From Pseudomonas phage PaBG: a DNA stretch of 64,000 bases. Positions 1-64,000 of the stretch are shown piece by piece. The notes under the pieces were generated by a model. The model was not told where the DNA came from. It worked only from the letters and a program-made list of their open reading frames with translations, and made no database searches. The stretch lies in the sequence record KF147891.1. One strand, written 5' to 3'. Within the stretch, counting starts at the first letter, position 1. Every line of letters starts with the position of its first letter. A program made the translations under genes and the position numbers.

Positions 1-506
1 AGTTCATCGGCGACGAAGACGCGCAGTTCAGTCTCGACGGTAGCCAATTGCGTGTCCACGGCAAAGGCTTCACTGTGAGTCTGCCGGAAACTCAAGCCGA
101 CGAAAGCTACTTCGATTTGGTTCCGCAGTATCTGAAAGCCCTCACCGAGCCGAAGACCAAGATCAAGTTCAAGACCGAGGCGTTGAAGACGGTCGACAAC
201 ATGTTCGCCATCATTACCGAAGATACCAAGATGGCGTTCTCCGTCGGCAAGAAGGGTGTCGAGATTCGCATGACCACACGTAGCGGCGAAGTCAGCGATG
301 AGTTCAAGGCGGCCGTTGATGGCGAGAAGCGCACTGCGCATATCGATCCGCGCATCCTGAATGACCTGCTCAAGAAAGCCAAGGGTGATGAGATTCCGAT
401 GGAGTTTTACGTCGGCAAGAAAGGCACCTCGTCGTGCTTCAAGATCATTTCCAAGCAGAGTGACACTGCGCGCCTTACTCAGATTGGTACCTTCTATGAC
501 GAATGA
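1..506 (+). CDS. hypothetical protein, 5' partial (reading frame open to window start; frame 3)
   Basis: ORF 48..506 continues in frame upstream to nt 3 with no stop. Alternating hydrophobic/charged beta-strand-like composition weakly reminiscent of sliding clamps; not assignable. Confidence 0.5.
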   Translation, partial: FIGDEDAQFSLDGSQLRVHGKGFTVSLPETQADESYFDLVPQYLKALTEPKTKIKFKTEALKTVDNMFAIITEDTKMAFSVGKKGVEIRMTTRSGEVSDEFKAAVDGEKRTAHIDPRILNDLLKKAKGDEIPMEFYVGKKGTSSCFKIISKQSDTARLTQIGTFYDE

Positions 507-933
507 TGTCAGCCCGATCTTTAGTATCGCGGATGACATTGAAATCACCAGCAAGGGTGTAAATACCTTTGAGCGGCTGGGTGCTGCGCATGACGGTTAT
601 CACATAGCCGTCTTCTTTCGCCCAGTCGTGCAGGCGTCACTCCGCATCGACCACAAGAACCCGATCATCCTGAACCGATTCTGCACGATGTACAACTTCG
701 TGAACAATCGTGGTACCGTGTACGGGCACCTGTTCGTAGTGAACGAGACCAAGCTGGAGATCATCGACAACCGCATGATTATCCGTTGCAACCAGCGCGA
801 AAAGTACGACTTCGAGGCGCTGACCTTGAGCAACGAGAAGACCAAACTGCTGTTCTTCAAAAGCAGCTCAGGCTGCCTGCTGGTGCTCAGCGCTGGCAAC
901 GAACAGTCCGAATACCTTATCAAGGAGGCGTAA
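496..933 (+). CDS. hypothetical protein
   Basis: ATG at 496 (MTNDVSPIF...) overlaps the upstream stop (ATGACGAATGA). The track start at 361 is rejected because it overlaps the upstream gene by 145 nt. Confidence 0.55.
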   Translation: MTNDVSPIFSIADDIEITSKGVNTFERLGAAHDGYHIAVFFRPVVQASLRIDHKNPIILNRFCTMYNFVNNRGTVYGHLFVVNETKLEIIDNRMIIRCNQREKYDFEALTLSNEKTKLLFFKSSSGCLLVLSAGNEQSEYLIKEA

Positions 934-1464
934 ATGGACAAAGAGGATTTGGATCATCTGCGTCGAATCGTCAAGCGCGATGAGAAGTACAAGCGCTTCA
1001 AGGCCGCTGTCGATAAGAACCCGAACCTGCAATTGGCGTTCGAGGACCTGCACGATGAGATTGATCGGATGCAGCGCACGCGCTCCGTCCGCTCTCTGAA
1101 TCGCAAGGACAAGGACTTCACCAACTCCGTGATCGATGCGATGCTCATGGACGTTCGCTACCGGGGTCGCCTTGCTGAGATTCTTGCATCTTGTCTGGCT
1201 ATCACAGGAGGTTTTCAGGAGACGTTGCTTAACCTGCGTGATTACCTGCTGCTTGAGTACAGCGGCCGCCTTGGCAAGCATCGCACAACGAAAGACGAGC
1301 GGCGCAATTTCATGGAGAACGTCCTCCGTCCGTTCTTCCGTTACATCCACAAGGTGGAGCAACTGAAAGCCCACGCTGAGTTGATCGTCGCTGACATCGA
1401 CAAGACCAGCTATACCTACACCAACCTGGTAGCTGCCATCAAGCTGTTGGGGAAAGGCGAGTAA
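934..1464 (+). CDS. hypothetical protein
   Basis: Strong SD AGGAGG at 924-929 and ATG at 934 immediately after the upstream TAA; 176 aa. Confidence 0.65.
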   Translation: MDKEDLDHLRRIVKRDEKYKRFKAAVDKNPNLQLAFEDLHDEIDRMQRTRSVRSLNRKDKDFTNSVIDAMLMDVRYRGRLAEILASCLAITGGFQETLLNLRDYLLLEYSGRLGKHRTTKDERRNFMENVLRPFFRYIHKVEQLKAHAELIVADIDKTSYTYTNLVAAIKLLGKGE

Positions 1465-1471
1465 CTCGAAC

Positions 1472-3067
1472 ATGGCTGACATTATTGTCCGTGAGCGCAT
1501 GTACATCCCCAGCTATCTGGTGGATGAGCGCGACGTGAAGAAAAGGTACGTCCATCGGTTTTACGAGGAGTCGGCCTGTCGAAAATGTGATAACCGTTCC
1601 GAGCGGCACAACTACGTCTGCCAGAAGTGCCCGGCGTACACTGGCAAGAACGTCACCGTCAATGAGAAGATCGTCGATGGCGTTCACTACTACGGCATCC
1701 CATTGGGTGAACGCAAGAACCTGAAAGCTCATCTTGGTATCAAACCCAAGCGCCATACCTTCATCGACCTGCGCACAAAAGCAAAGCGCCGCTACGATGT
1801 CCGCATGGTGAACTTCAAGCCGTTCGATTACCAAGAACCTGCTGTCGAAAAGCTCGGCGATGCAGGTTTTGGCATTCTCAAAGCGCCGCCACGTTCCGGT
1901 AAGACTCCGACCATGCTCTACACGGGCATCAAGAAGTTCCCGTACCGCATCTGCATCATCGCTGACCAGAAGGAGTTCCTCGATCAGTTTCTGGCACACG
2001 TCGAGGAATTTACCAACCTGCCGCAGCTGGAGAAGAAGTACAAGAAGAAACTCTATGGTTACGGCAAGAAGCCCGAGGACTTCAAGAACTTCGAGATTAT
2101 CGTCTGCACCTACCAGACGTTCCTGAGCGAGAAAGGCAAGAAGCTGCTCAAGCTCCTGAACAAGAACTACGGCACTGTGTTCGTGGACGAGGTGCATTCC
2201 TCAGGTGCATTGAAATACTCCGAGTTCCTGAATGAGCTGGCAATGCGTGTGCGTATCGGTGCGACCGGTACCGACGACCGCAAGGACGGCAAGTACAAGA
2301 TCGTCGAACAGATCATGGGGCCCGTCACTGCGCTGATCGAACGTGACCAGTTGCAGGCGCAAGTCTTCGTGCATCCGTTGGACTTCGTGAAGTCCAAGAG
2401 CCAGTACAAAGGCCGCGCTGGCTTCACCTATTGTGTGAACTTCCTGAGTAAACACAAGAAGCGCAACCAGTTCATCGTTGACTGGGTGATGAAAGACTTG
2501 GAGAAAGGGCACAACCTGTTGATCCCTGTGTTCCGTAAAGAGCACGTCTGGGAACTGGTCAAGATGATCAACGACGAGGCTGGCAAGAAGATTGCTGATG
2601 GCTTCGTTGGTGGTGCCAAGAACAAGAAGGACATCGAGCGCAGACGTGAGGTACTGGAGAAGGCCAAGTCCGGCAAGATTCGCGTGGTCATCGGCATTCG
2701 CTCGCTGATGCAACGCGGCCTGAACGTCCCTCGCTGGAGCATGATCTACGGCGTCATGCCTATCAACAACGAACCAAACTGGAAGCAAGAGTCGTCGCGT
2801 GTGCTCACCCCGTTCGAAGGTAAGCGCAAGCCCGGCATCCGGCTCTTTGTGGACGAGCACATTGGGTTGACCTTGGGTTGCTTTGCTGGCACGTACAAGC
2901 AATGCCTCAAGTTCAAGCACAAGCCAACTGAGGTGGCAAGTGAACGAGCAATCAAACTCTTGGAGAAGCACCAAAGCCGCCGCGGTGGACGAGGCGGTGA
3001 CTTCATGGAGGACACCAAAGCAGTGCGATCAACCCCGAGAGCACTCGGCCGTCCATTCGGAGATTAA
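1472..3067 (+). CDS. SF2 (DEAD/DEAH-like) DNA/RNA helicase with N-terminal C4 zinc finger
   Basis: Walker A PPRSGKT, Walker B/motif II VFVDEVH, motif III GATGT, a C-terminal RecA-like domain, and an N-terminal CRKC...CQKC zinc finger. Confidence 0.75.
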   Translation: MADIIVRERMYIPSYLVDERDVKKRYVHRFYEESACRKCDNRSERHNYVCQKCPAYTGKNVTVNEKIVDGVHYYGIPLGERKNLKAHLGIKPKRHTFIDLRTKAKRRYDVRMVNFKPFDYQEPAVEKLGDAGFGILKAPPRSGKTPTMLYTGIKKFPYRICIIADQKEFLDQFLAHVEEFTNLPQLEKKYKKKLYGYGKKPEDFKNFEIIVCTYQTFLSEKGKKLLKLLNKNYGTVFVDEVHSSGALKYSEFLNELAMRVRIGATGTDDRKDGKYKIVEQIMGPVTALIERDQLQAQVFVHPLDFVKSKSQYKGRAGFTYCVNFLSKHKKRNQFIVDWVMKDLEKGHNLLIPVFRKEHVWELVKMINDEAGKKIADGFVGGAKNKKDIERRREVLEKAKSGKIRVVIGIRSLMQRGLNVPRWSMIYGVMPINNEPNWKQESSRVLTPFEGKRKPGIRLFVDEHIGLTLGCFAGTYKQCLKFKHKPTEVASERAIKLLEKHQSRRGGRGGDFMEDTKAVRSTPRALGRPFGD

Positions 3068-3143
3068 GCTGGTAGTTCATGAGGCCAAGATTCATCTTGG
3101 GCCCTCAGGACTCAAAGAGTACCACGGTCGTCAAGAGACGGCC

Positions 3144-3545
3144 GTGCTTGCCGGCATACTGCACAAGTCCGCATGTCGGCATAAGGTCTGGCGCCGCGTA
3201 GTCGCCAACGCCGTCGAGACGGAAAACTCCGTGTTGCTGCTCGAAGGGCCTGAGGCCAGATTCGAGGCCGACAAGGTGTGCAAGTACGTCAAAGGTGATG
3301 TGGACGTGATGTCACCTGCTGAGTACCTGCAATCTGTAAACAGAGCAAAGATAGTCTTCTGTCCAGTCGCACCCAGTATGATCAAGGCATATCCAGACCT
3401 GATCAACGTGTTGCTGGACGCTAACGAATTGCATACGATACTCTCCTATGACCAAGCGCAGGAAAGATTTCTTACAAGACTTAGACAACGAGCTGCAAAG
3501 CGTCGATCCCAAGTCTCTACGCTCATCTATCGCGAAGGAAGATGA
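3144..3545 (+). CDS. possible hypothetical protein with non-ATG (GTG) start; alternative ATG at 3309
   Basis: The reading frame stays open from 3068 to 3545 with no ATG before 3309. The genome is otherwise gene-dense, so a GTG/TTG-initiated gene is plausible. Overlaps the start of the 3448 ORF by ~100 nt. Confidence 0.25.
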   Translation: MLAGILHKSACRHKVWRRVVANAVETENSVLLLEGPEARFEADKVCKYVKGDVDVMSPAEYLQSVNRAKIVFCPVAPSMIKAYPDLINVLLDANELHTILSYDQAQERFLTRLRQRAAKRRSQVSTLIYREGR

Positions 3546-4257
3546 GGTTGCCCTGAATTTCCGCTTCGATAACGTCCGCCAGAAGCTGCTCAAGTCGCGT
3601 GGTGTTGACGGCTACCCGTTCAGTCTGGCGCGTTCCCCGTTTGTGTTGGAGGATGCCCTGGTGCGGATCAAGCCGATCGTCCTCGACGTTCAGGCCCTCG
3701 CAAAGAAGACCCAGAACGAACAGCGCGACGCCGTTGCCCTGCTCCAGTCCAAGCACGCCATCACGTGGTTGCCGGAAGAGTTTGTGATGCGCAGCGTGTC
3801 GATCAAGAAGCAGCTCGCCAACATCCACAAGGTGATGGAGAACCCGCTTCGTGGTAGTTACACGATGGCGATTGGCAGTTATCCGAGCGACACTAGAGCC
3901 AAGCTGCTGGCGCTAAACTTCATGGATCGTGCGATTACGGCACAGCAAGCCGGCCAGCATCGTGGACGTGCGTACCCACTCTGGCACACTCTCTACGGTA
4001 ACCAGTGGGACAGCCTGCGCGACGCCCGCGAGGAAGAGCATTTCAGTATGCTCATCATCACCAACGTCGGCATGGACAGCAGCACAACCAAGCTGGAGAA
4101 GCTGCGCGACTTGCTGGTGAAGTACGGTAACGTGCCAAAGATCGTCGTCGTCAACGGCTGCGATCCCGTGACCTTCTTCGCTGAGAAGGTGCGCCTACCC
4201 CTCAACTATGCGTTCTACCTGTCGGCGGAACAAAAAGCCTCTATCATGGACATCTAA
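3448..4257 (+). CDS. hypothetical protein
   Basis: 269-aa ORF on the + strand; no recognisable motif. Confidence 0.55.
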   Translation: MTKRRKDFLQDLDNELQSVDPKSLRSSIAKEDEVALNFRFDNVRQKLLKSRGVDGYPFSLARSPFVLEDALVRIKPIVLDVQALAKKTQNEQRDAVALLQSKHAITWLPEEFVMRSVSIKKQLANIHKVMENPLRGSYTMAIGSYPSDTRAKLLALNFMDRAITAQQAGQHRGRAYPLWHTLYGNQWDSLRDAREEEHFSMLIITNVGMDSSTTKLEKLRDLLVKYGNVPKIVVVNGCDPVTFFAEKVRLPLNYAFYLSAEQKASIMDI

Positions 4258-4259
4258 AC

Positions 4260-5093
4260 ATGGGACCACAAGCCACGCTCCTGGATGAAATCGACGAAAT
4301 GATCGATGCCATCAAGCAAACGCACTCCAACATGGAGCGCGTGTATGCCGTCTACCTTCCGCACTTCCCGGAGCAGTCCAAGGTCATCGATGATCTGAAC
4401 CAGTTGATCAACGCCGCCGACAGTCCTGATTCCACGCCAGTTGCGCGTCACGATAAGTCAGGCGCCCTGGTCAAAGTGGACAGTGGCCTGAACATCGCAC
4501 AAGATGTCCAGCGTATCCGCGAACAGCAGCAGACGGTAGAGGCTGAACAGCCGAAGGAAAAGACGCAGGAGGAAATGAAGGAAGAGTGGGGCAGCATGGC
4601 GTTGCGCACCCTGTTCCGAAAGATCAACCAGCTCTGCCATCCTGACAAGTGCAAACGGTTCAGTCACATTGAGGTGAAGAAACTCCGCGAGGTGTTTGAC
4701 GACGCTCATCGCGCCTACGCCGACCGTGATCGATATACGCTGAATCTGCTGTTCATCCGTGCCTGCTACATCCGCGGAGAACTGGATCGCCTGCCTCGTG
4801 AAGTGGTGCAGGACATCCAGAAGCGCCACACCGATCTGGTGCTGGACTTCCAGGCTCTCGCCATGCACCCGTTGTATCAGGTGCTGTTTGCCCACATGCA
4901 AGGACAGCACTACACGGCCAAGATCAAGTTCGGTGAGTTTCTGGTTACGCACATCCAGCGGTTGAACGATGAGCTGGAGCGTGTCCGTAAACTCAACGCC
5001 GCGACCAAGGCCATGTTTGATGAACTACATGCCGCCCACGAGGAGAAGAAATTCAAAGATACCGTGGACATGGTCGAATCCTCTGCCGATTAA
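4260..5093 (+). CDS. J-domain (DnaJ-like) protein
   Basis: LRTLFRKINQLCHPDKC ... FDDAHRAYAD matches J-domain helix II-HPD-helix III. Followed by a strong terminator. Confidence 0.65.
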   Translation: MGPQATLLDEIDEMIDAIKQTHSNMERVYAVYLPHFPEQSKVIDDLNQLINAADSPDSTPVARHDKSGALVKVDSGLNIAQDVQRIREQQQTVEAEQPKEKTQEEMKEEWGSMALRTLFRKINQLCHPDKCKRFSHIEVKKLREVFDDAHRAYADRDRYTLNLLFIRACYIRGELDRLPREVVQDIQKRHTDLVLDFQALAMHPLYQVLFAHMQGQHYTAKIKFGEFLVTHIQRLNDELERVRKLNAATKAMFDELHAAHEEKKFKDTVDMVESSAD

Positions 5094-5097
5094 CCCA

Positions 5098-5127
5098 AAC
5101 GGAGCCCATTGCGGCTCCGTTTTTCGT
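5098..5127 (+). terminator. rho-independent terminator
   Basis: GGAGCC-CATTGC-GGCTCC hairpin followed by TTTTTCGTTT. Confidence 0.75.
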
Positions 5128-5202
5128 TTCCGTCAACCAGTTCGTTGGTGTGCTAATTTACTCCGTACAATGTCAGTCATGGTTTCGTTGTACCATAGAC
5201 GG

Positions 5203-5231
5203 TTGTCCAGTGTTTCCATACCAACTATACG
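5203..5231 (+). promoter_or_regulatory. weak sigma70-like promoter candidate upstream of the sheath gene
   Basis: TTGTCC-17 nt-TATACG, about 25 nt upstream of ATG 5256; SD GGAG at 5245. Confidence 0.25.
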
Positions 5232-5255
5232 AGAAACTGTTGACGGAGACCTAAC

Positions 5256-6899
5256 ATGGTCAGTAAAGTTCATCCCAGTGCCGGTGTATATCCGAATGAA
5301 AAGGATATGTCCGTGCGCGCCGCCGCGGCCTCGACTTCCATTGTCGGTACCGTAGGTGAAGCCTCCATGGGCGCGGTCAATGTGATCGTGGACATCTTCG
5401 ACAACGAAGACCTGCGCTCCAAATTCGGCACGCCCAACGCGCAGAAGTACGGATTCGCTCTGTACTGTGCCGAACAGGCGCTTTCCCAAACCAAGGCCCT
5501 CAAGTTCATCCGTGTGGTAAACACCGATGCGCTGACTGCTGGTGCCTACCTAACCATTGACGACCCGGCTCAAACCATTCCGAACGTCCGTCTGAACGTC
5601 TTCGATGACGGCAGCAACAACCCTCGCGGTGTCTGGGACCCGGAAAACAACCTGGGCTTCACGGCAGATCAAGATGCCGTGGATCGCGTGCTCGGTTACT
5701 TCGCCGCAGCCAACCCGGGTGCGTGGAACGACCGCCTGAGCATCAAGGTACGTCCGTCGAATCCGAGCGGTGTTGACGTGAGCGACGAACGCCACTACAA
5801 CCCGTACCAGTTCTGGGTAGATGTTTACCTGGACTTCAAGAACGCCAACAGCCGTCCGGTGGAATCCTACCTGGTTAGCCGCGTTTACGAGCTGAACGGT
5901 GACGGCGATCAGATGTACTGGGAAGACGCGATCAACCTGCGTTCGCGCTATATCCGCGTCAAGAACAACCCGTTCTGCGGTCCGGTCAAGATCAAGAAGG
6001 AAGCCTTCGAGTTCCTGAAAGGCGGCAGCGATGGTACTCGCCCGACCGAGGCGCAGATCGCCGCAGCTTACGAGGAATTTGCCGATACCGAAACGGTTGA
6101 CGTGAACATCCTCATGAACTCCGGTTACACCACGCCGCTGGTTCAGCGCAAGATGGTGAGCATCTGTGAGAATCGCGGCGACGCGCTCGCAGTGCTGGAC
6201 GTACCGGATGCGGAACACGAAGCTGCCCGTGCCGTGAACTACGCCACGAACACGCTCAACGTGAACTCCAGCTACGCCGGTTTGTACACGCCGTTCGTGC
6301 AAATCCGCGATACGCACAACGACAAGACCCTGTTCATTCCGCCGTCTGGTCATGTGTGTGCTGCTATGGCGTACACCGACTACAACCGTGCCGTCTGGTT
6401 CGCACCTGCTGGTCTGTCTCGTGGTACCGTCAAGGTCCTGGGCATTCGCACCAAGTACAACCAAGGTGCACGCGATGCGCTCGACCGTGCCCACATCAAC
6501 CCGATTCGCAACATCCCGGGTCGTGGTTACGTCATCATGGGCCAAGAAACCCTGCAAGCGTTCGCGTCCGCATTCAGCAACATCAACGTCCGCCGTCTGG
6601 TCAACTTCGTCAAGAAGTCGCTGGCGTCTGCGTGTGCAGTCTCCAACTTCGATCCGAACGATTCGATCACACGCCTCAGCCTGAAAGGTATCTGCGACGA
6701 CTTCCTGCGTCCGATCCGACAGGGCCGCGGCCTGTATGCGTTCGAGATTGTGTGCGATATGCGCAACAACGACCCGGCAGACATCGCCAATGGCGACCTG
6801 GTGCTGGATGTCTACCTCGACCCGGTCATCCCGGCCAAGCGTGTCCATGTGACATCGCACATCATGCCGACCGGCACGTACTTCGACGAAAACAACTGA
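5256..6899 (+). CDS. contractile tail sheath protein (gp18/FI-like)
   Basis: The C-terminal half has the conserved sheath core (WFAPAGLSRG, INVRRLVNFVKKSL, FEIVCDMRNNDP...) resembling T4 gp18. 547 aa, preceded by a terminator plus promoter candidate. Confidence 0.8.
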   Translation: MVSKVHPSAGVYPNEKDMSVRAAAASTSIVGTVGEASMGAVNVIVDIFDNEDLRSKFGTPNAQKYGFALYCAEQALSQTKALKFIRVVNTDALTAGAYLTIDDPAQTIPNVRLNVFDDGSNNPRGVWDPENNLGFTADQDAVDRVLGYFAAANPGAWNDRLSIKVRPSNPSGVDVSDERHYNPYQFWVDVYLDFKNANSRPVESYLVSRVYELNGDGDQMYWEDAINLRSRYIRVKNNPFCGPVKIKKEAFEFLKGGSDGTRPTEAQIAAAYEEFADTETVDVNILMNSGYTTPLVQRKMVSICENRGDALAVLDVPDAEHEAARAVNYATNTLNVNSSYAGLYTPFVQIRDTHNDKTLFIPPSGHVCAAMAYTDYNRAVWFAPAGLSRGTVKVLGIRTKYNQGARDALDRAHINPIRNIPGRGYVIMGQETLQAFASAFSNINVRRLVNFVKKSLASACAVSNFDPNDSITRLSLKGICDDFLRPIRQGRGLYAFEIVCDMRNNDPADIANGDLVLDVYLDPVIPAKRVHVTSHIMPTGTYFDENN

Positions 6900-6909
6900 G
6901 AGGCGGAAA

Positions 6910-7554
6910 ATGTCTGAACTTCGTCTGGACCAACTGATTGACGATCTGGAGTCCATCTCCAATCTTCAAAACATGGACCCGCTGAACCCGATCGTGGTTC
7001 GCCTGTCCCACCCGACCAACCGTACCGTCACCGTAGTGGTGTGCGCGCAGAAAGAGCCCTCGCTGCTCATCCTGCCGCTGAACGTCACCTGGATCGACTT
7101 CGATCCGCTGTCGGCCAACTATCGCAAAGCACTGCGCCGCGTCTCCAAGGACGTGGATACCGTGCACGGTCGTGACCACACCTGGGAAATCATCGAGAAC
7201 TACAACGATGTCTTCGTCACCCAGTATTACGACGCCGAAGACACCGCTCAACTGACCACACAGAACCCGGTGCCGGCCGCCTCGCCGACCATCATGGGTG
7301 TGGCCCGTATCTCGGTTCCGGCCCAAGTGTCGAGCAACCCCGTCGTGGTAGCCGAAGGCGACCCGCGTCTGTCCGACGCTCGTCCGCCGACTGGCCACAC
7401 GCACGAAGAAGTGCCTGCAACCCAGATCAAAACGTCCACGGGTGTTGTCACCATCGGCGGCAGCGAAGCTCCCGTCGCCGGCGCTGCTCTCGTAGCAACC
7501 GGTCCGACTACCGCCGTATGGCGTAAGCTGACCACCTCGGACATCCAGAACTGA
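6910..7554 (+). CDS. fibre N-terminal-domain paralog (DPRLSDARPPTGHTH motif)
   Basis: The 214-aa product aligns along its length with residues ~20-210 of the following 1524-aa fibre (NPIVVRL../NPIPVQL.., VTWIDFDP/VSWIVVDP, PRLSDARPP.HTH / ARMSNARTP.HTH). Confidence 0.6.
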   Translation: MSELRLDQLIDDLESISNLQNMDPLNPIVVRLSHPTNRTVTVVVCAQKEPSLLILPLNVTWIDFDPLSANYRKALRRVSKDVDTVHGRDHTWEIIENYNDVFVTQYYDAEDTAQLTTQNPVPAASPTIMGVARISVPAQVSSNPVVVAEGDPRLSDARPPTGHTHEEVPATQIKTSTGVVTIGGSEAPVAGAALVATGPTTAVWRKLTTSDIQN

Positions 7555-7570
7555 TCGGAGAAGATCGAAT

Positions 7571-10500
7571 ATGGCAACCCTGGCCGAATTCATTCGTCAG
7601 GCGGTGGCACTGGCTGACTACCGGAACCTCGCAGTGGAGAACCCGATCCCTGTGCAGCTTCCGCTGGGCAACGGCGAGAACATGACTGTTGTGGTATCCT
7701 TCATGGAGCCCAACAACGTCACTCTGCCGTTCAACGTCAGCTGGATCGTCGTCGATCCTGATTCCAACGACTACCTGAAAGTGCTGCGCCGTACCTCTGC
7801 TCTTCCGATGCCGGGCTATCGCAACACCTGGGTGGAAATCACCACCATGGAAGACCTCATCGCAGAGCCTCAGTTCTGGGACCTCAGCAGCGGGTTCAAC
7901 CTCGGTGAAGTCGAAGCTCCCCAGCTCGGTGCCGCTACGATTGACGTGCGCGGCCTTGTGCAACTGAACCGCGAGTACGCTCCTGACCGCGATAACCCGC
8001 TGGTTGTCGGCAGCAACGACGCTCGTATGTCCAACGCCCGTACTCCGCTGCCGCATACGCACCCGAAGCTCCCCATCACCATGATGCGCGGCGCTACTGG
8101 GATCAATGCGTACACGGCCAAGATCGGCACCGCCAATTCGCCGAAAGCAGGCGAGATTCTGACCATCACTGGCCCGGGTGCTCAGCCCAATGAGTGGCTG
8201 GGCGAATGGCGTCGTCCGACTGCGGCCGATCTGGTATACGACGGTCCTACGTTCGATGACCTGATCATCAACGGCCCAGTTGGCAACACCATCGACGAAA
8301 CCATGCCGTTCACGTTCTCCGCTGACGCGGCATTCAGCGATGGTCAGACCATCGTTGGCGTTGCTGCTTCGTGGTCTGTGATCGGTAACGGCCAGTACGC
8401 CTCGATCGGTACCCTGACTGGTATCTTCCAGTCGCTGGACGTTGATCAGGACCAGACCGTGCGCGTCGAAGCTCGCTGGACTCACCCGGAATCGGGCGTA
8501 CAGCGCAGCAAGTTCGTGGACATCCTCGTGGTCGACCGTACCATCCAGGTCAACCTCGTCAGCATCGAACTGAACGGTCCGGACGAAATCGAAGAAAACA
8601 GCATCGCCACGTACACCGTGACGGCGCACTTCGACAACGGCACCAGCACTGGCGTAACCCCGACGACGTTCACTTCGTCCAACCCGGGTGCCGGTGAGTT
8701 CAACGCTGAGACCGGCGTATTGGAAGTTGGTGAACTCACCACCGACCAGACCACTACGATCAGCGCGACCTACAACTTCAATGGCGTTACTCGGGATGCT
8801 ACCTTGCAGGTTAGCTGCCTGGACACCACTGTCTATCCGGCCAATGCCGTGATCGTAGGTCCGAACACCGTTGACGAAAACACCACCGTGAACTTCGTGC
8901 TGCGTGTGACCTACACCAACGGCACTCAGGTGGACGTCGCTGCTTCCGACTGGGCTTCCAGCGACGAAGAAGCAGGTACTATCAACGCGACCACAGGCGA
9001 GTTCGTGGCTGCGACCAACCTGTTCGAGGACAAGCAGACCGTACTCACGGCCAGCTACACTCTGGAAGGTCGTACCGTCAATGCGTCCAAGCAAGTGCTG
9101 GTCAAGGACGTCACTGTGTACCCGCGCAGTGCCACGATCTTGGGCATGGCTTCGGTCAACGAAGGTACCATCGCGCAGTACCAGTTCCGCGTGACGTTCA
9201 GCGACGACACCTCGGCTGTTGTTTCCGTGTCCAACTGGGCACTCGACAACCCGGCCGTCGGCACCATCAACCCGACCACCGGTCAACTCGTTGCGGCTGC
9301 CGATGTCAGTGTGGACACTCTGGGCGTCATCAGCGCCTCGTACTCCGCCAACGGCCAGACTGTGAGCGCCACGTTCAACGTGACTGTCACCGACGAGACC
9401 AACTATCCGGCGTCCGCTCGCATCGTGGGCAACGCTCAGATGGATGAGAACTCGACCCAGACCGTGACGTTCGAGGTGACCTACACCGACGGTAGCAAGG
9501 TAATCGAGTCGATCACCAACTGGGCTTCGTCCAACACCAGCGCTGCAACCATCGGTGCCGCAAGTGGCCTGGTAACCGCTGCTGTGAACCTCACGGCGAA
9601 CGGCACCACTACGATCAGCGGCAGCTTCACCCGCGATGGTCGTACCGTGACGGCCGAACTGGCGTTGACTGTGCGTGACACCACGAACTATCCTGTGAGT
9701 GCTGTCATCAACGGTCCTGCAACCATCAACGAAGGCGGGCAGGCAGACTATACGCTGGCTGTTACCTTCACCGATGGCACTACGGCAAACCGTGCAGCCA
9801 ACTGGAGCATCACTGGTGGCAACGGCGCTACGATCAATACGTCGGGTCGCGTAACTGCACCTGCAAACGTGGACGCCAACACCGGCGCTACGATCAACGC
9901 CTCGTTCACTCTGGACGGTCGTACGGTCAACGCACCTGCACGTGCAATCCAGATCATCGATACGACTGTGTATCCGAGCACGGCGCGCATCATCGGCCCG
10001 AACTCGGTCCCGGAAAACACGTCGCAGACGTACCAGCTGGAAGTTACCTTCAGCGATGCCACCAAGGCTATCGTGCCGGTTACCAACTGGGCGTCCAGTG
10101 TGCCTACTACAGGTACCATTGACGCGAACACCGGCCTGTTCAGTGCTCTGGAAACCACCGGCAACAAGGTCACCAAAATCACCGCGTCGTACACTGCACA
10201 AGGCCGCACTGTCGGCAGCGAGCTGAACATCACTGTGGTTGACGCCACCAACTATCCGGTCTCGGCCGCGATTGAAGGTCCGGCTGTCGTGGCTGAGGAT
10301 GGCACTGCGCAGTACAACCTGCGGGTGACGTTCACCGATACCACGTCGTCTTTGGTGCCAGTCACTGACTGGGCATCGAGCAACGAGGGCGTTGGCGTCA
10401 TCAACCCGACCACTGGTGCGTTTGTCGCTGCTGCAAACCTGCTGGCCGATGGCACTACCACGATCAGCGCGTCGTACACGTCCGAAGGTATCCGCGTCGA

Positions 10501-12145
10501 TGCCCAGCTCACCGTTACCGTGGAAGACGAAACCGTCTATCCGGTTAGCGCTGTGATCACCGGTGCAGCCGTCGTGGACTCGCTGCAAACCTCGCAGTAT
10601 GAGCTGCGCGTGACCTTCGATGACAACTCGACCCTGGTAATGCAGGCTGATAGCTGGTCGTCGAGCAACACCACCACCGGCGGCACCATCGACGAGAACG
10701 GCCTGTTCACTGCTGTCGAGAACGTGTCTGGTTCCAACATCAACACGACTCTGACCGCGACCTACAGCCTGGATGGTCGTGAAGTCACCGCGACTCGCGT
10801 TATCGCCGTGCATGACGTGACGAACTATCCGGCAAGCGTCGCTATCAGCGGCCCGAACTCGGTGAACTCGTCCGTGAGTGATGGTCCTGGCACTGCGCAG
10901 TACACCGCGGAAGTGACGTATCTGGACGGTACCAAGAACACGCTACCCTCCGGTACGTGGTCTGTCGAAGGCGCTTCACAGTCCGATCCTGTGGGCACCA
11001 TCGATGCGGCCGGCCTGTTCACTGCCAACCAAACTCCGGGTGGCGGCAACCGCAACATTTCGATCAAGTTCAGCTACACCGAATTTGGTCGTACCGTCAA
11101 CGGCTCCAAGTCTGTGGCGTTCGTTGTTGTGCCGATTCCGCAGTCGCTGGCCATCAATGGTCCGAGCGAAGTGGCTTCGGATGTTTCGCAGCCGTACACT
11201 GCACGCCTGACGCTGAACAACGGTGGCACCATGGACGTACTCGCTACGTTCAGCACTACCGCAGCATCCAACATCGCGTCCATGTCGGCGGATGGTACTC
11301 TGGCTGTGCAACATCTGGCCGCAGATACTCCGATCGAACTGCACGCGACGTACACTGGCAATGGCATCACTGTCACCGCCGACCGCACCATCACTGGTAA
11401 GAAGGCGGTGGAACTCGATAGCATCACTGTATCGGGTCCGACCAACCTTGCCAGCGGTAACAGCGCGCAGTACACAGTCACTGCTCACTACGACAACGGA
11501 ACCACGGCTGATGTTACGGCCTCGGCTACGTTCTCCAGCAGTGTTCCTGCTGCCGGTACGTTCAGTGGCGTGACTCGCGGTCTGTTCCAGGCTGCAAACG
11601 TGCAGAGCGACACCGACACCGTGCTGACGTTCGGCTTCACTGCGAACGGCATCAGCCGATCCGCCACTGTCAACCTGCAGGTGGCTGCTCCGTTGCCAAC
11701 TGGTAGCAACTTGCCGCGCTACGGCGTAGCAATGTTCTCCGACACGGACTTCACCGGCGGTAAGACTGGCACTGACGTGAACTACGGTAATCCGTACACC
11801 CGTTGGTCCGGTATCCAGGACTTCGCCGATTCGGTGTTGACCAACCTGATGCCGAGCGCCAACAGCAGCGAGCAGTTCACGCTCAACATCGGCGAAGCCC
11901 AGTACGGCTACTTCATGCACTTGAAGTCGCTGTCCAACTACTGCGAGTTCACCGATCTTGCGATCAACGTGCCTGGCGGTATGGGCGGTATCACGTGGAC
12001 TCCGGAAGGTGAAATCGGCAGCACCTTCGATCCGATCGAAGTTACCTACGACTGTCACGATGGCAACGGCCCGCAACAGTGGCTGGTGTATCGTACCGAC
12101 TGGGATACCCTCGGCTCGATTACCTTCAGGGTTCGTTACACCTGA
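7571..12145 (+). CDS. giant fibre/whisker-like structural protein with ~12 Ig-like (BIG2-type) tandem domains and a C-terminal GGITWTPEG / WLVYRTDW module
   Basis: 1524 aa. The N-terminal domain is shared with 6910..7554. Repeated ~95-aa units each begin with T(V/N)YP.SA.I.GP. The C-terminal ~140 aa are related to modules in 23281..23700 and 29933..33583. Followed by a terminator. Confidence 0.7.
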   Translation: MATLAEFIRQAVALADYRNLAVENPIPVQLPLGNGENMTVVVSFMEPNNVTLPFNVSWIVVDPDSNDYLKVLRRTSALPMPGYRNTWVEITTMEDLIAEPQFWDLSSGFNLGEVEAPQLGAATIDVRGLVQLNREYAPDRDNPLVVGSNDARMSNARTPLPHTHPKLPITMMRGATGINAYTAKIGTANSPKAGEILTITGPGAQPNEWLGEWRRPTAADLVYDGPTFDDLIINGPVGNTIDETMPFTFSADAAFSDGQTIVGVAASWSVIGNGQYASIGTLTGIFQSLDVDQDQTVRVEARWTHPESGVQRSKFVDILVVDRTIQVNLVSIELNGPDEIEENSIATYTVTAHFDNGTSTGVTPTTFTSSNPGAGEFNAETGVLEVGELTTDQTTTISATYNFNGVTRDATLQVSCLDTTVYPANAVIVGPNTVDENTTVNFVLRVTYTNGTQVDVAASDWASSDEEAGTINATTGEFVAATNLFEDKQTVLTASYTLEGRTVNASKQVLVKDVTVYPRSATILGMASVNEGTIAQYQFRVTFSDDTSAVVSVSNWALDNPAVGTINPTTGQLVAAADVSVDTLGVISASYSANGQTVSATFNVTVTDETNYPASARIVGNAQMDENSTQTVTFEVTYTDGSKVIESITNWASSNTSAATIGAASGLVTAAVNLTANGTTTISGSFTRDGRTVTAELALTVRDTTNYPVSAVINGPATINEGGQADYTLAVTFTDGTTANRAANWSITGGNGATINTSGRVTAPANVDANTGATINASFTLDGRTVNAPARAIQIIDTTVYPSTARIIGPNSVPENTSQTYQLEVTFSDATKAIVPVTNWASSVPTTGTIDANTGLFSALETTGNKVTKITASYTAQGRTVGSELNITVVDATNYPVSAAIEGPAVVAEDGTAQYNLRVTFTDTTSSLVPVTDWASSNEGVGVINPTTGAFVAAANLLADGTTTISASYTSEGIRVDAQLTVTVEDETVYPVSAVITGAAVVDSLQTSQYELRVTFDDNSTLVMQADSWSSSNTTTGGTIDENGLFTAVENVSGSNINTTLTATYSLDGREVTATRVIAVHDVTNYPASVAISGPNSVNSSVSDGPGTAQYTAEVTYLDGTKNTLPSGTWSVEGASQSDPVGTIDAAGLFTANQTPGGGNRNISIKFSYTEFGRTVNGSKSVAFVVVPIPQSLAINGPSEVASDVSQPYTARLTLNNGGTMDVLATFSTTAASNIASMSADGTLAVQHLAADTPIELHATYTGNGITVTADRTITGKKAVELDSITVSGPTNLASGNSAQYTVTAHYDNGTTADVTASATFSSSVPAAGTFSGVTRGLFQAANVQSDTDTVLTFGFTANGISRSATVNLQVAAPLPTGSNLPRYGVAMFSDTDFTGGKTGTDVNYGNPYTRWSGIQDFADSVLTNLMPSANSSEQFTLNIGEAQYGYFMHLKSLSNYCEFTDLAINVPGGMGGITWTPEGEIGSTFDPIEVTYDCHDGNGPQQWLVYRTDWDTLGSITFRVRYT
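8550..11690 (+). repeat. protein-level tandem array of ~12 Ig-like ~285-nt repeats (divergent at DNA level)
   Basis: Recurrent motif ..D.T(V/N)YP.SA.I.GP..V.E.....Y.L.VT(F/Y)(S/T)DG... across the region. Confidence 0.65.
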
Positions 12146-12160
12146 TAGGTCAACCACTAA

Positions 12161-12188
12161 GGACGGGTCTTCGGGCCCGTCCGTTTTT
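12161..12188 (+). terminator. rho-independent terminator
   Basis: GGACGGG-TCTTCGGG-CCCGTCC followed by GTTTTT. Confidence 0.8.
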
Positions 12189-12199
12189 GGAGTTCTGCT

Positions 12200-13156
12200 A
12201 TGCCACTCTACGCATCTGCTTTTTTCGTGCCTACGAGTGCTGGTGTGCCGTACATTCTGGAGGATATTTATCTCCGTGGCGGCTACCGCTCCGTGGCAAC
12301 AATCGCGGATCGTGATGCAATCAAATCTGCTGCGCGTAAGCAAGGTGCGATTGTCTACGTCCGTGAAGACACAACTCTCTACTGGCTGCCCGATACGGCC
12401 GTCGCTGGGTCCGATGCTTGGAAGCCATTTGACGTGACCCGTTACGTCAACTTCGTCTGGGATGCACCGCTGTCTCTCGATACCGAGACGGAGCCGGGTA
12501 AGTTCCATGTGAAGATCGACGGGAAGCGCATTGTCCCAGTGATCTTGGAAGAACACGCAGGCTTCGTGCTGATCGTTGGCGAGGGCGGCAACCCTGTGTG
12601 GGCTAAGCTGGATGCCTTGCCTAATCGTGATGCTGCCGCTGCTGGCCATGCGCTGATCTTGGATGCCCAGAAGAATCCGATCTGGGGTGCCGTGTCCTCG
12701 CTCCCATCTACCGAAGGTGTTGCGCAGGGTTCCGCCCTTGTCGTCGATTCCGAAGGCGGTGCTGTTTGGGGCGAAGCTGCCAAGAAGGCGCGCATTACAC
12801 CTGAGCATTCCCCGGGTCCGATCATTGCGGCTGGCACTGCACAGTTTGAACTCACGCTGAACTCCCAGTTCGGTGCCGTGCTTCGTCTGGCTGTGTCGCA
12901 TCCTGATCTGGTTGTCGAACTGCATCGCGCAGAAACCTTCGACGACACCAACCCGTACACGTTCATTTCGTCTGTTGCCAAGCTCGAAGACGATGGCATC
13001 ACCGTCCTCGAAGGCGGCGAAATCCAGAAATCCCGTCGCTATGGGTTCTTCGAGGCTGCCACGGCCGTCGAGCCCAAGATGTACGTCAAGATCACCAACG
13101 AAGGACAGGACTCGGTCGAGCCTACTCTCTACCTGACGTTCCTGCCTATGGAGTAA
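12200..13156 (+). CDS. hypothetical protein
   Basis: 318-aa ORF following the terminator; no motif recognised. Confidence 0.55.
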   Translation: MPLYASAFFVPTSAGVPYILEDIYLRGGYRSVATIADRDAIKSAARKQGAIVYVREDTTLYWLPDTAVAGSDAWKPFDVTRYVNFVWDAPLSLDTETEPGKFHVKIDGKRIVPVILEEHAGFVLIVGEGGNPVWAKLDALPNRDAAAAGHALILDAQKNPIWGAVSSLPSTEGVAQGSALVVDSEGGAVWGEAAKKARITPEHSPGPIIAAGTAQFELTLNSQFGAVLRLAVSHPDLVVELHRAETFDDTNPYTFISSVAKLEDDGITVLEGGEIQKSRRYGFFEAATAVEPKMYVKITNEGQDSVEPTLYLTFLPME

Positions 13157-13159
13157 GTC

Positions 13160-14350
13160 ATGCTGATGATCGCCGAAGCTAAAGTGAAGGACTTGGCGAC
13201 AATGTCCTGGTTTACCTACACCGGCGAGAAGGCGATCAAGCTCGGTACGGACAAACAGTTCAACCAGAAGCATCCACTCGTGGTGCGCCCAGGTGAACTG
13301 GTCGGTCTGAAAAAAGCTGCCCGTGGTCCAGGTGCTGGCAACTACCAAGTTGTGCTGGGCCACGCGGTGCATGTCCTCTTCCGCAACGTCACGCAGAAGA
13401 TGATCGATAAGATCGAGGGCAAGCTCAAGCCGTACAAGGGTAAGCCACCGGAGCATGGTCAACTTCAGGAAGGTAAGAAGCGCACCACGAAGGTGCGTAT
13501 CCGAGAAAAGGAAACCTCCGACAAGCTGGTTGCTGATCTGTTCAAACCCGAAGGGCCTGTGCGAGAGAACGCTACCTACAACAGGGAGAACTACCAATGG
13601 CGCCGTGTTGTTCACGCTGGCGTCGCGGTGAAATCCTTGAAGCAGGGTCGTTCCAAGTACAGTACCCAAGAAGGCGATGTCGTCGGTATGCGTTACATGA
13701 CCAAGGCGCGTGGTGGCTTCATCATCCTGCCAAACATGCAGCGCGTCAACATTGATCACGACACCTACATGAAGCTCATCGAGTCCACGCGCATCCAACC
13801 GTCCTCGAAGCAACAAAAAGGCATCGTGATTCTCGCCGACGTTAAGGCAACCCTGCCGAAAGAGACGCGCAATCGCAAGAAGAAGGAACCAGAACCGGAC
13901 GTTCGCATCCAGCGCGGTGAGCCCGAGAAAACGGCTGGCCGACGGATGCAACGTGACATCAAAGGCTTCACGCATGACCACGACATCCCAGACGTGGACA
14001 TTGAAGACGACGAACTGGAAGACGAAGCTCCATCGCAGGTGCCAGAAGCGCACCAGCCTGCGAAGGTGATCAGAGTCGGCTCGTTGCTCCAGAGCGCCAA
14101 GCGCCCTGACAACAAGTTTGCTGTCGTGGACGCCGAAGTACACGAAACGTACACCGAGTTCTCCCTCTACAGTCTGCGTACCAAGGATGTGCGTAAGCTG
14201 AGGATGTCCAACGATACCGACATGTCCAACACCAAGTCCGTTCTGGTGCTCGGTGATGTGTCCAAGTCGGAACTCGCCGCAGGTAAACGGGCTTTCAACA
14301 AGGCTGTAAAAGATAAGAAGTTTACCGTCGGCACCATTCATGACCAGTGA
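13160..14350 (+). CDS. hypothetical basic (Lys/Arg-rich) protein with acidic DIEDDELEDE patch
   Basis: 396 aa; SD GGAG precedes ATG 13160. Confidence 0.55.
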   Translation: MLMIAEAKVKDLATMSWFTYTGEKAIKLGTDKQFNQKHPLVVRPGELVGLKKAARGPGAGNYQVVLGHAVHVLFRNVTQKMIDKIEGKLKPYKGKPPEHGQLQEGKKRTTKVRIREKETSDKLVADLFKPEGPVRENATYNRENYQWRRVVHAGVAVKSLKQGRSKYSTQEGDVVGMRYMTKARGGFIILPNMQRVNIDHDTYMKLIESTRIQPSSKQQKGIVILADVKATLPKETRNRKKKEPEPDVRIQRGEPEKTAGRRMQRDIKGFTHDHDIPDVDIEDDELEDEAPSQVPEAHQPAKVIRVGSLLQSAKRPDNKFAVVDAEVHETYTEFSLYSLRTKDVRKLRMSNDTDMSNTKSVLVLGDVSKSELAAGKRAFNKAVKDKKFTVGTIHDQ

Positions 14351-14355
14351 GCATC

Positions 14356-16296
14356 ATGGACAAGACTACTCTTTCTAAAATCAAACGGAATCCCAGAGGG
14401 TTTGCCGAGGGCTTGACCCTCGGTGAGCTCCGCAAAACACTGCAACACTTCGACTACGAATATCACGACAAGAACCAAAGCTCGGTCCCTGACCAGGTGT
14501 ATGACGTTCTCCGCGATGTTCACGATGAGCGCTCCAAGAAACCGTATTCCCGCGTGGGTGCCAAAAGCTCGCACGCGGCTCGTCGCGTCAAACTACCTGA
14601 ACCAATGGGTAGTCTTTCCAAGCTCAAGCCCGGCTCGTCCGGGCTTTTGGCGTTCCTGGACAAAGGCCCGTTCGTTGTTTCCGATAAGGAAGACGGCATT
14701 AGCCTGGAGCTGATCTACGAGAACCACGTGCTCTCGCGTGCGTTGCAGCGTGGTGACGGCAAGATCGGCACGGATTCCTCGGGCGTGATCCCTGCTCTCA
14801 AGGTTCCGCAGCGCGTCAAGGTACCTGAACTCATCGTTCGCGTTGAGTTCACCATGACCAAGCAGACATTTGACCGTCACTTCAACAGCGCCAAGGGCGG
14901 ACAATACGACACCGCGCGTAACGGTGCCGGCGGCCTGCTCAATCGTAACGAGCCGACGCAAGCCATCAGCAAGATCAAGTGTATCGCACACGAAATCATG
15001 CGTGGCCCGTTTGCCCGCAAGGCTCCGAGCAAGCAGTTCGCCTACTTGAAATCGCTGGGTTTCGACGTGGTACCGCATAAGGTATACCCGACGCTAAGCG
15101 AGAAGGTGCTGTCCAATCTGCTGGCTCTGCGCAAGGCTCGCTCCAAGCGCGAAATCGATGGCATCGTTGTTGCCCAAGATCGTCCGTACACCGTTGTGGG
15201 TAAGTACCCAAGCCACGCGTTCGCCTTCAAGATCAACGATCTGGAGTCGAGCGTCCTCGTCAAGGTCAAGGACGTTGAGTTCAACGAGTCTCGCTACGGT
15301 CGATTGGCTCCACGCATCCTGATCGAACCGACGAAGATCGGCGGCGTCATGGTCGAACACTTCACTGGCCACAATGGGTTCTACATCGAGCACGGCTACA
15401 CGTCGAAGCTCAAGGGCTCTCAGATTCCGTACGAGCCACGCCCGATCAACAAGGGCGCCACGATTCGTGCAGTACGGTCTGGTGACGTGATTCCGTACAT
15501 CGTGGAAGTCGTCAAGGCTGCCAAGAAACCTGCACAGCCTGATGTCCCGTTCGAGTCTGATGGTGTGCATTACTACGCCAAGCACGGCGGTGGCGATGAC
15601 CGTAAGGCCAAGTTGCTGCTCAACTTCTTCACGGCGTTGGAAGTGGATGGGATCAAGCGCGGCACTATCGACATTCTGATCGAGAACGGCTTCGACACCA
15701 TCAAGAAGATCATCACGGCTGAGGCTGCTGACTTCGAGGAGATTCCTCGTTTCGGCCATACTAAGGCAGTGACTCTGGAACGCAACATTCGCAACAGCCT
15801 AGCCAAGAACGCAACTCTAGCCAAGCTCGGTGCGGGTAGTGCCTTGTTCGGTGACAAGTTCGGGGAGTCCCGCCTGAATGAGCTGTTTAAGGCATTGCCG
15901 AACATCGTCTACTCGGATATGTCCCAGCGCCAGATGGTTGCAGCCATCCAAGAGATTCGCGGCTTCAAGGAGCTGGCGATCAAGGCGGCCGAGGCCATGC
16001 CGAAATTCCGCCTGTTCCTGAAGCGCCTAGGCGTCAAAGTTGTGCAGCCCAAAGTGCTGAAATCCAAGAGTGCTAAGCTGGCCGGTATGTCCATCCTGTT
16101 CACCTCGGTACGCGATAAAGAGCTGGCTGAGTGGATCGTGACGAACGGTGGTAAGCTGGCATCCAGCGTCAAGTCAGCTAATTTACTCATCGTGAAGGAC
16201 GAGTTCTCTACCAACAACAAGACCGAGTATGCCAATGCAAATGGCATCCCGGTTATGTCCCTGGATAAGTTCAGGGCCAAATACAAGGTGACGTGA
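14356..16296 (+). CDS. ligA: NAD-dependent DNA ligase (LigA family)
   Basis: Ia-domain-like VPDQVYDVL; adenylation motif KEDG (KxDG) followed by LELIYENHVLSRALQRGDGKIGTD; OB-fold RAVRSGDVIPYIVEV; HhH region; C-terminal BRCT (GMSILFTSVRDKELAEWIVTNGGKLASSV). An alternative GTG start at 14347 overlaps the upstream stop. Confidence 0.8.
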   Translation: MDKTTLSKIKRNPRGFAEGLTLGELRKTLQHFDYEYHDKNQSSVPDQVYDVLRDVHDERSKKPYSRVGAKSSHAARRVKLPEPMGSLSKLKPGSSGLLAFLDKGPFVVSDKEDGISLELIYENHVLSRALQRGDGKIGTDSSGVIPALKVPQRVKVPELIVRVEFTMTKQTFDRHFNSAKGGQYDTARNGAGGLLNRNEPTQAISKIKCIAHEIMRGPFARKAPSKQFAYLKSLGFDVVPHKVYPTLSEKVLSNLLALRKARSKREIDGIVVAQDRPYTVVGKYPSHAFAFKINDLESSVLVKVKDVEFNESRYGRLAPRILIEPTKIGGVMVEHFTGHNGFYIEHGYTSKLKGSQIPYEPRPINKGATIRAVRSGDVIPYIVEVVKAAKKPAQPDVPFESDGVHYYAKHGGGDDRKAKLLLNFFTALEVDGIKRGTIDILIENGFDTIKKIITAEAADFEEIPRFGHTKAVTLERNIRNSLAKNATLAKLGAGSALFGDKFGESRLNELFKALPNIVYSDMSQRQMVAAIQEIRGFKELAIKAAEAMPKFRLFLKRLGVKVVQPKVLKSKSAKLAGMSILFTSVRDKELAEWIVTNGGKLASSVKSANLLIVKDEFSTNNKTEYANANGIPVMSLDKFRAKYKVT

Positions 16297-16721
16297 TGGC
16301 GGCAATCAAAATCAACCTCGCGGAAGCGGCTAATCGGGATGATCCTGATTTTGCCGCATTGCGTCAGCATCCGCGTTACGGTGATGCCGTGAAAATACTG
16401 CAGGCGCGTGGTTTGCGTCCGCAGGGCGTTCGCGGCTACCCAGCACTGCTCGACATTCTCAAGCAATTCGATGATGGAACGGTCGACGTTAAACGTGAGA
16501 GCGAGCCGCTGGCGCTTGCCAACCTGCGACGTGATCTTCCGCGTGAACTGGAAAAGCTGCGCGAACTTCAAGGCATCGTCAAGTCCATGCAGGATGAAGA
16601 TGTTGAACCCGAGGAGCTCGAAGCCGCACTTCAGGATGTCCAACACCAACTGCATCGTGTGGCAGGTTTGCGTAAGGCGATCACTCGCTTGTACGACCGC
16701 CATCGCAAACAAAAGAACTAG
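16296..16721 (+). CDS. hypothetical protein
   Basis: ATG overlaps the upstream TGA (GTGATGG); 141 aa. Confidence 0.55.
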   Translation: MAAIKINLAEAANRDDPDFAALRQHPRYGDAVKILQARGLRPQGVRGYPALLDILKQFDDGTVDVKRESEPLALANLRRDLPRELEKLRELQGIVKSMQDEDVEPEELEAALQDVQHQLHRVAGLRKAITRLYDRHRKQKN

Positions 16722-16729
16722 GAGTTCTC

Positions 16730-17659
16730 ATGGCACTCATTCATATCAATGCTGACGGTTCTTTCGAGGCTGTTGCTGCTGGCAGTTCGTTCGATACTGC
16801 CTACAAGGAACTCAAGGCGAAAGTCACTGCGTTGAAGGCCGACATCGCCGCGGCTCGAAAAACGGTGAACCCGCTCAAGCGCATCGCCGGCCTGAAACTG
16901 CAATTGCAGCACGCCCAGCCCAAACGCGCAGCCAAGATCAAAGAAATGATCAACGGCCTGCGCACCAAATTCAACCTCAGTCCAAAAGCGACCATCGGCG
17001 GTACTCAACGCGCTGTTGACAAGATGGAGACGCAACTGGCCAAGGTCGAAGCGCGTATTGAAAAACTGCGCGAGAAGAACTCCAACCGTCTTCAACCAAA
17101 GACGCCTGCCAAGAAGGCAAGCCAGCCTACCGCCAAGAAAGCAGTGACCCGCAAAGTCAGCTTCGACACGGAAGCTCGTCGCGCCGCCCGTGAGACCACC
17201 ATGGGCATCAAGGGCAAGTTGCGTGAACTGGACGCCAAGTCCAAAGAGCCGACCAAGAAGAAGCCCGCCAAGGCAACAGTCAAGCATCCAGGCAGCGTAA
17301 GCACTGGCGCCAAAGCAACTGTGTTGGCTACGATCAAGCAGATCAAAGCTGACATCGCCAAGGGCCTGACGGGTCCGAAGCTGGCCCGTGCACAGGCTGA
17401 ACTCAAGAAGCAGCGCGCTGCTCTGCGGGAACTGCGTAAAGGCGAGTCTGCCAAGAACGCTGCTGCCGTAGCTCCGCGTGCCAAGGCTTCCAAAGCTGGT
17501 ATGGGCAGCGCCGACAAGAAGCCCTCCTCGAACGAGAAGCGCATCGAGTCGCTGCGTGCCAAGCTCAAGCCGCTGAAACCAGGCTCGCCCGAGTATCGTC
17601 AGATCATGACCAAGATCAAGACGCTGCAAGGCCGTTCTCCCGTCGGTGGCAACCGCTGA
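16730..17659 (+). CDS. Lys/Ala-rich histone H1-like basic coiled-coil protein
   Basis: SD TAGGAG. Low-complexity KKA/AKA-rich composition along its 309 aa. Confidence 0.55.
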   Translation: MALIHINADGSFEAVAAGSSFDTAYKELKAKVTALKADIAAARKTVNPLKRIAGLKLQLQHAQPKRAAKIKEMINGLRTKFNLSPKATIGGTQRAVDKMETQLAKVEARIEKLREKNSNRLQPKTPAKKASQPTAKKAVTRKVSFDTEARRAARETTMGIKGKLRELDAKSKEPTKKKPAKATVKHPGSVSTGAKATVLATIKQIKADIAKGLTGPKLARAQAELKKQRAALRELRKGESAKNAAAVAPRAKASKAGMGSADKKPSSNEKRIESLRAKLKPLKPGSPEYRQIMTKIKTLQGRSPVGGNR

Positions 17660-17680
17660 TAAGCAACACCAGTACCGTGG

Positions 17681-17699
17681 CTCGGACTAACCATCCGAG
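17681..17699 (+). other. short stem-loop (CTCGGA-N7-TCCGAG) in intergenic region
   Basis: Perfect 6-bp inverted repeat after the 16730 gene; no clear T-tract. Confidence 0.2.
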
Positions 17700-17731
17700 T
17701 CGCGGTTTGTCCGCATCTACGGAGCACGTCA

Positions 17732-18082
17732 ATGCAGCTACTCATTGCCATGGCCTCTGCGGAGGACACGCTGAACGAACGTATCCGAGCGCAGCGGAAG
17801 AAGCTGCAGGACATACGTCGCCAGCTCCAACTGTTCAATCGTATTCGACCGTTGCGTGCGTCCATCAAACGCAACCTGACGACTGCGAAGAACACCAAAG
17901 ACGACAACACCTTGAAACGCCTTAAGGTAGAGCGGCGTAACGCTGCGGCGCGCATTGCAGTTCTGGAGAAGAGCCTGACATCCAAGTCGTCAGAGGCTCA
18001 ATTGAAGGAGCAGTTGAAGCGCCAATCGGAACGGCTCAATGACCTGAACACCAAGCTACGGGAGCTGCGCACTGCGGCCTAG
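17732..18082 (+). CDS. hypothetical coiled-coil protein
   Basis: SD GGAG; 116 aa with heptad-rich K/R/E composition. Confidence 0.5.
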   Translation: MQLLIAMASAEDTLNERIRAQRKKLQDIRRQLQLFNRIRPLRASIKRNLTTAKNTKDDNTLKRLKVERRNAAARIAVLEKSLTSKSSEAQLKEQLKRQSERLNDLNTKLRELRTAA

Positions 18083-18091
18083 GGAAACGTC

Positions 18092-18580
18092 TTGAAATTC
18101 CCCAAGAATCCACGGGACATCGCCAAGTTCATCGATTTCCTAAGAGTGCTGTGTGCGTCGATTAACGGTAAGCCCGAGGGCTTTATCGGCACTGCCAAAG
18201 GCGTGGAATCCGCACACTGTCACACGCGCGTCGCCAAGTTCCTGCAGACGCACGCATCCGAACAACCAAAAGCAATGGTCGTTATCCTGGGTACTCCAGG
18301 TAGTTACTACGCCGTTGCGCACTCGCTCGTGGTGAGTGCAGATGAATCTGCCATCATTGTGGATGCCTACACTGGGCACTTCCTCGAAGGGCAGTACATC
18401 ACCGACTTGCAGGGTCACAAGAAGCACTACCTGATCTACGCTGCGTACTACGCCGCCGACCTTGTCACCCTAGCCAAGGCAGACAACTTCGAGGAAGCGC
18501 TTGAGCATCTGCGCGTCGCACCATTCAAGGGTGACGACATCCCATCGATTGGTCATGCCAAGGTACAAATCAAGAAGTGA
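18092..18580 (+). CDS. hypothetical protein (TTG start)
   Basis: ORF with TTG start preceded by AGGGAAAC; no in-frame ATG for ~60 codons. Confidence 0.4.
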   Translation: MKFPKNPRDIAKFIDFLRVLCASINGKPEGFIGTAKGVESAHCHTRVAKFLQTHASEQPKAMVVILGTPGSYYAVAHSLVVSADESAIIVDAYTGHFLEGQYITDLQGHKKHYLIYAAYYAADLVTLAKADNFEEALEHLRVAPFKGDDIPSIGHAKVQIKK

Positions 18581-18629
18581 GTGGCAGGATGCCCTCCTAA
18601 CTCAAATGGAATCTAAACAGGAAGCGGAT

Positions 18630-19904
18630 ATGAAACTTGCAGTCTACGCCATTGCGAAGAACGAAGCCAAACACGTCGAGCGCTGGTACGAGTCGGTAAA
18701 AGACGCCGACGAAATCATCGTGCTGGACACCGGCTCCACCGATGGAACCCAGAAGCTACTGAGCGATCTGGGCGTGCGTGTTGCCTCGATGGCTTTTGAA
18801 CCTTTCCGATTCGACACCGCCCGAAACGCGGCACTGAATCTGGTGAGCCTCGACGCCGACTACTGCATGTTCATCGACTTGGATGAGACCATGCCCAAGG
18901 GTAGCATCGCTGCCATTCGCAAGGCCATCAACAAGACTCAGAAGGACATGTACGCCCTGCGCCTGGTCTTCAAGTTTGACCACAAACGCCAGCCGATCGT
19001 GTCGTACCCGCGCGAAGCCGTACACCGCCGCAACGCTTTCTACTGGAAGTACCCTGTACACGAACTGCTCGCCTGCCATCAGGGCGAATACTCGTATGAG
19101 GAGCTCAACGTCCAGGTGTTCCACGAGCCGGATGAAACGAAAGAGCGCTCCTCGTATCTGAGCCTGCTGGAAACAGCCGTCGAAGAAAACCCGAACGATC
19201 CGCGTCAGGCGCAGTATCTGGGCCGTGAGTACATGTACCAAGGCCGCCCGTTCGATGCTCAGATGTGGCTCAAGCGCCACATTCAAATGGAACCACACGG
19301 TCCGTTCCGTTCAGAGTCTGCGTCGTACATTGCCCAGTGTTTCCTGATGCTCGAAGGGCAAGTCGAAGAGGCTATCGACGAAGCTGAGGCTTGGTACTTC
19401 CGAGCCATCGCCGAGTTCAATAGTGCCCGTGAACCGTTCTGTGAACTGGCGGACCTTTACTTCAAGTGCCATGAGTTCGAGAGTGCCATCGGCATGTTGA
19501 AGTCGGCCATGCGTATTCCAGCGAAGCCGAATGTCGCCATGATCAGCCGAGACGAGTTCTACTCGCACTGGCCGCATCACATGCTCGCTGCCTGCTACTT
19601 CAACATCGGCAATCGCACGGCAGCAAAATACCACATCCAAGAAGCGATGAAGTCTGCTGGCACTCTCAGCGGTCACCTCGCAAACGACATCGTGAAAATT
19701 CTGGGGCTCGAAAATGCTACTCAGTCTCTCCTTGGCGTCGAAGCCAGCTCGGGTGTCGAAGGACACGTTCCTGAAGATGGGCCCGAGCAAACAGAAGCAG
19801 TATCTGACCCACTACCCTCGGAGCAGCCATCGCTTTCTTCTCGCCAAGAAAGCCAAAGCTCCGAAACCGGAAGTGCAGCCGCGTCGTCGCCTGTCTCGGA
19901 ATGA
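18630..19904 (+). CDS. family-2 glycosyltransferase (SpsA-like GT-A fold) with C-terminal TPR-like repeats and Ser/Glu-rich tail
   Basis: N-terminus VYAIAKNEAKHVERW..IIVLDTGSTDGT and a downstream DLDE (DxD). SD AGGAAG precedes ATG 18630; an alternative ATG lies at 18606. Confidence 0.65.
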   Translation: MKLAVYAIAKNEAKHVERWYESVKDADEIIVLDTGSTDGTQKLLSDLGVRVASMAFEPFRFDTARNAALNLVSLDADYCMFIDLDETMPKGSIAAIRKAINKTQKDMYALRLVFKFDHKRQPIVSYPREAVHRRNAFYWKYPVHELLACHQGEYSYEELNVQVFHEPDETKERSSYLSLLETAVEENPNDPRQAQYLGREYMYQGRPFDAQMWLKRHIQMEPHGPFRSESASYIAQCFLMLEGQVEEAIDEAEAWYFRAIAEFNSAREPFCELADLYFKCHEFESAIGMLKSAMRIPAKPNVAMISRDEFYSHWPHHMLAACYFNIGNRTAAKYHIQEAMKSAGTLSGHLANDIVKILGLENATQSLLGVEASSGVEGHVPEDGPEQTEAVSDPLPSEQPSLSSRQESQSSETGSAAASSPVSE

Positions 19905-21105
19905 GTACGAAGGGCTGACCAAGAAGCACAAGGCCAAGTACGATGAGCAGTTCCCCAAGAGCCGCCATCGTACAAAGCATAAGGCCTCGAAGCGTGCGAA
20001 AGGCGACTACAAGCACGACGCGCGGGAGACCAAGCGTCAGGCAGGCGCGCGCCGCAAAGCCAATCAGGTGGAAGTCGATAAGCAACGCAACGTCATTGTG
20101 GATGACGGTGCAGGCGTGATCAACCGAGAGAGCGTTAAAGCTCTTGGTCAAATCAAGTCCACCCACCTGCATCAGGCTGCTGCCAATATCGATAACAACC
20201 GCGACGAAGCGCACGACGTTATCGACATGCAGCTCAAGGACAAACCCAACCTGAAAGATCGTGGCCTAGAAGCGCTGCGTGAAATGATGGAAGGTGATGG
20301 GCTGCTTGAGGGCAAGCATGACGCCGAAGATGACGATGAGCGCCAAGCCGTAGACGACGAAGGTAATCCACTCTTCGGCGAAGACAACAAGGCCCTCACT
20401 GAGAAGGACAAGAAGGCACAAGATGCCGAGTCTGACGAGGAAGAGGAAGAACCCAAACCGAAGAAAAAGAAAAAGAACGACCGATCGCATCGAGACAGCA
20501 AGAAGTTCCGCGACGGTAAAGCCGTTCTCGGCATGATCGTCAAAGGCGCTCTTGTCGTAGGTGCCGTAGGGTTGATCGCCGTTGCTGCCGGTCCATTGTC
20601 TATGGTGATTGCTCGCGGCATGCTTGACCTGTACGGCGACATCCGTAGCCTATCGTCTTCCGCTGCCGATGAGCTTGCCAAGTCCAAGGACGAGCGCAAC
20701 TACGATACCATCGACGAACTCATCACACAGACGGTTAGCTACCTGCGCAACATGGACATGGACGATCTGCATGATCAGTCCAAAGAAATGTTTGCCGCCT
20801 TGGCTGCCCAGGACGTCGATGTTTATCAGGTGGCGTTCGATGCCATTCTACCACTTGTGCATGAACGTCCGCGTGGCCGCGTAGGCAAAAACTTCTTCGG
20901 GGGTACCTACGCCAACATGCAGACACTCGCCGACGCCATCGGCAAGGCCCTCGACCAGAAGGGTGTGCTCAAAGAGCATGAGTACCACAAGAGCGACATA
21001 GACGAGTGCCATCTGTTCTACTGCACAGATGCGAAACGCACGTTGGTCGCCCTTGGCATGAACGAAACCATCGGCATCTATCACGTTGCCTTACTGAATT
21101 GGTAG
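19777..21105 (+). CDS. hypothetical membrane protein with basic N-terminus, acidic poly-E/poly-K centre, one TM helix and a globular C-terminus
   Basis: ATG 19777 (MGPSKQ...) is in frame of track ORF 19714..21105. TM segment AVLGMIVKGALVVGAVGLIAVAAGPL. Overlaps the upstream glycosyltransferase ORF by 128 nt. Confidence 0.5.
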   Translation: MGPSKQKQYLTHYPRSSHRFLLAKKAKAPKPEVQPRRRLSRNEYEGLTKKHKAKYDEQFPKSRHRTKHKASKRAKGDYKHDARETKRQAGARRKANQVEVDKQRNVIVDDGAGVINRESVKALGQIKSTHLHQAAANIDNNRDEAHDVIDMQLKDKPNLKDRGLEALREMMEGDGLLEGKHDAEDDDERQAVDDEGNPLFGEDNKALTEKDKKAQDAESDEEEEEPKPKKKKKNDRSHRDSKKFRDGKAVLGMIVKGALVVGAVGLIAVAAGPLSMVIARGMLDLYGDIRSLSSSAADELAKSKDERNYDTIDELITQTVSYLRNMDMDDLHDQSKEMFAALAAQDVDVYQVAFDAILPLVHERPRGRVGKNFFGGTYANMQTLADAIGKALDQKGVLKEHEYHKSDIDECHLFYCTDAKRTLVALGMNETIGIYHVALLNW

Positions 21106-21111
21106 GTTCGT

Positions 21112-21453
21112 ATGGAGCGTATCACCTACAAATGCGACAAGGCCGAGCACAAACTGCCTCTGGCTCAGCGCAAGAACTGGCACGTCTATCTCGGTGAGAA
21201 GTTGATTGCAACCATCGCCGCGACTGATGATGTCTCCAGTGACCGTAGCCATTCGCTGCGCATCTGGAAAGCTAAGATGTATCACACCGGCTTCGATCCG
21301 TTCGACTTCCCCCACCACAGTGAAGGGGATGAGGAAGAGAAGACCAAGCCGCACGTGGCCTTAGCTGACGGCAAGCCAGTGCTCATCAATCCTCAGCCCA
21401 TGACTATGCGTGAAGCTCGGTCGTGGGTTCGTCATGTAGTGCAGAGGGGCTAA
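21112..21453 (+). CDS. hypothetical protein
   Basis: 113-aa ORF. Confidence 0.5.
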   Translation: MERITYKCDKAEHKLPLAQRKNWHVYLGEKLIATIAATDDVSSDRSHSLRIWKAKMYHTGFDPFDFPHHSEGDEEEKTKPHVALADGKPVLINPQPMTMREARSWVRHVVQRG

Positions 21454-21458
21454 CTCGA

Positions 21459-22223
21459 ATGCAATTGGTTCTGAAAGGAAAAAGCGACCTGATGATGTCG
21501 CGCAGCTTCGCCATCGGCGCACCGCCTACCGAGCTGTCCAACGTCGAAAACACGAAACAAGGTCTGACCCTCACTGGTCAGCAAGCAGGCGGTGACGCTC
21601 GCATCCTCGACGCGCACATCTGGCTGCCGAAAGCCGCCAAGCACTATCGCCTGAGTGAAGACCTGCGCGACTACATCGTCGTTCCGGTGCCAAGCATCAT
21701 CACGTCGATCCCCAATACCAACGGGGACAGCGCCAGCTTCGCACAGCTCACGGAGTTCAATCCTGAGTATGGCATGATGGCGTATCGTACCTGGGTGGGC
21801 AAGCCCACGCACGTCGAGCACGACAACAAGGACATCACCAAAGCGAAAGGCGTCATTCTTGACACCTACCTGCGGCCGCTTCCACGTCATCCGAAGTTTG
21901 CCAAGCTGGTGAAGCTGATGGCTTTCGACCGCACCAAGGACTCGTTCCTCGTGAACAAAATCCTGCGCAATGAAGTCAGCACCTACTCCATGGGTATGTG
22001 GTATTCGTCCTACACCTGCCCGATCTGCGCTCAACGTGTAGGCAAGGGCATTGGCCAGCCGTGTGCGCATACTCGCCCGCGTCGTCCAACCTACCAACTG
22101 CCGGATGGTCGCCTGGCCTATCGCCAGTGTGAAGGCTTGATCGGCTTCGAGACTTCGGTTGTGATGGACCCTGCGTATGTCGTTGCGCAGTCGGACATCG
22201 TCTGGGACATTTCGAGGCTCTGA
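21459..22223 (+). CDS. hypothetical protein with C-terminal zinc-ribbon (CPICAQ...CAH...C)
   Basis: ATG 21459 follows the upstream TAA, SD GAGGGG; 254 aa. Confidence 0.55.
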   Translation: MQLVLKGKSDLMMSRSFAIGAPPTELSNVENTKQGLTLTGQQAGGDARILDAHIWLPKAAKHYRLSEDLRDYIVVPVPSIITSIPNTNGDSASFAQLTEFNPEYGMMAYRTWVGKPTHVEHDNKDITKAKGVILDTYLRPLPRHPKFAKLVKLMAFDRTKDSFLVNKILRNEVSTYSMGMWYSSYTCPICAQRVGKGIGQPCAHTRPRRPTYQLPDGRLAYRQCEGLIGFETSVVMDPAYVVAQSDIVWDISRL

Positions 22224-22224
22224 T

Positions 22225-22626
22225 ATGCGAAATCGCTGGGTGGATCAAACCACGTTTTATGATCCGGAAGCAAAGGGCGGCGGCAACTGTGCAGAGGCGT
22301 GCGTGGCGTCTCTGTTCAACATCCCGCTGGAAGACGTACCCACGTTTTTCGACAAAACCGATCCTGATCCTGCGTATCGCTACTGGCGCAATCTGGAAAA
22401 CTTCATGTTCTCCCGTGGCTACTGGCTACAGCGCGAGGACTGTGAGTACGTTTTCGAGGGCACGTATATGGTCAGCGGTCCGTCAGCACGTGGCTGCCTT
22501 CACATGGTAATCTACCAGAACGGCGAGTTGCTGCACGATCCGCACCCGTCCAGGAAGGGTGTCCAGAAAGTGACCCAGACGTGGCTGCTCATTCCACTGG
22601 ACCCAGCAAACTTCAAACGAGAGTAA
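22225..22626 (+). CDS. putative papain-fold cysteine peptidase (C39-like) domain protein
   Basis: GGGNCAEACVASL resembles the C39 catalytic Cys motif (..DCGxAAL..); downstream His candidates (CLHMVIY, LHDPHP). 133 aa. Confidence 0.35.
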   Translation: MRNRWVDQTTFYDPEAKGGGNCAEACVASLFNIPLEDVPTFFDKTDPDPAYRYWRNLENFMFSRGYWLQREDCEYVFEGTYMVSGPSARGCLHMVIYQNGELLHDPHPSRKGVQKVTQTWLLIPLDPANFKRE

Positions 22627-22631
22627 CTGCC

Positions 22632-23165
22632 ATGCAGATCAAGGTAGCTATGTATAGCGCAGAAGCAGCGAACAAGCTCAGCCATATCCCCTACACAGGA
22701 ACCAACGGCCTGTACTCCGCAGTGGTCCCGACTCCAGGGTCCATCGAAGCCATCATCAAGCTCGCGGACGAGCTGGAGCTGTCCCCGGAAGAGGATGCGC
22801 TGCACGCTACAGTGATCTACAGTAAGAAGGCGCCTGGGGATAACGTCGAGGCCGTGAAGCGAATCGCAGATTCCGATTACGCCTACCACGGCGTCATCAA
22901 CGCGGTAGAGCACTGGGTCGGCCACAACGGCAAGACCTATATAGTGCTCAAGCTGGTGAGTGCTGGCATCGTTCTCGCCAACGCCAGCTTGCAGCGCATG
23001 GGCGCCGAGCACACGTTCGTCCCGTTCTCTCCGCACATCACCTTGAGTGACGACGTTCCTGTAGACGAAGCCATGCAAGCCCGCATCGATTTCGTGAACA
23101 AGCGCCTGGCTTTCGACCCGATCGAGGTCAAGCTCATCAACCAGATCGTCGGTGACTTGGATTGA
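22632..23165 (+). CDS. 2H phosphoesterase superfamily protein (LigT/CPDase/Acb1-like)
   Basis: Two H-x-T-x motifs (HATV at aa ~56, HITL at aa ~137) about 80 residues apart; 177 aa. Confidence 0.6.
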   Translation: MQIKVAMYSAEAANKLSHIPYTGTNGLYSAVVPTPGSIEAIIKLADELELSPEEDALHATVIYSKKAPGDNVEAVKRIADSDYAYHGVINAVEHWVGHNGKTYIVLKLVSAGIVLANASLQRMGAEHTFVPFSPHITLSDDVPVDEAMQARIDFVNKRLAFDPIEVKLINQIVGDLD

Positions 23166-23280
23166 AGAAGCCCAAGAAGCGCAAAGGTAAGAAGTCCGTG
23201 CGCATCAAGGTGCCTTTGTTCCCTAATCAAGGCACCCCTGCCGAGACGGATGTCGTTCAACTCCCACCAGAGAATCGCTT

Positions 23281-23700
23281 ATGAGTATGCTCTGTGCGTC
23301 TCCGTATCGCGCGCCGAAAGTCAGACCTCCGATTGAAACTGACTTGTGGCCGCGCTACGGACTGGGCCGCCTCGAAACCTACGACAACCAAGCGATGATG
23401 GACATCGCCTTGGCGACGGAGCACGAGGACCCGCTCAACAACCCAACTTTCGTCTTGCCTGCGATAGACGAAACCCTCTATTACTACTACATAGTCCCGC
23501 TTGCCTACGGTAACGCCACGTTCTACGGACCGAGCGGATTCGCAGGTGGCTGGGACGGGGCAAGCTGGCCGCTCGATGACGTAGGCGAGGAGTACGGTCC
23601 TGTCGAAATCACGTATCGCGGCAATCAGTATCTGCTCTATCGCACCGACTTCGGCGGCGGCCAGGGCGGTACGTACACCGTGACCTTCGCCAATGGCTAA
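23281..23700 (+). CDS. stand-alone copy of the GGWDGASWP / YLLYRTDF fibre-terminal module
   Basis: YYYYIVPLAYGNATFYGPSGFAGGWDGASWPLDDVGEEYGPVEITYRGNQYLLYRTDFGGGQGGTYTVTF aligns with the modules in 29933..33583 and 7571..12145. Confidence 0.6.
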   Translation: MSMLCASPYRAPKVRPPIETDLWPRYGLGRLETYDNQAMMDIALATEHEDPLNNPTFVLPAIDETLYYYYIVPLAYGNATFYGPSGFAGGWDGASWPLDDVGEEYGPVEITYRGNQYLLYRTDFGGGQGGTYTVTFANG

Positions 23701-23938
23701 GATCAAGGTGCAGCTCTGGGACCCACATCGACCGTACGACGGTGTGCGCGCCCCTAAGCATGAGGAGCCTGTGTATACGGACACTCCTGCCAAGAAAAAG
23801 AGTCGCCTGAGAGACAAGCGCAAGAAGCGCGAGCGCGATCAGATTCCTACTGCCACCCAGTCTCCGTCCCAGGAGAACACGTTCGTCTCCAAAGTCAATT
23901 GGTTGGGTAGGCGCGAACGCGGTATTGACCCGTACTAG
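23693..23938 (+). CDS. hypothetical basic protein
   Basis: ATG overlaps the upstream TAA (ATGGCTAA); 81 aa, K/R-rich. Confidence 0.45.
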   Translation: MAKIKVQLWDPHRPYDGVRAPKHEEPVYTDTPAKKKSRLRDKRKKRERDQIPTATQSPSQENTFVSKVNWLGRRERGIDPY

Positions 23939-23946
23939 GAGCAGCC

Positions 23947-24069
23947 ATGAGTAAGCTCATCGGACTCTGGTTGGTAGCAGTCGCACCTGCTGTGATTCTA
24001 CCGATTTGGATTGGGTATCACGTACTGAACAAGGGACCAAAAGATGCCACTACCATGTGCGTGCGGTAA
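23947..24069 (+). CDS. possible small (40 aa) membrane peptide
   Basis: Strong SD TAGGAGCAGCC followed by ATG. Hydrophobic segment LIGLWLVAVAPAVILPIWIGY. Below the 60-aa cutoff of the track. Confidence 0.35.
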   Translation: MSKLIGLWLVAVAPAVILPIWIGYHVLNKGPKDATTMCVR

Positions 24070-24358
24070 GCCAGAGCCGTGCTACCAATCACCACCATGC
24101 ACCAATCTCGCCGTCAAGTCTCCGACGCAGCCCATTCTGGGTGCGAAACGGCTGCTGTCTTTCGATGAACTCGTTTGTCGGCTGACCACAGAAGGCGGCG
24201 CCATCGTGAACGCCACAAGCTGTTCCGCCTACGAGTTGACACAGGCACAAGTCGAGGGTCGCGTATACGTCGATGCCAAGGGTTTGGCGTATGTGCTGCT
24301 CGATGCTGACTGGCTTGCTCAAATGCGGAAGCTCGAAAAAGCTCATCCGCACGCCTAA
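24044..24358 (+). CDS. hypothetical Cys-rich protein
   Basis: 104-aa ORF with CACGKPEPCYQSPPC at the N-terminus. Last gene before the bidirectional terminator. Confidence 0.45.
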   Translation: MPLPCACGKPEPCYQSPPCTNLAVKSPTQPILGAKRLLSFDELVCRLTTEGGAIVNATSCSAYELTQAQVEGRVYVDAKGLAYVLLDADWLAQMRKLEKAHPHA

Positions 24359-24398
24359 AAAAGGGTCCCTAGTTTTCACTGGGGACCCTTTTTCTTTT
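24359..24398. terminator. bidirectional rho-independent terminator at the junction of convergent gene blocks
   Basis: AAAAA-GGGTCCC-TAGTTTTCACT-GGGGACCC-TTTTTCTTTT, with A-tract and T-tract flanks. Confidence 0.8.
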
Positions 24399-25077
24399 AC
24401 CGCTTGTATACCGCAACTCCGTGCAACAATGGATAGACGGACGTATCCGGCACCAATCTCTCCGTACGTTTGCGCACGCTGAACTGCCTGCCTTCCAGGA
24501 TTTTCCTGTTACTTGCCATATCGAAGGCATCAGTGAACACGACCTTGCCGTTCAGCACGCCGGCTACACCATCATCCATACGAACTGCACCATCCGTTCT
24601 CAGCATCGGTTCTATGCAGCCGATCAGCTCTTCCCAGCGCTCGCGGGACACCAACAAGAACAGCACGTCATCGCGCTGACTCTCTTCCCACAGGGCTTCA
24701 AAGGTTGGCTTGATTTCCGTGTACACACCATCATGCTTGACGAATATCGCAGCCGACAGCCAGTCGTCGTACTTGCGCACTGCAATGGTGTGTCCACTGG
24801 GCAGCGCAGGATTCGGCGCTTCGATCAGCGTGAACTTCGGAGCTTCACCTTGGAACAATGACCCGTCCGGTACGAAGCCCACAGGGTTCTCACACCAATC
24901 GATAGCCATCCAGCCCATACGACGCGCGCCCTTAGAGCCGAATCCGGCAAGCTCCGTTCCTTTGAACGCATCCGCATGGAATGGATCGCCGCTGCGTTCC
25001 CAGTAATCGACATTCTGAAAGCTCGGCGGTTGGGTCGGCCCTACTGTATACGACGCAACCAAATCTTCCTCAACCAT
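24397..25077 (-). CDS. hypothetical protein
   Basis: 226-aa minus-strand ORF, last gene of the minus-strand cassette. Confidence 0.55.
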   Translation of the reverse strand: MVEEDLVASYTVGPTQPPSFQNVDYWERSGDPFHADAFKGTELAGFGSKGARRMGWMAIDWCENPVGFVPDGSLFQGEAPKFTLIEAPNPALPSGHTIAVRKYDDWLSAAIFVKHDGVYTEIKPTFEALWEESQRDDVLFLLVSRERWEELIGCIEPMLRTDGAVRMDDGVAGVLNGKVVFTDAFDMASNRKILEGRQFSVRKRTERLVPDTSVYPLLHGVAVYKR

Positions 25078-25078
25078 G

Positions 25079-25342
25079 TCACACCCCTACAGTGTTCCAG
25101 TAGCTCCTTGTCCGCGTATATCCGAGCGCCATAGCAGCAGTCTCATCCACGAGTTCTTGGATTTGAAACTCTTCGGCGCGCGTGAAGAACTGCTCGCGTC
25201 CACGTTCGTTGAAAGGAGCGAACAGCTTGATACGCTCCTCGATGGAGGCACTTGGGTCCTTATCCCAAGTGCTGTGGCCGATCTTCATGACCTCCTTGCG
25301 GTCATGGTTCACGGCGAAGATGCGGTGTCCTTGTTCGCTCAT
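25079..25342 (-). CDS. hypothetical protein
   Basis: 87 aa; tightly packed with its neighbours. Confidence 0.45.
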   Translation of the reverse strand: MSEQGHRIFAVNHDRKEVMKIGHSTWDKDPSASIEERIKLFAPFNERGREQFFTRAEEFQIQELVDETAAMALGYTRTRSYWNTVGV

Positions 25343-25527
25343 ATGCGCGTGTACCCTTTCTCGAATGGTTCTTCCGGAGAGAACGAAGTGTGGCCGCTGT
25401 CGTACACGACAAAGTATCCGCCGGTTGTCGGTGCGTGGGTGTTGTACCAGTTGCGGGACACGGTGTGTTCCTTGCCGCCGTCCAGATGCAACGTCACCGG
25501 ATCGTAGTCACCGACATACGCGGACAT
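25339..25527 (-). CDS. hypothetical protein; possible C-terminal fragment of a disrupted NDT/DNPH1-like gene
   Basis: VVYDSGHTSF..EEPFEKGY resembles the DSGTxxExGY catalytic region of the nucleoside 2-deoxyribosyltransferase family. Confidence 0.35.
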   Translation of the reverse strand: MSAYVGDYDPVTLHLDGGKEHTVSRNWYNTHAPTTGGYFVVYDSGHTSFSPEEPFEKGYTRI

Positions 25528-25605
25528 CTGCTCGATCTTCGCAGCGTTGACGATCTTGTGGCATTGGTACGCCGGCAGATTCAGCCGTTCGTGTGGCGGT
25601 TTGAT

Positions 25606-25983
25606 CTAGGTGCCTACGTGGCTGACGATCTTGTTGTCGTGTATCCACGCGCCGATGAGAATGCGCCACGGGAGATTGCGACATTCGATCACAGGGTGCC
25701 CATTCAGCTCACCGATGATGTTGTTCTCCAGTGCCGACTGCCGATGCTCGTACTCGAACAAAGGGAACATCGGATGGCCAGACATCACGGACATCAGTTC
25801 TTCTGCCACAGATGGGCCTGCCAGATACACGAACTTACGATTCGGATAGTCTTCGCGCACCTGTTCGCTCGGCACACTCACCGCCTGCATGGTTTCCAGA
25901 TTGAAGTCACGGAAACCCCAGCGAATGACGTTGTAGCCGTTGACGCCGAACGCCAGCAGATTTTCGATATTGACGTGTTTCAT
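25606..25983 (-). CDS. hypothetical protein with YLAGP motif (nucleoside 2-deoxyribosyltransferase/DNPH1-like N-terminal signature)
   Basis: KFVYLAGPSVAEEL matches the (I/V)YLAGP(F) motif of PF05014-type enzymes. The stop at 25606 and a frame change relative to the 25339..25527 ORF are consistent with a split gene. Confidence 0.4.
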   Translation of the reverse strand: MKHVNIENLLAFGVNGYNVIRWGFRDFNLETMQAVSVPSEQVREDYPNRKFVYLAGPSVAEELMSVMSGHPMFPLFEYEHRQSALENNIIGELNGHPVIECRNLPWRILIGAWIHDNKIVSHVGT

Positions 25984-27107
25984 TTGGCCACCTTGGCTTT
26001 GATGAACGGATGGGATTTGTACCCGTCGATGTGGATGTCTTCTAGCTTGAACTCGGTAATGGACGAGTACAGCTCTGCGCGATCCAGACTCAACACAGGA
26101 TAGTTGTCTTCCATGATCGGCCGCTGTAGTTGCTGACGCACTTGGTTGACGTGGTTGGAGTAGATATGCGCGTCGCCGAACGTGTGGAACAGCTTGCCTG
26201 ATGCCAGGCCGAATGCCTGTGCCAGCATGTGCGTCATGATAGAGTAGAAGCCGAAGTTAAAAGGCACGCCGAGGAAGAAATCCCCGCTACGCTGATAGAG
26301 CTTGCAGTCCAGCGTCGGTTGCCCGTGAGCACCTTCGCGCACGCACCATTGCGAAAGCGTATGGCACGGCGGCAGCGCCATCTCATCCAGACGGCTCACG
26401 TTCCACGCACTCAGAATAATGCGGCGACTGTCGCGGTTCTTCGCCAGTGCGTGTTCGATTTGCGCCAGCTGGTCGATACGGCGCTGAATGACGATTTCGT
26501 CCTTGCGACCAACGACGGCGACATTGAAGCCGCGCTTTATCCAGCCGTCTGGATCAGCCGACCACTGATCTGCGGTGATGATGCGCGTGTCTTCTTGAGC
26601 CCGCCATTGTGCCCCGTACACCGGACCCAGCTCGCCGTCGAGCAACTGGTGAGCATGTACGCCCTTGCTTGTCAGCCAAGCATCTTGCGCGTCCAGATCA
26701 TCTGGGTTCTCCAGCGACTCACGGAACGCGCTGAACTCATCCAGAAAGCCCATGCGTTCGCACTCTCGGATACGCTCGCTCCACTCCAGCAGTCGGCCAA
26801 AGATTTCGGTGCCCGGAATGACCCACTCGTTCCAGATGTTGACGCCGTTGTCGAGCAAGAACTTGACGTTGCTCTGCCCGCTCAGCATCCACACCAGTTC
26901 CTTGATGTACTTGTCGTACAGTACCTTCTTGGTGCTCGGAATAGGAACCAGCAGACGACCTTGTTCGTCCGTAAGCTCAAACTCCATGTTGATTGCACCG
27001 AACACAGAAATGGTGCCGACCCCAGTACGATCTTTACGCTCCTGACCGTTCTTCAGGATATACAGCAGCGCCCGCAGGTACTGCTCCTCATTCTGCTTTT
27101 GAATCAT
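25980..27107 (-). CDS. thyA: thymidylate synthase family protein (ThyA-like, 375 aa, with two large insertions)
   Basis: DRTGVGT, RRIILSAWNVSRLDEMALPPCH (catalytic Cys), YQRSGDFFLGVPFNFGFYS (Asn retained, so a dUMP-type pocket), GDAHIYSNH. Insertions after NIWNEW and before DSRR. Confidence 0.8.
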   Translation of the reverse strand: MIQKQNEEQYLRALLYILKNGQERKDRTGVGTISVFGAINMEFELTDEQGRLLVPIPSTKKVLYDKYIKELVWMLSGQSNVKFLLDNGVNIWNEWVIPGTEIFGRLLEWSERIRECERMGFLDEFSAFRESLENPDDLDAQDAWLTSKGVHAHQLLDGELGPVYGAQWRAQEDTRIITADQWSADPDGWIKRGFNVAVVGRKDEIVIQRRIDQLAQIEHALAKNRDSRRIILSAWNVSRLDEMALPPCHTLSQWCVREGAHGQPTLDCKLYQRSGDFFLGVPFNFGFYSIMTHMLAQAFGLASGKLFHTFGDAHIYSNHVNQVRQQLQRPIMEDNYPVLSLDRAELYSSITEFKLEDIHIDGYKSHPFIKAKVAK

Positions 27108-27636
27108 GCAATGCCTCCTCGATACCTTTCAGATTCTTCTTGATCCAATCGTTGTTGATTGGTCCCCAGTCTTTGACGTAAAGCGTGCGGTCGGCCCTGC
27201 GATCAACCGAAGCGCCCACAGACTTGGATAAGGTCATCAGCATCATTTCTACCGACTTCCTCGGCCAGCCCAGTTTGCTTACGAGCTGCAACTTGTCCAG
27301 CTTGTTGGTGTCTACCACATGCAGCAGATACATGCGCCGCAGGAATGGCGTGCTCGCTTGCGGTCCTTTCGGAACGTCAGCATTCGGAGCTTCTGCCAGA
27401 ATGGTTTCCCGTTCTCGGTCATTCATGTAGCGCCAGCGGAGAACACCCAACACCTCTTTCTTCACATGCAACGAGACGTGCTTGCCAAACGTCCACCATC
27501 CACTGCCGTCCCAGTATGCGTCCATGTACCAATCGCCATGTACGGTAGCGTCTTGTACGGCGTACCAACCGTGCTTTCGAGGAAGCCTGTCCTCAACGCT
27601 TGCCCACGGTCGAGTTTCGCCTTTCTTTGCAGCCAT
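27088..27636 (-). CDS. DUF551-like phage protein with C-terminal HTH-like region
   Basis: WASVEDRLPRKHGWYAV...DWYMDAYWDGSGWW resembles the DUF551 N-terminal pattern. First gene of the minus-strand cassette. Confidence 0.45.
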   Translation of the reverse strand: MAAKKGETRPWASVEDRLPRKHGWYAVQDATVHGDWYMDAYWDGSGWWTFGKHVSLHVKKEVLGVLRWRYMNDRERETILAEAPNADVPKGPQASTPFLRRMYLLHVVDTNKLDKLQLVSKLGWPRKSVEMMLMTLSKSVGASVDRRADRTLYVKDWGPINNDWIKKNLKGIEEALHDSKAE

Positions 27637-27672
27637 GTTAGTGGTTCCTTATTCATTGTCCCTCAGGTGTAG

Positions 27673-27701
27673 TTTACACTTCGGACCCACCGGTCAATAA
27701 T
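27673..27701 (+). promoter_or_regulatory. sigma70-like promoter candidate in the divergent intergenic region
   Basis: TTTACA-17 nt-AATAAT, followed by SD AGGAATCGAGGA and ATG 27732. The same 95-nt region presumably holds the promoter for the minus-strand cassette. Confidence 0.4.
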
Positions 27702-27731
27702 TTATACCCATTAGGAATCGAGGACAAACCC

Positions 27732-28061
27732 ATGCGTAACAGCCTTGAACTTGTGCTGAACCTGAAGGGACAGTGCAATATCAGACTGGGTGTGGATGCT
27801 TCTACCGGACACGGGTGCTTCCCATCGACCATACCGGCATCCGCATCCATCACGGTCTTCACCGACCAGATCGCCGAAGTGCGTGTCTCTGACAAGTACG
27901 TTCCGCACTGCTGCCCGAATCAGGGCTGCCACGCTCCAGCTGTAGTCAGGGGCGCACGCATCACTTTCACCGACCAGCTGGCCACACACCGCAGTAGCGA
28001 CGTGCTATCTTGCGGTGATCGTGCTTCCAATGGGTCCATTACGACGTATTCGGGTAACTGA
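27732..28061 (+). CDS. PAAR-like spike-tip protein candidate (gp5.4-like)
   Basis: 109 aa with repeated G/H/C/P pattern (TGHGCFPS..., PHCCPNQGCHAPAVVRGARITFTD...). Sits immediately upstream of gp25-like and gp6-like genes. Confidence 0.4.
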   Translation: MRNSLELVLNLKGQCNIRLGVDASTGHGCFPSTIPASASITVFTDQIAEVRVSDKYVPHCCPNQGCHAPAVVRGARITFTDQLATHRSSDVLSCGDRASNGSITTYSGN

Positions 28062-28062
28062 T

Positions 28063-28461
28063 ATGGCGGACATGCGCAACAGCCCGCTCTACTCCGACAT
28101 CAACCTTTACGTCGGACGCTTCTCAAACAAAGAGCTGGTCTACGACAACGAAGCGATCAACCAAAACATCTTCCTGATCATCACGACACCCATTCGTACA
28201 AAGTGGTTCCGGATTCGCTACGGGTCGAACATCCCGGCGTACCTGTTTGAACCCATGGACGATATGACCGCGATGCGGATTCGCGGTGAGATTCAAACGC
28301 TGCTGACTCGGAACGAGGAACTGCGCGTTACCATCGTCAGCACGCGGGTTGTTCCTGATTACGTCAACCAGGTGTATGCTGTGGAAATCGTGTACACCGC
28401 ACCAGACATCAGTGACCGACCCTTCACCTTCCAGTTCGGTTTGAACAAGCAAGCCGCGTAG
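28063..28461 (+). CDS. baseplate wedge protein gp25/GpW-like (lysozyme-fold)
   Basis: LYSDINLY...IFLIITTPIRTKWFRIRYGSNIPAYLFEPMD...VTIVSTRVVPDYVNQVYAVEIVY aligns with T4 gp25 (LYSDID...LLGIITTRKGSRPFDPEFGCDL...). Confidence 0.7.
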   Translation: MADMRNSPLYSDINLYVGRFSNKELVYDNEAINQNIFLIITTPIRTKWFRIRYGSNIPAYLFEPMDDMTAMRIRGEIQTLLTRNEELRVTIVSTRVVPDYVNQVYAVEIVYTAPDISDRPFTFQFGLNKQAA

Positions 28462-28469
28462 GATCAACC

Positions 28470-29933
28470 ATGACGCAACTTACCATCAGCAAAGTCGTCG
28501 TTGACGAACAGGACATCTATAACGAGCTGGCGCGGCGTCTCGCGGAAAAAGGCACATGGAAAGACCTACTGCCGACAAACGTAGGTTCGACCTTGATGAG
28601 CCTGGCGTCCGGTGCTGCGACTGTCAACCAGCACTATATCAACGTCAGCCTGCGCGAAGCGTTCCTCTCGACGGCGGTTCGTGATTCGTCCATCTTCCAC
28701 AATACGCGCAGCTTGGGTATCAAGATCAGCCGAAAGACTTCGGCGGGCGTTACCGTGCAGTTGCAAAACAACTTGGCGACAACCAAGTTCATCCCAGCGT
28801 ACAGTGCGTTCCTCGTGGGCAGCACCTACTTCTACAACCGCGAACAGTTGATGATTCCGCCTGGCGTGAGCATCGATGGGATCAACCTGTATCAAGGCGA
28901 AGTGCGGGAATATGAGTTCGACATCGACGCTCTTTCCGCGCAAGACCTGCAGACGTTCAAGCTCAATACTCCAGGCTTCATTGTCTCGGAGTACGATCTG
29001 GTCGTCTGGACAGAAGACAAGGTGAGCGGCAACACAACTGTCTGGGAACAAACGGATCAAGCGCTGTTTGAACTTGGTCCAACCGACCAGAAGTATTACG
29101 AGTTTACAGCGGGCGATGGCGACGTTGCATTCATGTTCGGCACTGGTGAGTACGGTGCACGTATCCCGTCGAACCACCTGTTGAAGATTCGCGCCATTAT
29201 CACCACTGGCACCAACGCAATCGGTATCAGCGGTGAGCGCGTTCGTATGGTGAGTCAGCCAGAAGTAAGTGGCTTCTCCACATCGAACGTAGCAGGCGGC
29301 AGTGACGAAAAGAGCGCCCTGTACTACAAGCTGTTCGCACCTACGATGTTCCGTTCCAATCGCAAGGCGATCAGCGCTACGGAAGTACGCGCCCACATCA
29401 TGAAGTATCCAGGCGTCGCCGATTGTCGGGTGTTCCCGCAGCGCGACATTGCACCGAATGACCCACGCTGGCAGAACGTCATGCGTGTGTGTATTCTGCC
29501 TGAGACGACTGATGACTGGGGTGGTGCAAACCCTAATCCGGTGAGTGCAGCCTGGGAACAGTTTGAACAGTGGTTGCTCGCACGTTGCCAAGCACTGGCG
29601 GAGATTCAGAAATGGAACCCGTCGAAGCTGTTCGTCAACGTGCAGGTGCTGCTCGCGGTTAATCCTGATGTGGACATCGAGGAAATGCGCATCGTCGTTA
29701 CGGAGCGTATCCTCAAGCTCTTCCAGCGCAAGCCCGGAATCCTGGGCCGTCGCCTGAGCTTGTCAGACATCGAAGGGGCGTGCCGCGTAGCTGGTGTGGA
29801 CTACATCGAAATCAAGTCCCCGACCGAAGAAATCATCCCGCCAGACCCAACGCAGTACGCGGTGCTTGACGGCTCCCCAATAGTCAACATCGTTTACTCA
29901 GAGCGCAAGGCTGGCACTGTTGGAGCCTTCTGA
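28470..29933 (+). CDS. baseplate J-like protein (gp6/GpJ family) candidate
   Basis: 487 aa; position directly after the gp25/W-like gene; SD AGGA. Assignment is by synteny and size only. Confidence 0.45.
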   Translation: MTQLTISKVVVDEQDIYNELARRLAEKGTWKDLLPTNVGSTLMSLASGAATVNQHYINVSLREAFLSTAVRDSSIFHNTRSLGIKISRKTSAGVTVQLQNNLATTKFIPAYSAFLVGSTYFYNREQLMIPPGVSIDGINLYQGEVREYEFDIDALSAQDLQTFKLNTPGFIVSEYDLVVWTEDKVSGNTTVWEQTDQALFELGPTDQKYYEFTAGDGDVAFMFGTGEYGARIPSNHLLKIRAIITTGTNAIGISGERVRMVSQPEVSGFSTSNVAGGSDEKSALYYKLFAPTMFRSNRKAISATEVRAHIMKYPGVADCRVFPQRDIAPNDPRWQNVMRVCILPETTDDWGGANPNPVSAAWEQFEQWLLARCQALAEIQKWNPSKLFVNVQVLLAVNPDVDIEEMRIVVTERILKLFQRKPGILGRRLSLSDIEGACRVAGVDYIEIKSPTEEIIPPDPTQYAVLDGSPIVNIVYSERKAGTVGAF

Positions 29934-32900
29934 TGGAAAAGCTCACATTCGATGGACTACAGCCTGAAATCTTTTTCTCGCAGCCGTGGTTCACCGACTT
30001 CACGGAAGTTTATGCGGACGTGCTGAATGATCGGATTCGCTATCCGATCTACCAGCTGGAGAACATCCGCAACGTACTGCAACTGGATGATCCTTACGTG
30101 GTCCTCCAGACGATCAAGCAGCTTGGTTTCGACTTGCCTAGCGACTTCATCCGCCATAACCTGAGCGTGTTGTCGCAGTCGATCCCGCAGCTGGCGTTGT
30201 ACGCTGAGCGCTCCGGCGCCAACGACTATGCCCGCTCCATGTCGTTCATCTTCGGGCGCAGCATCGACGCCACGCAACTGTTCACCGAAGACTACATCAA
30301 CTTCTACACGCAACCCTACGGGCCGTTGCTTGTCGATGGCGGCGAGTGGTACAAGACCACTCACATCGAACTTGGTATGCAGTATCTGGCGAGCGACTAC
30401 ACCCTGTTGCTCCCAAGAGGCAAGACGATCAAGGATCGTTTCCTTGACGCCTTCCACGAGTTTGCACCTTGGAACGTCGTGGTAGAACGCTTCTACTTCA
30501 TGGTGGACATCGAGATTCCTCTGTTCATCAGTGGTCGCATCGTCAAGCAGCCCAAGCGCTACATCGATGTTGGCGTGGGTGACTTGCACGTCGCCGACAT
30601 GAAGATCGTCGGCCCAGACGAAGTTTGGGAATCCAGCCAGCAGCGCTTTGAACTACAGGTCACCTTGCAGAACGGTACCGACGGCGGTGTTGATTACATC
30701 CCGCGTCGTCCGCTGCTGGGTACTGCACCGTGGAACGCATCGCTCTCGGACATCGCAGCATTCGAGGTGAAGTCGCTGGGCAACCAGATCATGGAGTTTA
30801 ATATTCCAGACGGTCACTTCGGTTATCTGTGCTACCCGAAAGCCATGGGTCTCGCCACTTTCACGGATACGAACCTCGGCATTCCCGGCGGCTGGGATGG
30901 TGCAAGCTGGCCAGAGGGTGACGTTGGCAGTACATTCGGCCCCATCGAAATTCAGCGTCAGGTTGGTGATACTGTCAGCACTTGGTACCTGTATCGGACA
31001 GACTTCGATAGTCTCGGCGATGTCAGCTATCAGGTTGACTTTGAAAACCCATTGGTCGATGAATCCGATGAGCAAACCACAGCCCAGTCTGACACGTTCG
31101 TTACACAGATCGTCACAGTCCCAGCCGAGTGGTTGAGCAACAAGACTGGCTTGGTGAATTGGGACGGCGGTTTGGCTTCGTTTGGTGCTGTTGGGTTGAA
31201 CACGGATGTGGTCATTTCCGCTGAATATCAAGGTCGCGCAGTGTCGAAAGCCGTGCGAGTGAAGAACAACGCAAGCAACATTCGCGCAATTCGCATTGAA
31301 GGTCCGGACGAAGTACGTGCGCAGGAATCCGCCATCTACGTGATCAAAGCCACGACCACTGGCGGCGAAGAGACCATAGACATTCCGATCACCACCAACT
31401 CTTTGCTCGGCTACATGCAAGGCAATGAGCTGACGGTGTACCAAATCGATGCCGATGGCTCGATCTTCCTGAGCGCTCTCTGCGAACTGCCTGATGGGCA
31501 GAAGCTGAAAGCCGTGAAGAAGGTTGCTGCCAAGTACGTCGATCCTGACGTATACATGACCTCGCTTGTCATCGACGGCCCAGCAGAGTTCTTCGAGAAT
31601 GAGGTGAAGCAGTATGCCTGCGTCGCCCATTACTCGGACGGCACGCAGAAAGGCGTTCTCGCAGTTTGGAACTCCGGCTGTGGTGGTGTGTACATCGCGC
31701 CCGATGGTGAGCTTCACGCAACGACTACCGAGCGCGACATCAAGCTCGTTCTGCGGGCCACGCACCAGCACAAAAAGACGGCGATGACGGCTGAGTTTCC
31801 TGTCACCTTCCGACGCCGCACTGTGTCGATTGTACACACGGAAATCCTCGGTCCGAACACCGTGATCGAGTTGACCCGAAACAAGTACGTCGTGGCTGCT
31901 CGATTCAGTGATGGCAGCAGCGGCTATGTCGATGCCGACTGGAGCTCCAATCGCTACTACGTCGATGATCGTGGTATTCTGGAAGTGGGTTCTGTAGGCA
32001 GTACGCCTGTGAACCTGCAACTGACCGCGAACGTCGATGGGCGCACAGCTATCAAGCAGGTTGTTGCAATTGACACGCCCATCGTGCTGGAGAACATTCT
32101 GGTACTCGGCCCGGATAACTTGCGCGAGGGCGACATCGGGAAATACACTGCCTACGCTCGTTACAGCAACGGGCGCGACGTGGAAATCCAACCTACGTGG
32201 TCGATTCGTGGTGCTCCGACCTGGGCGCAAGTCGATGCCAACGGTCTGTTGTCCTTCGCTTCGCCCCAAGAAGGTATCGTGGAGCTTGTTGCCACGTACC
32301 GTCTCGCGGGCCGTACATACGAACAGAGCAAGCCCATCGTGCTCATTCCGAAGTCGCGGTTGATTCAAGGCCTCATGGTGTCTGGTCCGAACACCGTGGA
32401 AGAAGGCAAGCGCATCGTGCTCACGGCCACTGCCGTGTACAACGACGGCTCGGTCGAAACGGTATCTCCTCTGTGGACTGTGCAGTCTGCTGACCCGTTG
32501 AACGATCCTGAGGCGATGGCCGACATCGTGTCGCCCGGTGTCTTGCAGGGCCGCACCGTGGAGAAAGACACCCGCGTGGTTGCTATTGCTCGCTACTTCA
32601 AGGAGATTGCTGAGTTTGAAATCACCGTGACTCCGATGATTCGCAACTCGCCGGACAAACCTGTGTCGAGTCGCATCATTGGTCCTGCGGCGTTCTACGC
32701 AGATCAGCGAGGCAGTTTCGCGCATGCCATTGTTTTCGAGGAATGTGCCGCCGAGCTGCTTGTCAGTAGCGACTGGACAATCGACGTGGACCCGAGTGTT
32801 GCAACGATTGATTCGGCTGGTTACGTCTGGTCAGTCAACGGCAAGAGCGTTACTGCGACGATCACTTCTACATACACGTGCGGCACGTACACCGTCGTGG

Positions 32901-33583
32901 ATAGTATCCTGGTGAACATCATCGGCCAGAGCGACGCACTGCGCGAGCTTGTGATCGAAGGCCCAGACACCGTGATCGGTGGACAGCTCACCTTGTATAC
33001 GGCTAGGTTGTTCCGTACTGGAGAAGTCGAGGGTGAAATCGTACAGCCGCAATTCTGGGAGATTGTTTCCCCAGACGGGCGTGCAACGATCAACGGCAGC
33101 GGTCAGGTGTACATCGTGGACTCCTCGCAGCCGTTCAGCTTCATCATCAAGGCGAAGTATCAGGAAGGTTTCGAGTCCGTTGAAGCGGTCAAAGAAATCA
33201 ACGTCATCAAAGATGCTCGCCCGATTCTCGGCATTGGTCCAATCGGTGTTCGGAACGATCCTGAAATCGCGCAGTATCTGACCACAGAGCTTCCTGGGTT
33301 GTCCAGCGGACAGCGCTTCACGCTGACTGCACCTGCTGGACAGTACATGTACTTCTGCTATCCGCAATCGCTTGGCTTGGCTACTTTCCGAGACATCGCT
33401 TCAAGTTTCGAGGGCGGTTGGGACGGAGCAAGCTGGCCTGATGATGGGACAGTAGGTGATCAGTACGGACCGATCGTCGTCCAGCGTGTCAATGAGTTAG
33501 GCGTTACTTCTACCTGGTATCTGTATCGTACCGACTTTGAAGGTATCGGCACGTTCACCTATGAAGTGACTTTCGGCAATTAA
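29933..33583 (+). CDS. large baseplate-associated fibre protein with Ig-like repeats and two copies of the GGWDGASWP / WYLYRTDF module
   Basis: 1216 aa. The N-terminal ~280 aa form a possible baseplate-attachment (GpI-like) region. Module copy 1 is at aa ~287-370 (nt ~30790-31045). Ig-like repeats (GPDEV..., GPNTV..., GPDNL...) occupy nt ~31260-33200. Module copy 2 is at the C-terminus (nt ~33290-33580). Confidence 0.65.
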   Translation: MEKLTFDGLQPEIFFSQPWFTDFTEVYADVLNDRIRYPIYQLENIRNVLQLDDPYVVLQTIKQLGFDLPSDFIRHNLSVLSQSIPQLALYAERSGANDYARSMSFIFGRSIDATQLFTEDYINFYTQPYGPLLVDGGEWYKTTHIELGMQYLASDYTLLLPRGKTIKDRFLDAFHEFAPWNVVVERFYFMVDIEIPLFISGRIVKQPKRYIDVGVGDLHVADMKIVGPDEVWESSQQRFELQVTLQNGTDGGVDYIPRRPLLGTAPWNASLSDIAAFEVKSLGNQIMEFNIPDGHFGYLCYPKAMGLATFTDTNLGIPGGWDGASWPEGDVGSTFGPIEIQRQVGDTVSTWYLYRTDFDSLGDVSYQVDFENPLVDESDEQTTAQSDTFVTQIVTVPAEWLSNKTGLVNWDGGLASFGAVGLNTDVVISAEYQGRAVSKAVRVKNNASNIRAIRIEGPDEVRAQESAIYVIKATTTGGEETIDIPITTNSLLGYMQGNELTVYQIDADGSIFLSALCELPDGQKLKAVKKVAAKYVDPDVYMTSLVIDGPAEFFENEVKQYACVAHYSDGTQKGVLAVWNSGCGGVYIAPDGELHATTTERDIKLVLRATHQHKKTAMTAEFPVTFRRRTVSIVHTEILGPNTVIELTRNKYVVAARFSDGSSGYVDADWSSNRYYVDDRGILEVGSVGSTPVNLQLTANVDGRTAIKQVVAIDTPIVLENILVLGPDNLREGDIGKYTAYARYSNGRDVEIQPTWSIRGAPTWAQVDANGLLSFASPQEGIVELVATYRLAGRTYEQSKPIVLIPKSRLIQGLMVSGPNTVEEGKRIVLTATAVYNDGSVETVSPLWTVQSADPLNDPEAMADIVSPGVLQGRTVEKDTRVVAIARYFKEIAEFEITVTPMIRNSPDKPVSSRIIGPAAFYADQRGSFAHAIVFEECAAELLVSSDWTIDVDPSVATIDSAGYVWSVNGKSVTATITSTYTCGTYTVVDSILVNIIGQSDALRELVIEGPDTVIGGQLTLYTARLFRTGEVEGEIVQPQFWEIVSPDGRATINGSGQVYIVDSSQPFSFIIKAKYQEGFESVEAVKEINVIKDARPILGIGPIGVRNDPEIAQYLTTELPGLSSGQRFTLTAPAGQYMYFCYPQSLGLATFRDIASSFEGGWDGASWPDDGTVGDQYGPIVVQRVNELGVTSTWYLYRTDFEGIGTFTYEVTFGN

Positions 33584-33593
33584 GGAATCCTGT

Positions 33594-33833
33594 ATGAACG
33601 AAATCAAAATGAGCACCGGCCGTAGCGTGTTGAACCCGCTGGCCCTAGCTCAACCCGCAGCAGAACAGGCAGTTGCTGGCAACGACAAGCAAGTTGCGAT
33701 TGCCGCAGTCGATAACTCCACTGACGGCGTGTGCCCCAAGTGCCGCGCCACGATGGCAACCGCCTTCATCCCGCTGGGTCAGGTGTACTACTGCTCCACT
33801 TGCCGCGTGACCACGCCCATCCCTGAGGAGTAA
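33594..33833 (+). CDS. small zinc-ribbon protein (CPKC...CSTC)
   Basis: 79 aa with SD AAGGA. Lies between two fibre genes. Confidence 0.45.
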   Translation: MNEIKMSTGRSVLNPLALAQPAAEQAVAGNDKQVAIAAVDNSTDGVCPKCRATMATAFIPLGQVYYCSTCRVTTPIPEE

Positions 33834-33838
33834 TTGCC

Positions 33839-36157
33839 ATGGTGGCGGAAGTATTGGTATTGTCCGACGTCGGCCTTCAGGCGATCAACAACGCATCCGC
33901 AGGTGGTCAGCTTGTGGATGCGGAGTCCTTTCGTATCGGCGACAGCGCGGGCAGCCCGAACAAAACGGATGCGACCGACATCCTCGGGAACATGCTGTTT
34001 GAAGGCAACATTCACCATGTCGAGGTGTTGAACAAGAACACTGCCCGTTTCGTGTTTGAAGTTCCTGGGTATCAAGTGACTCAGGACACCGAAATCAAAG
34101 AGATGGCAGTGTTCCTGAGCTCCTTCATCTGCTTGGGTCGTGTCGTTCTGAAAGCGCCAATCACCCTGCTGGCTGGAGAGACTACGCGCTTCAACTGCTT
34201 GCTGGTAACGAATCGCTGCGACCTGACCACGATCAACGTCACCTTTGGCGACTACTCGTCCATCCCGATGACGCCGTTCGTGTATCAGCTCCAGTCGCCC
34301 GGCCTGTCAAACTTCAACGCTGTCACCGTCCTCGATGGTCAGATCAACGATGACGGTTCGACTTCGCCTGTGCTCGCCATGCGTTATGGTGGCGGCAGCT
34401 TCCAGTGGGCGTTCAGTAACCACACGCGCATCTTCTTCGGGAAGCCCACTGCTGCAACCAGCACCAGCGTGACCATCGATGGTCTCGATCTGGATGAGAA
34501 CGAAGTGGTCATCGGCCACATCGTCAACGGCAACGGCCTGGGTCAAACTCGTCGCTGGCGTGTGCAGAACGGTCGTCTTGTCGAGGCAGACAATCGTCCG
34601 ATCAACGGCCTGGATTCCAACTCGACTATCGCTGTTTGGCAGCGTAGCGCTGGTGGCGGACAAGGCGGCGGCGCTTGCAGCTACCCGCCTTCGATGAATG
34701 GCGTGCCTGCTGACTGGGTTCTCGTTCGCGGTCATGGTGCTTGCCCGCAGTGGGCTCCGCCTCGCTCTGGTGCTGGTAACACAGCCACGTTGTACTCGCC
34801 GCCAAGTCGTCTGACGATGAACACGGTGAGCTATACTGGCGACGGCACCACCGCACGCTACCCGCTGGGTGCTCTTGAGCTGGAGAACGTCAACTACGTC
34901 CATCCAGTGCTCGGCGGTGTGAGTCAGCACCGTAGCTCGTTCGACATGGCGGCCAACGAAATCGAGTTCGTGGAAAAGATCCCGATGGGTCTGCCTATCG
35001 AACTGCGCACGTACAACCGCATCCCGTCGAATGGTTCGCGCCTGATCATCAAGACGGACTTCTTCGTCGGCGATGGTGTGACGCAGCGGTTCAAGATCAG
35101 CCAGCCGATTGAGAACGCCAACTACGTCAAGCCGTATCTGCGTGGTATTTTCCAGTTCATCACCACGTACACCTACGATGCTGCAACGCAAGAAGTGGTG
35201 TTCATCGGTCCTGTGCCTGCTGGCGTGGACGTGGAGCTGCGTTCATTCCGCTCCGAAGACTTCGAGGGGTCGAGTACCCAGATCAGCACCTACACGTACA
35301 CCACGCGTGAGGACACACTGTTCCTGGAGTTGCCTATCTCTCCGCAGTCGGTTGAGTACGTCGAAATCAGCCAGAGTGGTGCGCACATTCACGCGAACCA
35401 GTACAGCCTGGTGGACAACAAGATCATCTTTGCAGGCACCATTCGCAAAGACCTGGCGCTTGAAGTCACGGTGTACGACAACAAGATCAGCCAGGGCAGC
35501 GCCAACACCAACCTCAAAGGCGTGGTCGTCGATGCTGTGCTCTCCGGCCGTAGCTTGAAGTTGCTGCGCCACGGTGACAAGCCCATCAGCTTGCCGATTC
35601 CAGCAATCTCGCTGGAAGCTGGTCCAGGTATGCGTATCAGCGGACAACATCCGTTCTATCGGATCGAGTCCACAATCGCAAACCAGATGACAGACGCCAA
35701 CGCCAACTTCAAGCACTCCGACATCCGGACGCAGAAGGACTCTTCGGAGATTCAGTTCACTCATCGGGTGAATCTGAGCACCGACGTCATGGTATCTGTC
35801 CACGCCGACTTCTCTGCGCAGCTCGGCCCTGGCTTCGTGTCCGTCGAGGGCTTGGAGATTATGGAGTACGTGGTTGGTTTCCGTACTTCCAAGTCGCGTG
35901 AACCTGAGTACGGCCGGCAGATTGCAGGCACGGGTACTGCTGGTTTCAGCTCCTTGGCGGGAGACAAGAACGAGCGCGCCTACTCCAACGCTTCGTTGAC
36001 CCAGGTGTATGACGTGATCGTTGCCAACCACGCTGCCGGTTACATCGACATCGTGGTGAAGATGCGAGTGAAGAACGCAAACGTGAGCCAGTATGGCTCG
36101 CTGCTGTCGTTGACCGTAAACATTGTCGGTACTCCGAAAATCGCAGCCAGCGAGTAA
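33839..36157 (+). CDS. tail fibre protein with tail-collar-type N-terminal domain (P2 gpH-like N-terminus)
   Basis: N-terminus VLSDVGLQAINNASAGGQLVDAESFRIGDSAG...ILGNMLFEGNIHHVEVLNKNTARFVFEVPGY parallels the P2 gpH / DUF3751 N-terminus; 772 aa. Confidence 0.6.
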   Translation: MVAEVLVLSDVGLQAINNASAGGQLVDAESFRIGDSAGSPNKTDATDILGNMLFEGNIHHVEVLNKNTARFVFEVPGYQVTQDTEIKEMAVFLSSFICLGRVVLKAPITLLAGETTRFNCLLVTNRCDLTTINVTFGDYSSIPMTPFVYQLQSPGLSNFNAVTVLDGQINDDGSTSPVLAMRYGGGSFQWAFSNHTRIFFGKPTAATSTSVTIDGLDLDENEVVIGHIVNGNGLGQTRRWRVQNGRLVEADNRPINGLDSNSTIAVWQRSAGGGQGGGACSYPPSMNGVPADWVLVRGHGACPQWAPPRSGAGNTATLYSPPSRLTMNTVSYTGDGTTARYPLGALELENVNYVHPVLGGVSQHRSSFDMAANEIEFVEKIPMGLPIELRTYNRIPSNGSRLIIKTDFFVGDGVTQRFKISQPIENANYVKPYLRGIFQFITTYTYDAATQEVVFIGPVPAGVDVELRSFRSEDFEGSSTQISTYTYTTREDTLFLELPISPQSVEYVEISQSGAHIHANQYSLVDNKIIFAGTIRKDLALEVTVYDNKISQGSANTNLKGVVVDAVLSGRSLKLLRHGDKPISLPIPAISLEAGPGMRISGQHPFYRIESTIANQMTDANANFKHSDIRTQKDSSEIQFTHRVNLSTDVMVSVHADFSAQLGPGFVSVEGLEIMEYVVGFRTSKSREPEYGRQIAGTGTAGFSSLAGDKNERAYSNASLTQVYDVIVANHAAGYIDIVVKMRVKNANVSQYGSLLSLTVNIVGTPKIAASE

Positions 36158-36160
36158 GTC

Positions 36161-36652
36161 ATGAACACTACGAACATGGAAAAACTCATCTGCTATGTCA
36201 ATCTTGACGGCAGTTACGGACGTGCAACTCGGTTACCCGAAGGAGCTCAGGAAGTAGGAGAAGAAGTCCTGCAGCTCCTTGAGGAGAACCCTGACCTGAT
36301 CGAAGTTCGCGTTGAGGGTGGTCTTATCCACGTCATCCCTTCGCTTATTTCCTACAAAGCGGAAGCCTGCGCTACTGTGCGTCGGGCGATCAACAAGCAA
36401 GTCCCTGGGGACGAACGCTTGAATCGCCTGATGCGTTCTACCGTGCTCGGCATTGGCTGTTTCGATGTCGAGTCCGGTTTGCTCCTTGATGAAAAGGAGA
36501 CGCGAGGCAATTTCCAAACCCTTGTGCAGTTGGACAACGACTTGCGCTACTTGGAGGCGAAATACGTCTCCAAGATCAACCAAGCGCCTGACGTGACCAC
36601 TGTGGATCATCACCTGGACGTATTCCAGAGAACTCTGCAAGGTACTGTATGA
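36161..36652 (+). CDS. putative tail fibre assembly/chaperone protein (by position)
   Basis: 163 aa directly downstream of the fibre gene, with an ATGA overlap to the next gene. Assignment is by position only. Confidence 0.3.
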   Translation: MNTTNMEKLICYVNLDGSYGRATRLPEGAQEVGEEVLQLLEENPDLIEVRVEGGLIHVIPSLISYKAEACATVRRAINKQVPGDERLNRLMRSTVLGIGCFDVESGLLLDEKETRGNFQTLVQLDNDLRYLEAKYVSKINQAPDVTTVDHHLDVFQRTLQGTV

Positions 36653-38028
36653 GCGTAAACGGTGTGTCCGACTCTCCTCTTTTGGAGAAAGCAGTCAACG
36701 GAGATCAGACAAGAGTGCCGATAGGCGCACCGGTGATTACAAACAACAAGAGCCAGATGTCGAAAAGCATCCAGCTCCTGACACCCGGTGCTGATCTCGT
36801 TACGCCTGAACTCACCCAGTTCGAGGCGTTCGGCGTGGAAGGCAAGGAGGCCTTCCGCAATGATAAAACCAAGGGCGTCGAGTTTCGTGACCGTACGTCC
36901 CCGAATGACAAGCTGATCGCGGAGTGGGCCTACGATCCTGTAGAGGGTTGTCTGGTACTGGTTCGCGTCAACAAGAAAGAAGAACGCATCTACGGGTTCC
37001 TGCGCCAAGAGTCGCTCGGTGTTGGTCCCACTGGTCCTCGCGGTAACCCTGGCAAAGACGGCCAAGACGGACGCGATGGGCGTGACGGTGCTGACGGTGA
37101 TCCTGGCTGCCCTGGCGATCCAGGTCCTCCCGGCGATGAGGGTTATCCTGGTGCTGAAGGTAATCCAGGCCTCATCGGTATTCAAGGTCCAGAGGGCTGT
37201 GAAGGTGCATCCGGCGATCGGGGTCTTGTAGGACCACAAGGTCGCCCAGGCTTCGAGGGTTCTCGTGGTCTGACGGGCCCCTCTTGCGCAGATGATCGGT
37301 TCGGCAACAAGGGCCCGCAAGGTATTGCGTTTGGCAAGGGTGTCTTGTTCGGCGCTGCGCAGCTTTCAAACCCGGAAGCTGCCATTGTTGGCTTGGACGA
37401 TGACGGCATCGACGCTGTTGCTCCTCCTGGCGGTTGGGACGGTTCTTCGACTCCACCTCCAACTTCGCAGCCGACAAACCCACCGCCACCGCCGACTGCC
37501 TCTGCTGGCATTTCTCTGTGTACGAATCACGGTAACGTCAAGAATAGTTGTGGCAATACCGTTAACGCGTGGTACTCGACATGGGCAAACTACGCGGCGC
37601 CCGGCGGTGCCAAGGGCCTGTCCACTCTGCCTATCGCTCGGCAGAACACGGCGTTCTGGCCGAACAGCATCGTCATGTGCGGCACGCTGCGTAAGAATGC
37701 GAGCTACACCTTTGAGCTGTCCACGCCAAACGGTGTCGCATCTTCTCTGTTCCTGAACTGCGCTATCGTCCTGCAGACAGATTACGTCGGCGGTACTTCC
37801 CGCAAGACCATGACCCTGACAGCAGATTCGTCGATTCGTCTGCGCTTCCTGAACAACGCCCCACGAATCCCGACGTGGTGCTCGTTGAAGATTTATGACG
37901 GTGCTACTGGTGCGTTGCTCTACAAGACAGGACAGAATGCACAGAATGCGGGCCTTTCTGGCGCAAACGCTTCCTACGTTATCGATCCTAACTGGAGAGG
38001 TAACGCTGCTGTTCAACAATACAACTAA
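36649..38028 (+). CDS. collagen-like protein with Pro-rich linker and C-terminal globular (possible lectin-like) domain
   Basis: Gly-X-Y triplets at nt 37018-37282, PPGGWDGSSTPPPTSQPTNPPPPP linker, then a 180-aa Cys-containing domain. Confidence 0.6.
   Translation: MSVNGVSDSPLLEKAVNGDQTRVPIGAPVITNNKSQMSKSIQLLTPGADLVTPELTQFEAFGVEGKEAFRNDKTKGVEFRDRTSPNDKLIAEWAYDPVEGCLVLVRVNKKEERIYGFLRQESLGVGPTGPRGNPGKDGQDGRDGRDGADGDPGCPGDPGPPGDEGYPGAEGNPGLIGIQGPEGCEGASGDRGLVGPQGRPGFEGSRGLTGPSCADDRFGNKGPQGIAFGKGVLFGAAQLSNPEAAIVGLDDDGIDAVAPPGGWDGSSTPPPTSQPTNPPPPPTASAGISLCTNHGNVKNSCGNTVNAWYSTWANYAAPGGAKGLSTLPIARQNTAFWPNSIVMCGTLRKNASYTFELSTPNGVASSLFLNCAIVLQTDYVGGTSRKTMTLTADSSIRLRFLNNAPRIPTWCSLKIYDGATGALLYKTGQNAQNAGLSGANASYVIDPNWRGNAAVQQYN
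37018..37282 (+). repeat. collagen-like Gly-X-Y triplet repeat region
   Basis: GPTGPRGNPGKDGQDGRDGRDGADGDPGCPGDPGPPGDEGYPGAEGNPGLIGIQGPEGCEGASGDRGLVGPQGRPGFEGSRGLTGP. Confidence 0.8.
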
Positions 38029-38037
38029 GGTCGTCCC

Positions 38038-38727
38038 ATGATTGGTTTGACTCGTATTCCCACGGGCATGATCTTCGCCCCAGGCGAGGCCTCACAGACT
38101 GAGGTAGTAGTCGAAGACGATCACCTAAAAGCGGCGGAGCCTGTTGAGTCTGACATCAGTGAAATCGAGAGCGGGTTCTACGACTGGCAACTCGGCATCC
38201 TGACACTCGCCATGTACAACGGAACCGTCATCAAGATCAGCGGTTTCGCCACTGCCGGTAACATCCCTGCGGGCCCTACAGGTCCGCAAGGTCTGCCTGG
38301 TAAAGATGGTAAAGATGGACGTGATGGCAAAGACGGTGCCAAGGGTCCAGAGGGTTGCCAAGGCCCACAGGGTCCACAGGGTGCTCAAGGTGCTACAGGT
38401 CCTGATGGTCGTGATGGGCAGATGGGCCAACAAGGTCCCCGCGGCTGTCCTGGCCCAAAAGGCCCTCCTGGCGAACGTGGACCAACTGGTCCTATGGGTC
38501 CATTGGGTCCGACCGGTCCTAGAGGAGAACAAGGTGCGCAAGGTGCTCCCGGCGCTCCTGGTCCTGCGGGCACAGTGAACATCATCGTCTCTACTACTGA
38601 TCCTGGTGCAGTTGGCGCCGGTTGGCTGTGGGTTAATCCAGGTGCGACAGGTGCCCCGAGCGGTGGTTCTGGTGGCGGCGGTTCTACTACGCCTACTGAC
38701 CCTCCGATTGGGACGCCATGGCCTTAA
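38038..38727 (+). CDS. collagen-like protein (GLTRIP N-terminal family)
   Basis: N-terminus MIGLTRIPTGMI...; Gly-X-Y region at nt ~38266-38575. Confidence 0.6.
   Translation: MIGLTRIPTGMIFAPGEASQTEVVVEDDHLKAAEPVESDISEIESGFYDWQLGILTLAMYNGTVIKISGFATAGNIPAGPTGPQGLPGKDGKDGRDGKDGAKGPEGCQGPQGPQGAQGATGPDGRDGQMGQQGPRGCPGPKGPPGERGPTGPMGPLGPTGPRGEQGAQGAPGAPGPAGTVNIIVSTTDPGAVGAGWLWVNPGATGAPSGGSGGGGSTTPTDPPIGTPWP
38266..38575 (+). repeat. collagen-like Gly-X-Y triplet repeat region
   Basis: About 34 uninterrupted G-X-Y triplets. Confidence 0.8.
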
Positions 38728-38741
38728 GGTAAGGTGAACAC

Positions 38742-39263
38742 ATGACAGGCTTGACAAGAGTTCCTCTGAAAATGATCGGTGCCTCAGGGCAGCCCGGCGA
38801 TGACGTTCGTTTCGACGGACGCGATGTCGCTGTGGTGCCCAGCACCGAGGACACGAACGACTACGGGCTCACCAGCGGTACGTATGACTCCATCGCTGGA
38901 CGCCTGACCCTGGTGCTGCGCAACGGCGCCCGCCTCGAACTCGACGGGTTCATCACCACTGGCGATATCGGCGTAGGCCCCGCTGGTCCGACAGGCCCCG
39001 CAGGCCGCGATGGTCGCGATGGCTTGAACGGCGTAGACGGCGAGAAGGGCGCCACTGGTTGCCAAGGCCCGGCCGGTCCTCCTGGTCGTCAAGGTCCTCG
39101 CGGTGAGCAAGGCATCCCAGGCCCCACGGGCCCCACAGGCGCTACCGGCCCAACAGGCCCGGCCGGGGAAGACGGCGTTCCGCAAATCTGGATTCAAACA
39201 GAAGACCCGGTCATCAAATCCGCAGATCACATAGTCCCCGGTGCATTGTGGGTGAAGCCGTAA
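38742..39263 (+). CDS. collagen-like protein (GLTRVP N-terminal family)
   Basis: N-terminus [12 protein letters not shown]...; Gly-X-Y region at nt ~38973-39180; SD AAGGTAAGGTG. Confidence 0.6.
38973..39180 (+). repeat. collagen-like Gly-X-Y triplet repeat region
   Basis: [67 protein letters not shown]. Confidence 0.8.
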
Positions 39264-39275
39264 TGGAGTGACAAC

Positions 39276-42200
39276 ATGAGTCGTCTACGCATTCGAGACG
39301 CTAAGAATGTCAAATGGATTGACATTTGCCAGAGCGAATGGCGTGTGCGGAACCCAGCCAACACGGGCTGGATTCGTATTACTCCGGCGCAGGGCATTAA
39401 AGCTCGACACGGTAGCGAGTATTACTGGCTCGACATTGACTGTCTTGCAGAAGAAGGGACCGAAGATTGCGGCCAAGACGAATACGGCGGCACACCTGAC
39501 GGTAAGGGTGAGAACGGCACCGGTCCGGGCAAACCCAGCACTGGAGGCGGAGACGGCTCCGGTGGAGGTGGCGATGGCGGCGGTGGAGACGGAGGCGGTA
39601 ACGGCGGAGACAATGGCTCTAACAACGGCGGCTCTGGCGATGGCGGCGGTATCGATAACGGTCCGGATAGTCCGAGCTTCAACGATGGCGACTCCGGCTC
39701 CGGTAACGGCGGTAGCGGCTGGCAAGAAGATGCTCCGTACCCACCTGGCTTCGACCTGCCTGACTCTGATGGGGACGGTGCCGGCGACAAGGGCGATTGC
39801 ATCTACCGCCCGGGTTTGAACACCTGTGAGACCAAGCAACCTATCGTTGTGCGTCCTGACATGGACTGCGGTACGAAGCGTCCCGGATCGTGGGACTGCC
39901 CGTTCGAGTGCCCGGATTCTGTTTCTGGCTCTGGCGCTGGTATTTCCGAGTTCTACATCAACATGGGCACCGCCTCGGGTAACATCAAGTTCCCGTGGAT
40001 TGCCTCCGCTGGCGCTAGCTTCGATATTTACTATCGCGGCAAGCGGGTCGCAACAACCAGCGGCCAGCGTAAAGGCACTGGCGCCTTGACCTTCGTGTTC
40101 AACCCGGTGAACAACGACCCGATGCTGTTTGTCCGCGTGCGCTCCACGTACAAGACCAACACTTGGACGTTGCAGATCAAGTGCGTTGGCGATGACGACG
40201 ATGACGGCACCATCAACAACCCGCGTCCGTGCCACGGCACCTTCGAAGTCAAGAAAGAAGGCGGGCAAGGCACCTACGAGTTCTACCATAACCTTGGGCC
40301 GACTGCTGGTCTGACGGACATCCACTATCAAATGTGGAATCAGCCAGACAAGATGGAAGTGTTCAACCATGCGGGCGTGTTGATTGCATCGACTGGTGGT
40401 TACGTTGCAGGCGAAGCTCACCTGAAATTTCAGCACACGCCTGGCGGGTCGAACATGGTGCGCGTGCGCATTACTGCGCGTGACCCAGGTACGTCTTGGA
40501 TTTACCTGATCACCTGCCCAGGTGAAGACGGTAGCGAAGATAACCCGCGTGAGTGTTCCGACACCTCAGCAGTTAAGTCTGGCGGTGCAGGCGTCACAGA
40601 TACCTTCATCGACATGGGTTCGACTGCTGGTAAAGTTGGCATCCGCTACCAGATGTGGCAGATTCCGGACAAACTGGACGTCTATCAAGAGGGTACGCTC
40701 GTTGCGACAACCGGAGGTCCTGTTACGGGAGACCACTGGCTGTACTTCGACTACGATCCGAGTCGCGGTCAGAAGATTCAGGTGCGCGTCACTGGCTCGG
40801 GCGCCACGTCGTGGTCGTTCCTGCATACGTGCCCCGGGGATGAAGACCCGAATATCAGTGTCAACTCGCCAAGCGTGCGTGAGGGTGCTGCAGGTGAGTC
40901 TCCGCAACTGTGCTGGACCATCACAATGGACAAGCCTCAGTCGCAACCAGTGACAGTGGACTACGCAACTGGCGGCGGCAACGCAAACCCGGTCGCTGCA
41001 CAAGGTCGCATCTTGGCTTCCGACCAGTTCAACAATCCGTTCATCGCCGTTGTTGATCAAGCAAACTTCGGCAAAGTTGCGTTCGATGGGGGCTTCCCCA
41101 AGTTCTACAACTCGACCTACGTTGCACCGCAGCCGCCTCCGACGGGCGCACAGGTGTTCAACACATGGTGGCGTACTGCCGGTGCTGAGTTCTACACCAG
41201 CCCGAGCGGAATTCCTAGTGGTAGTGAAGCAAACGCATGGGCGTACAGTGCTGGGTCGGGCAACATCTCGTCCACAGTGAACTCCGCGAACATCATTTCC
41301 TTCATTTCGCCCACGGCATACGATAGCTATACCTTCGAGGCTACGCTGTCTTCTTCTGCTGCGGACGACGACATGATCGGCTTGGTTGCCGCATACGCTC
41401 GCGTCGGTAGTGACAACTACCAGATCATCGCTTCTCGCCAACGCGGCGGGTTGAACGCCTTCGGTAGCAACTGGTCGCTGGCTCTGGTGAAAAACAACTC
41501 TGTCGTGAAAGTGCTGGCGTCGAACGCTGTTGGCGGGACGGGAAACTGGAACGGAACACGCACCCGCGTTCGTGTGCAGCGCGATTGTAACCAGATCAAC
41601 GTCTGGTGCTCGGCTTACGGTAGCGAGACAATCTCGGAAAGCACCTTGCTGCAGGCTGACCTGACCAGTGAAGATTTGGCAGTGTTCGGCGGTGCTGCTA
41701 CTCGCTGGGGCTTCACTGCCCAGTCGCAAGAGAACGCCACGTTCAGCAGCATCTTCGTGTCTGGTATTGGCTTGCCGCCTGCGTTTACCTACCTGAAGAA
41801 CATCGCCCTGTGGTCGCGTAAACCCGGCAACAGCAAAGCGTTGATTTTGTGCGACTCGGCTACGGTTAACCAGTACAACCTGGGCACTGCCGGAATGGCC
41901 TTCGGTGTTGGTATGCCGGAGACCCTGCGTTCTGTAGGCTTCGATGTCACTATGAGGTACCTGCCGGATATGGGGAACAAGATCACTGCCGCGGACTTGG
42001 CAGACTACGGCTTCTTGGTCGTGCTGTCTACAGATCACACCGGGGTCAACCACGCGACCGGCACCAGTGCAGCCGTCGTGGCGAACTGGGTGAAGAATGG
42101 CGGCGGTTTGTTTATCGTCACTGACCACGACGTGTTTCAAGCTACTGCGAATGCTTTGGCTGCTCCGTACAACATCGAGTTCTACGCTTCCGTCGATCGG

Positions 42201-42929
42201 AGCCCGGTGAGTGTTGGTCAGATCATCGCGTCGCATGGTGATCACCCGGCTTGGGAAGGGTTGAGTTGTAAGTCGATCCCAGCTGGCGGTAGTGAAGGTG
42301 CCATTCGCATCAAGCAAGTGCGCAGTGATTACAGCCCGATTTCAGGTACTGTTACCTTCGCGCCTGGTGAAACGTCCAAGGAAGTGTGTGCGCCGATCAT
42401 CGGCAACGACACGCAGGATGGTGACCGTACCATCAACATGAACATCAGCAATGCGTCCAAGGGAAACATCACAGTGCCCACAGGTACTGGGACGATCATC
42501 GACGACGATAGTGCGCTGTGCCGGCAAAATCCGCAGGGCGTAGTGTATGAAAGAGCTGGTGGTGGAGATGGTGCTTACCTGATGCACGTTCAGCCTGATT
42601 ACAACTGTGCGGCAGGCAACACGAAGTACCTGATGATGGCGAACTTGACGTTCCCGTACACGGGCCCGTACGTTATCACCATGACGTCCGACGATGACTT
42701 CGAGCTGTACATCGACTGTAAGAAGGTTGCGTCTGGTCCGATCGGTACTCGGCAGTACACCGTGAACATCAACGCAGGTACACGCAACGTCATCCTTCGA
42801 TACTTGAACGTGCCAAACTGTACGCCTGGTTACGCTGGCTTTACCGCCCGCTACAACAACCTGATGGTGTACTCGACGCGCGCTGCTGATTGGAAGGGTC
42901 AAGCCAATAGCATTGGAGAAATCGAGTAA
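39276..42929 (+). CDS. giant adhesin-like structural protein (Gly/Asp low complexity, 3 tandem ~100-aa domains, two Calx-beta-like segments, PA14-like C-terminus)
   Basis: 1217 aa. G/D/S/N-rich region at nt ~39489-39726. Three tandem ~100-aa repeats (FPWIASAGASFDIYY..., TYEFYHNLGPTAGLTDIHYQMW..., DTFIDMGSTAGKVGIRYQMW...) at ~39939-40842. Calx-beta-like stretches (..SPSVREGAAGES...VTVDYATGGGNA.., ..GTVTFAPGETSKEVCAPIIGNDTQDGDRT...IIDDD) at ~40848-41016 and ~42340-42510. C-terminal region at ~42575-42900 is PA14-like: ..FPYTGPYVITMTSDDDFELYIDCKKV... Confidence 0.6.
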   Translation: MSRLRIRDAKNVKWIDICQSEWRVRNPANTGWIRITPAQGIKARHGSEYYWLDIDCLAEEGTEDCGQDEYGGTPDGKGENGTGPGKPSTGGGDGSGGGGDGGGGDGGGNGGDNGSNNGGSGDGGGIDNGPDSPSFNDGDSGSGNGGSGWQEDAPYPPGFDLPDSDGDGAGDKGDCIYRPGLNTCETKQPIVVRPDMDCGTKRPGSWDCPFECPDSVSGSGAGISEFYINMGTASGNIKFPWIASAGASFDIYYRGKRVATTSGQRKGTGALTFVFNPVNNDPMLFVRVRSTYKTNTWTLQIKCVGDDDDDGTINNPRPCHGTFEVKKEGGQGTYEFYHNLGPTAGLTDIHYQMWNQPDKMEVFNHAGVLIASTGGYVAGEAHLKFQHTPGGSNMVRVRITARDPGTSWIYLITCPGEDGSEDNPRECSDTSAVKSGGAGVTDTFIDMGSTAGKVGIRYQMWQIPDKLDVYQEGTLVATTGGPVTGDHWLYFDYDPSRGQKIQVRVTGSGATSWSFLHTCPGDEDPNISVNSPSVREGAAGESPQLCWTITMDKPQSQPVTVDYATGGGNANPVAAQGRILASDQFNNPFIAVVDQANFGKVAFDGGFPKFYNSTYVAPQPPPTGAQVFNTWWRTAGAEFYTSPSGIPSGSEANAWAYSAGSGNISSTVNSANIISFISPTAYDSYTFEATLSSSAADDDMIGLVAAYARVGSDNYQIIASRQRGGLNAFGSNWSLALVKNNSVVKVLASNAVGGTGNWNGTRTRVRVQRDCNQINVWCSAYGSETISESTLLQADLTSEDLAVFGGAATRWGFTAQSQENATFSSIFVSGIGLPPAFTYLKNIALWSRKPGNSKALILCDSATVNQYNLGTAGMAFGVGMPETLRSVGFDVTMRYLPDMGNKITAADLADYGFLVVLSTDHTGVNHATGTSAAVVANWVKNGGGLFIVTDHDVFQATANALAAPYNIEFYASVDRSPVSVGQIIASHGDHPAWEGLSCKSIPAGGSEGAIRIKQVRSDYSPISGTVTFAPGETSKEVCAPIIGNDTQDGDRTINMNISNASKGNITVPTGTGTIIDDDSALCRQNPQGVVYERAGGGDGAYLMHVQPDYNCAAGNTKYLMMANLTFPYTGPYVITMTSDDDFELYIDCKKVASGPIGTRQYTVNINAGTRNVILRYLNVPNCTPGYAGFTARYNNLMVYSTRAADWKGQANSIGEIE
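39489..39726 (+). repeat. Gly/Asp/Ser/Asn-rich low-complexity coding region
   Basis: GGGDGSGGGGDGGGGDGGGNGGDNGSNNGGSGDGGG... Confidence 0.7.
39939..40842 (+). repeat. three tandem ~300-nt domain repeats (protein level) inside the giant adhesin-like gene
   Basis: Each unit ends with a conserved ..W..L(I/H)..C(P/V)GD(E/D)D.. motif. Confidence 0.55.
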
Positions 42930-43099
42930 TGGCTGTCAGACTGCGAGTTCGTCAATCGACTAGCAGTCCGTGGATCGAGAACTTCGATAAGCTCGGGTGG
43001 AAGCTAAGGAATAGCTCCAATTCTGGATGGATTCAGATGCACCCGGGCAACACGAAAGTCCGCTCTTCGGACAACACACGCTGGCTCAATGTGAAGTGA
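42929..43099 (+). CDS. small protein (56 aa), paralog of the first ~55 residues of the 1217-aa protein
   Basis: [56 protein letters not shown] versus MSRLRIRDAKNVKWIDICQSEWRVRNPANTGWIRITPAQGIKARHGSEYYWLDID. ATG overlaps the upstream TAA (TAATGG). Below the track's size cutoff. Confidence 0.5.
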
Positions 43100-43106
43100 G
43101 GAAACT

Positions 43107-43913
43107 ATGAGTGGATTGACAAGAATCCCGCTCCCGATGATCGATCCTGGCGCTGGCGTCGCTAACGACGAGGTGAAATTCAACGGAGAGCGCCTCGAAT
43201 TGCAAAACCCGGACGACGATACCGATGTCCAGGTCACGGAAGGTGTGTACGACCCAGAGACAGGCACGTTGACTCTGCGCAAAGCAGACAACTCTGTGCT
43301 CAACATTCGCGGCTTCTTGACCAAGGCGAGTGTCGGTGTAGGCCCCACTGGCCCAACAGGTCCTCAGGGTAAGCCTGGTATCAACGGGCGCAACGGCAAA
43401 GATGGTCGCGTAGGTGATCAAGGCTGCGTGGGGCCCAAAGGTGATCCAGGCCCAGCAGGCCCGACGGGCCCAGCAGGTCCGGGTGGCGGTATCGGTGCTC
43501 AGGGCGCTACTGGCCCAACTGGTCCAACTGGTCCGACAGGCCCTGCTGGACTTGACGGTAAGGCACCAACGTTCGGCGTAGGCGAAGTGGATGCTTACGA
43601 GTTCTACGAGAATCACAGCCTTAAATGTTGGGGCCGATTCACGTCGGAAGATGCGGCAGTTTTCCAGCGCGTCGTATTCCCGGAAGCCTTCGAGCGAGAC
43701 AAGCCACGGGTCATGCTTCTGCAATTCATCGACCCGAAGAGCAACGTCAAGAACGCCGTGCGCATCGACCGTATCAACAAAGGCAACGCCGAGTTGAGTG
43801 TGGATGCTTCCATGTTGGAGCAAGAATCCGATGGTGAAGGCGGCACGCGACCTGTAGCTGCTACCGGTTGGGACTTCTACTGGTTCGTCATCGGCAGCGA
43901 CGCCGACGCATAA
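43107..43913 (+). CDS. collagen-like protein (GLTRIP N-terminal family) with C-terminal globular domain
   Basis: N-terminus [12 protein letters not shown]...; Gly-X-Y region at nt ~43332-43560; SD GAGGAAACT. Confidence 0.6.
43332..43560 (+). repeat. collagen-like Gly-X-Y triplet repeat region
   Basis: [73 protein letters not shown]. Confidence 0.8.
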
Positions 43914-43923
43914 GGAGAAAGCT

Positions 43924-44376
43924 ATGGCTTTACCAGCGGCATACTACCAACTTGTCTATGATGAGAAGACAGGTGACGTGCTGTCGTTCTGGAACCCAAT
44001 GAGGGGCGAGTGTCCTGACTCGCCTTACATTGAAGTTTCCCTGGAGGACCACGCTCGCGTACAGCCTGCACCGTTCAAGTTCCGCGTCATCGATAAGCGC
44101 CTGGTTGAAGTGAGCGATATACCAAAAGATGAACGTCCGAAGCGTCCAGCTGTCTCCGAAGCGATCATCGCGGGTCTTGTAATCGACGGCGTGTGCTACG
44201 CGCTCGACCCGAAAGCTCTGGCTGTGTTGACGCTCGATCTGTCCAGAGGCTCCAAGACCTGCAGGGCAATCGCCCACACTCCGACAGGAAACCAACTGGT
44301 AACCCTGCCAAAGGAAGATGCCAAGAACGTAGCCTCGATGATAGCCGACCACTTGGTGGCTCTACATTGTGGATAA
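43924..44376 (+). CDS. hypothetical protein (possible fibre assembly factor by position)
   Basis: Strong SD AAGGAG; 150 aa, following a collagen-like gene. Confidence 0.45.
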   Translation: MALPAAYYQLVYDEKTGDVLSFWNPMRGECPDSPYIEVSLEDHARVQPAPFKFRVIDKRLVEVSDIPKDERPKRPAVSEAIIAGLVIDGVCYALDPKALAVLTLDLSRGSKTCRAIAHTPTGNQLVTLPKEDAKNVASMIADHLVALHCG

Positions 44377-44407
44377 TTTACTCGCAGTGTACATCGAGGT
44401 GTGAACC

Positions 44408-45229
44408 ATGTCTCTTCCTACTAGCAGGCTTATCCAGGCCGCCGTGGATCGCGGCCTGACTGTGGCCACGCCCGTTCTTCTCACCATGGACGGGCCGGAA
44501 CACATTCGCGTAAACGTCATCATCAGCCACGCGGAGCCCGTCTCTGTCGTGGCTCCTTTGGACTTGCTGTGGATTAACCCTGACACAGGCACTCCGCTGC
44601 GCCGTGTCAGTCGTGCCCAGTCGCAAGACTTCGTGCATACCTGGGAAGTCGCGGACGAGACATCGTTCTGGTTGGCTCAATCCTGGGATGAACCACGACC
44701 GAACGACCAAGACTTTCAGGAGCTCAACCGAAACATCGGCAACACGCACGGGCTGATCCTGGCCGATATCGGCGCGCTCGGTGTTGAAGGTGGAGACCTG
44801 ACAGGACCATTGCGTCCACGAGTCTTGGAAGTCGGAGACGACTACGCACCTACGGAAGCGGTACCTCGCTCGTTCGTCGAAAAGCTGACCATGGCGGCGC
44901 AAAGCCTAGCAGCTTCGGTTAGCCAACAGCTCACCAGCCTGCGTAACCAAGTTACGTCTGTGCGAAACCGCGTGACGGTAGTCGAAGACGAGTTGGAAAA
45001 CATCCAGCTCGGTGACGGCACGCCACGATACAAACATGACCAAGTGGAACCCTCACTTGAGTGGATCATCGTTCACAACCTACACGTACCGGACGTCACA
45101 GTTCGTGCCGTGCGGGAAGATGGGACGCTGATGATTCCAGCCACGGAAACAATGATCGATGAAGATACGCTGCGCCTGACGTTTGCCGAAGCTCGCCAGG
45201 GACGCGCCGTGATTCTCGGCATAAGGTGA
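44408..45229 (+). CDS. hypothetical protein
   Basis: SD GAGGTG; 273 aa. Confidence 0.5.
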   Translation: MSLPTSRLIQAAVDRGLTVATPVLLTMDGPEHIRVNVIISHAEPVSVVAPLDLLWINPDTGTPLRRVSRAQSQDFVHTWEVADETSFWLAQSWDEPRPNDQDFQELNRNIGNTHGLILADIGALGVEGGDLTGPLRPRVLEVGDDYAPTEAVPRSFVEKLTMAAQSLAASVSQQLTSLRNQVTSVRNRVTVVEDELENIQLGDGTPRYKHDQVEPSLEWIIVHNLHVPDVTVRAVREDGTLMIPATETMIDEDTLRLTFAEARQGRAVILGIR

Positions 45230-45234
45230 CGAAC

Positions 45235-46095
45235 ATGAGAAGGCTTTTGGCGATAGGCTCGCTAATTTACTGCGTAATGGCAAATGCCCAAAGCCTTTTG
45301 GTTGTGCAGTCGGCAACGGTCAATGACCTGTACGGCAACACGATCATCGCAAAGATTCTTGAAGACCAAAACGGCAGTGTCGACCACATTGCCGTCTTCA
45401 ACGCTCGGCAGTTCACGCATGATCGCTCGGCACACTCGCGGGAAATCCTGTCAAAGGTTTTGCGCACGTATGTCGAGCACTCAAAGCCGAGCGCCCTTCT
45501 GTTTCTCGGAGAGCCAATCGTGGACGTCGGGATTCCAACTCAGTACAGCTCTGTGCTGATAGGTTCCACGTCATTTAACACAACGGCCCTCAAGGCAGCT
45601 TCCATCTACAACAAGCACTGGTCACCTGTTTACGTCATAAGCGACAACTCCGTGTTGGCGAACCTTCGCTTGCAGGAGCTGCGCCGACAACTCGATGGCA
45701 TCGAGCTGGACGTGACTACGGTGTCAACGGTTATCGAGTATCGGCAAGCGTTGCTTGACCTGCAAGATCAACCAAAAGGCACCCTGGTGCTGAACGCCTT
45801 TAGCTTGTTGGATGAGTGGCAAGACTCTGTGGGATTCGCCGAAATCGAAAACCTTCTGGTTAAGACAAATCGGCGTCACGTGGATGTAGGTATTTGTCGA
45901 AACGGGTTTAAGACGACTCTGGCTATCGGGCCGACGCCTGCAGAGGCGGCAGCTCTGGCTACTGCGCCATACTCCCAAGCATCAAACTCCCACATCAGCT
46001 CGTGTGCAAACCTGTCCCGTGTCGTACCAAAGTGGCTGGGGTTATACCGCGCAACGATGGGCAAATACGACATAGTGGAAGGCGGCAACCAATGA
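45235..46095 (+). CDS. secreted/periplasmic protein with Sec-type signal peptide
   Basis: N-terminus MRRLLAIGSLIYCVMANA-QS; SD AAGGTG; alternative GTG start at 45226. No lysozyme motifs recognised. Confidence 0.5.
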   Translation: MRRLLAIGSLIYCVMANAQSLLVVQSATVNDLYGNTIIAKILEDQNGSVDHIAVFNARQFTHDRSAHSREILSKVLRTYVEHSKPSALLFLGEPIVDVGIPTQYSSVLIGSTSFNTTALKAASIYNKHWSPVYVISDNSVLANLRLQELRRQLDGIELDVTTVSTVIEYRQALLDLQDQPKGTLVLNAFSLLDEWQDSVGFAEIENLLVKTNRRHVDVGICRNGFKTTLAIGPTPAEAAALATAPYSQASNSHISSCANLSRVVPKWLGLYRATMGKYDIVEGGNQ

Positions 46096-46376
46096 TCCGA
46101 CCCTCACATTCGACCATATCGCGTATCGTCATTCTTGCCCTTTTGGCTGCGGTAGCTTTCATCTTCGTGAAGTACAGCTCCCGTAGTGACAACCGCGAAG
46201 CAATCGTATACTCCTCCTTGCAGTGCGTTCAAAGCGTCTGCGTGGAGAACAAGGCTACCGGAGAGATTTGCTCCTACAGGGAGCCGAGAATTTCCGAGAT
46301 TCTTATTGAGACGGACAAAGACAACGCCAACGTCAGAAACATAAGAGTTATACCGAGCGATGACCGATGCCAATGA
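46092..46376 (+). CDS. small membrane-anchored protein (N-terminal TM helix)
   Basis: ATGA overlap with the upstream gene. TM segment IVILALLAAVAFIFV, then a 60-aa Cys-containing domain. Confidence 0.45.
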   Translation: MIRPSHSTISRIVILALLAAVAFIFVKYSSRSDNREAIVYSSLQCVQSVCVENKATGEICSYREPRISEILIETDKDNANVRNIRVIPSDDRCQ

Positions 46377-46385
46377 GGCTGCTCA

Positions 46386-46937
46386 ATGGACTCCATAAAC
46401 ACCATTTTCAGTAGCCCGCTGCCTGTCGCAATTTCTGCTGTGATTGCGGTTGCGTGCCTAGCCGGCTACTGGTTCTTCGTTATCCCGCTGCTGGACGAGG
46501 TCAAAACTCTGCGTGAGACCAACTCCTCGATGCAGCAAAAGATGGGCGACGAATTTGAACTGCAAAAGGCGAACGTCCAACGCTTCATGCAAGAGTTGGC
46601 AGCCAGCCTGCAAAGTCAGCAAAACATCACCGAACTTGTCTCGACCGTAAGTTCCTTGAAGCTGGCGGTTGAACATCAAACAACCGCACTGAGTGGAAGC
46701 CTTGAACGCATGTTCGAGGACGTTCAGGAAGCATTAGAACGTCTCACCAGTGCCCTAAATCAAACGTCTGAGACCTCGACCCGTAAACACGATGAAATCC
46801 GGCGTGAAGTCGAACGCCTGGGTCGATTGCTTGAACAACTGACCCGCCAAGTTGCGGACATCAGTGACAAGCAGAGTCAAGTCGCTGGCGTGTTGACAGG
46901 TATGTCTATCGCTAAAAACATGAATCGAGGTCTGTAG
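46386..46937 (+). CDS. N-terminal TM helix plus long coiled-coil protein (i-spanin-like architecture)
   Basis: TM segment VAISAVIAVACLAGYWFFVIPL followed by ~140 aa of heptad-rich sequence; SD GAGG. Confidence 0.4.
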   Translation: MDSINTIFSSPLPVAISAVIAVACLAGYWFFVIPLLDEVKTLRETNSSMQQKMGDEFELQKANVQRFMQELAASLQSQQNITELVSTVSSLKLAVEHQTTALSGSLERMFEDVQEALERLTSALNQTSETSTRKHDEIRREVERLGRLLEQLTRQVADISDKQSQVAGVLTGMSIAKNMNRGL

Positions 46938-46947
46938 GAATACCAAC

Positions 46948-47739
46948 ATGGCCTATGTGCTCAACAACATACGGTTTCGATCTGTCAGTTCAAAGGCGCT
47001 GGAGAGGTACTACAACTCCAAGTCGTTCATCCTGAATGTCCTGATCGACGAACAAAGACAGTTCAGCCAAGTAGCCCGCGAAATCCTGCTGCTGTTTTTC
47101 AACAGCTATTCGGACTGGGCTATCAAGGTGGAGAGCCTGTTGTTGAACCGAAGCGTTTTGGAGGAGACGGACCTCAAGATCATCTTCCAGCGCTTCGGTG
47201 AAGTAGTCGAATCCAACAAGAGCATTTTCACCATTCACGGTGACGTGTTTTTGCCGCAGTTCGTAGACGTTTGGGGTGCTGTGCATAAGCACGTGCCTCT
47301 GAACTTCAAGCGCAAGGTTCGGCAAACGGTGGGCCTCTCTCAGCTTGAGGCCTATCCGCTTATCATCGATGCGTTGGTCGATGCCCTTCAATCCACGCTG
47401 TACGAGCTGTACGAAGTGGACTGCCTTCTAGGGTCTAACCTGGTGGGCAACAAGATCAGCACCAACGCGTCCATGCAGGACAACCTGATCACGTACATTG
47501 ACGATGGTGACCTGGAATATTACCGAGCCACTGGGGTCTTCATCGCCAAAGAGAGAATCACTCACTACTTGGACACGGTAATCCTGCCGGACATCGTTGT
47601 CCCTGTGGTCGTGAAAAACTACACGGAAGAAAAAATTGCGTTGAAAAACGGCTTGGTAGTTGGGGATCAGCCATTCGCACGGCTGCTAACCGACATGTTA
47701 GAAAACCCCCGCATTAAAATCGTTGAGATCGCATCCTGA
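46948..47739 (+). CDS. hypothetical protein
   Basis: 263 aa; locally more AT-rich than the surrounding sequence. Confidence 0.5.
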   Translation: MAYVLNNIRFRSVSSKALERYYNSKSFILNVLIDEQRQFSQVAREILLLFFNSYSDWAIKVESLLLNRSVLEETDLKIIFQRFGEVVESNKSIFTIHGDVFLPQFVDVWGAVHKHVPLNFKRKVRQTVGLSQLEAYPLIIDALVDALQSTLYELYEVDCLLGSNLVGNKISTNASMQDNLITYIDDGDLEYYRATGVFIAKERITHYLDTVILPDIVVPVVVKNYTEEKIALKNGLVVGDQPFARLLTDMLENPRIKIVEIAS

Positions 47740-47755
47740 TCCTGGAGTAATCAAC

Positions 47756-49438
47756 ATGCTCAAGAATGGCAACATCACGCTGGTTGGCGAGATTCGTGGC
47801 CTCAAGCCGCAGCGCCTGGCAGCAGACCCCACTGGTGGTGACCTCAAGGAAGGTCTGGTCTGGGTCAACACTACCGACAAAGCCCTGAAGTGGTACGACG
47901 GCACCCAGACCCTCACCATCGCCACTGGCGGCGCACTGGACGAATACCTGTCGCTGGCCGGCGGCACCATGACCGGCCCGCTGGTTCTCGCCGCAGACGC
48001 AGCCAACCCGCTCGAAGCTACTCCGCTGCAACAAGTCGAGTCGCTGGTGGGTGCGAAGCAGGACACCATCACCGGTGCTGCTACTACCATCACCAGCGCC
48101 GATCTGACCGTCAGTCGTGCCATCGTCTCCGACGAAAACGGCAAGGTCGCAGTATCCGCAGTCACTGCCGTCGAACTCGCCCACCTGAGCGGCGTGACCG
48201 ACAACGTGCAGACGCAGATCGACCTCAAGCAGGATGATCTGGGCTACGTTCCGGTGAACAAGGCTGGCGATGCGCTGACCGGTGACCTGAACTTCGGCGG
48301 CACCAGCACGCTGAAAAACCTGGCTGCACCTGTCGATCCGACCGATGCCGTGCGTCTCATCGACATCGACAACCTGAAAGCTGACCTCGACTTCCAGGCT
48401 GACGTGCTGGCTGTCCAGCTGGATGACACGCTGGTTCCGACCGAAGACCCGCTGCCGGATGCCCAGGTACGCTACATCGTCACTGACGCAGCCAACCTGA
48501 ACGTCGCGTTCGGTACTATCGCTGGCCTGGAAGATGGCGACATCATCCAGAAGTCCGGTGCGGACTTCGTGGTTGCCTATGATGTGTCCGTCAAAGGTCC
48601 GGGCGCTCTTGTCTGGGATCGTGGCGTCGGCAAGTTCATGAAGTACGACGGCACCAACTGGACCGAACACGGCGGCCTGAGCGGCGTTACCGTATCGGCC
48701 GGTCTGCTCAAAGAAGGCAACACCATCAGCGTCAAGTTCGGTGCCGGTGTCGCCAACCTGCCGACTGGCGAAGTGGGTATCGATGTTCGTCCAGACAAAG
48801 GTCTGGAACTCGTCGATCCGACCACTGGTGACGCTTCGACTGCCAGTGACGCCGTACTGGGCGTTAAAGTCGGTGCTTCCCTCGATGTCGGTGCCGGTGG
48901 CATCATCGTCAAGGCTGCCGGCGTGAACGAAACCCATCTGGCGACCAGCGTTGCCGGTCAGGGCCTCGAAGGCGGTGAAGGTACTGCGCTGACCGTCAAG
49001 CTCGACGGCACCACTCTCGTCAAGTCTGCAAACGGCCTGGCTCTGGGTGACATCAGCGCTACCTACCTGAAGCTCGACACTGCGTCGACCATCACCGCTC
49101 AAGTGGCGGTCCCGGCTCCGACTGCTGACGCCAGCATCGCCAACAAGCTGTACGCTGACCAAGGCGACCAGGCGAACGCGGATGCAATCGGCGACCTGTC
49201 GACCCGCGTCGATGCCAACCAGTTCGTGTTCGATGGCACTGCCGGTGTTGCTCAAGACACCTACAGCATCAACCACAACCTGGGCAACAAGTACGCCGTA
49301 GTCGCTGTGTACGACGAAAGCGATGCTCAAATCCTGCCGGACACCGTCACGCTGACCGACGCCAACAACCTGACTGTCACTCTGGCGACTGCGCAGAAAG
49401 TGCGCGTCGTGATCAACGGGAAGAAGGCAGCCGCGTAA
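47756..49438 (+). CDS. tail fibre protein (LSLAGGTMTGPL motif)
   Basis: YLSLAGGTMTGPLVL is a classic phage tail-fibre motif (T4 gp12 / T7 gp17 type). Gly/Ala/Thr/Val-rich beta-helix-like body. ATG 47756 preceded by SD GGAG. Confidence 0.6.
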   Translation: MLKNGNITLVGEIRGLKPQRLAADPTGGDLKEGLVWVNTTDKALKWYDGTQTLTIATGGALDEYLSLAGGTMTGPLVLAADAANPLEATPLQQVESLVGAKQDTITGAATTITSADLTVSRAIVSDENGKVAVSAVTAVELAHLSGVTDNVQTQIDLKQDDLGYVPVNKAGDALTGDLNFGGTSTLKNLAAPVDPTDAVRLIDIDNLKADLDFQADVLAVQLDDTLVPTEDPLPDAQVRYIVTDAANLNVAFGTIAGLEDGDIIQKSGADFVVAYDVSVKGPGALVWDRGVGKFMKYDGTNWTEHGGLSGVTVSAGLLKEGNTISVKFGAGVANLPTGEVGIDVRPDKGLELVDPTTGDASTASDAVLGVKVGASLDVGAGGIIVKAAGVNETHLATSVAGQGLEGGEGTALTVKLDGTTLVKSANGLALGDISATYLKLDTASTITAQVAVPAPTADASIANKLYADQGDQANADAIGDLSTRVDANQFVFDGTAGVAQDTYSINHNLGNKYAVVAVYDESDAQILPDTVTLTDANNLTVTLATAQKVRVVINGKKAAA

Positions 49439-49454
49439 ACCCAAGGGGGCCTAA

Positions 49455-50054
49455 ATGCAAATCAACGGCAGCCTCGATCTGATGGGCAATGTCCTGAAGA
49501 ACGTAGCCCTGGAGCCCGTTGAATCTTGGCCGCTTGAACCAAAGCCGGGTACCTTCATCTTCAAAGGCAAGCGTATCTACATTTGCCTAGAAATCAATGA
49601 TGGTGTCCCGGTCTGGTTGCCGATGAGCACTGAACTGCACACCCACGTACACGACCAATTCATTGCGTCGTCTACGTGGGAAATCGACCATAGCCTGCAA
49701 ACCGCTGGCTGTATCGTGCAGGTGCTCAGTGGCGATAACAAAGCGATTGAGTTCGACGAGGTTGACTTCACCTTCAACCACGCCACAATTCACTTTGCCG
49801 AGCCGCAAGCTGGTCGTGCAATTCTCATCATGGGCTCCACTGAAGGTCTTCCACGACCAACAGTCGCCTTCGAGCAGACGTTCACTGATCAACAGGTGTG
49901 GGTAATCAACCACATGCTGGGCTACCCGCCAATCGTGCGCTGCTTCGTCGGTAATCTGGAGATTCAACCCTCCAGCTTGGTACATGACGAGAACTTCACC
50001 CAGAGTATCGCCTCTTTCAGTAGTCCGATTTCGGGCAGGGTGCGGTGCGTATGA
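49455..50054 (+). CDS. hypothetical tail-associated protein
   Basis: 199 aa. Its C-terminal ~60 aa are paralogous to the following small ORF. Confidence 0.5.
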   Translation: MQINGSLDLMGNVLKNVALEPVESWPLEPKPGTFIFKGKRIYICLEINDGVPVWLPMSTELHTHVHDQFIASSTWEIDHSLQTAGCIVQVLSGDNKAIEFDEVDFTFNHATIHFAEPQAGRAILIMGSTEGLPRPTVAFEQTFTDQQVWVINHMLGYPPIVRCFVGNLEIQPSSLVHDENFTQSIASFSSPISGRVRCV

Positions 50055-50263
50055 CGAATCGGCATGAGCACGATCAACCCATTCCTTCTCAGGTTTGGGA
50101 AGTTCACCACAACCTCTTCACTCGGGCACCTGTCGTTGACGCTTGGGTTGAGATTGAAGGCCAGATGCAAAAGATTCAGCCAATGGCTGTAAAGGTCATC
50201 GATCAAAACCAGTGCAACATCGAGTGGTCCGTGCCAAGAGCCGGTAAAGCAGGAGTCGCCTGA
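50051..50263 (+). CDS. small protein, paralog of the C-terminal domain of the 49455..50054 product
   Basis: PSQVWEVHHNLFTRAPVVDAWVEIEGQ..IQP versus QQVWVINHMLGYPPIVRCFVGNLEIQP. ATGA overlap; alternative GTG start at 50045. Confidence 0.45.
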   Translation: MTNRHEHDQPIPSQVWEVHHNLFTRAPVVDAWVEIEGQMQKIQPMAVKVIDQNQCNIEWSVPRAGKAGVA

Positions 50264-50823
50264 TGCTTACTGATGGACTTACTCTGGCCGCTGGCTCTGG
50301 GTTGGGCATCAAGATGCTCGACGACGCCCGCCGCGGCCCAGCTTTTCCCGCAGGTGCAAACGGTGACCTGTGGGAACTCACGCAACAATCTGGAAACGAC
50401 GGCCCTGGGATTTACGAGTTCTTCAACGGCTCGTGGATTCTTCGCAATCCTGCGTTCAGTGCGCTGTCGTATGATCTGTCGGGTACCGTCCTCGGACGTC
50501 CCGATCCCGGCGCGAAAGTGCTGTACTCCGTAGCAGCTCGGACGTTCTATATCCAAGCTGCGATGGCAGGCGCAGTGGCTCACGCATTGCAACCGAGCAG
50601 CACAGAGCAGGTGTACACCGTGCTCGTTACTCGGGGGCTGGAAACCATCGCCATAGGTTCGTTTACGTTCTCTCAAGGCGCCGAAGCAGGAGTGTTCACC
50701 CCGGCAAGTTCGGAACCCATCCGAATCCAACGTGGTGACGTTATTCTGGTCACGGCACCTGATGTAATCGATCAAAACCTGGCGGACATTTCGTTCACCT
50801 TGTGTGGATACCTCTCAGTCTAA
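50263..50823 (+). CDS. hypothetical tail-associated protein
   Basis: ATG overlaps the upstream TGA; 186 aa. Confidence 0.5.
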   Translation: MLTDGLTLAAGSGLGIKMLDDARRGPAFPAGANGDLWELTQQSGNDGPGIYEFFNGSWILRNPAFSALSYDLSGTVLGRPDPGAKVLYSVAARTFYIQAAMAGAVAHALQPSSTEQVYTVLVTRGLETIAIGSFTFSQGAEAGVFTPASSEPIRIQRGDVILVTAPDVIDQNLADISFTLCGYLSV

Positions 50824-50835
50824 CGGAGACTTCTT

Positions 50836-51828
50836 ATGGCTGGTAAAATGATCAAGCGTACCAAACTCGCAGGTCTGGGCGCTGTCGCAACTCAACTGTT
50901 CCTCGACCTGAAAGAAGCTGGCCTGACTCAAGTCCTGCCTGCGACTGGTCAAAACTTCACGCTGGCTTCCGGTGCCGGCAAGTTCGTCATGGACTCCTCG
51001 CTGACCGTCAACCCGAAGCACGCTACCCAACCGTGGCGTATGCTGGTCGACGTGAGCGGCGCCACTGGCGGTGCTGGTCAAATCAAGATCGCCTTCGCCA
51101 ACCCGGAGCAGATCAGCAATGCCGGTGCTACCTCGTCCTTCCCTGGCAGCGTCGATACCAACGGTGCTCGCATCATGGGGCAACTGGGTGCTGCCTGGAA
51201 CAAAGCATCCAGCTCGGCACTGGGCGATGTGTTCGTCAACCGCAGCATCGCCAACCAGACCTTCGACGCCGGTACCACGATCAGCTACGTGCTGACTGCC
51301 ACCGAACGCGGTATCGCCTTCTTCATCTGGGACGAAGCCAGCGATGCCTCTCCGAAGTTCTCGTGGTTCCTGGTGCAGAGCGCTGTCAACAAGGACACCG
51401 GCGCTCCGCGCGTCGATGAACTGAGCCCGATCTTCTGCGTCTACTCCTGCGACGCGCAACAGCCGCAGAAGTTCGTGATCAGCGAATCCGACATCTTCCG
51501 TCCGACCGTATCCAAGCCGGCCGACGAAGACAGCATCGACAGCGCTGCGATCCTGAACTCCAAGCAGCAGGTCGCCATCGCCATCGGCAACAAGTACCTG
51601 GTGACCTTCCCGAATCGTCTGAACACGGATCGTTACGCCTACACCGACGAGCTGGACATGATCGCCTACACCAGCGCCGACGTTATCTCGGAAGACTCCG
51701 AAATCCCGGTGCGTCCGTACGGTGAGTCCGTGGATCGCGTGTACCGCGCGTTCAAGGCCAACGGCGCCAACAACACCGGTATGCGTCTGCTGATGCTCGT
51801 AGAAGGCGGCGGCATCGACGCGGTCTAA
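50836..51828 (+). CDS. hypothetical virion protein (possibly abundant; followed by strong terminator)
   Basis: 330 aa; SD ACGGAGAC; a terminator follows immediately. Confidence 0.5.
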   Translation: MAGKMIKRTKLAGLGAVATQLFLDLKEAGLTQVLPATGQNFTLASGAGKFVMDSSLTVNPKHATQPWRMLVDVSGATGGAGQIKIAFANPEQISNAGATSSFPGSVDTNGARIMGQLGAAWNKASSSALGDVFVNRSIANQTFDAGTTISYVLTATERGIAFFIWDEASDASPKFSWFLVQSAVNKDTGAPRVDELSPIFCVYSCDAQQPQKFVISESDIFRPTVSKPADEDSIDSAAILNSKQQVAIAIGNKYLVTFPNRLNTDRYAYTDELDMIAYTSADVISEDSEIPVRPYGESVDRVYRAFKANGANNTGMRLLMLVEGGGIDAV

Positions 51829-51844
51829 GACCGGGTAACTCCAA

Positions 51845-51884
51845 AAGGGGCTAAGGTCTAGGACTTTAGTCCCTTTTTCGTTTC
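51845..51884 (+). terminator. rho-independent terminator
   Basis: AAAAGGGGCT...AGTCCC hairpin followed by TTTTTCGTTTC. Confidence 0.65.
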
Positions 51885-51896
51885 TGGAGCCACGAT

Positions 51897-54869
51897 ATGT
51901 ACATTCCTGTAAGTCTTGCGAATGGTGCAACCTTCGTAGATTGCGTGGTCGATGTGAGCGGTACCCTTGTGGCTGCGTGTGCTGTTCGGTACGAAGGCCA
52001 AGATTACGCTCCTGGTGTGGAAATTCAGGTAGAGCGTACAAAGACTGTACGCTTGAGTACGACCGTATCGGCGTATGCTGAAATCTCCGTGATGCTCGCA
52101 GGCAAGCAGCATTACTGGTATGTCGATCTGCCGAAGAGCCTTCGCTACGTTGCCGCAAACGAGTATAAGTCGGTAACGGGCACAACCTACGGTAGCCTGC
52201 TGAACACTCAGACCCAAACGTCCCGCGCTTTTACACCCACTGGAACATTCACTGGCGGTGATGCAGTTGCCGCCATCGACTTCGTTAAGAAGGACATCTG
52301 GTTCTTCAACACCAGCAATGAAGTCAAGAAACTCACCATTGCAACGCAGCCCATTGCTGTGCTGTTCGTTCCGCGCTGGAGCGCCGTCGATGGCGTTACC
52401 ACAACCTGCTATATCGCCACAGCATCGCAACTGCTTCGTTTGGACGCCAGCTTCAACGTGGCGGAGACCTTCGAAGTTGAAGCTGGCGTGGTTGCTGCGT
52501 CCGGCGACGTTGACGGCAACATCGTTCTCGCGTATGCCGACAAGCTGGTTCGCTGGAAGGACAACGCGGTACTTGCCACGATCGTCGCACCCAACCTGAG
52601 CGCCGTGCATTCGCTGTTCGTAACGCCTGCCAACGACTACGTGGTCGGGTGTGCTGCCGGGCTGACTATCAGCAAGTTCGAGGGCGGTAGCTGGGTTACG
52701 ACCACGATCAACACTTATACGGGCCGCTACTGGGCCTTTGACATCAACGATACCTTCCTGTATGCGGTTGATGCAGGTAACCGACTGGTCGCCAAGATTT
52801 CTCTTGCCGACTATGCGTACACGCCCGTGTATTTCGACAAGGTACCACGAGACGTTGTTGTCAACGGTGACGATGTTTACGTGTCTTTCTTGAACGATGC
52901 AACGGCCAAGCGCTTCGACAAGGAACTGACCACAAGCCAAGACGTAACCGCCCTCAAGAGTTTTGGTGCAGCGTTCCTCGGTGCCTATCTGGTGACCGAC
53001 CTGTACTCGAACGCGGCGGACGTCACGCTTGCAGAGCCTGCTGTAACAGCAGCCGTGAACCTCGTGGACAATATGCCACGATCGGAAGAAGTCGAACATC
53101 AGTGGACCGTTGACTGGGTACGCCCGGAGTTCGTTCGTCTGGGTACTACCGATGTCGTGATGCGCGTCAACGGCACGCCGTTCACGTCAGGTTATCTGCG
53201 GTCCGGTGACCTGGTCACGTTCACGATTCCCGCGACCAGTGAATGGTACTTCGATCGGAACGTGTCGCTCATCGGGCGCCGTGCTGTTACGTTCCGCTTC
53301 CGCACTGTACCTAAGTTGTACCCGGATACGGTGACCTTGCCACAGGTCCTCGAGGCCTTCCTGAAGGTAGAGTATTTGGAGAGCTTTGTCGTCGCTGGTA
53401 TGACGTACGGGTTCACTACTACTGTGAGCACAGGCTCTCCAGAGCTCCTGTTCTCTGTCAATGGCGGTGCTTTCGGGACCACAGGTACCATCAAGAACGA
53501 CGACGTTGTGGACGTGTCCGTGCGTATCACCTCGTTGATTTCGCAACGTACCGCACACGACATCCTCGTGGATGATGCCGAGCAGCACGTGGCGTCTACC
53601 TGGACGGTACTCCCGATGACGCTCAACGGCGTCACGAAGCGCAACACTTCGGAAGTATTGAAGCCTCGCTTCGGTGAGCTGCACGTTCAGTCTGCAATCG
53701 AGACGCTCGACCCGTTCACACCCACGCTGTCTCCGTATGTCACCGTCGGGTACGATTCTGCCCAGTGGGAATTGGCAACTGACCGTGAAGCGTTCACGAC
53801 TCAGTACGGCTGCACCAAACACAGCCAAGCGACAGTCGGAATCAGCGACGTGGCTCAATGGCTCATCAACTCCAAAGAGGTCAGCTTCGCCAAAGCCTCG
53901 CAGGGCCTGCACGTCCGCTACTCCCACGTCGTCAGTACAGACGCCGCCTACAGTGTAAATGCAAGTGCAGTGACCTTCCCCGGTGACACCGAAGTTGCAT
54001 TGGTCGAGGCAGGCACTGTGGTGCATGCAAATGGGGTATACGCCATCGCTGCACAGTTCGCAGGCGCTGAGTTGTCTGCGGTGTACGCCATTGCTGCCCA
54101 GCATGCCTTTGCCGAACTCTCGGCAGAGTATTCTCTGGTGCCTGATGTGGTACGTCTGGAGATTGAGGCTGACTATGCGCGCGTCCCTGGCTATACTCGC
54201 ATTGGTGTTGATGCTGATTGGGTTAGACCTTTGGGTGCTGAGCGCTACCTGACGTCAGCCGTCTACCAAGTGTTTGAATCTGGCGAGCGCGCTCCAGTGC
54301 AAGCCGCTTACGAGCTTGGTGTCAAAGGCAAGCGTGCAGTGTTCGAGGCCCAGCCTTCGCTGTCGTGGCGTTATCCGATGTCGGAAATCGAAACCCAGAT
54401 GCTGCGTCGTGTGTCCAACGGCACCTACGTCATCGCTGGGCAGTACGATGTGCGCGAAGCAACAAACGTGCTGGAGTTTTCCGCGTCTGTGGTGTTGCGT
54501 CCGTCGGTTGAACTCTACGGCATGCACACTGTCTTCGAGCGACGTTCCAGCAACACTCGCTTTGAAGTGCAGCAGAATGTCGAGCGCCGCACCAGCAACA
54601 CCATGTTGGTCGATCGCCCGGTTGTGGAGTTTATCCACTCTCAGCGCATCGGATACGCGCTTTCGGAAGACGCCAGTGCATTCTTCACGTCGCAAGAAGA
54701 CGCGGAAGCCTATGCAGCGAGCATCAACCTGAGCGCCGGTGTTGTGTACAAGCAGATCAACGGAAAGTGGGTGTTCACGCTGACGCCGACCTCTTCCTCC
54801 GCTTCGTGTCCGCTTGGTGAACTGCCACCTGCGGCTTCGCGGCGCTTCGGTTACGTTGGAGGTGGTTAA
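51897..54869 (+). CDS. large (990 aa) structural protein, function unknown
   Basis: SD GGAG. Contains a short tandem peptide repeat, VYAIAAQ(F/H)A(G/F)AELSA x2, at nt ~54040-54130. Confidence 0.55.
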   Translation: MYIPVSLANGATFVDCVVDVSGTLVAACAVRYEGQDYAPGVEIQVERTKTVRLSTTVSAYAEISVMLAGKQHYWYVDLPKSLRYVAANEYKSVTGTTYGSLLNTQTQTSRAFTPTGTFTGGDAVAAIDFVKKDIWFFNTSNEVKKLTIATQPIAVLFVPRWSAVDGVTTTCYIATASQLLRLDASFNVAETFEVEAGVVAASGDVDGNIVLAYADKLVRWKDNAVLATIVAPNLSAVHSLFVTPANDYVVGCAAGLTISKFEGGSWVTTTINTYTGRYWAFDINDTFLYAVDAGNRLVAKISLADYAYTPVYFDKVPRDVVVNGDDVYVSFLNDATAKRFDKELTTSQDVTALKSFGAAFLGAYLVTDLYSNAADVTLAEPAVTAAVNLVDNMPRSEEVEHQWTVDWVRPEFVRLGTTDVVMRVNGTPFTSGYLRSGDLVTFTIPATSEWYFDRNVSLIGRRAVTFRFRTVPKLYPDTVTLPQVLEAFLKVEYLESFVVAGMTYGFTTTVSTGSPELLFSVNGGAFGTTGTIKNDDVVDVSVRITSLISQRTAHDILVDDAEQHVASTWTVLPMTLNGVTKRNTSEVLKPRFGELHVQSAIETLDPFTPTLSPYVTVGYDSAQWELATDREAFTTQYGCTKHSQATVGISDVAQWLINSKEVSFAKASQGLHVRYSHVVSTDAAYSVNASAVTFPGDTEVALVEAGTVVHANGVYAIAAQFAGAELSAVYAIAAQHAFAELSAEYSLVPDVVRLEIEADYARVPGYTRIGVDADWVRPLGAERYLTSAVYQVFESGERAPVQAAYELGVKGKRAVFEAQPSLSWRYPMSEIETQMLRRVSNGTYVIAGQYDVREATNVLEFSASVVLRPSVELYGMHTVFERRSSNTRFEVQQNVERRTSNTMLVDRPVVEFIHSQRIGYALSEDASAFFTSQEDAEAYAASINLSAGVVYKQINGKWVFTLTPTSSSASCPLGELPPAASRRFGYVGGG

Positions 54870-55396
54870 TGCTTAGTTCCGAGGTGTTTCGTTTTGCCAA
54901 GCCCGGAATCGCCGTGCTGACAGGTGTGGTCAAGGCCGCATCTGTCGGTGTGACGAATACCCCGTTCGTTGACTCGATTGCTATGGTGCCTAAAAACCGT
55001 GCCTTGTTCGATGTCATCGCTGCTGATGGCCGCGTGCTCAACCGTGCAGAAGGGTTCGAGCCTGACTACTGGTTCGATAATGGCAACCTTGTTGTGCGTC
55101 AAGCAGGTAGCTATACACTGCGCGAGTACGACAAGATCGGTCCTTTCGAGGATGCCGTTGTCAAGCCAGGTAGAAACTTCGTGCTGTCCGATGGCGGCGC
55201 CTTTCGTGTAGGCGTACCGTTCTGGCCGCAGGTGCTGTCTCAGCCTGAGAATGGCGTAGCGCGAGTTTCCAATGACGGAAAGAGCCTGGCGTATGTCTCG
55301 CAGGGTTTCCGAGGTCAAGCCTCGTTTGCGTATCGCATGGTCAACGCTTACGGTCAAGTGAGTGAGCCTGCGTGCGCGTACATCACAGCAATATAA
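54869..55396 (+). CDS. hypothetical protein
   Basis: TAATG start/stop overlap; 175 aa. Confidence 0.5.
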   Translation: MLSSEVFRFAKPGIAVLTGVVKAASVGVTNTPFVDSIAMVPKNRALFDVIAADGRVLNRAEGFEPDYWFDNGNLVVRQAGSYTLREYDKIGPFEDAVVKPGRNFVLSDGGAFRVGVPFWPQVLSQPENGVARVSNDGKSLAYVSQGFRGQASFAYRMVNAYGQVSEPACAYITAI

Positions 55397-55403
55397 ACGC
55401 AAC

Positions 55404-55437
55404 AGGCTGTGGAGCTGAGGCTCTACGGCCTTTTTGC
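55404..55437 (+). terminator. rho-independent terminator
   Basis: GTGGAGC-TGAG-GCTCTAC / GGCC followed by TTTTTG. Confidence 0.6.
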
Positions 55438-55469
55438 GTATCTATGCCAACATTTTTACGGGGAATCAT

Positions 55470-57233
55470 ATGAAACTCGTTCCGTTGCGGCGCAAAGGAA
55501 TTCCGGCGCGCAGCGCAGTCGCAGGCTTTCGCGACGGCAAAGCGTACTACGGAGATTACGAGGTAACCCGCGTGGCTGAAAACAACTACGCAGCCCAACA
55601 AGATTTTCGCTGGCGAGTCCGCGACAATCTGCTGTTGGAGTCTGAGAGTTCCTCCTGCTTTCAGCGTATCGCTGGTCGTCCTGACATCATTGATTACGCA
55701 CCTATCGGCACCCTCCGTGGAGTGCGCAACATGCTGTTCACTTCGCAGCTTGGGGTTACCGCTGGAAAGAAGTTCTATTTCAGTAAGGGCTTTCTGGTAA
55801 GCGAGGACAACAAGATTCGACTGAACGCTGTCCATGTGTCTGGAAGCACTACCACGCAGTTCTCGGACCTGACGTATAACCATGGGGAGTTCCTGTTCGA
55901 GACAGTCGATTACTTCTGCATGCGGTTAATCAGAGGTCCACGCGAGTTCTCCAACAACGCAAACTCTACCTATCTTGTCATGGTGTCTAAGCGCCCGTTC
56001 GATTTGGCGAACGTGTACGTTGCAAGTGGCGTTGTGGATTTTGTCTACTTGGGTAAAAATCGCGCCACGTCTGCGGATGGTCGGCACACTCTGTTGATGT
56101 TGGCTTCAGGTCTTGCTACGGAATCCGGCAACGCTGTCCTACATTCAACAACGCTGACCAAAATCGCCGAAGCTACCGTGATCAGCTTGGAGAACGAGAA
56201 TGCCCCATCCGTCGCTGCCTCATGGAAGTACCTGATCACTGGACGTACTATCGGCGGTGGGCGCGTAGGTTCGACACTAGACTTGACCAAGTTTACACCG
56301 ACCTTCGTGCGAGACATGGTTGAGTACGACAACGATGGCTTCATCAAGCGGATTGCCTACGTTGGACACGTACCAGAGCTCGGTGCCGAGCAGTGGAACT
56401 ATACGGGATCGTCGCAGCCCGTGACTTTTCAAGAGACACTTGGCGTCAACCACTTAGAGTTCTCCACTCGAGGCGATGACTCCGCACCGTACATCACTGT
56501 GGCGTATCAGCCAATACCTCTGTCTGCTGCGATGTTGGCAGCGACACCGTCAATCATAGCTACCGACAGTACGCATCAGTTCGTGACGTTGGCGACATTA
56601 GCGGCTTGGAAGCACGGCTCTAAGTTTTACGTGGCTGCATACGGTTCTATGGGTATGGCAAAATACCTACGCCGCTACGCAGCACAGGCTCCAGTATATC
56701 CGCTGACTGTGTTCTCTTACGATGTGGATGCCGCGAACGTGCTGTCCAACAGACAAGTCCACGAGTTCCCGGTCGATGGTGGCGTACAAGCGCAATTGGG
56801 TACGTACCTGGTTTCGGCAGATGGTGGTTACGTTTGGTTCCCTAGCCACAGTAACGGTAGCGTTGTGTGTCTTGACGTAACTGGCGCAACCCCGCAACTG
56901 CACGCTGCCTCGATCGGAGGAACGTACTTCCAATTCATGGGAGTTCACGGCGATCAATTTATGGGCCTACAGGACAACGTGCCGTACATGATGCGCCCAA
57001 CCCCAGACGCGACGTTCACGATGACATTCGACAAGACGGAGTACCTAAGAGGAGAATCTGGTGTTCTGTCAGTTTCGGCATCCAGTGATTGCATCGTGAA
57101 GGTGCGTCTTTTCGGCTGCGTGACCCAGCAACGTGAAACGGAATTGGATGTTGTCTTGACCGCGGACACACCAGAACTCATAAGCGTGCTGGTGAACTCT
57201 GACCCGATCGCACAAATCATTGAAGTGGAGTGA
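55470..57233 (+). CDS. paralog A of a tandem three-gene family (587 aa) with C-terminal Ig-like domain
   Basis: Shares the TAGKK/TAGNR/TAGKT N-terminal motif and the C-terminal F(D/N)K.EY..G(E/D)...L.V... domain with the next two genes. Confidence 0.55.
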   Translation: MKLVPLRRKGIPARSAVAGFRDGKAYYGDYEVTRVAENNYAAQQDFRWRVRDNLLLESESSSCFQRIAGRPDIIDYAPIGTLRGVRNMLFTSQLGVTAGKKFYFSKGFLVSEDNKIRLNAVHVSGSTTTQFSDLTYNHGEFLFETVDYFCMRLIRGPREFSNNANSTYLVMVSKRPFDLANVYVASGVVDFVYLGKNRATSADGRHTLLMLASGLATESGNAVLHSTTLTKIAEATVISLENENAPSVAASWKYLITGRTIGGGRVGSTLDLTKFTPTFVRDMVEYDNDGFIKRIAYVGHVPELGAEQWNYTGSSQPVTFQETLGVNHLEFSTRGDDSAPYITVAYQPIPLSAAMLAATPSIIATDSTHQFVTLATLAAWKHGSKFYVAAYGSMGMAKYLRRYAAQAPVYPLTVFSYDVDAANVLSNRQVHEFPVDGGVQAQLGTYLVSADGGYVWFPSHSNGSVVCLDVTGATPQLHAASIGGTYFQFMGVHGDQFMGLQDNVPYMMRPTPDATFTMTFDKTEYLRGESGVLSVSASSDCIVKVRLFGCVTQQRETELDVVLTADTPELISVLVNSDPIAQIIEVE

Positions 57234-57237
57234 TCAA

Positions 57238-59121
57238 ATGCGCGTGGCTAAAATAGCAAGACGCCAAAAGAGCCCGGTGAGCCCACAGTTCGGCGAGCAC
57301 TTCGGGAAAATTTTCAGTGATGATCTGTACGAAGACGGACTACCCAGGCCGCGCTTCCCGTACATGCGCAATGCTCCAGCGCAAACCTGGGTGGGCATGG
57401 TCCCAAATCAAGTGGTGTCTACCCAGCAGTGCTCGTTCACGCCAGGCACTGGCCTTGGGACTATTGGTGTGTCTGTGGCAAGTCTTCCCCACATTAACGG
57501 ACACAACAGCGAGTGGTTCTGGTCAACCAAGGGCATCACTGCAGGGAACCGCTACCGTTCGTACAACGGACGTATGTACGATCAGAACGGGGAGATTTAC
57601 TTCTCCCCATACAACATCGGTCAGACGTTCTATGACGGTGATACCGTTGTTGCCGGTTGGGGACTGGAGATCGTATACGAGACTGCTCAGGTCTTCTTGA
57701 TCAAGTTGATTGCCCGTCCAAGCACGACCTCCTATCAGGGCGTTTTCGATGGTGGTGGTTACGGCACGTGCGCTCTTGCCATGCTGTTCAAGTCCAACAA
57801 GAGCGTGCAAAACGAACTGCTCGGAAACTTCGACATCCACTATCTTGGACGCACGCCAGATAGTGCCCTGGGCGCGAACGACGGAAAGACAACCTTTTTG
57901 GTGCAGTCGCATCTGTTGCGCTCACACTCGTATCAAACTGGCATAGTGGATGACTTGGGTACAAGCACAGGACACGGTGCAAAATTCCACTTGTTGCAGT
58001 TGGACGAGTCCGTGAATATCCAGTCGCACCCTGCTTGGAAGTTCTCGCTTCTGGCAAGAGTCGGCTCTGGCATTCAAGGTTTCATTGCACCAAAGCAGAA
58101 ATTGCTCATTGCCTTCGACAAGTCGACCTGCCGGTACGACGAAGACGACCGCATCGTCGGCTTTTCTTTCGCTGGTGCTGATACTGCTAAAGTTGCCGAA
58201 TCGTGGCCGTTGTTGTCAGCGGCTATGCAATTCGGATTGGACGACAATCTGTCCGTGTTCAACGTGGACTTTACCGGACCTTCGACCTTTGGTGTGGTAG
58301 CGTCTCCGAAGTTGCCTCTGCCTGCCCAGTGGCTTTCCGCCCAATGGTTGCTGAACAGTGGCACATCCAACAACTTCGTACTGTCGCTCGCTAATGGTAA
58401 GTCGTGGTCGTATGTCCATGACGGCCTGAAGTATCTGGCTGTATTCCTGAATGCTACTGGCTTCGATGAATATCGGTACAGCGACACGACCAGCTTTGCC
58501 AACGTGCGTACTCCGCCAGCACTGCCTCCTTTGCTCTTTCGTGCGCCGATCAACGACCAGGGAGTCGTGTCTGGACCGTGGAGTGTGACGGAGTATCCTG
58601 TGCATTTTGGCATTGGTTTGCGCGAACGTGCGATGCTGCTGACTGAATCCAGGAAGCGTCTGGTCATGGCTCACGAACAAGTGCGCTACGCCTTTCGCCA
58701 ACTGAACACGCCGACAGTCGATCCGCAAAACGTCATCGTTACGATTGACGCTGCGACAGGCGAGCATGAAATACACAGGCTGCCAGAGGGCGATCAGTTC
58801 GAGATCGGTATCGTGTCCTTCGGCGTCAGTGGCGAGGATGTTTACGTTCTCACCCGAGATTTCTGCCAATACGTGCTGCGTCCAAATGGCATCCTCCCGA
58901 CGCTGTCGCTGGACAAAGAGACATACCAGCGTGGAGATACCGCGACGCTGACCATCACCGTCCCGGAGTCGTGTCGTGTTAAGCTGGAGCTGTTCGGATG
59001 CAGGTACGAGGGTAACCGCAATATCGATGTCTTGGTCGCCGCAAGCGAGCAACTACAATTAGACGTGGTAGGCTGCGTTGAAGTGCATGTTACCTACTGC
59101 GAACCGGAGGTGCAAGAATGA
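57238..59121 (+). CDS. paralog B of the tandem family (627 aa)
   Basis: ATG 57238 follows the upstream TGA; an alternative TTG start at 57220 is given in the track. Confidence 0.55.
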   Translation: MRVAKIARRQKSPVSPQFGEHFGKIFSDDLYEDGLPRPRFPYMRNAPAQTWVGMVPNQVVSTQQCSFTPGTGLGTIGVSVASLPHINGHNSEWFWSTKGITAGNRYRSYNGRMYDQNGEIYFSPYNIGQTFYDGDTVVAGWGLEIVYETAQVFLIKLIARPSTTSYQGVFDGGGYGTCALAMLFKSNKSVQNELLGNFDIHYLGRTPDSALGANDGKTTFLVQSHLLRSHSYQTGIVDDLGTSTGHGAKFHLLQLDESVNIQSHPAWKFSLLARVGSGIQGFIAPKQKLLIAFDKSTCRYDEDDRIVGFSFAGADTAKVAESWPLLSAAMQFGLDDNLSVFNVDFTGPSTFGVVASPKLPLPAQWLSAQWLLNSGTSNNFVLSLANGKSWSYVHDGLKYLAVFLNATGFDEYRYSDTTSFANVRTPPALPPLLFRAPINDQGVVSGPWSVTEYPVHFGIGLRERAMLLTESRKRLVMAHEQVRYAFRQLNTPTVDPQNVIVTIDAATGEHEIHRLPEGDQFEIGIVSFGVSGEDVYVLTRDFCQYVLRPNGILPTLSLDKETYQRGDTATLTITVPESCRVKLELFGCRYEGNRNIDVLVAASEQLQLDVVGCVEVHVTYCEPEVQE

Positions 59122-60905
59122 AGATAGTCCAGATGCCCGAGGACTTGAATCGCAGGAGCGAATACTTCGGGCTATATCGTGGAGAGCTGTATTCTGGCGA
59201 CGTGGCCGTATCAGGTAATCCGGTTCCGAAAGCGTCTCGATATTACCCGTCGAAGTCAAAACAGTTTGATGCCATCAAGATGGTGTCTTCCGGCTCCGGG
59301 TACCCGCAAGGAATGTTTATCGACGTTCCGGGTTCTTTGATGGCGGTACAGGGGACGGCCAACTTTGTTGCTGTCGCAAACCCATCGCAGCTACGCGGCG
59401 CACAAAATCAACCGTTTGAGTCCAAGCTCGGCGCCACGGCTGGAAAGACTCTGTTCCAGCACGGCCACAACATCATCGTCAATCAGGACTACGAACAGGA
59501 ATTCAGTATTTCAGGCACTGCACTGAACACGGCAAACGCCAACTCCGAGGGAGTGTCCGCCTTCTTCACCAACGGTCGTATCGTAGGTGAGACGAATACG
59601 CACCTGTTCGTGCACCAATTCCGCTTCGAGGATGGCGGCAACGATGAGTCCGCATTCTACGCACTGCACAAGGTGACTGGTGTTTTGATCCGGGTGCTGC
59701 GCGGGCGCTTTGACCTAGAGTATCTCGGAGAGGATTCCAACTCCAATCCGCTGTTCTGGGTCAACGCACAGCAGCTAACTGATGCTCCTGCGAGCTTCTC
59801 TTTCGTAGGCACAGGAACGGGCGCCGGGTGCGCACAATACCTGATGCGCGGAGTTCCTACTCCAACAGGGGTGGGGAACTTCGTGCAGGTGTACGTCGAG
59901 CGCATGGGCAATGGCGTCGCAAGCGGTGCTTCTGGACGGACCAACTGCGTTACCTTGTGCTCGACTGACGCACCGATCGTCGAGTATGACGGCAACGGTA
60001 AAGTCGCGGCGTTCACCTTGCTCAATACAGACGACACTCGCCTTACGTGCGGCTCCAGCACCTTCCCGGGTTTGCGTGGCGGGTACTACGTCAACTGGTG
60101 TCGATATACGCTCAGTGCGGGCGTGCTGACTCGACAGATTCTCCAACGTATCGACATCACCGAATACGAAGGAGCCGTGTTCAACAACCAAGACCCGTCG
60201 TACGGCAAGTCCTCCTCGCTGATTCAGTGCGTCTACTTCGTTGAGGACAATCAGCTATGCGCAGTCTTTGGTAACGGAGGTGCCCTGACATATCTTCCTT
60301 CGGACAACAGATTTCAGGCCGCCATTCTACCTACGCTGTTACTGCGTGCGTCCGTAGGAGAGCAGAACCAGCTCGGTGAGTTAGAGTGGCAGCGACTCGA
60401 TCTAGCGGTGACGCCCAACTACGTCTTCAACTTCGGAATGCTGGACAAGAAAGCCAAGAAGCTGTGGCAGGTTAGTTCTATGTCCTTCCGCAGGGACTTT
60501 CTTGAAGTGCGTTGCCTGAGTTTGTCGGATGTCCTGTGCGCCGACTACGGATATGTCTCGGGCAAGTCTTTCGCCATGGGTGCTGTGGATGGACGCCTCC
60601 TAGCAGCCGTGCAAGTCGAAGGCAACATGGTCAGGAAGTATCAGTTCGTCTCCGAAGCGGTTGGAGCTAACGTCACTCTGGCTTTCAACCAAGCTGAGTA
60701 CCAAGTCGGAGATACTGCGACGCTTACCGTGAACTCAGACGTTGAGTTGCTGGTCACAGTGGAGCTCGACGGCGGTACGTTCTCGGATACCACAGACTCC
60801 AAAGAGTTTCAGGTGTTCGGCGAACTTCAACTGCCCGTGACGGTCAAAGCTGCGCTCTCCGCCTCCGTGTCCAACATTCGTTTGCCTGAAGAGGTGCCAG
60901 AATGA
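59118..60905 (+). CDS. paralog C of the tandem family (595 aa)
   Basis: ATGA overlap with the upstream gene; shares the C-terminal domain. Confidence 0.55.
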   Translation: MKIVQMPEDLNRRSEYFGLYRGELYSGDVAVSGNPVPKASRYYPSKSKQFDAIKMVSSGSGYPQGMFIDVPGSLMAVQGTANFVAVANPSQLRGAQNQPFESKLGATAGKTLFQHGHNIIVNQDYEQEFSISGTALNTANANSEGVSAFFTNGRIVGETNTHLFVHQFRFEDGGNDESAFYALHKVTGVLIRVLRGRFDLEYLGEDSNSNPLFWVNAQQLTDAPASFSFVGTGTGAGCAQYLMRGVPTPTGVGNFVQVYVERMGNGVASGASGRTNCVTLCSTDAPIVEYDGNGKVAAFTLLNTDDTRLTCGSSTFPGLRGGYYVNWCRYTLSAGVLTRQILQRIDITEYEGAVFNNQDPSYGKSSSLIQCVYFVEDNQLCAVFGNGGALTYLPSDNRFQAAILPTLLLRASVGEQNQLGELEWQRLDLAVTPNYVFNFGMLDKKAKKLWQVSSMSFRRDFLEVRCLSLSDVLCADYGYVSGKSFAMGAVDGRLLAAVQVEGNMVRKYQFVSEAVGANVTLAFNQAEYQVGDTATLTVNSDVELLVTVELDGGTFSDTTDSKEFQVFGELQLPVTVKAALSASVSNIRLPEEVPE

Positions 60906-61297
60906 GCTTGACATCAATCTTTCGGCTCGCGCCTGTACGTGCAGCCGTCATAGGACCTAGCTTGTTGGGTGCCAAAACGGAGTACCGCAATCCTGGCATC
61001 AGCCTGCGCGTACTCGACGCCGACGCCGAAAAGGGTTCGTATGTCGGCGGTTTTCCTGCGGTAAAGTTGAGCTCCGTGCGTGATCGCTTTGCTATCTCCA
61101 TGGGGAGCGTCACGGCGCCCGTCGGGGAGAAGCAACATTCTGCGTTGGCTCCAATATACGCATCGGCATCCGCCCGCGTCACCGATCAGCCGAGTGTTCA
61201 AGAAGGGCTGATCACGCATGTTCGCGTAACTACGGCAAGCGCTCGCATTGCCGCACCTGCTCACTCCACAGTTTCTATCGAGGTCGAATATGCGTAA
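60902..61297 (+). CDS. hypothetical protein
   Basis: ATGA overlap; 131 aa. Confidence 0.45.
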   Translation: MSLTSIFRLAPVRAAVIGPSLLGAKTEYRNPGISLRVLDADAEKGSYVGGFPAVKLSSVRDRFAISMGSVTAPVGEKQHSALAPIYASASARVTDQPSVQEGLITHVRVTTASARIAAPAHSTVSIEVEYA

Positions 61298-63197
61298 GCT
61301 CCTTCCAAAGCCGATTAAAACCCTGCGCGACGGGTATGTCGTATTGTTCAACGGCAAAATGATCGCGGACAGCGAACTGTACACTGAGTCCGGACAAAAA
61401 CTCAGCGATGCCAACTATCCGATGCCGAAGCTGACTACCACAGGAACTGTCGTCATTAGCGAGCTGTCCTACAAGGAACCTTCCGGAGATTCTCGCAATT
61501 CGTATGTGCAGACCACGTTCGTTGCAGACAACGGGCGTGTGGCCGAAGCCTGTAAACAACTTAACGACACGGGTACGAACTGGCGCGAGTTTCTGAGCGG
61601 CGAGGATCGCCACTGTTTCTATGTCTTCGGCATGGACAGTCCATTTCCTGCTGTATACACTGATACCAAAGGCAGCCAAGCTGGACGTATTAACGCACGC
61701 CACCAATCTTGTGCCCTCGATGTAACGGCCGAGACAACTTCGCGCGTGCTTGAGCCAAATCAGGTCATCAACTACGGAACCTCGACCAGTGCGCAATCTC
61801 CAAGTACCCCAGGTGCGTCCTACCTTGGTATGAGTCGCATCTTAGATGAATCCGACACTCGGTACCTGAGTCTAGTGGTGCAATTGAACGGTACTATGTC
61901 GGCATACGGTTCCTCGACATATTGCCCGACGTTGCAGACAGTACGCAAGGATTACTCCGTGCGCGACGCTGGGTATAACGCGACTACGGCTCCGTGTATT
62001 CCACTGTGGCACGATACTACGGACAAAGTGTTCTTTGCTTGGGAATTGTCGAATAGCCCGACAGCGTACGGGTTGGCAGGTGCAATTATTCGACCAATCG
62101 CTCTCCACTATAGTTCCGACATGGTGGCGACTCGCGTACAAGCTGGCTACACCGTGACATTGGACAGCTTCGTTAGCTCAACCATATCTGGATTCACCTC
62201 CAACAAGCCGTGGCGCACGCTACCAATCATTCGCGCTCTCAAGAAGGCCGATGGTCTCCTGACCGCGTTCATTCCGAATGTTCAGGGTATTGCTGGAACT
62301 GTTCAGACAAACCTCGTGGGCAGTGTTTCTCTGGACCGTGTCGAGTATAACTACGTCACGAAGACCTTTGGTTCCCGTATCCAGATGAACGTCGTTGATC
62401 CAGATACTGGCTTGACGCCCACCTGGGGCGAGAACATGGTTGTCGTCCGCGACTCCAACTGGGCGAACGCGAAGATGAACACTGGGGATAACTACCCTGC
62501 GCACTTCCAGTTCTCCTTCATGCACGAGGTAGATAACGAGACCTACGTCGTCATCCTTGTGACGGGCAACGGCATTCCCAGCCGCAACCGCAACAACAAC
62601 AATTTCCAGTATCCGACGAATACCGTGCAGTACACGTTGCGCTTGGATAAGGCAGACAAGACGAAAGCCTATCTGGTTGCCCGTGAAAATCTGGATGGCT
62701 TCTTTGGCACGCAGCGTTCGCTCTACTCGTTCGCGGGTACTCAAGATCACAGCAGCCTGTATTGCATTTGCGACAATGACGTGGTGCGCCTCGTGTTCGA
62801 TCAGACGCAATTGAAGTACGTCCTGTCCGACACTGTGATCGACGTGGATGCTGTTAGCCTGCTGGTCAAGGACAACGGCGACGTGTGGTTGATGGATCAG
62901 ATGCAGCGCGTGTACCAGATGCGCCAAAGCAACGCTGATCTGGTGCGCCTGCGCTTCGGCCAGGTGAATGACCGCTTCGTCGAGGCTCCGTATGACGTCC
63001 AGCTATTCGTCAGTGCGGCTAATTTCATGGGAGAGCTTGGTGCTAAACCCATTGAGCTGGTAATCGACGGACCTGCCGTGTTCAAAGCGAACAACGGCAA
63101 GAAACTCAACATCACCACGTCCGCAGCAGATGAGCTGGCTTTGCTCATCACTGTCACCGGATACGGTGAGATTTACGTGACACCCAGAGGATTGTGA
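61290..63197 (+). CDS. hypothetical structural protein (635 aa)
   Basis: ATG 61290 (MRKLLPK...) overlaps the upstream stop (ATGCGTAA). The track start at 61248 is rejected. Confidence 0.5.
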   Translation: MRKLLPKPIKTLRDGYVVLFNGKMIADSELYTESGQKLSDANYPMPKLTTTGTVVISELSYKEPSGDSRNSYVQTTFVADNGRVAEACKQLNDTGTNWREFLSGEDRHCFYVFGMDSPFPAVYTDTKGSQAGRINARHQSCALDVTAETTSRVLEPNQVINYGTSTSAQSPSTPGASYLGMSRILDESDTRYLSLVVQLNGTMSAYGSSTYCPTLQTVRKDYSVRDAGYNATTAPCIPLWHDTTDKVFFAWELSNSPTAYGLAGAIIRPIALHYSSDMVATRVQAGYTVTLDSFVSSTISGFTSNKPWRTLPIIRALKKADGLLTAFIPNVQGIAGTVQTNLVGSVSLDRVEYNYVTKTFGSRIQMNVVDPDTGLTPTWGENMVVVRDSNWANAKMNTGDNYPAHFQFSFMHEVDNETYVVILVTGNGIPSRNRNNNNFQYPTNTVQYTLRLDKADKTKAYLVARENLDGFFGTQRSLYSFAGTQDHSSLYCICDNDVVRLVFDQTQLKYVLSDTVIDVDAVSLLVKDNGDVWLMDQMQRVYQMRQSNADLVRLRFGQVNDRFVEAPYDVQLFVSAANFMGELGAKPIELVIDGPAVFKANNGKKLNITTSAADELALLITVTGYGEIYVTPRGL

Positions 63198-63238
63198 TTC
63201 AAAGGGCACAAGGACGTGCCTACAACTGAGACCCAACC

Positions 63239-63910
63239 ATGTTCAAAATACCAAGCATTTCGCCTTGGCCAGGTGACCGACCGGTAGAAAGCGAGTACAC
63301 GATTCTCAACGCGCAGGAGGGCGTCAACGGCATCTACCGAGTCTCAGGACCTGACGGTGAGGAGTTTGATGCCTACTGCGACATGACAACCGACGGCGGC
63401 CATTGGATTCTCATTGCCAGATGGGCCGCGTCTCCGAACAAGACGATTACATGGGGACAGGTTATCGTCAAAGACGCCTCACTGAACACTACGACCAATA
63501 GCGCTACTCTGTACCCTGTGATCCCCACAGGTGTCCGCAACGTGGCCAAGGAAGTGTTGTTCAAAAGTGCGGCTTCTGGCTGGGTTAGCCGATACGGCCA
63601 GTGGTTGAAATTCACCACTACGGATGATCCTGCCCTTGTCATCACTTCGACTGGCATTGATGCAATGCGTGGTAGTGATCGTGCGATTGTGAAGATGCAC
63701 GGTGAGAGTGCAGGCTGGGGAGGGAACACGTCGATGACCAACAACTTCTCGCTCTGGACACAATGGGGTAACGGCGGCCCATGTGGTGGTGCCGGCGTCT
63801 GCGGTTCTCAGAAGATTTGCCCAGTAATTAGAGCCAACTACAACTACAGTTGCCATTTCGATTTCTCCTCCGTGAAGCAACTGTTTATCAGAAGTCGTAT
63901 TCCTGAATAA
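63239..63910 (+). CDS. fibrinogen-related-domain (FReD-like) protein
   Basis: GIYRVSGPDGEEFDAYCDMTTDGGHWILIARW closely matches the fibrinogen C-terminal domain signature (G.Y.I.P...FEVYCDMTTDGGGWTV.QRR). Gly/Cys-rich C-terminus. Confidence 0.55.
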   Translation: MFKIPSISPWPGDRPVESEYTILNAQEGVNGIYRVSGPDGEEFDAYCDMTTDGGHWILIARWAASPNKTITWGQVIVKDASLNTTTNSATLYPVIPTGVRNVAKEVLFKSAASGWVSRYGQWLKFTTTDDPALVITSTGIDAMRGSDRAIVKMHGESAGWGGNTSMTNNFSLWTQWGNGGPCGGAGVCGSQKICPVIRANYNYSCHFDFSSVKQLFIRSRIPE

Positions 63911-63920
63911 AGAGGCAATC

Positions 63921-64000
63921 ATGCTTAGCCTGATTCCAAGACTAGCTCCATGGCCGCTAGTACGCGGAGACCTACGGAGTTATCCGACCCTACTAAGCAA
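63921..64000 (+). CDS. hypothetical protein, 3' partial (runs off window end)
   Basis: SD AAAGAGG then ATG 63921; the ORF is open to the end of the window. Confidence 0.4.
   Translation, partial: MLSLIPRLAPWPLVRGDLRSYPTLLS

Follow-up and report, generated by a model that had tools for sequence, protein, structure and literature searches.

Ig-like domains of phage virions (Big_2, I-set, FN3; e.g., in T4 Hoc) are small, mobile β-sandwiches that are often repeated, as is the module described here. They are exposed on the particle, are dispensable for assembly and have been proposed to provide weak, non-specific carbohydrate adhesion. Pseudomonas phage PaBG is a 258-kb jumbo myovirus whose known relatives, Lu11, Erwinia phage Y3 and Dickeya phage AD1, are the 'hairy Myoviridae'. 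The stretch of PaBG DNA analysed here (the window) comprises 64,000 nucleotides and corresponds to genome positions 160001-224000 (window coordinate + 160000). Three of its proteins carry four copies of one module: PaBG_00229, which has a single copy and little else, PaBG_00241, which has two copies, and the Ig-repeat protein PaBG_00215. The module defines a domain family that is missing from the libraries searched and is without a detectable solved structural relative; the carrier proteins themselves have been public since 2013-14.

Translation placed all four copies where a sequence-only reading of the DNA had found recurring blocks of ~90 aa. The block is real, but its length was underestimated, as the module spans ~115-145 aa. 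Its true start lies ~35-45 residues upstream, where a conserved P-x-Y/L-G strand leads into a short helix; in foreign proteins, profile matches mostly begin ~40 residues upstream of the earlier block. Circularity was avoided by scoring homology with a hidden Markov model (HMM) trained on 89 foreign sequences of the family, none of which reaches 60% identity to a window copy; this HMM was run on the six-frame translation of the window. The proposed homology survived this profile scoring (i-E 4.3e-27 to 1.2e-45; Table 1), and no fifth copy was found in the six-frame translation, where the next best match had E >2; the window thus holds exactly four copies, far beyond chance. Compared pairwise by BLASTP, the four segments are 30-52% identical (E 1.5e-6 to 1.9e-30). 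Copy 4 has GGMGG in place of GGWDG and an insertion of ~25 aa after its first strand, an insertion subtype also found in P0190; its LPRYG strand at aa 1381 was located by motif search. A megablast comparison of 13 kb of the window with the phage collection gave no match.

Table 1. Carrier proteins, module copies and adjoining segments in the PaBG window (positions are window coordinates).
Feature	Position	Strand	Details
PaBG_00215, 1524 aa	7571..12145	+	adjoins tail sheath gene
Module copy 4, C-terminal, divergent	11711..12142	+	aa 1381-1524 of PaBG_00215; HMM i-E 4.3e-27 over aa 1416-1523
PaBG_00229, 139 aa	23281..23700	+	N-terminal peptide and one module; S5VMG5 / YP_008433551.1
N-terminal peptide MSMLCASPYRAPKVRPPIETDL of PaBG_00229	23281..23346	+	ahead of module copy 1
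Module copy 1, stand-alone	23347..23697	+	aa 23-139 of PaBG_00229; HMM i-E 2.2e-33
PaBG_00241, 1216 aa	29933..33583	+	directly after gp25-like and gp6/J-like baseplate genes
First Ig-like domain of PaBG_00241, N-terminal part	30584..30700	+	aa 218-256, repeat-profile positions 4-37; jackhmmer E 2.5e-9
Module copy 2, internal	30704..31048	+	aa 258-372 of PaBG_00241; HMM i-E 3.8e-37
First Ig-like domain of PaBG_00241, C-terminal part	31088..31282	+	aa 386-450, repeat-profile positions 33-91; jackhmmer E 1.7e-9
Module copy 3, C-terminal	33215..33580	+	aa 1095-1216 of PaBG_00241; HMM i-E 1.2e-45

HMMER searches of 1.84 billion representative proteins returned 216 clusters at E<=1e-3 and 115 at E<=1e-10. 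Among 165 proteins examined, each carries one to seven copies, which may be N-terminal, internal, C-terminal or alone; the last copy ends the protein in 146 of the 165, and 56 are <=175 aa long, some of which may be fragments. Some proteins have modules at both ends, and unrelated architectures, including P0053 and P0065, also occur. The family signature reads Y-x-Y-F-x-x-P...G-x-A-T-F-x-D...G-G-W-D-G-A-x-W-P...G-P...W-Y-L-Y-R-T-D, and over 245 instances the best-conserved positions are the P, G and F of 'P...G.ATF', 'GGWDGA.W', 'GP' and 'Y-R-T-D'. Phages that infect Pseudomonas, Erwinia or Dickeya retain this signature, as do many environmental contigs. Motif scans, which detect only members with exact GGWDGA[ST]W or W[YL]LYRTDF, found two short contigs from metagenome-assembled genomes among the bacteria and archaea (one genome per species, 185,579 species) and 42 loci in the viral collection, many on contigs of 220-278 kb and often several per contig; in the one smaller viral contig checked, the baseplate gene order was identical. 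Judged from these searches, the family hardly occurs outside phages and is found mainly in jumbo myoviruses of the PaBG/Lu11/Y3 lineage. One member, P0025 (726 aa), combines a hydrophobic, signal-peptide-like N-terminus, three modules, an HYR-like stretch and Asp-rich thrombospondin type 3-like repeats (identified by eye) and is possibly a secreted protein of bacterial or chimeric origin.

The view that the block belongs to no named family held up. Pfam-A gave nothing meaningful for the three PaBG proteins or for 94 diverse module sequences (none below E 0.01), the module was unrecognised in an NCBIfam scan, and PDB sequences, searched with a single query and two profiles, returned noise only. 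A word-indexed protein search with the 94-sequence profile retrieved nothing but short proteins that lack a name and informative Pfam partners, and PHROGs include the module only within whole-protein clusters. Neither the module nor its motif is described in the literature searched, which included the PaBG papers and a jumbo-phage domain survey.

Domain shuffling among fibre genes had also been suggested. The module is indeed mobile between virion proteins, but the four copies are not recent products of shuffling, since related phages have separate orthologues for each of the PaBG copies and the nearest neighbour of a module is generally one of its own positional type (in 58 of 72 cases for stand-alone modules, 37 of 43 for baseplate-internal ones and 18 of 28 for baseplate-C-terminal ones).

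AlphaFold models were obtained for two different family members from different alignments, PaBG_00229 (AF2 model m0921c2db31e6; pLDDT 80.8, pTM 0.75) and copy 3 (AF2 model m969eb5674351; pLDDT 87.9, pTM 0.84). The order of elements is the same in both: a strand, a short helix and seven more strands. As modelled, the module is a β-sandwich of eight strands and one short helix with no detectable solved or named relative. After GGWDG, ~17 residues of lower confidence are without regular secondary structure, or a few more when the isolated bridges around GGW are included, and the conserved loop (GGWDGAxWPxDGxxGxxxGP) adjoins the conserved WYLYRTD strand. W, D, W, Y, R and D, which are among the most conserved residues, lie in or beside this irregular segment. 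Sugar-binding sites typically have such a composition, and the conserved Trp, Asp, Arg and Tyr around the long loop would suit a sugar- or cation-binding site; the conserved loop could also be purely structural. The top structural neighbour of both models is the CBM-like periplasmic sensor domain of P. aeruginosa RetS (PDB 2xbz), a weak match, followed by further weak matches to CBM56 and to glycosidase accessory domains. These model-based similarities are weak hints of a carbohydrate-binding role.

Three familiar classes of virion domain were considered and rejected. A divergent Ig-like domain is contradicted by hhalign comparison with the PaBG Ig-repeat profile (probability 0.8%), and Ig-type Pfam families over the 94 module sequences gave only one single-member match each to Big_9 (E 0.1) and Rib (E 0.14). 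An intramolecular chaperone of the Peptidase_S74 type was discarded, given that Pfam shows no match and that the module is not restricted to C-termini but is also found at internal and N-terminal positions, in tandem and by itself. For a TNF/C1q-like or other solved fibre knob, no structural match to a solved knob domain was found.

PaBG_00241, annotated as 'tail fiber/intimin-like SinH', consists of a putative N-terminal wedge-type domain, a split Ig-like domain that holds copy 2, ~7 Ig-like repeats and copy 3. Its gene sits at the P2 gpI / T4 gp7 wedge position, downstream of the gp25-like and gp6/J-like genes, and the order PAAR-like, gp25-like, gp6/J-like, 1216-aa protein is the same in PaBG and in its relatives L003, L004 and L046. 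The N-terminal 230 residues have no match in Pfam, NCBIfam or PDB sequences. The halves of the split Ig-like domain were found by jackhmmer with one repeat of the 1524-aa protein and with a repeat HMM; copy 2 is nested inside this first Ig-like domain, adjoining the presumed baseplate-anchoring domain. In an alignment with the module-less orthologues P0048, P0050 and P0052, copy 2 is a clean insertion of ~135 residues, and the Ig-like domain is uninterrupted in P0048 (223-305) and P0052 (221-307). Across orthologues the internal site carries zero to six modules, with tandem sets of three, four or six separated by Pro/Glu/Thr-rich linkers. Copy 3 is the best-conserved region of the protein (92.6% vs 87.0% overall, with P0024); for the farther relatives P0027 and P0035, the values are 47.5% and 45.9% for copy 3 vs 39.4% and 38.6% for the whole protein. 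Separately, Table 1 of PMC7412058 lists the 'base plate wedge subunit' gp240 at 83.5 kDa, whereas PaBG_00240 (28470-29933) has 487 aa (~54 kDa by length) and the 772-aa PaBG_00243 (33839-36157) fits 83.5 kDa; the gp240 entry looks like a numbering slip.

PaBG_00215 comprises an N-terminal fibre-type domain, 12 Ig-like repeats of ~96 aa and module copy 4. The protein was detected in purified virions as band 2 (159.7 kDa, 'long tail fibre'; PMC7412058, Table 1). Both large proteins, PaBG_00241 and PaBG_00215, are covered by PHROG 14098 ('tail protein'), and this assignment, the baseplate gene order, the neighbouring sheath gene and the presence of PaBG_00215 in virions mark them as virion proteins. 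The tail sheath gene and a gene for a 214-aa tail protein directly precede the Ig-repeat fibre gene in both PaBG and Erwinia phage Y3, whose counterpart of PaBG_00215 is gp154 (1335 aa; L001 2392-6399). Both Y3 and AD1 have been called 'hairy' myoviruses, and the abundant virion protein PaBG_00215 is a candidate for tail hairs; PaBG micrographs mention only small appendages at the tail end. The PaBG_00215 gene is followed by genes for a 318-aa protein (12200-13156, +), annotated as 'endosialidase chaperone' and with no Pfam match, and a 396-aa protein (13160-14350, +) with a KMPT-N domain (PF20294, E 7e-17); the matching Y3 genes are annotated as 'tail sheath'. Elsewhere in the window, three paralogous collagen-like/tail-fibre proteins (38038-38727, 38742-39263 and 43107-43913, all +) share the start M-(I/T/S)-G-L-T-R-(I/V)-P-x-x-M-I, which may be an attachment peptide common to these paralogues.

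The 139-aa open reading frame (PaBG_00229) is, on comparative grounds, a real gene, since it has at least 14 full-length orthologues (138-144 aa, 47-97% identity; a profile search adds more) in conserved synteny. The syntenic contigs (189-265 kb) have a prohead protease gene, then one or two small genes, and after these Acb1, the gene of the module protein, a 75-81-aa gene and a 114-126-aa gene, in this order. Its GenBank name, 'putative major tail protein', most likely stems from similarity to the C-terminus of a large Y3/AD1-type protein so named. This misleading annotation can be corrected, as PaBG_00229 is not a 'major tail protein'. Ahead of the module lies a peptide that is common to module-first proteins, with the consensus M-S/T, 4-5 hydrophobic residues and T/S-P-Y-R/K-x-P...KPP; the motif [PA][YF][RK] falls within the first 16 residues in 36 of 58 module-first proteins. 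A closely similar N-terminal peptide opens four larger proteins (515-935 aa) in which two terminal modules flank other repeat domains; two of the four score as motif-positive. In the AF2 model of PaBG_00229 the peptide is unstructured (mean pLDDT 54-69 over residues 1-20), and secondary structure starts only from residue 25. None of the other window proteins carries the PYR peptide.

The finding of zero to six copies at one site, within a loop that tolerates insertion, indicates that the module is an optional add-on and not a required assembly element. Orthologous baseplate proteins carry tandem arrays of three to seven copies with hydrophilic linkers. Arrays of this kind are usual for modules that bind through avidity, e.g., carbohydrate-binding modules (CBMs). 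Optional internal presence, tandem amplification with flexible linkers and tolerance of loop insertion, all read from sequence, point to a self-folding add-on that is exposed and optional, with its valency under selection. The role we favour, at somewhat short of an even chance, is that of a generic lectin-like adhesion ('stickiness') module and not a host-specific receptor binder, with ligand binding itself presumed. The ligand would be a widespread one, of the envelope or the exopolysaccharides, and would be bound weakly and multivalently, with the conserved Trp/Asp/Arg-rich loop as the putative binding site. Such binding would raise reversible attachment, with host specificity residing in other fibres. 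PaBG displays the module in three forms: (i) at the free C-terminal ends of the two long Ig-repeat proteins PaBG_00241 and PaBG_00215, (ii) inserted into a loop of the baseplate protein's first Ig-like domain, a site of variable copy number among relatives, and (iii) as a mini-protein of conserved N-terminal peptide plus one module, the 139-aa protein, which is presumed to be virion-associated. Carbohydrate binding is plausible, and the higher conservation of the module than of the rest of the protein fits a conserved ligand. That phages with different hosts conserve the module so strongly speaks for a widespread ligand, or for an intra-virion partner, and against a host-range tip.

A partner within the virion is the basis of the next reading, structural docking, which we consider unlikely on balance. 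Here the module would join virion proteins to one another: it might, for example, tie the free ends of the Ig-repeat fibres to the sheath or baseplate, or bind copies of itself, with the 139-aa protein serving as an adaptor or cap that is anchored through the N-terminal peptide. High conservation and occurrence in three proteins of one virion fit docking equally well. Copy 3 as the most conserved region of the baseplate protein points the same way, as do three virion-type proteins in one genome with each paralogue retained with its own orthologues, modules at both ends of some proteins, and the resemblance of the conserved N-terminal peptide of stand-alone forms to an anchoring tail. However, a required structural contact would hardly allow between zero and six copies at the internal site, the long hydrophilic linkers that separate tandem copies point to freely exposed domains, and the module is also found in unrelated architectures such as P0053 and P0065.

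The sequence-only reading had proposed a distal receptor-binding knob, and in its strict form, with C-terminal modules as the distal tips that engage the primary receptor and set host range, this is improbable. The predominantly C-terminal position in the family, the long fibre-like Ig arrays of the carrier proteins and the module at the end of the virion fibre PaBG_00215 speak for it. A distal knob suits two of the four copies; the internal copy, in contrast, is proximal and nested, in the first Ig-like domain near the presumed baseplate-anchoring domain. Conservation speaks against a host-range tip, given that copy 3 is the most conserved and not the most variable part of PaBG_00241 and that, between relatives, the module varies less than the rest of the protein. 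Furthermore, phages of Pseudomonas, Erwinia and Dickeya and environmental contigs have the same signature, and many other PaBG fibre/adhesin genes could carry specificity.

We think it very unlikely that the 139-aa protein is no virion component at all and instead re-uses the module as a soluble intracellular or released factor, which would act, for example, with the adjacent anti-defence gene or by masking ligands on debris and infected cells. Its gene lies outside the tail and baseplate clusters, directly downstream of the anti-CBASS gene Acb1 in PaBG and in three related contigs, and the protein is absent from the 14 identified PaBG virion bands (PMC7412058); this absence and the place of the gene beside Acb1 also weigh against the adhesion reading favoured above. 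However, the genomes are collinear, so the synteny with Acb1 may mean nothing, and a 15-kDa minor protein is easily missed when only 14 abundant bands are identified. In addition, the N-terminal peptide and module also head the 515-935-aa adhesin-like proteins, and no signal peptide is evident at the N-terminus of PaBG_00229 by inspection.

The surroundings of the PaBG_00229 gene yielded several further observations. The gene directly upstream (22632-23165, +) is annotated as 'RNA ligase LigT' and matches Pfam Acb1 (anti-CBASS 2H phosphodiesterase) with 54 bits vs a cutoff of 27; the related contigs with the same Acb1 and module-protein pair are L003, L004 and L005. The 115-nt spacer between the two genes (23166-23280) contains an inverted repeat, GGTGCCTT...AAGGCACC, without a T-run; inspection of this spacer recognised no promoter or strong Shine-Dalgarno sequence, and no promoter-like motif common to the upstream regions of PaBG_00229 and the structural genes was seen by eye. 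Downstream, an 81-aa lysine/arginine-rich open reading frame (23693-23938, +) overlaps the stop of PaBG_00229 by 8 nt and has no PHROG or Pfam match. In L003, L004 and L005, likewise, the PaBG_00229 orthologue is followed by a 75-81-aa gene and then a 114-126-aa gene.

A further conceivable scheme, to which we attach little probability, is that the module is a self-recognising docking unit ('plug and socket') and not a host-binding domain. The PYR peptide would anchor the 139-aa protein to the tail, where this protein would act as the socket for the C-terminal modules of the Ig-repeat fibres. The fibres would be stowed on the virion, or cross-linked to it, until host contact releases them, and the variable tandem arrays of the baseplate protein would set the number of fibres held.

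If the generic adhesion proposed above is correct and the module does bind a surface ligand, it would represent a new lectin-type fold specific to jumbo phages and could serve as a marker for the jumbo-phage adsorption apparatus and possibly as a cell-surface probe. The most notable details are the nested insertion of variable copy number and the putative anchoring peptide of the stand-alone form; the former, with its zero to six copies at one loop, is a clean natural case of valency tuning in a baseplate protein. Current views of phage adsorption are unchanged by the module family.

The module can be set against several known systems. PHROG 14098 matches the 139-aa protein through its last 120 positions (E 1.1e-11) and PHROG 36080 (function unknown) matches it at E 2.4e-6, but both are whole-protein clusters with generic labels and not domain definitions. 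Compared with Ig-like domains, the module is longer (~115 vs ~96 aa) and has a helix and a long signature loop. Like C-terminal fibre knobs (TNF/C1q-like jelly rolls, adenovirus/PRD1-type), it is a compact β domain that ends a long fibre, and like carbohydrate-binding and Ig-like adhesion modules, it is optional, occurs in tandem and tolerates insertion. It is thus a new family in a familiar class, that of the accessory β-sandwich modules carried on phage fibres.
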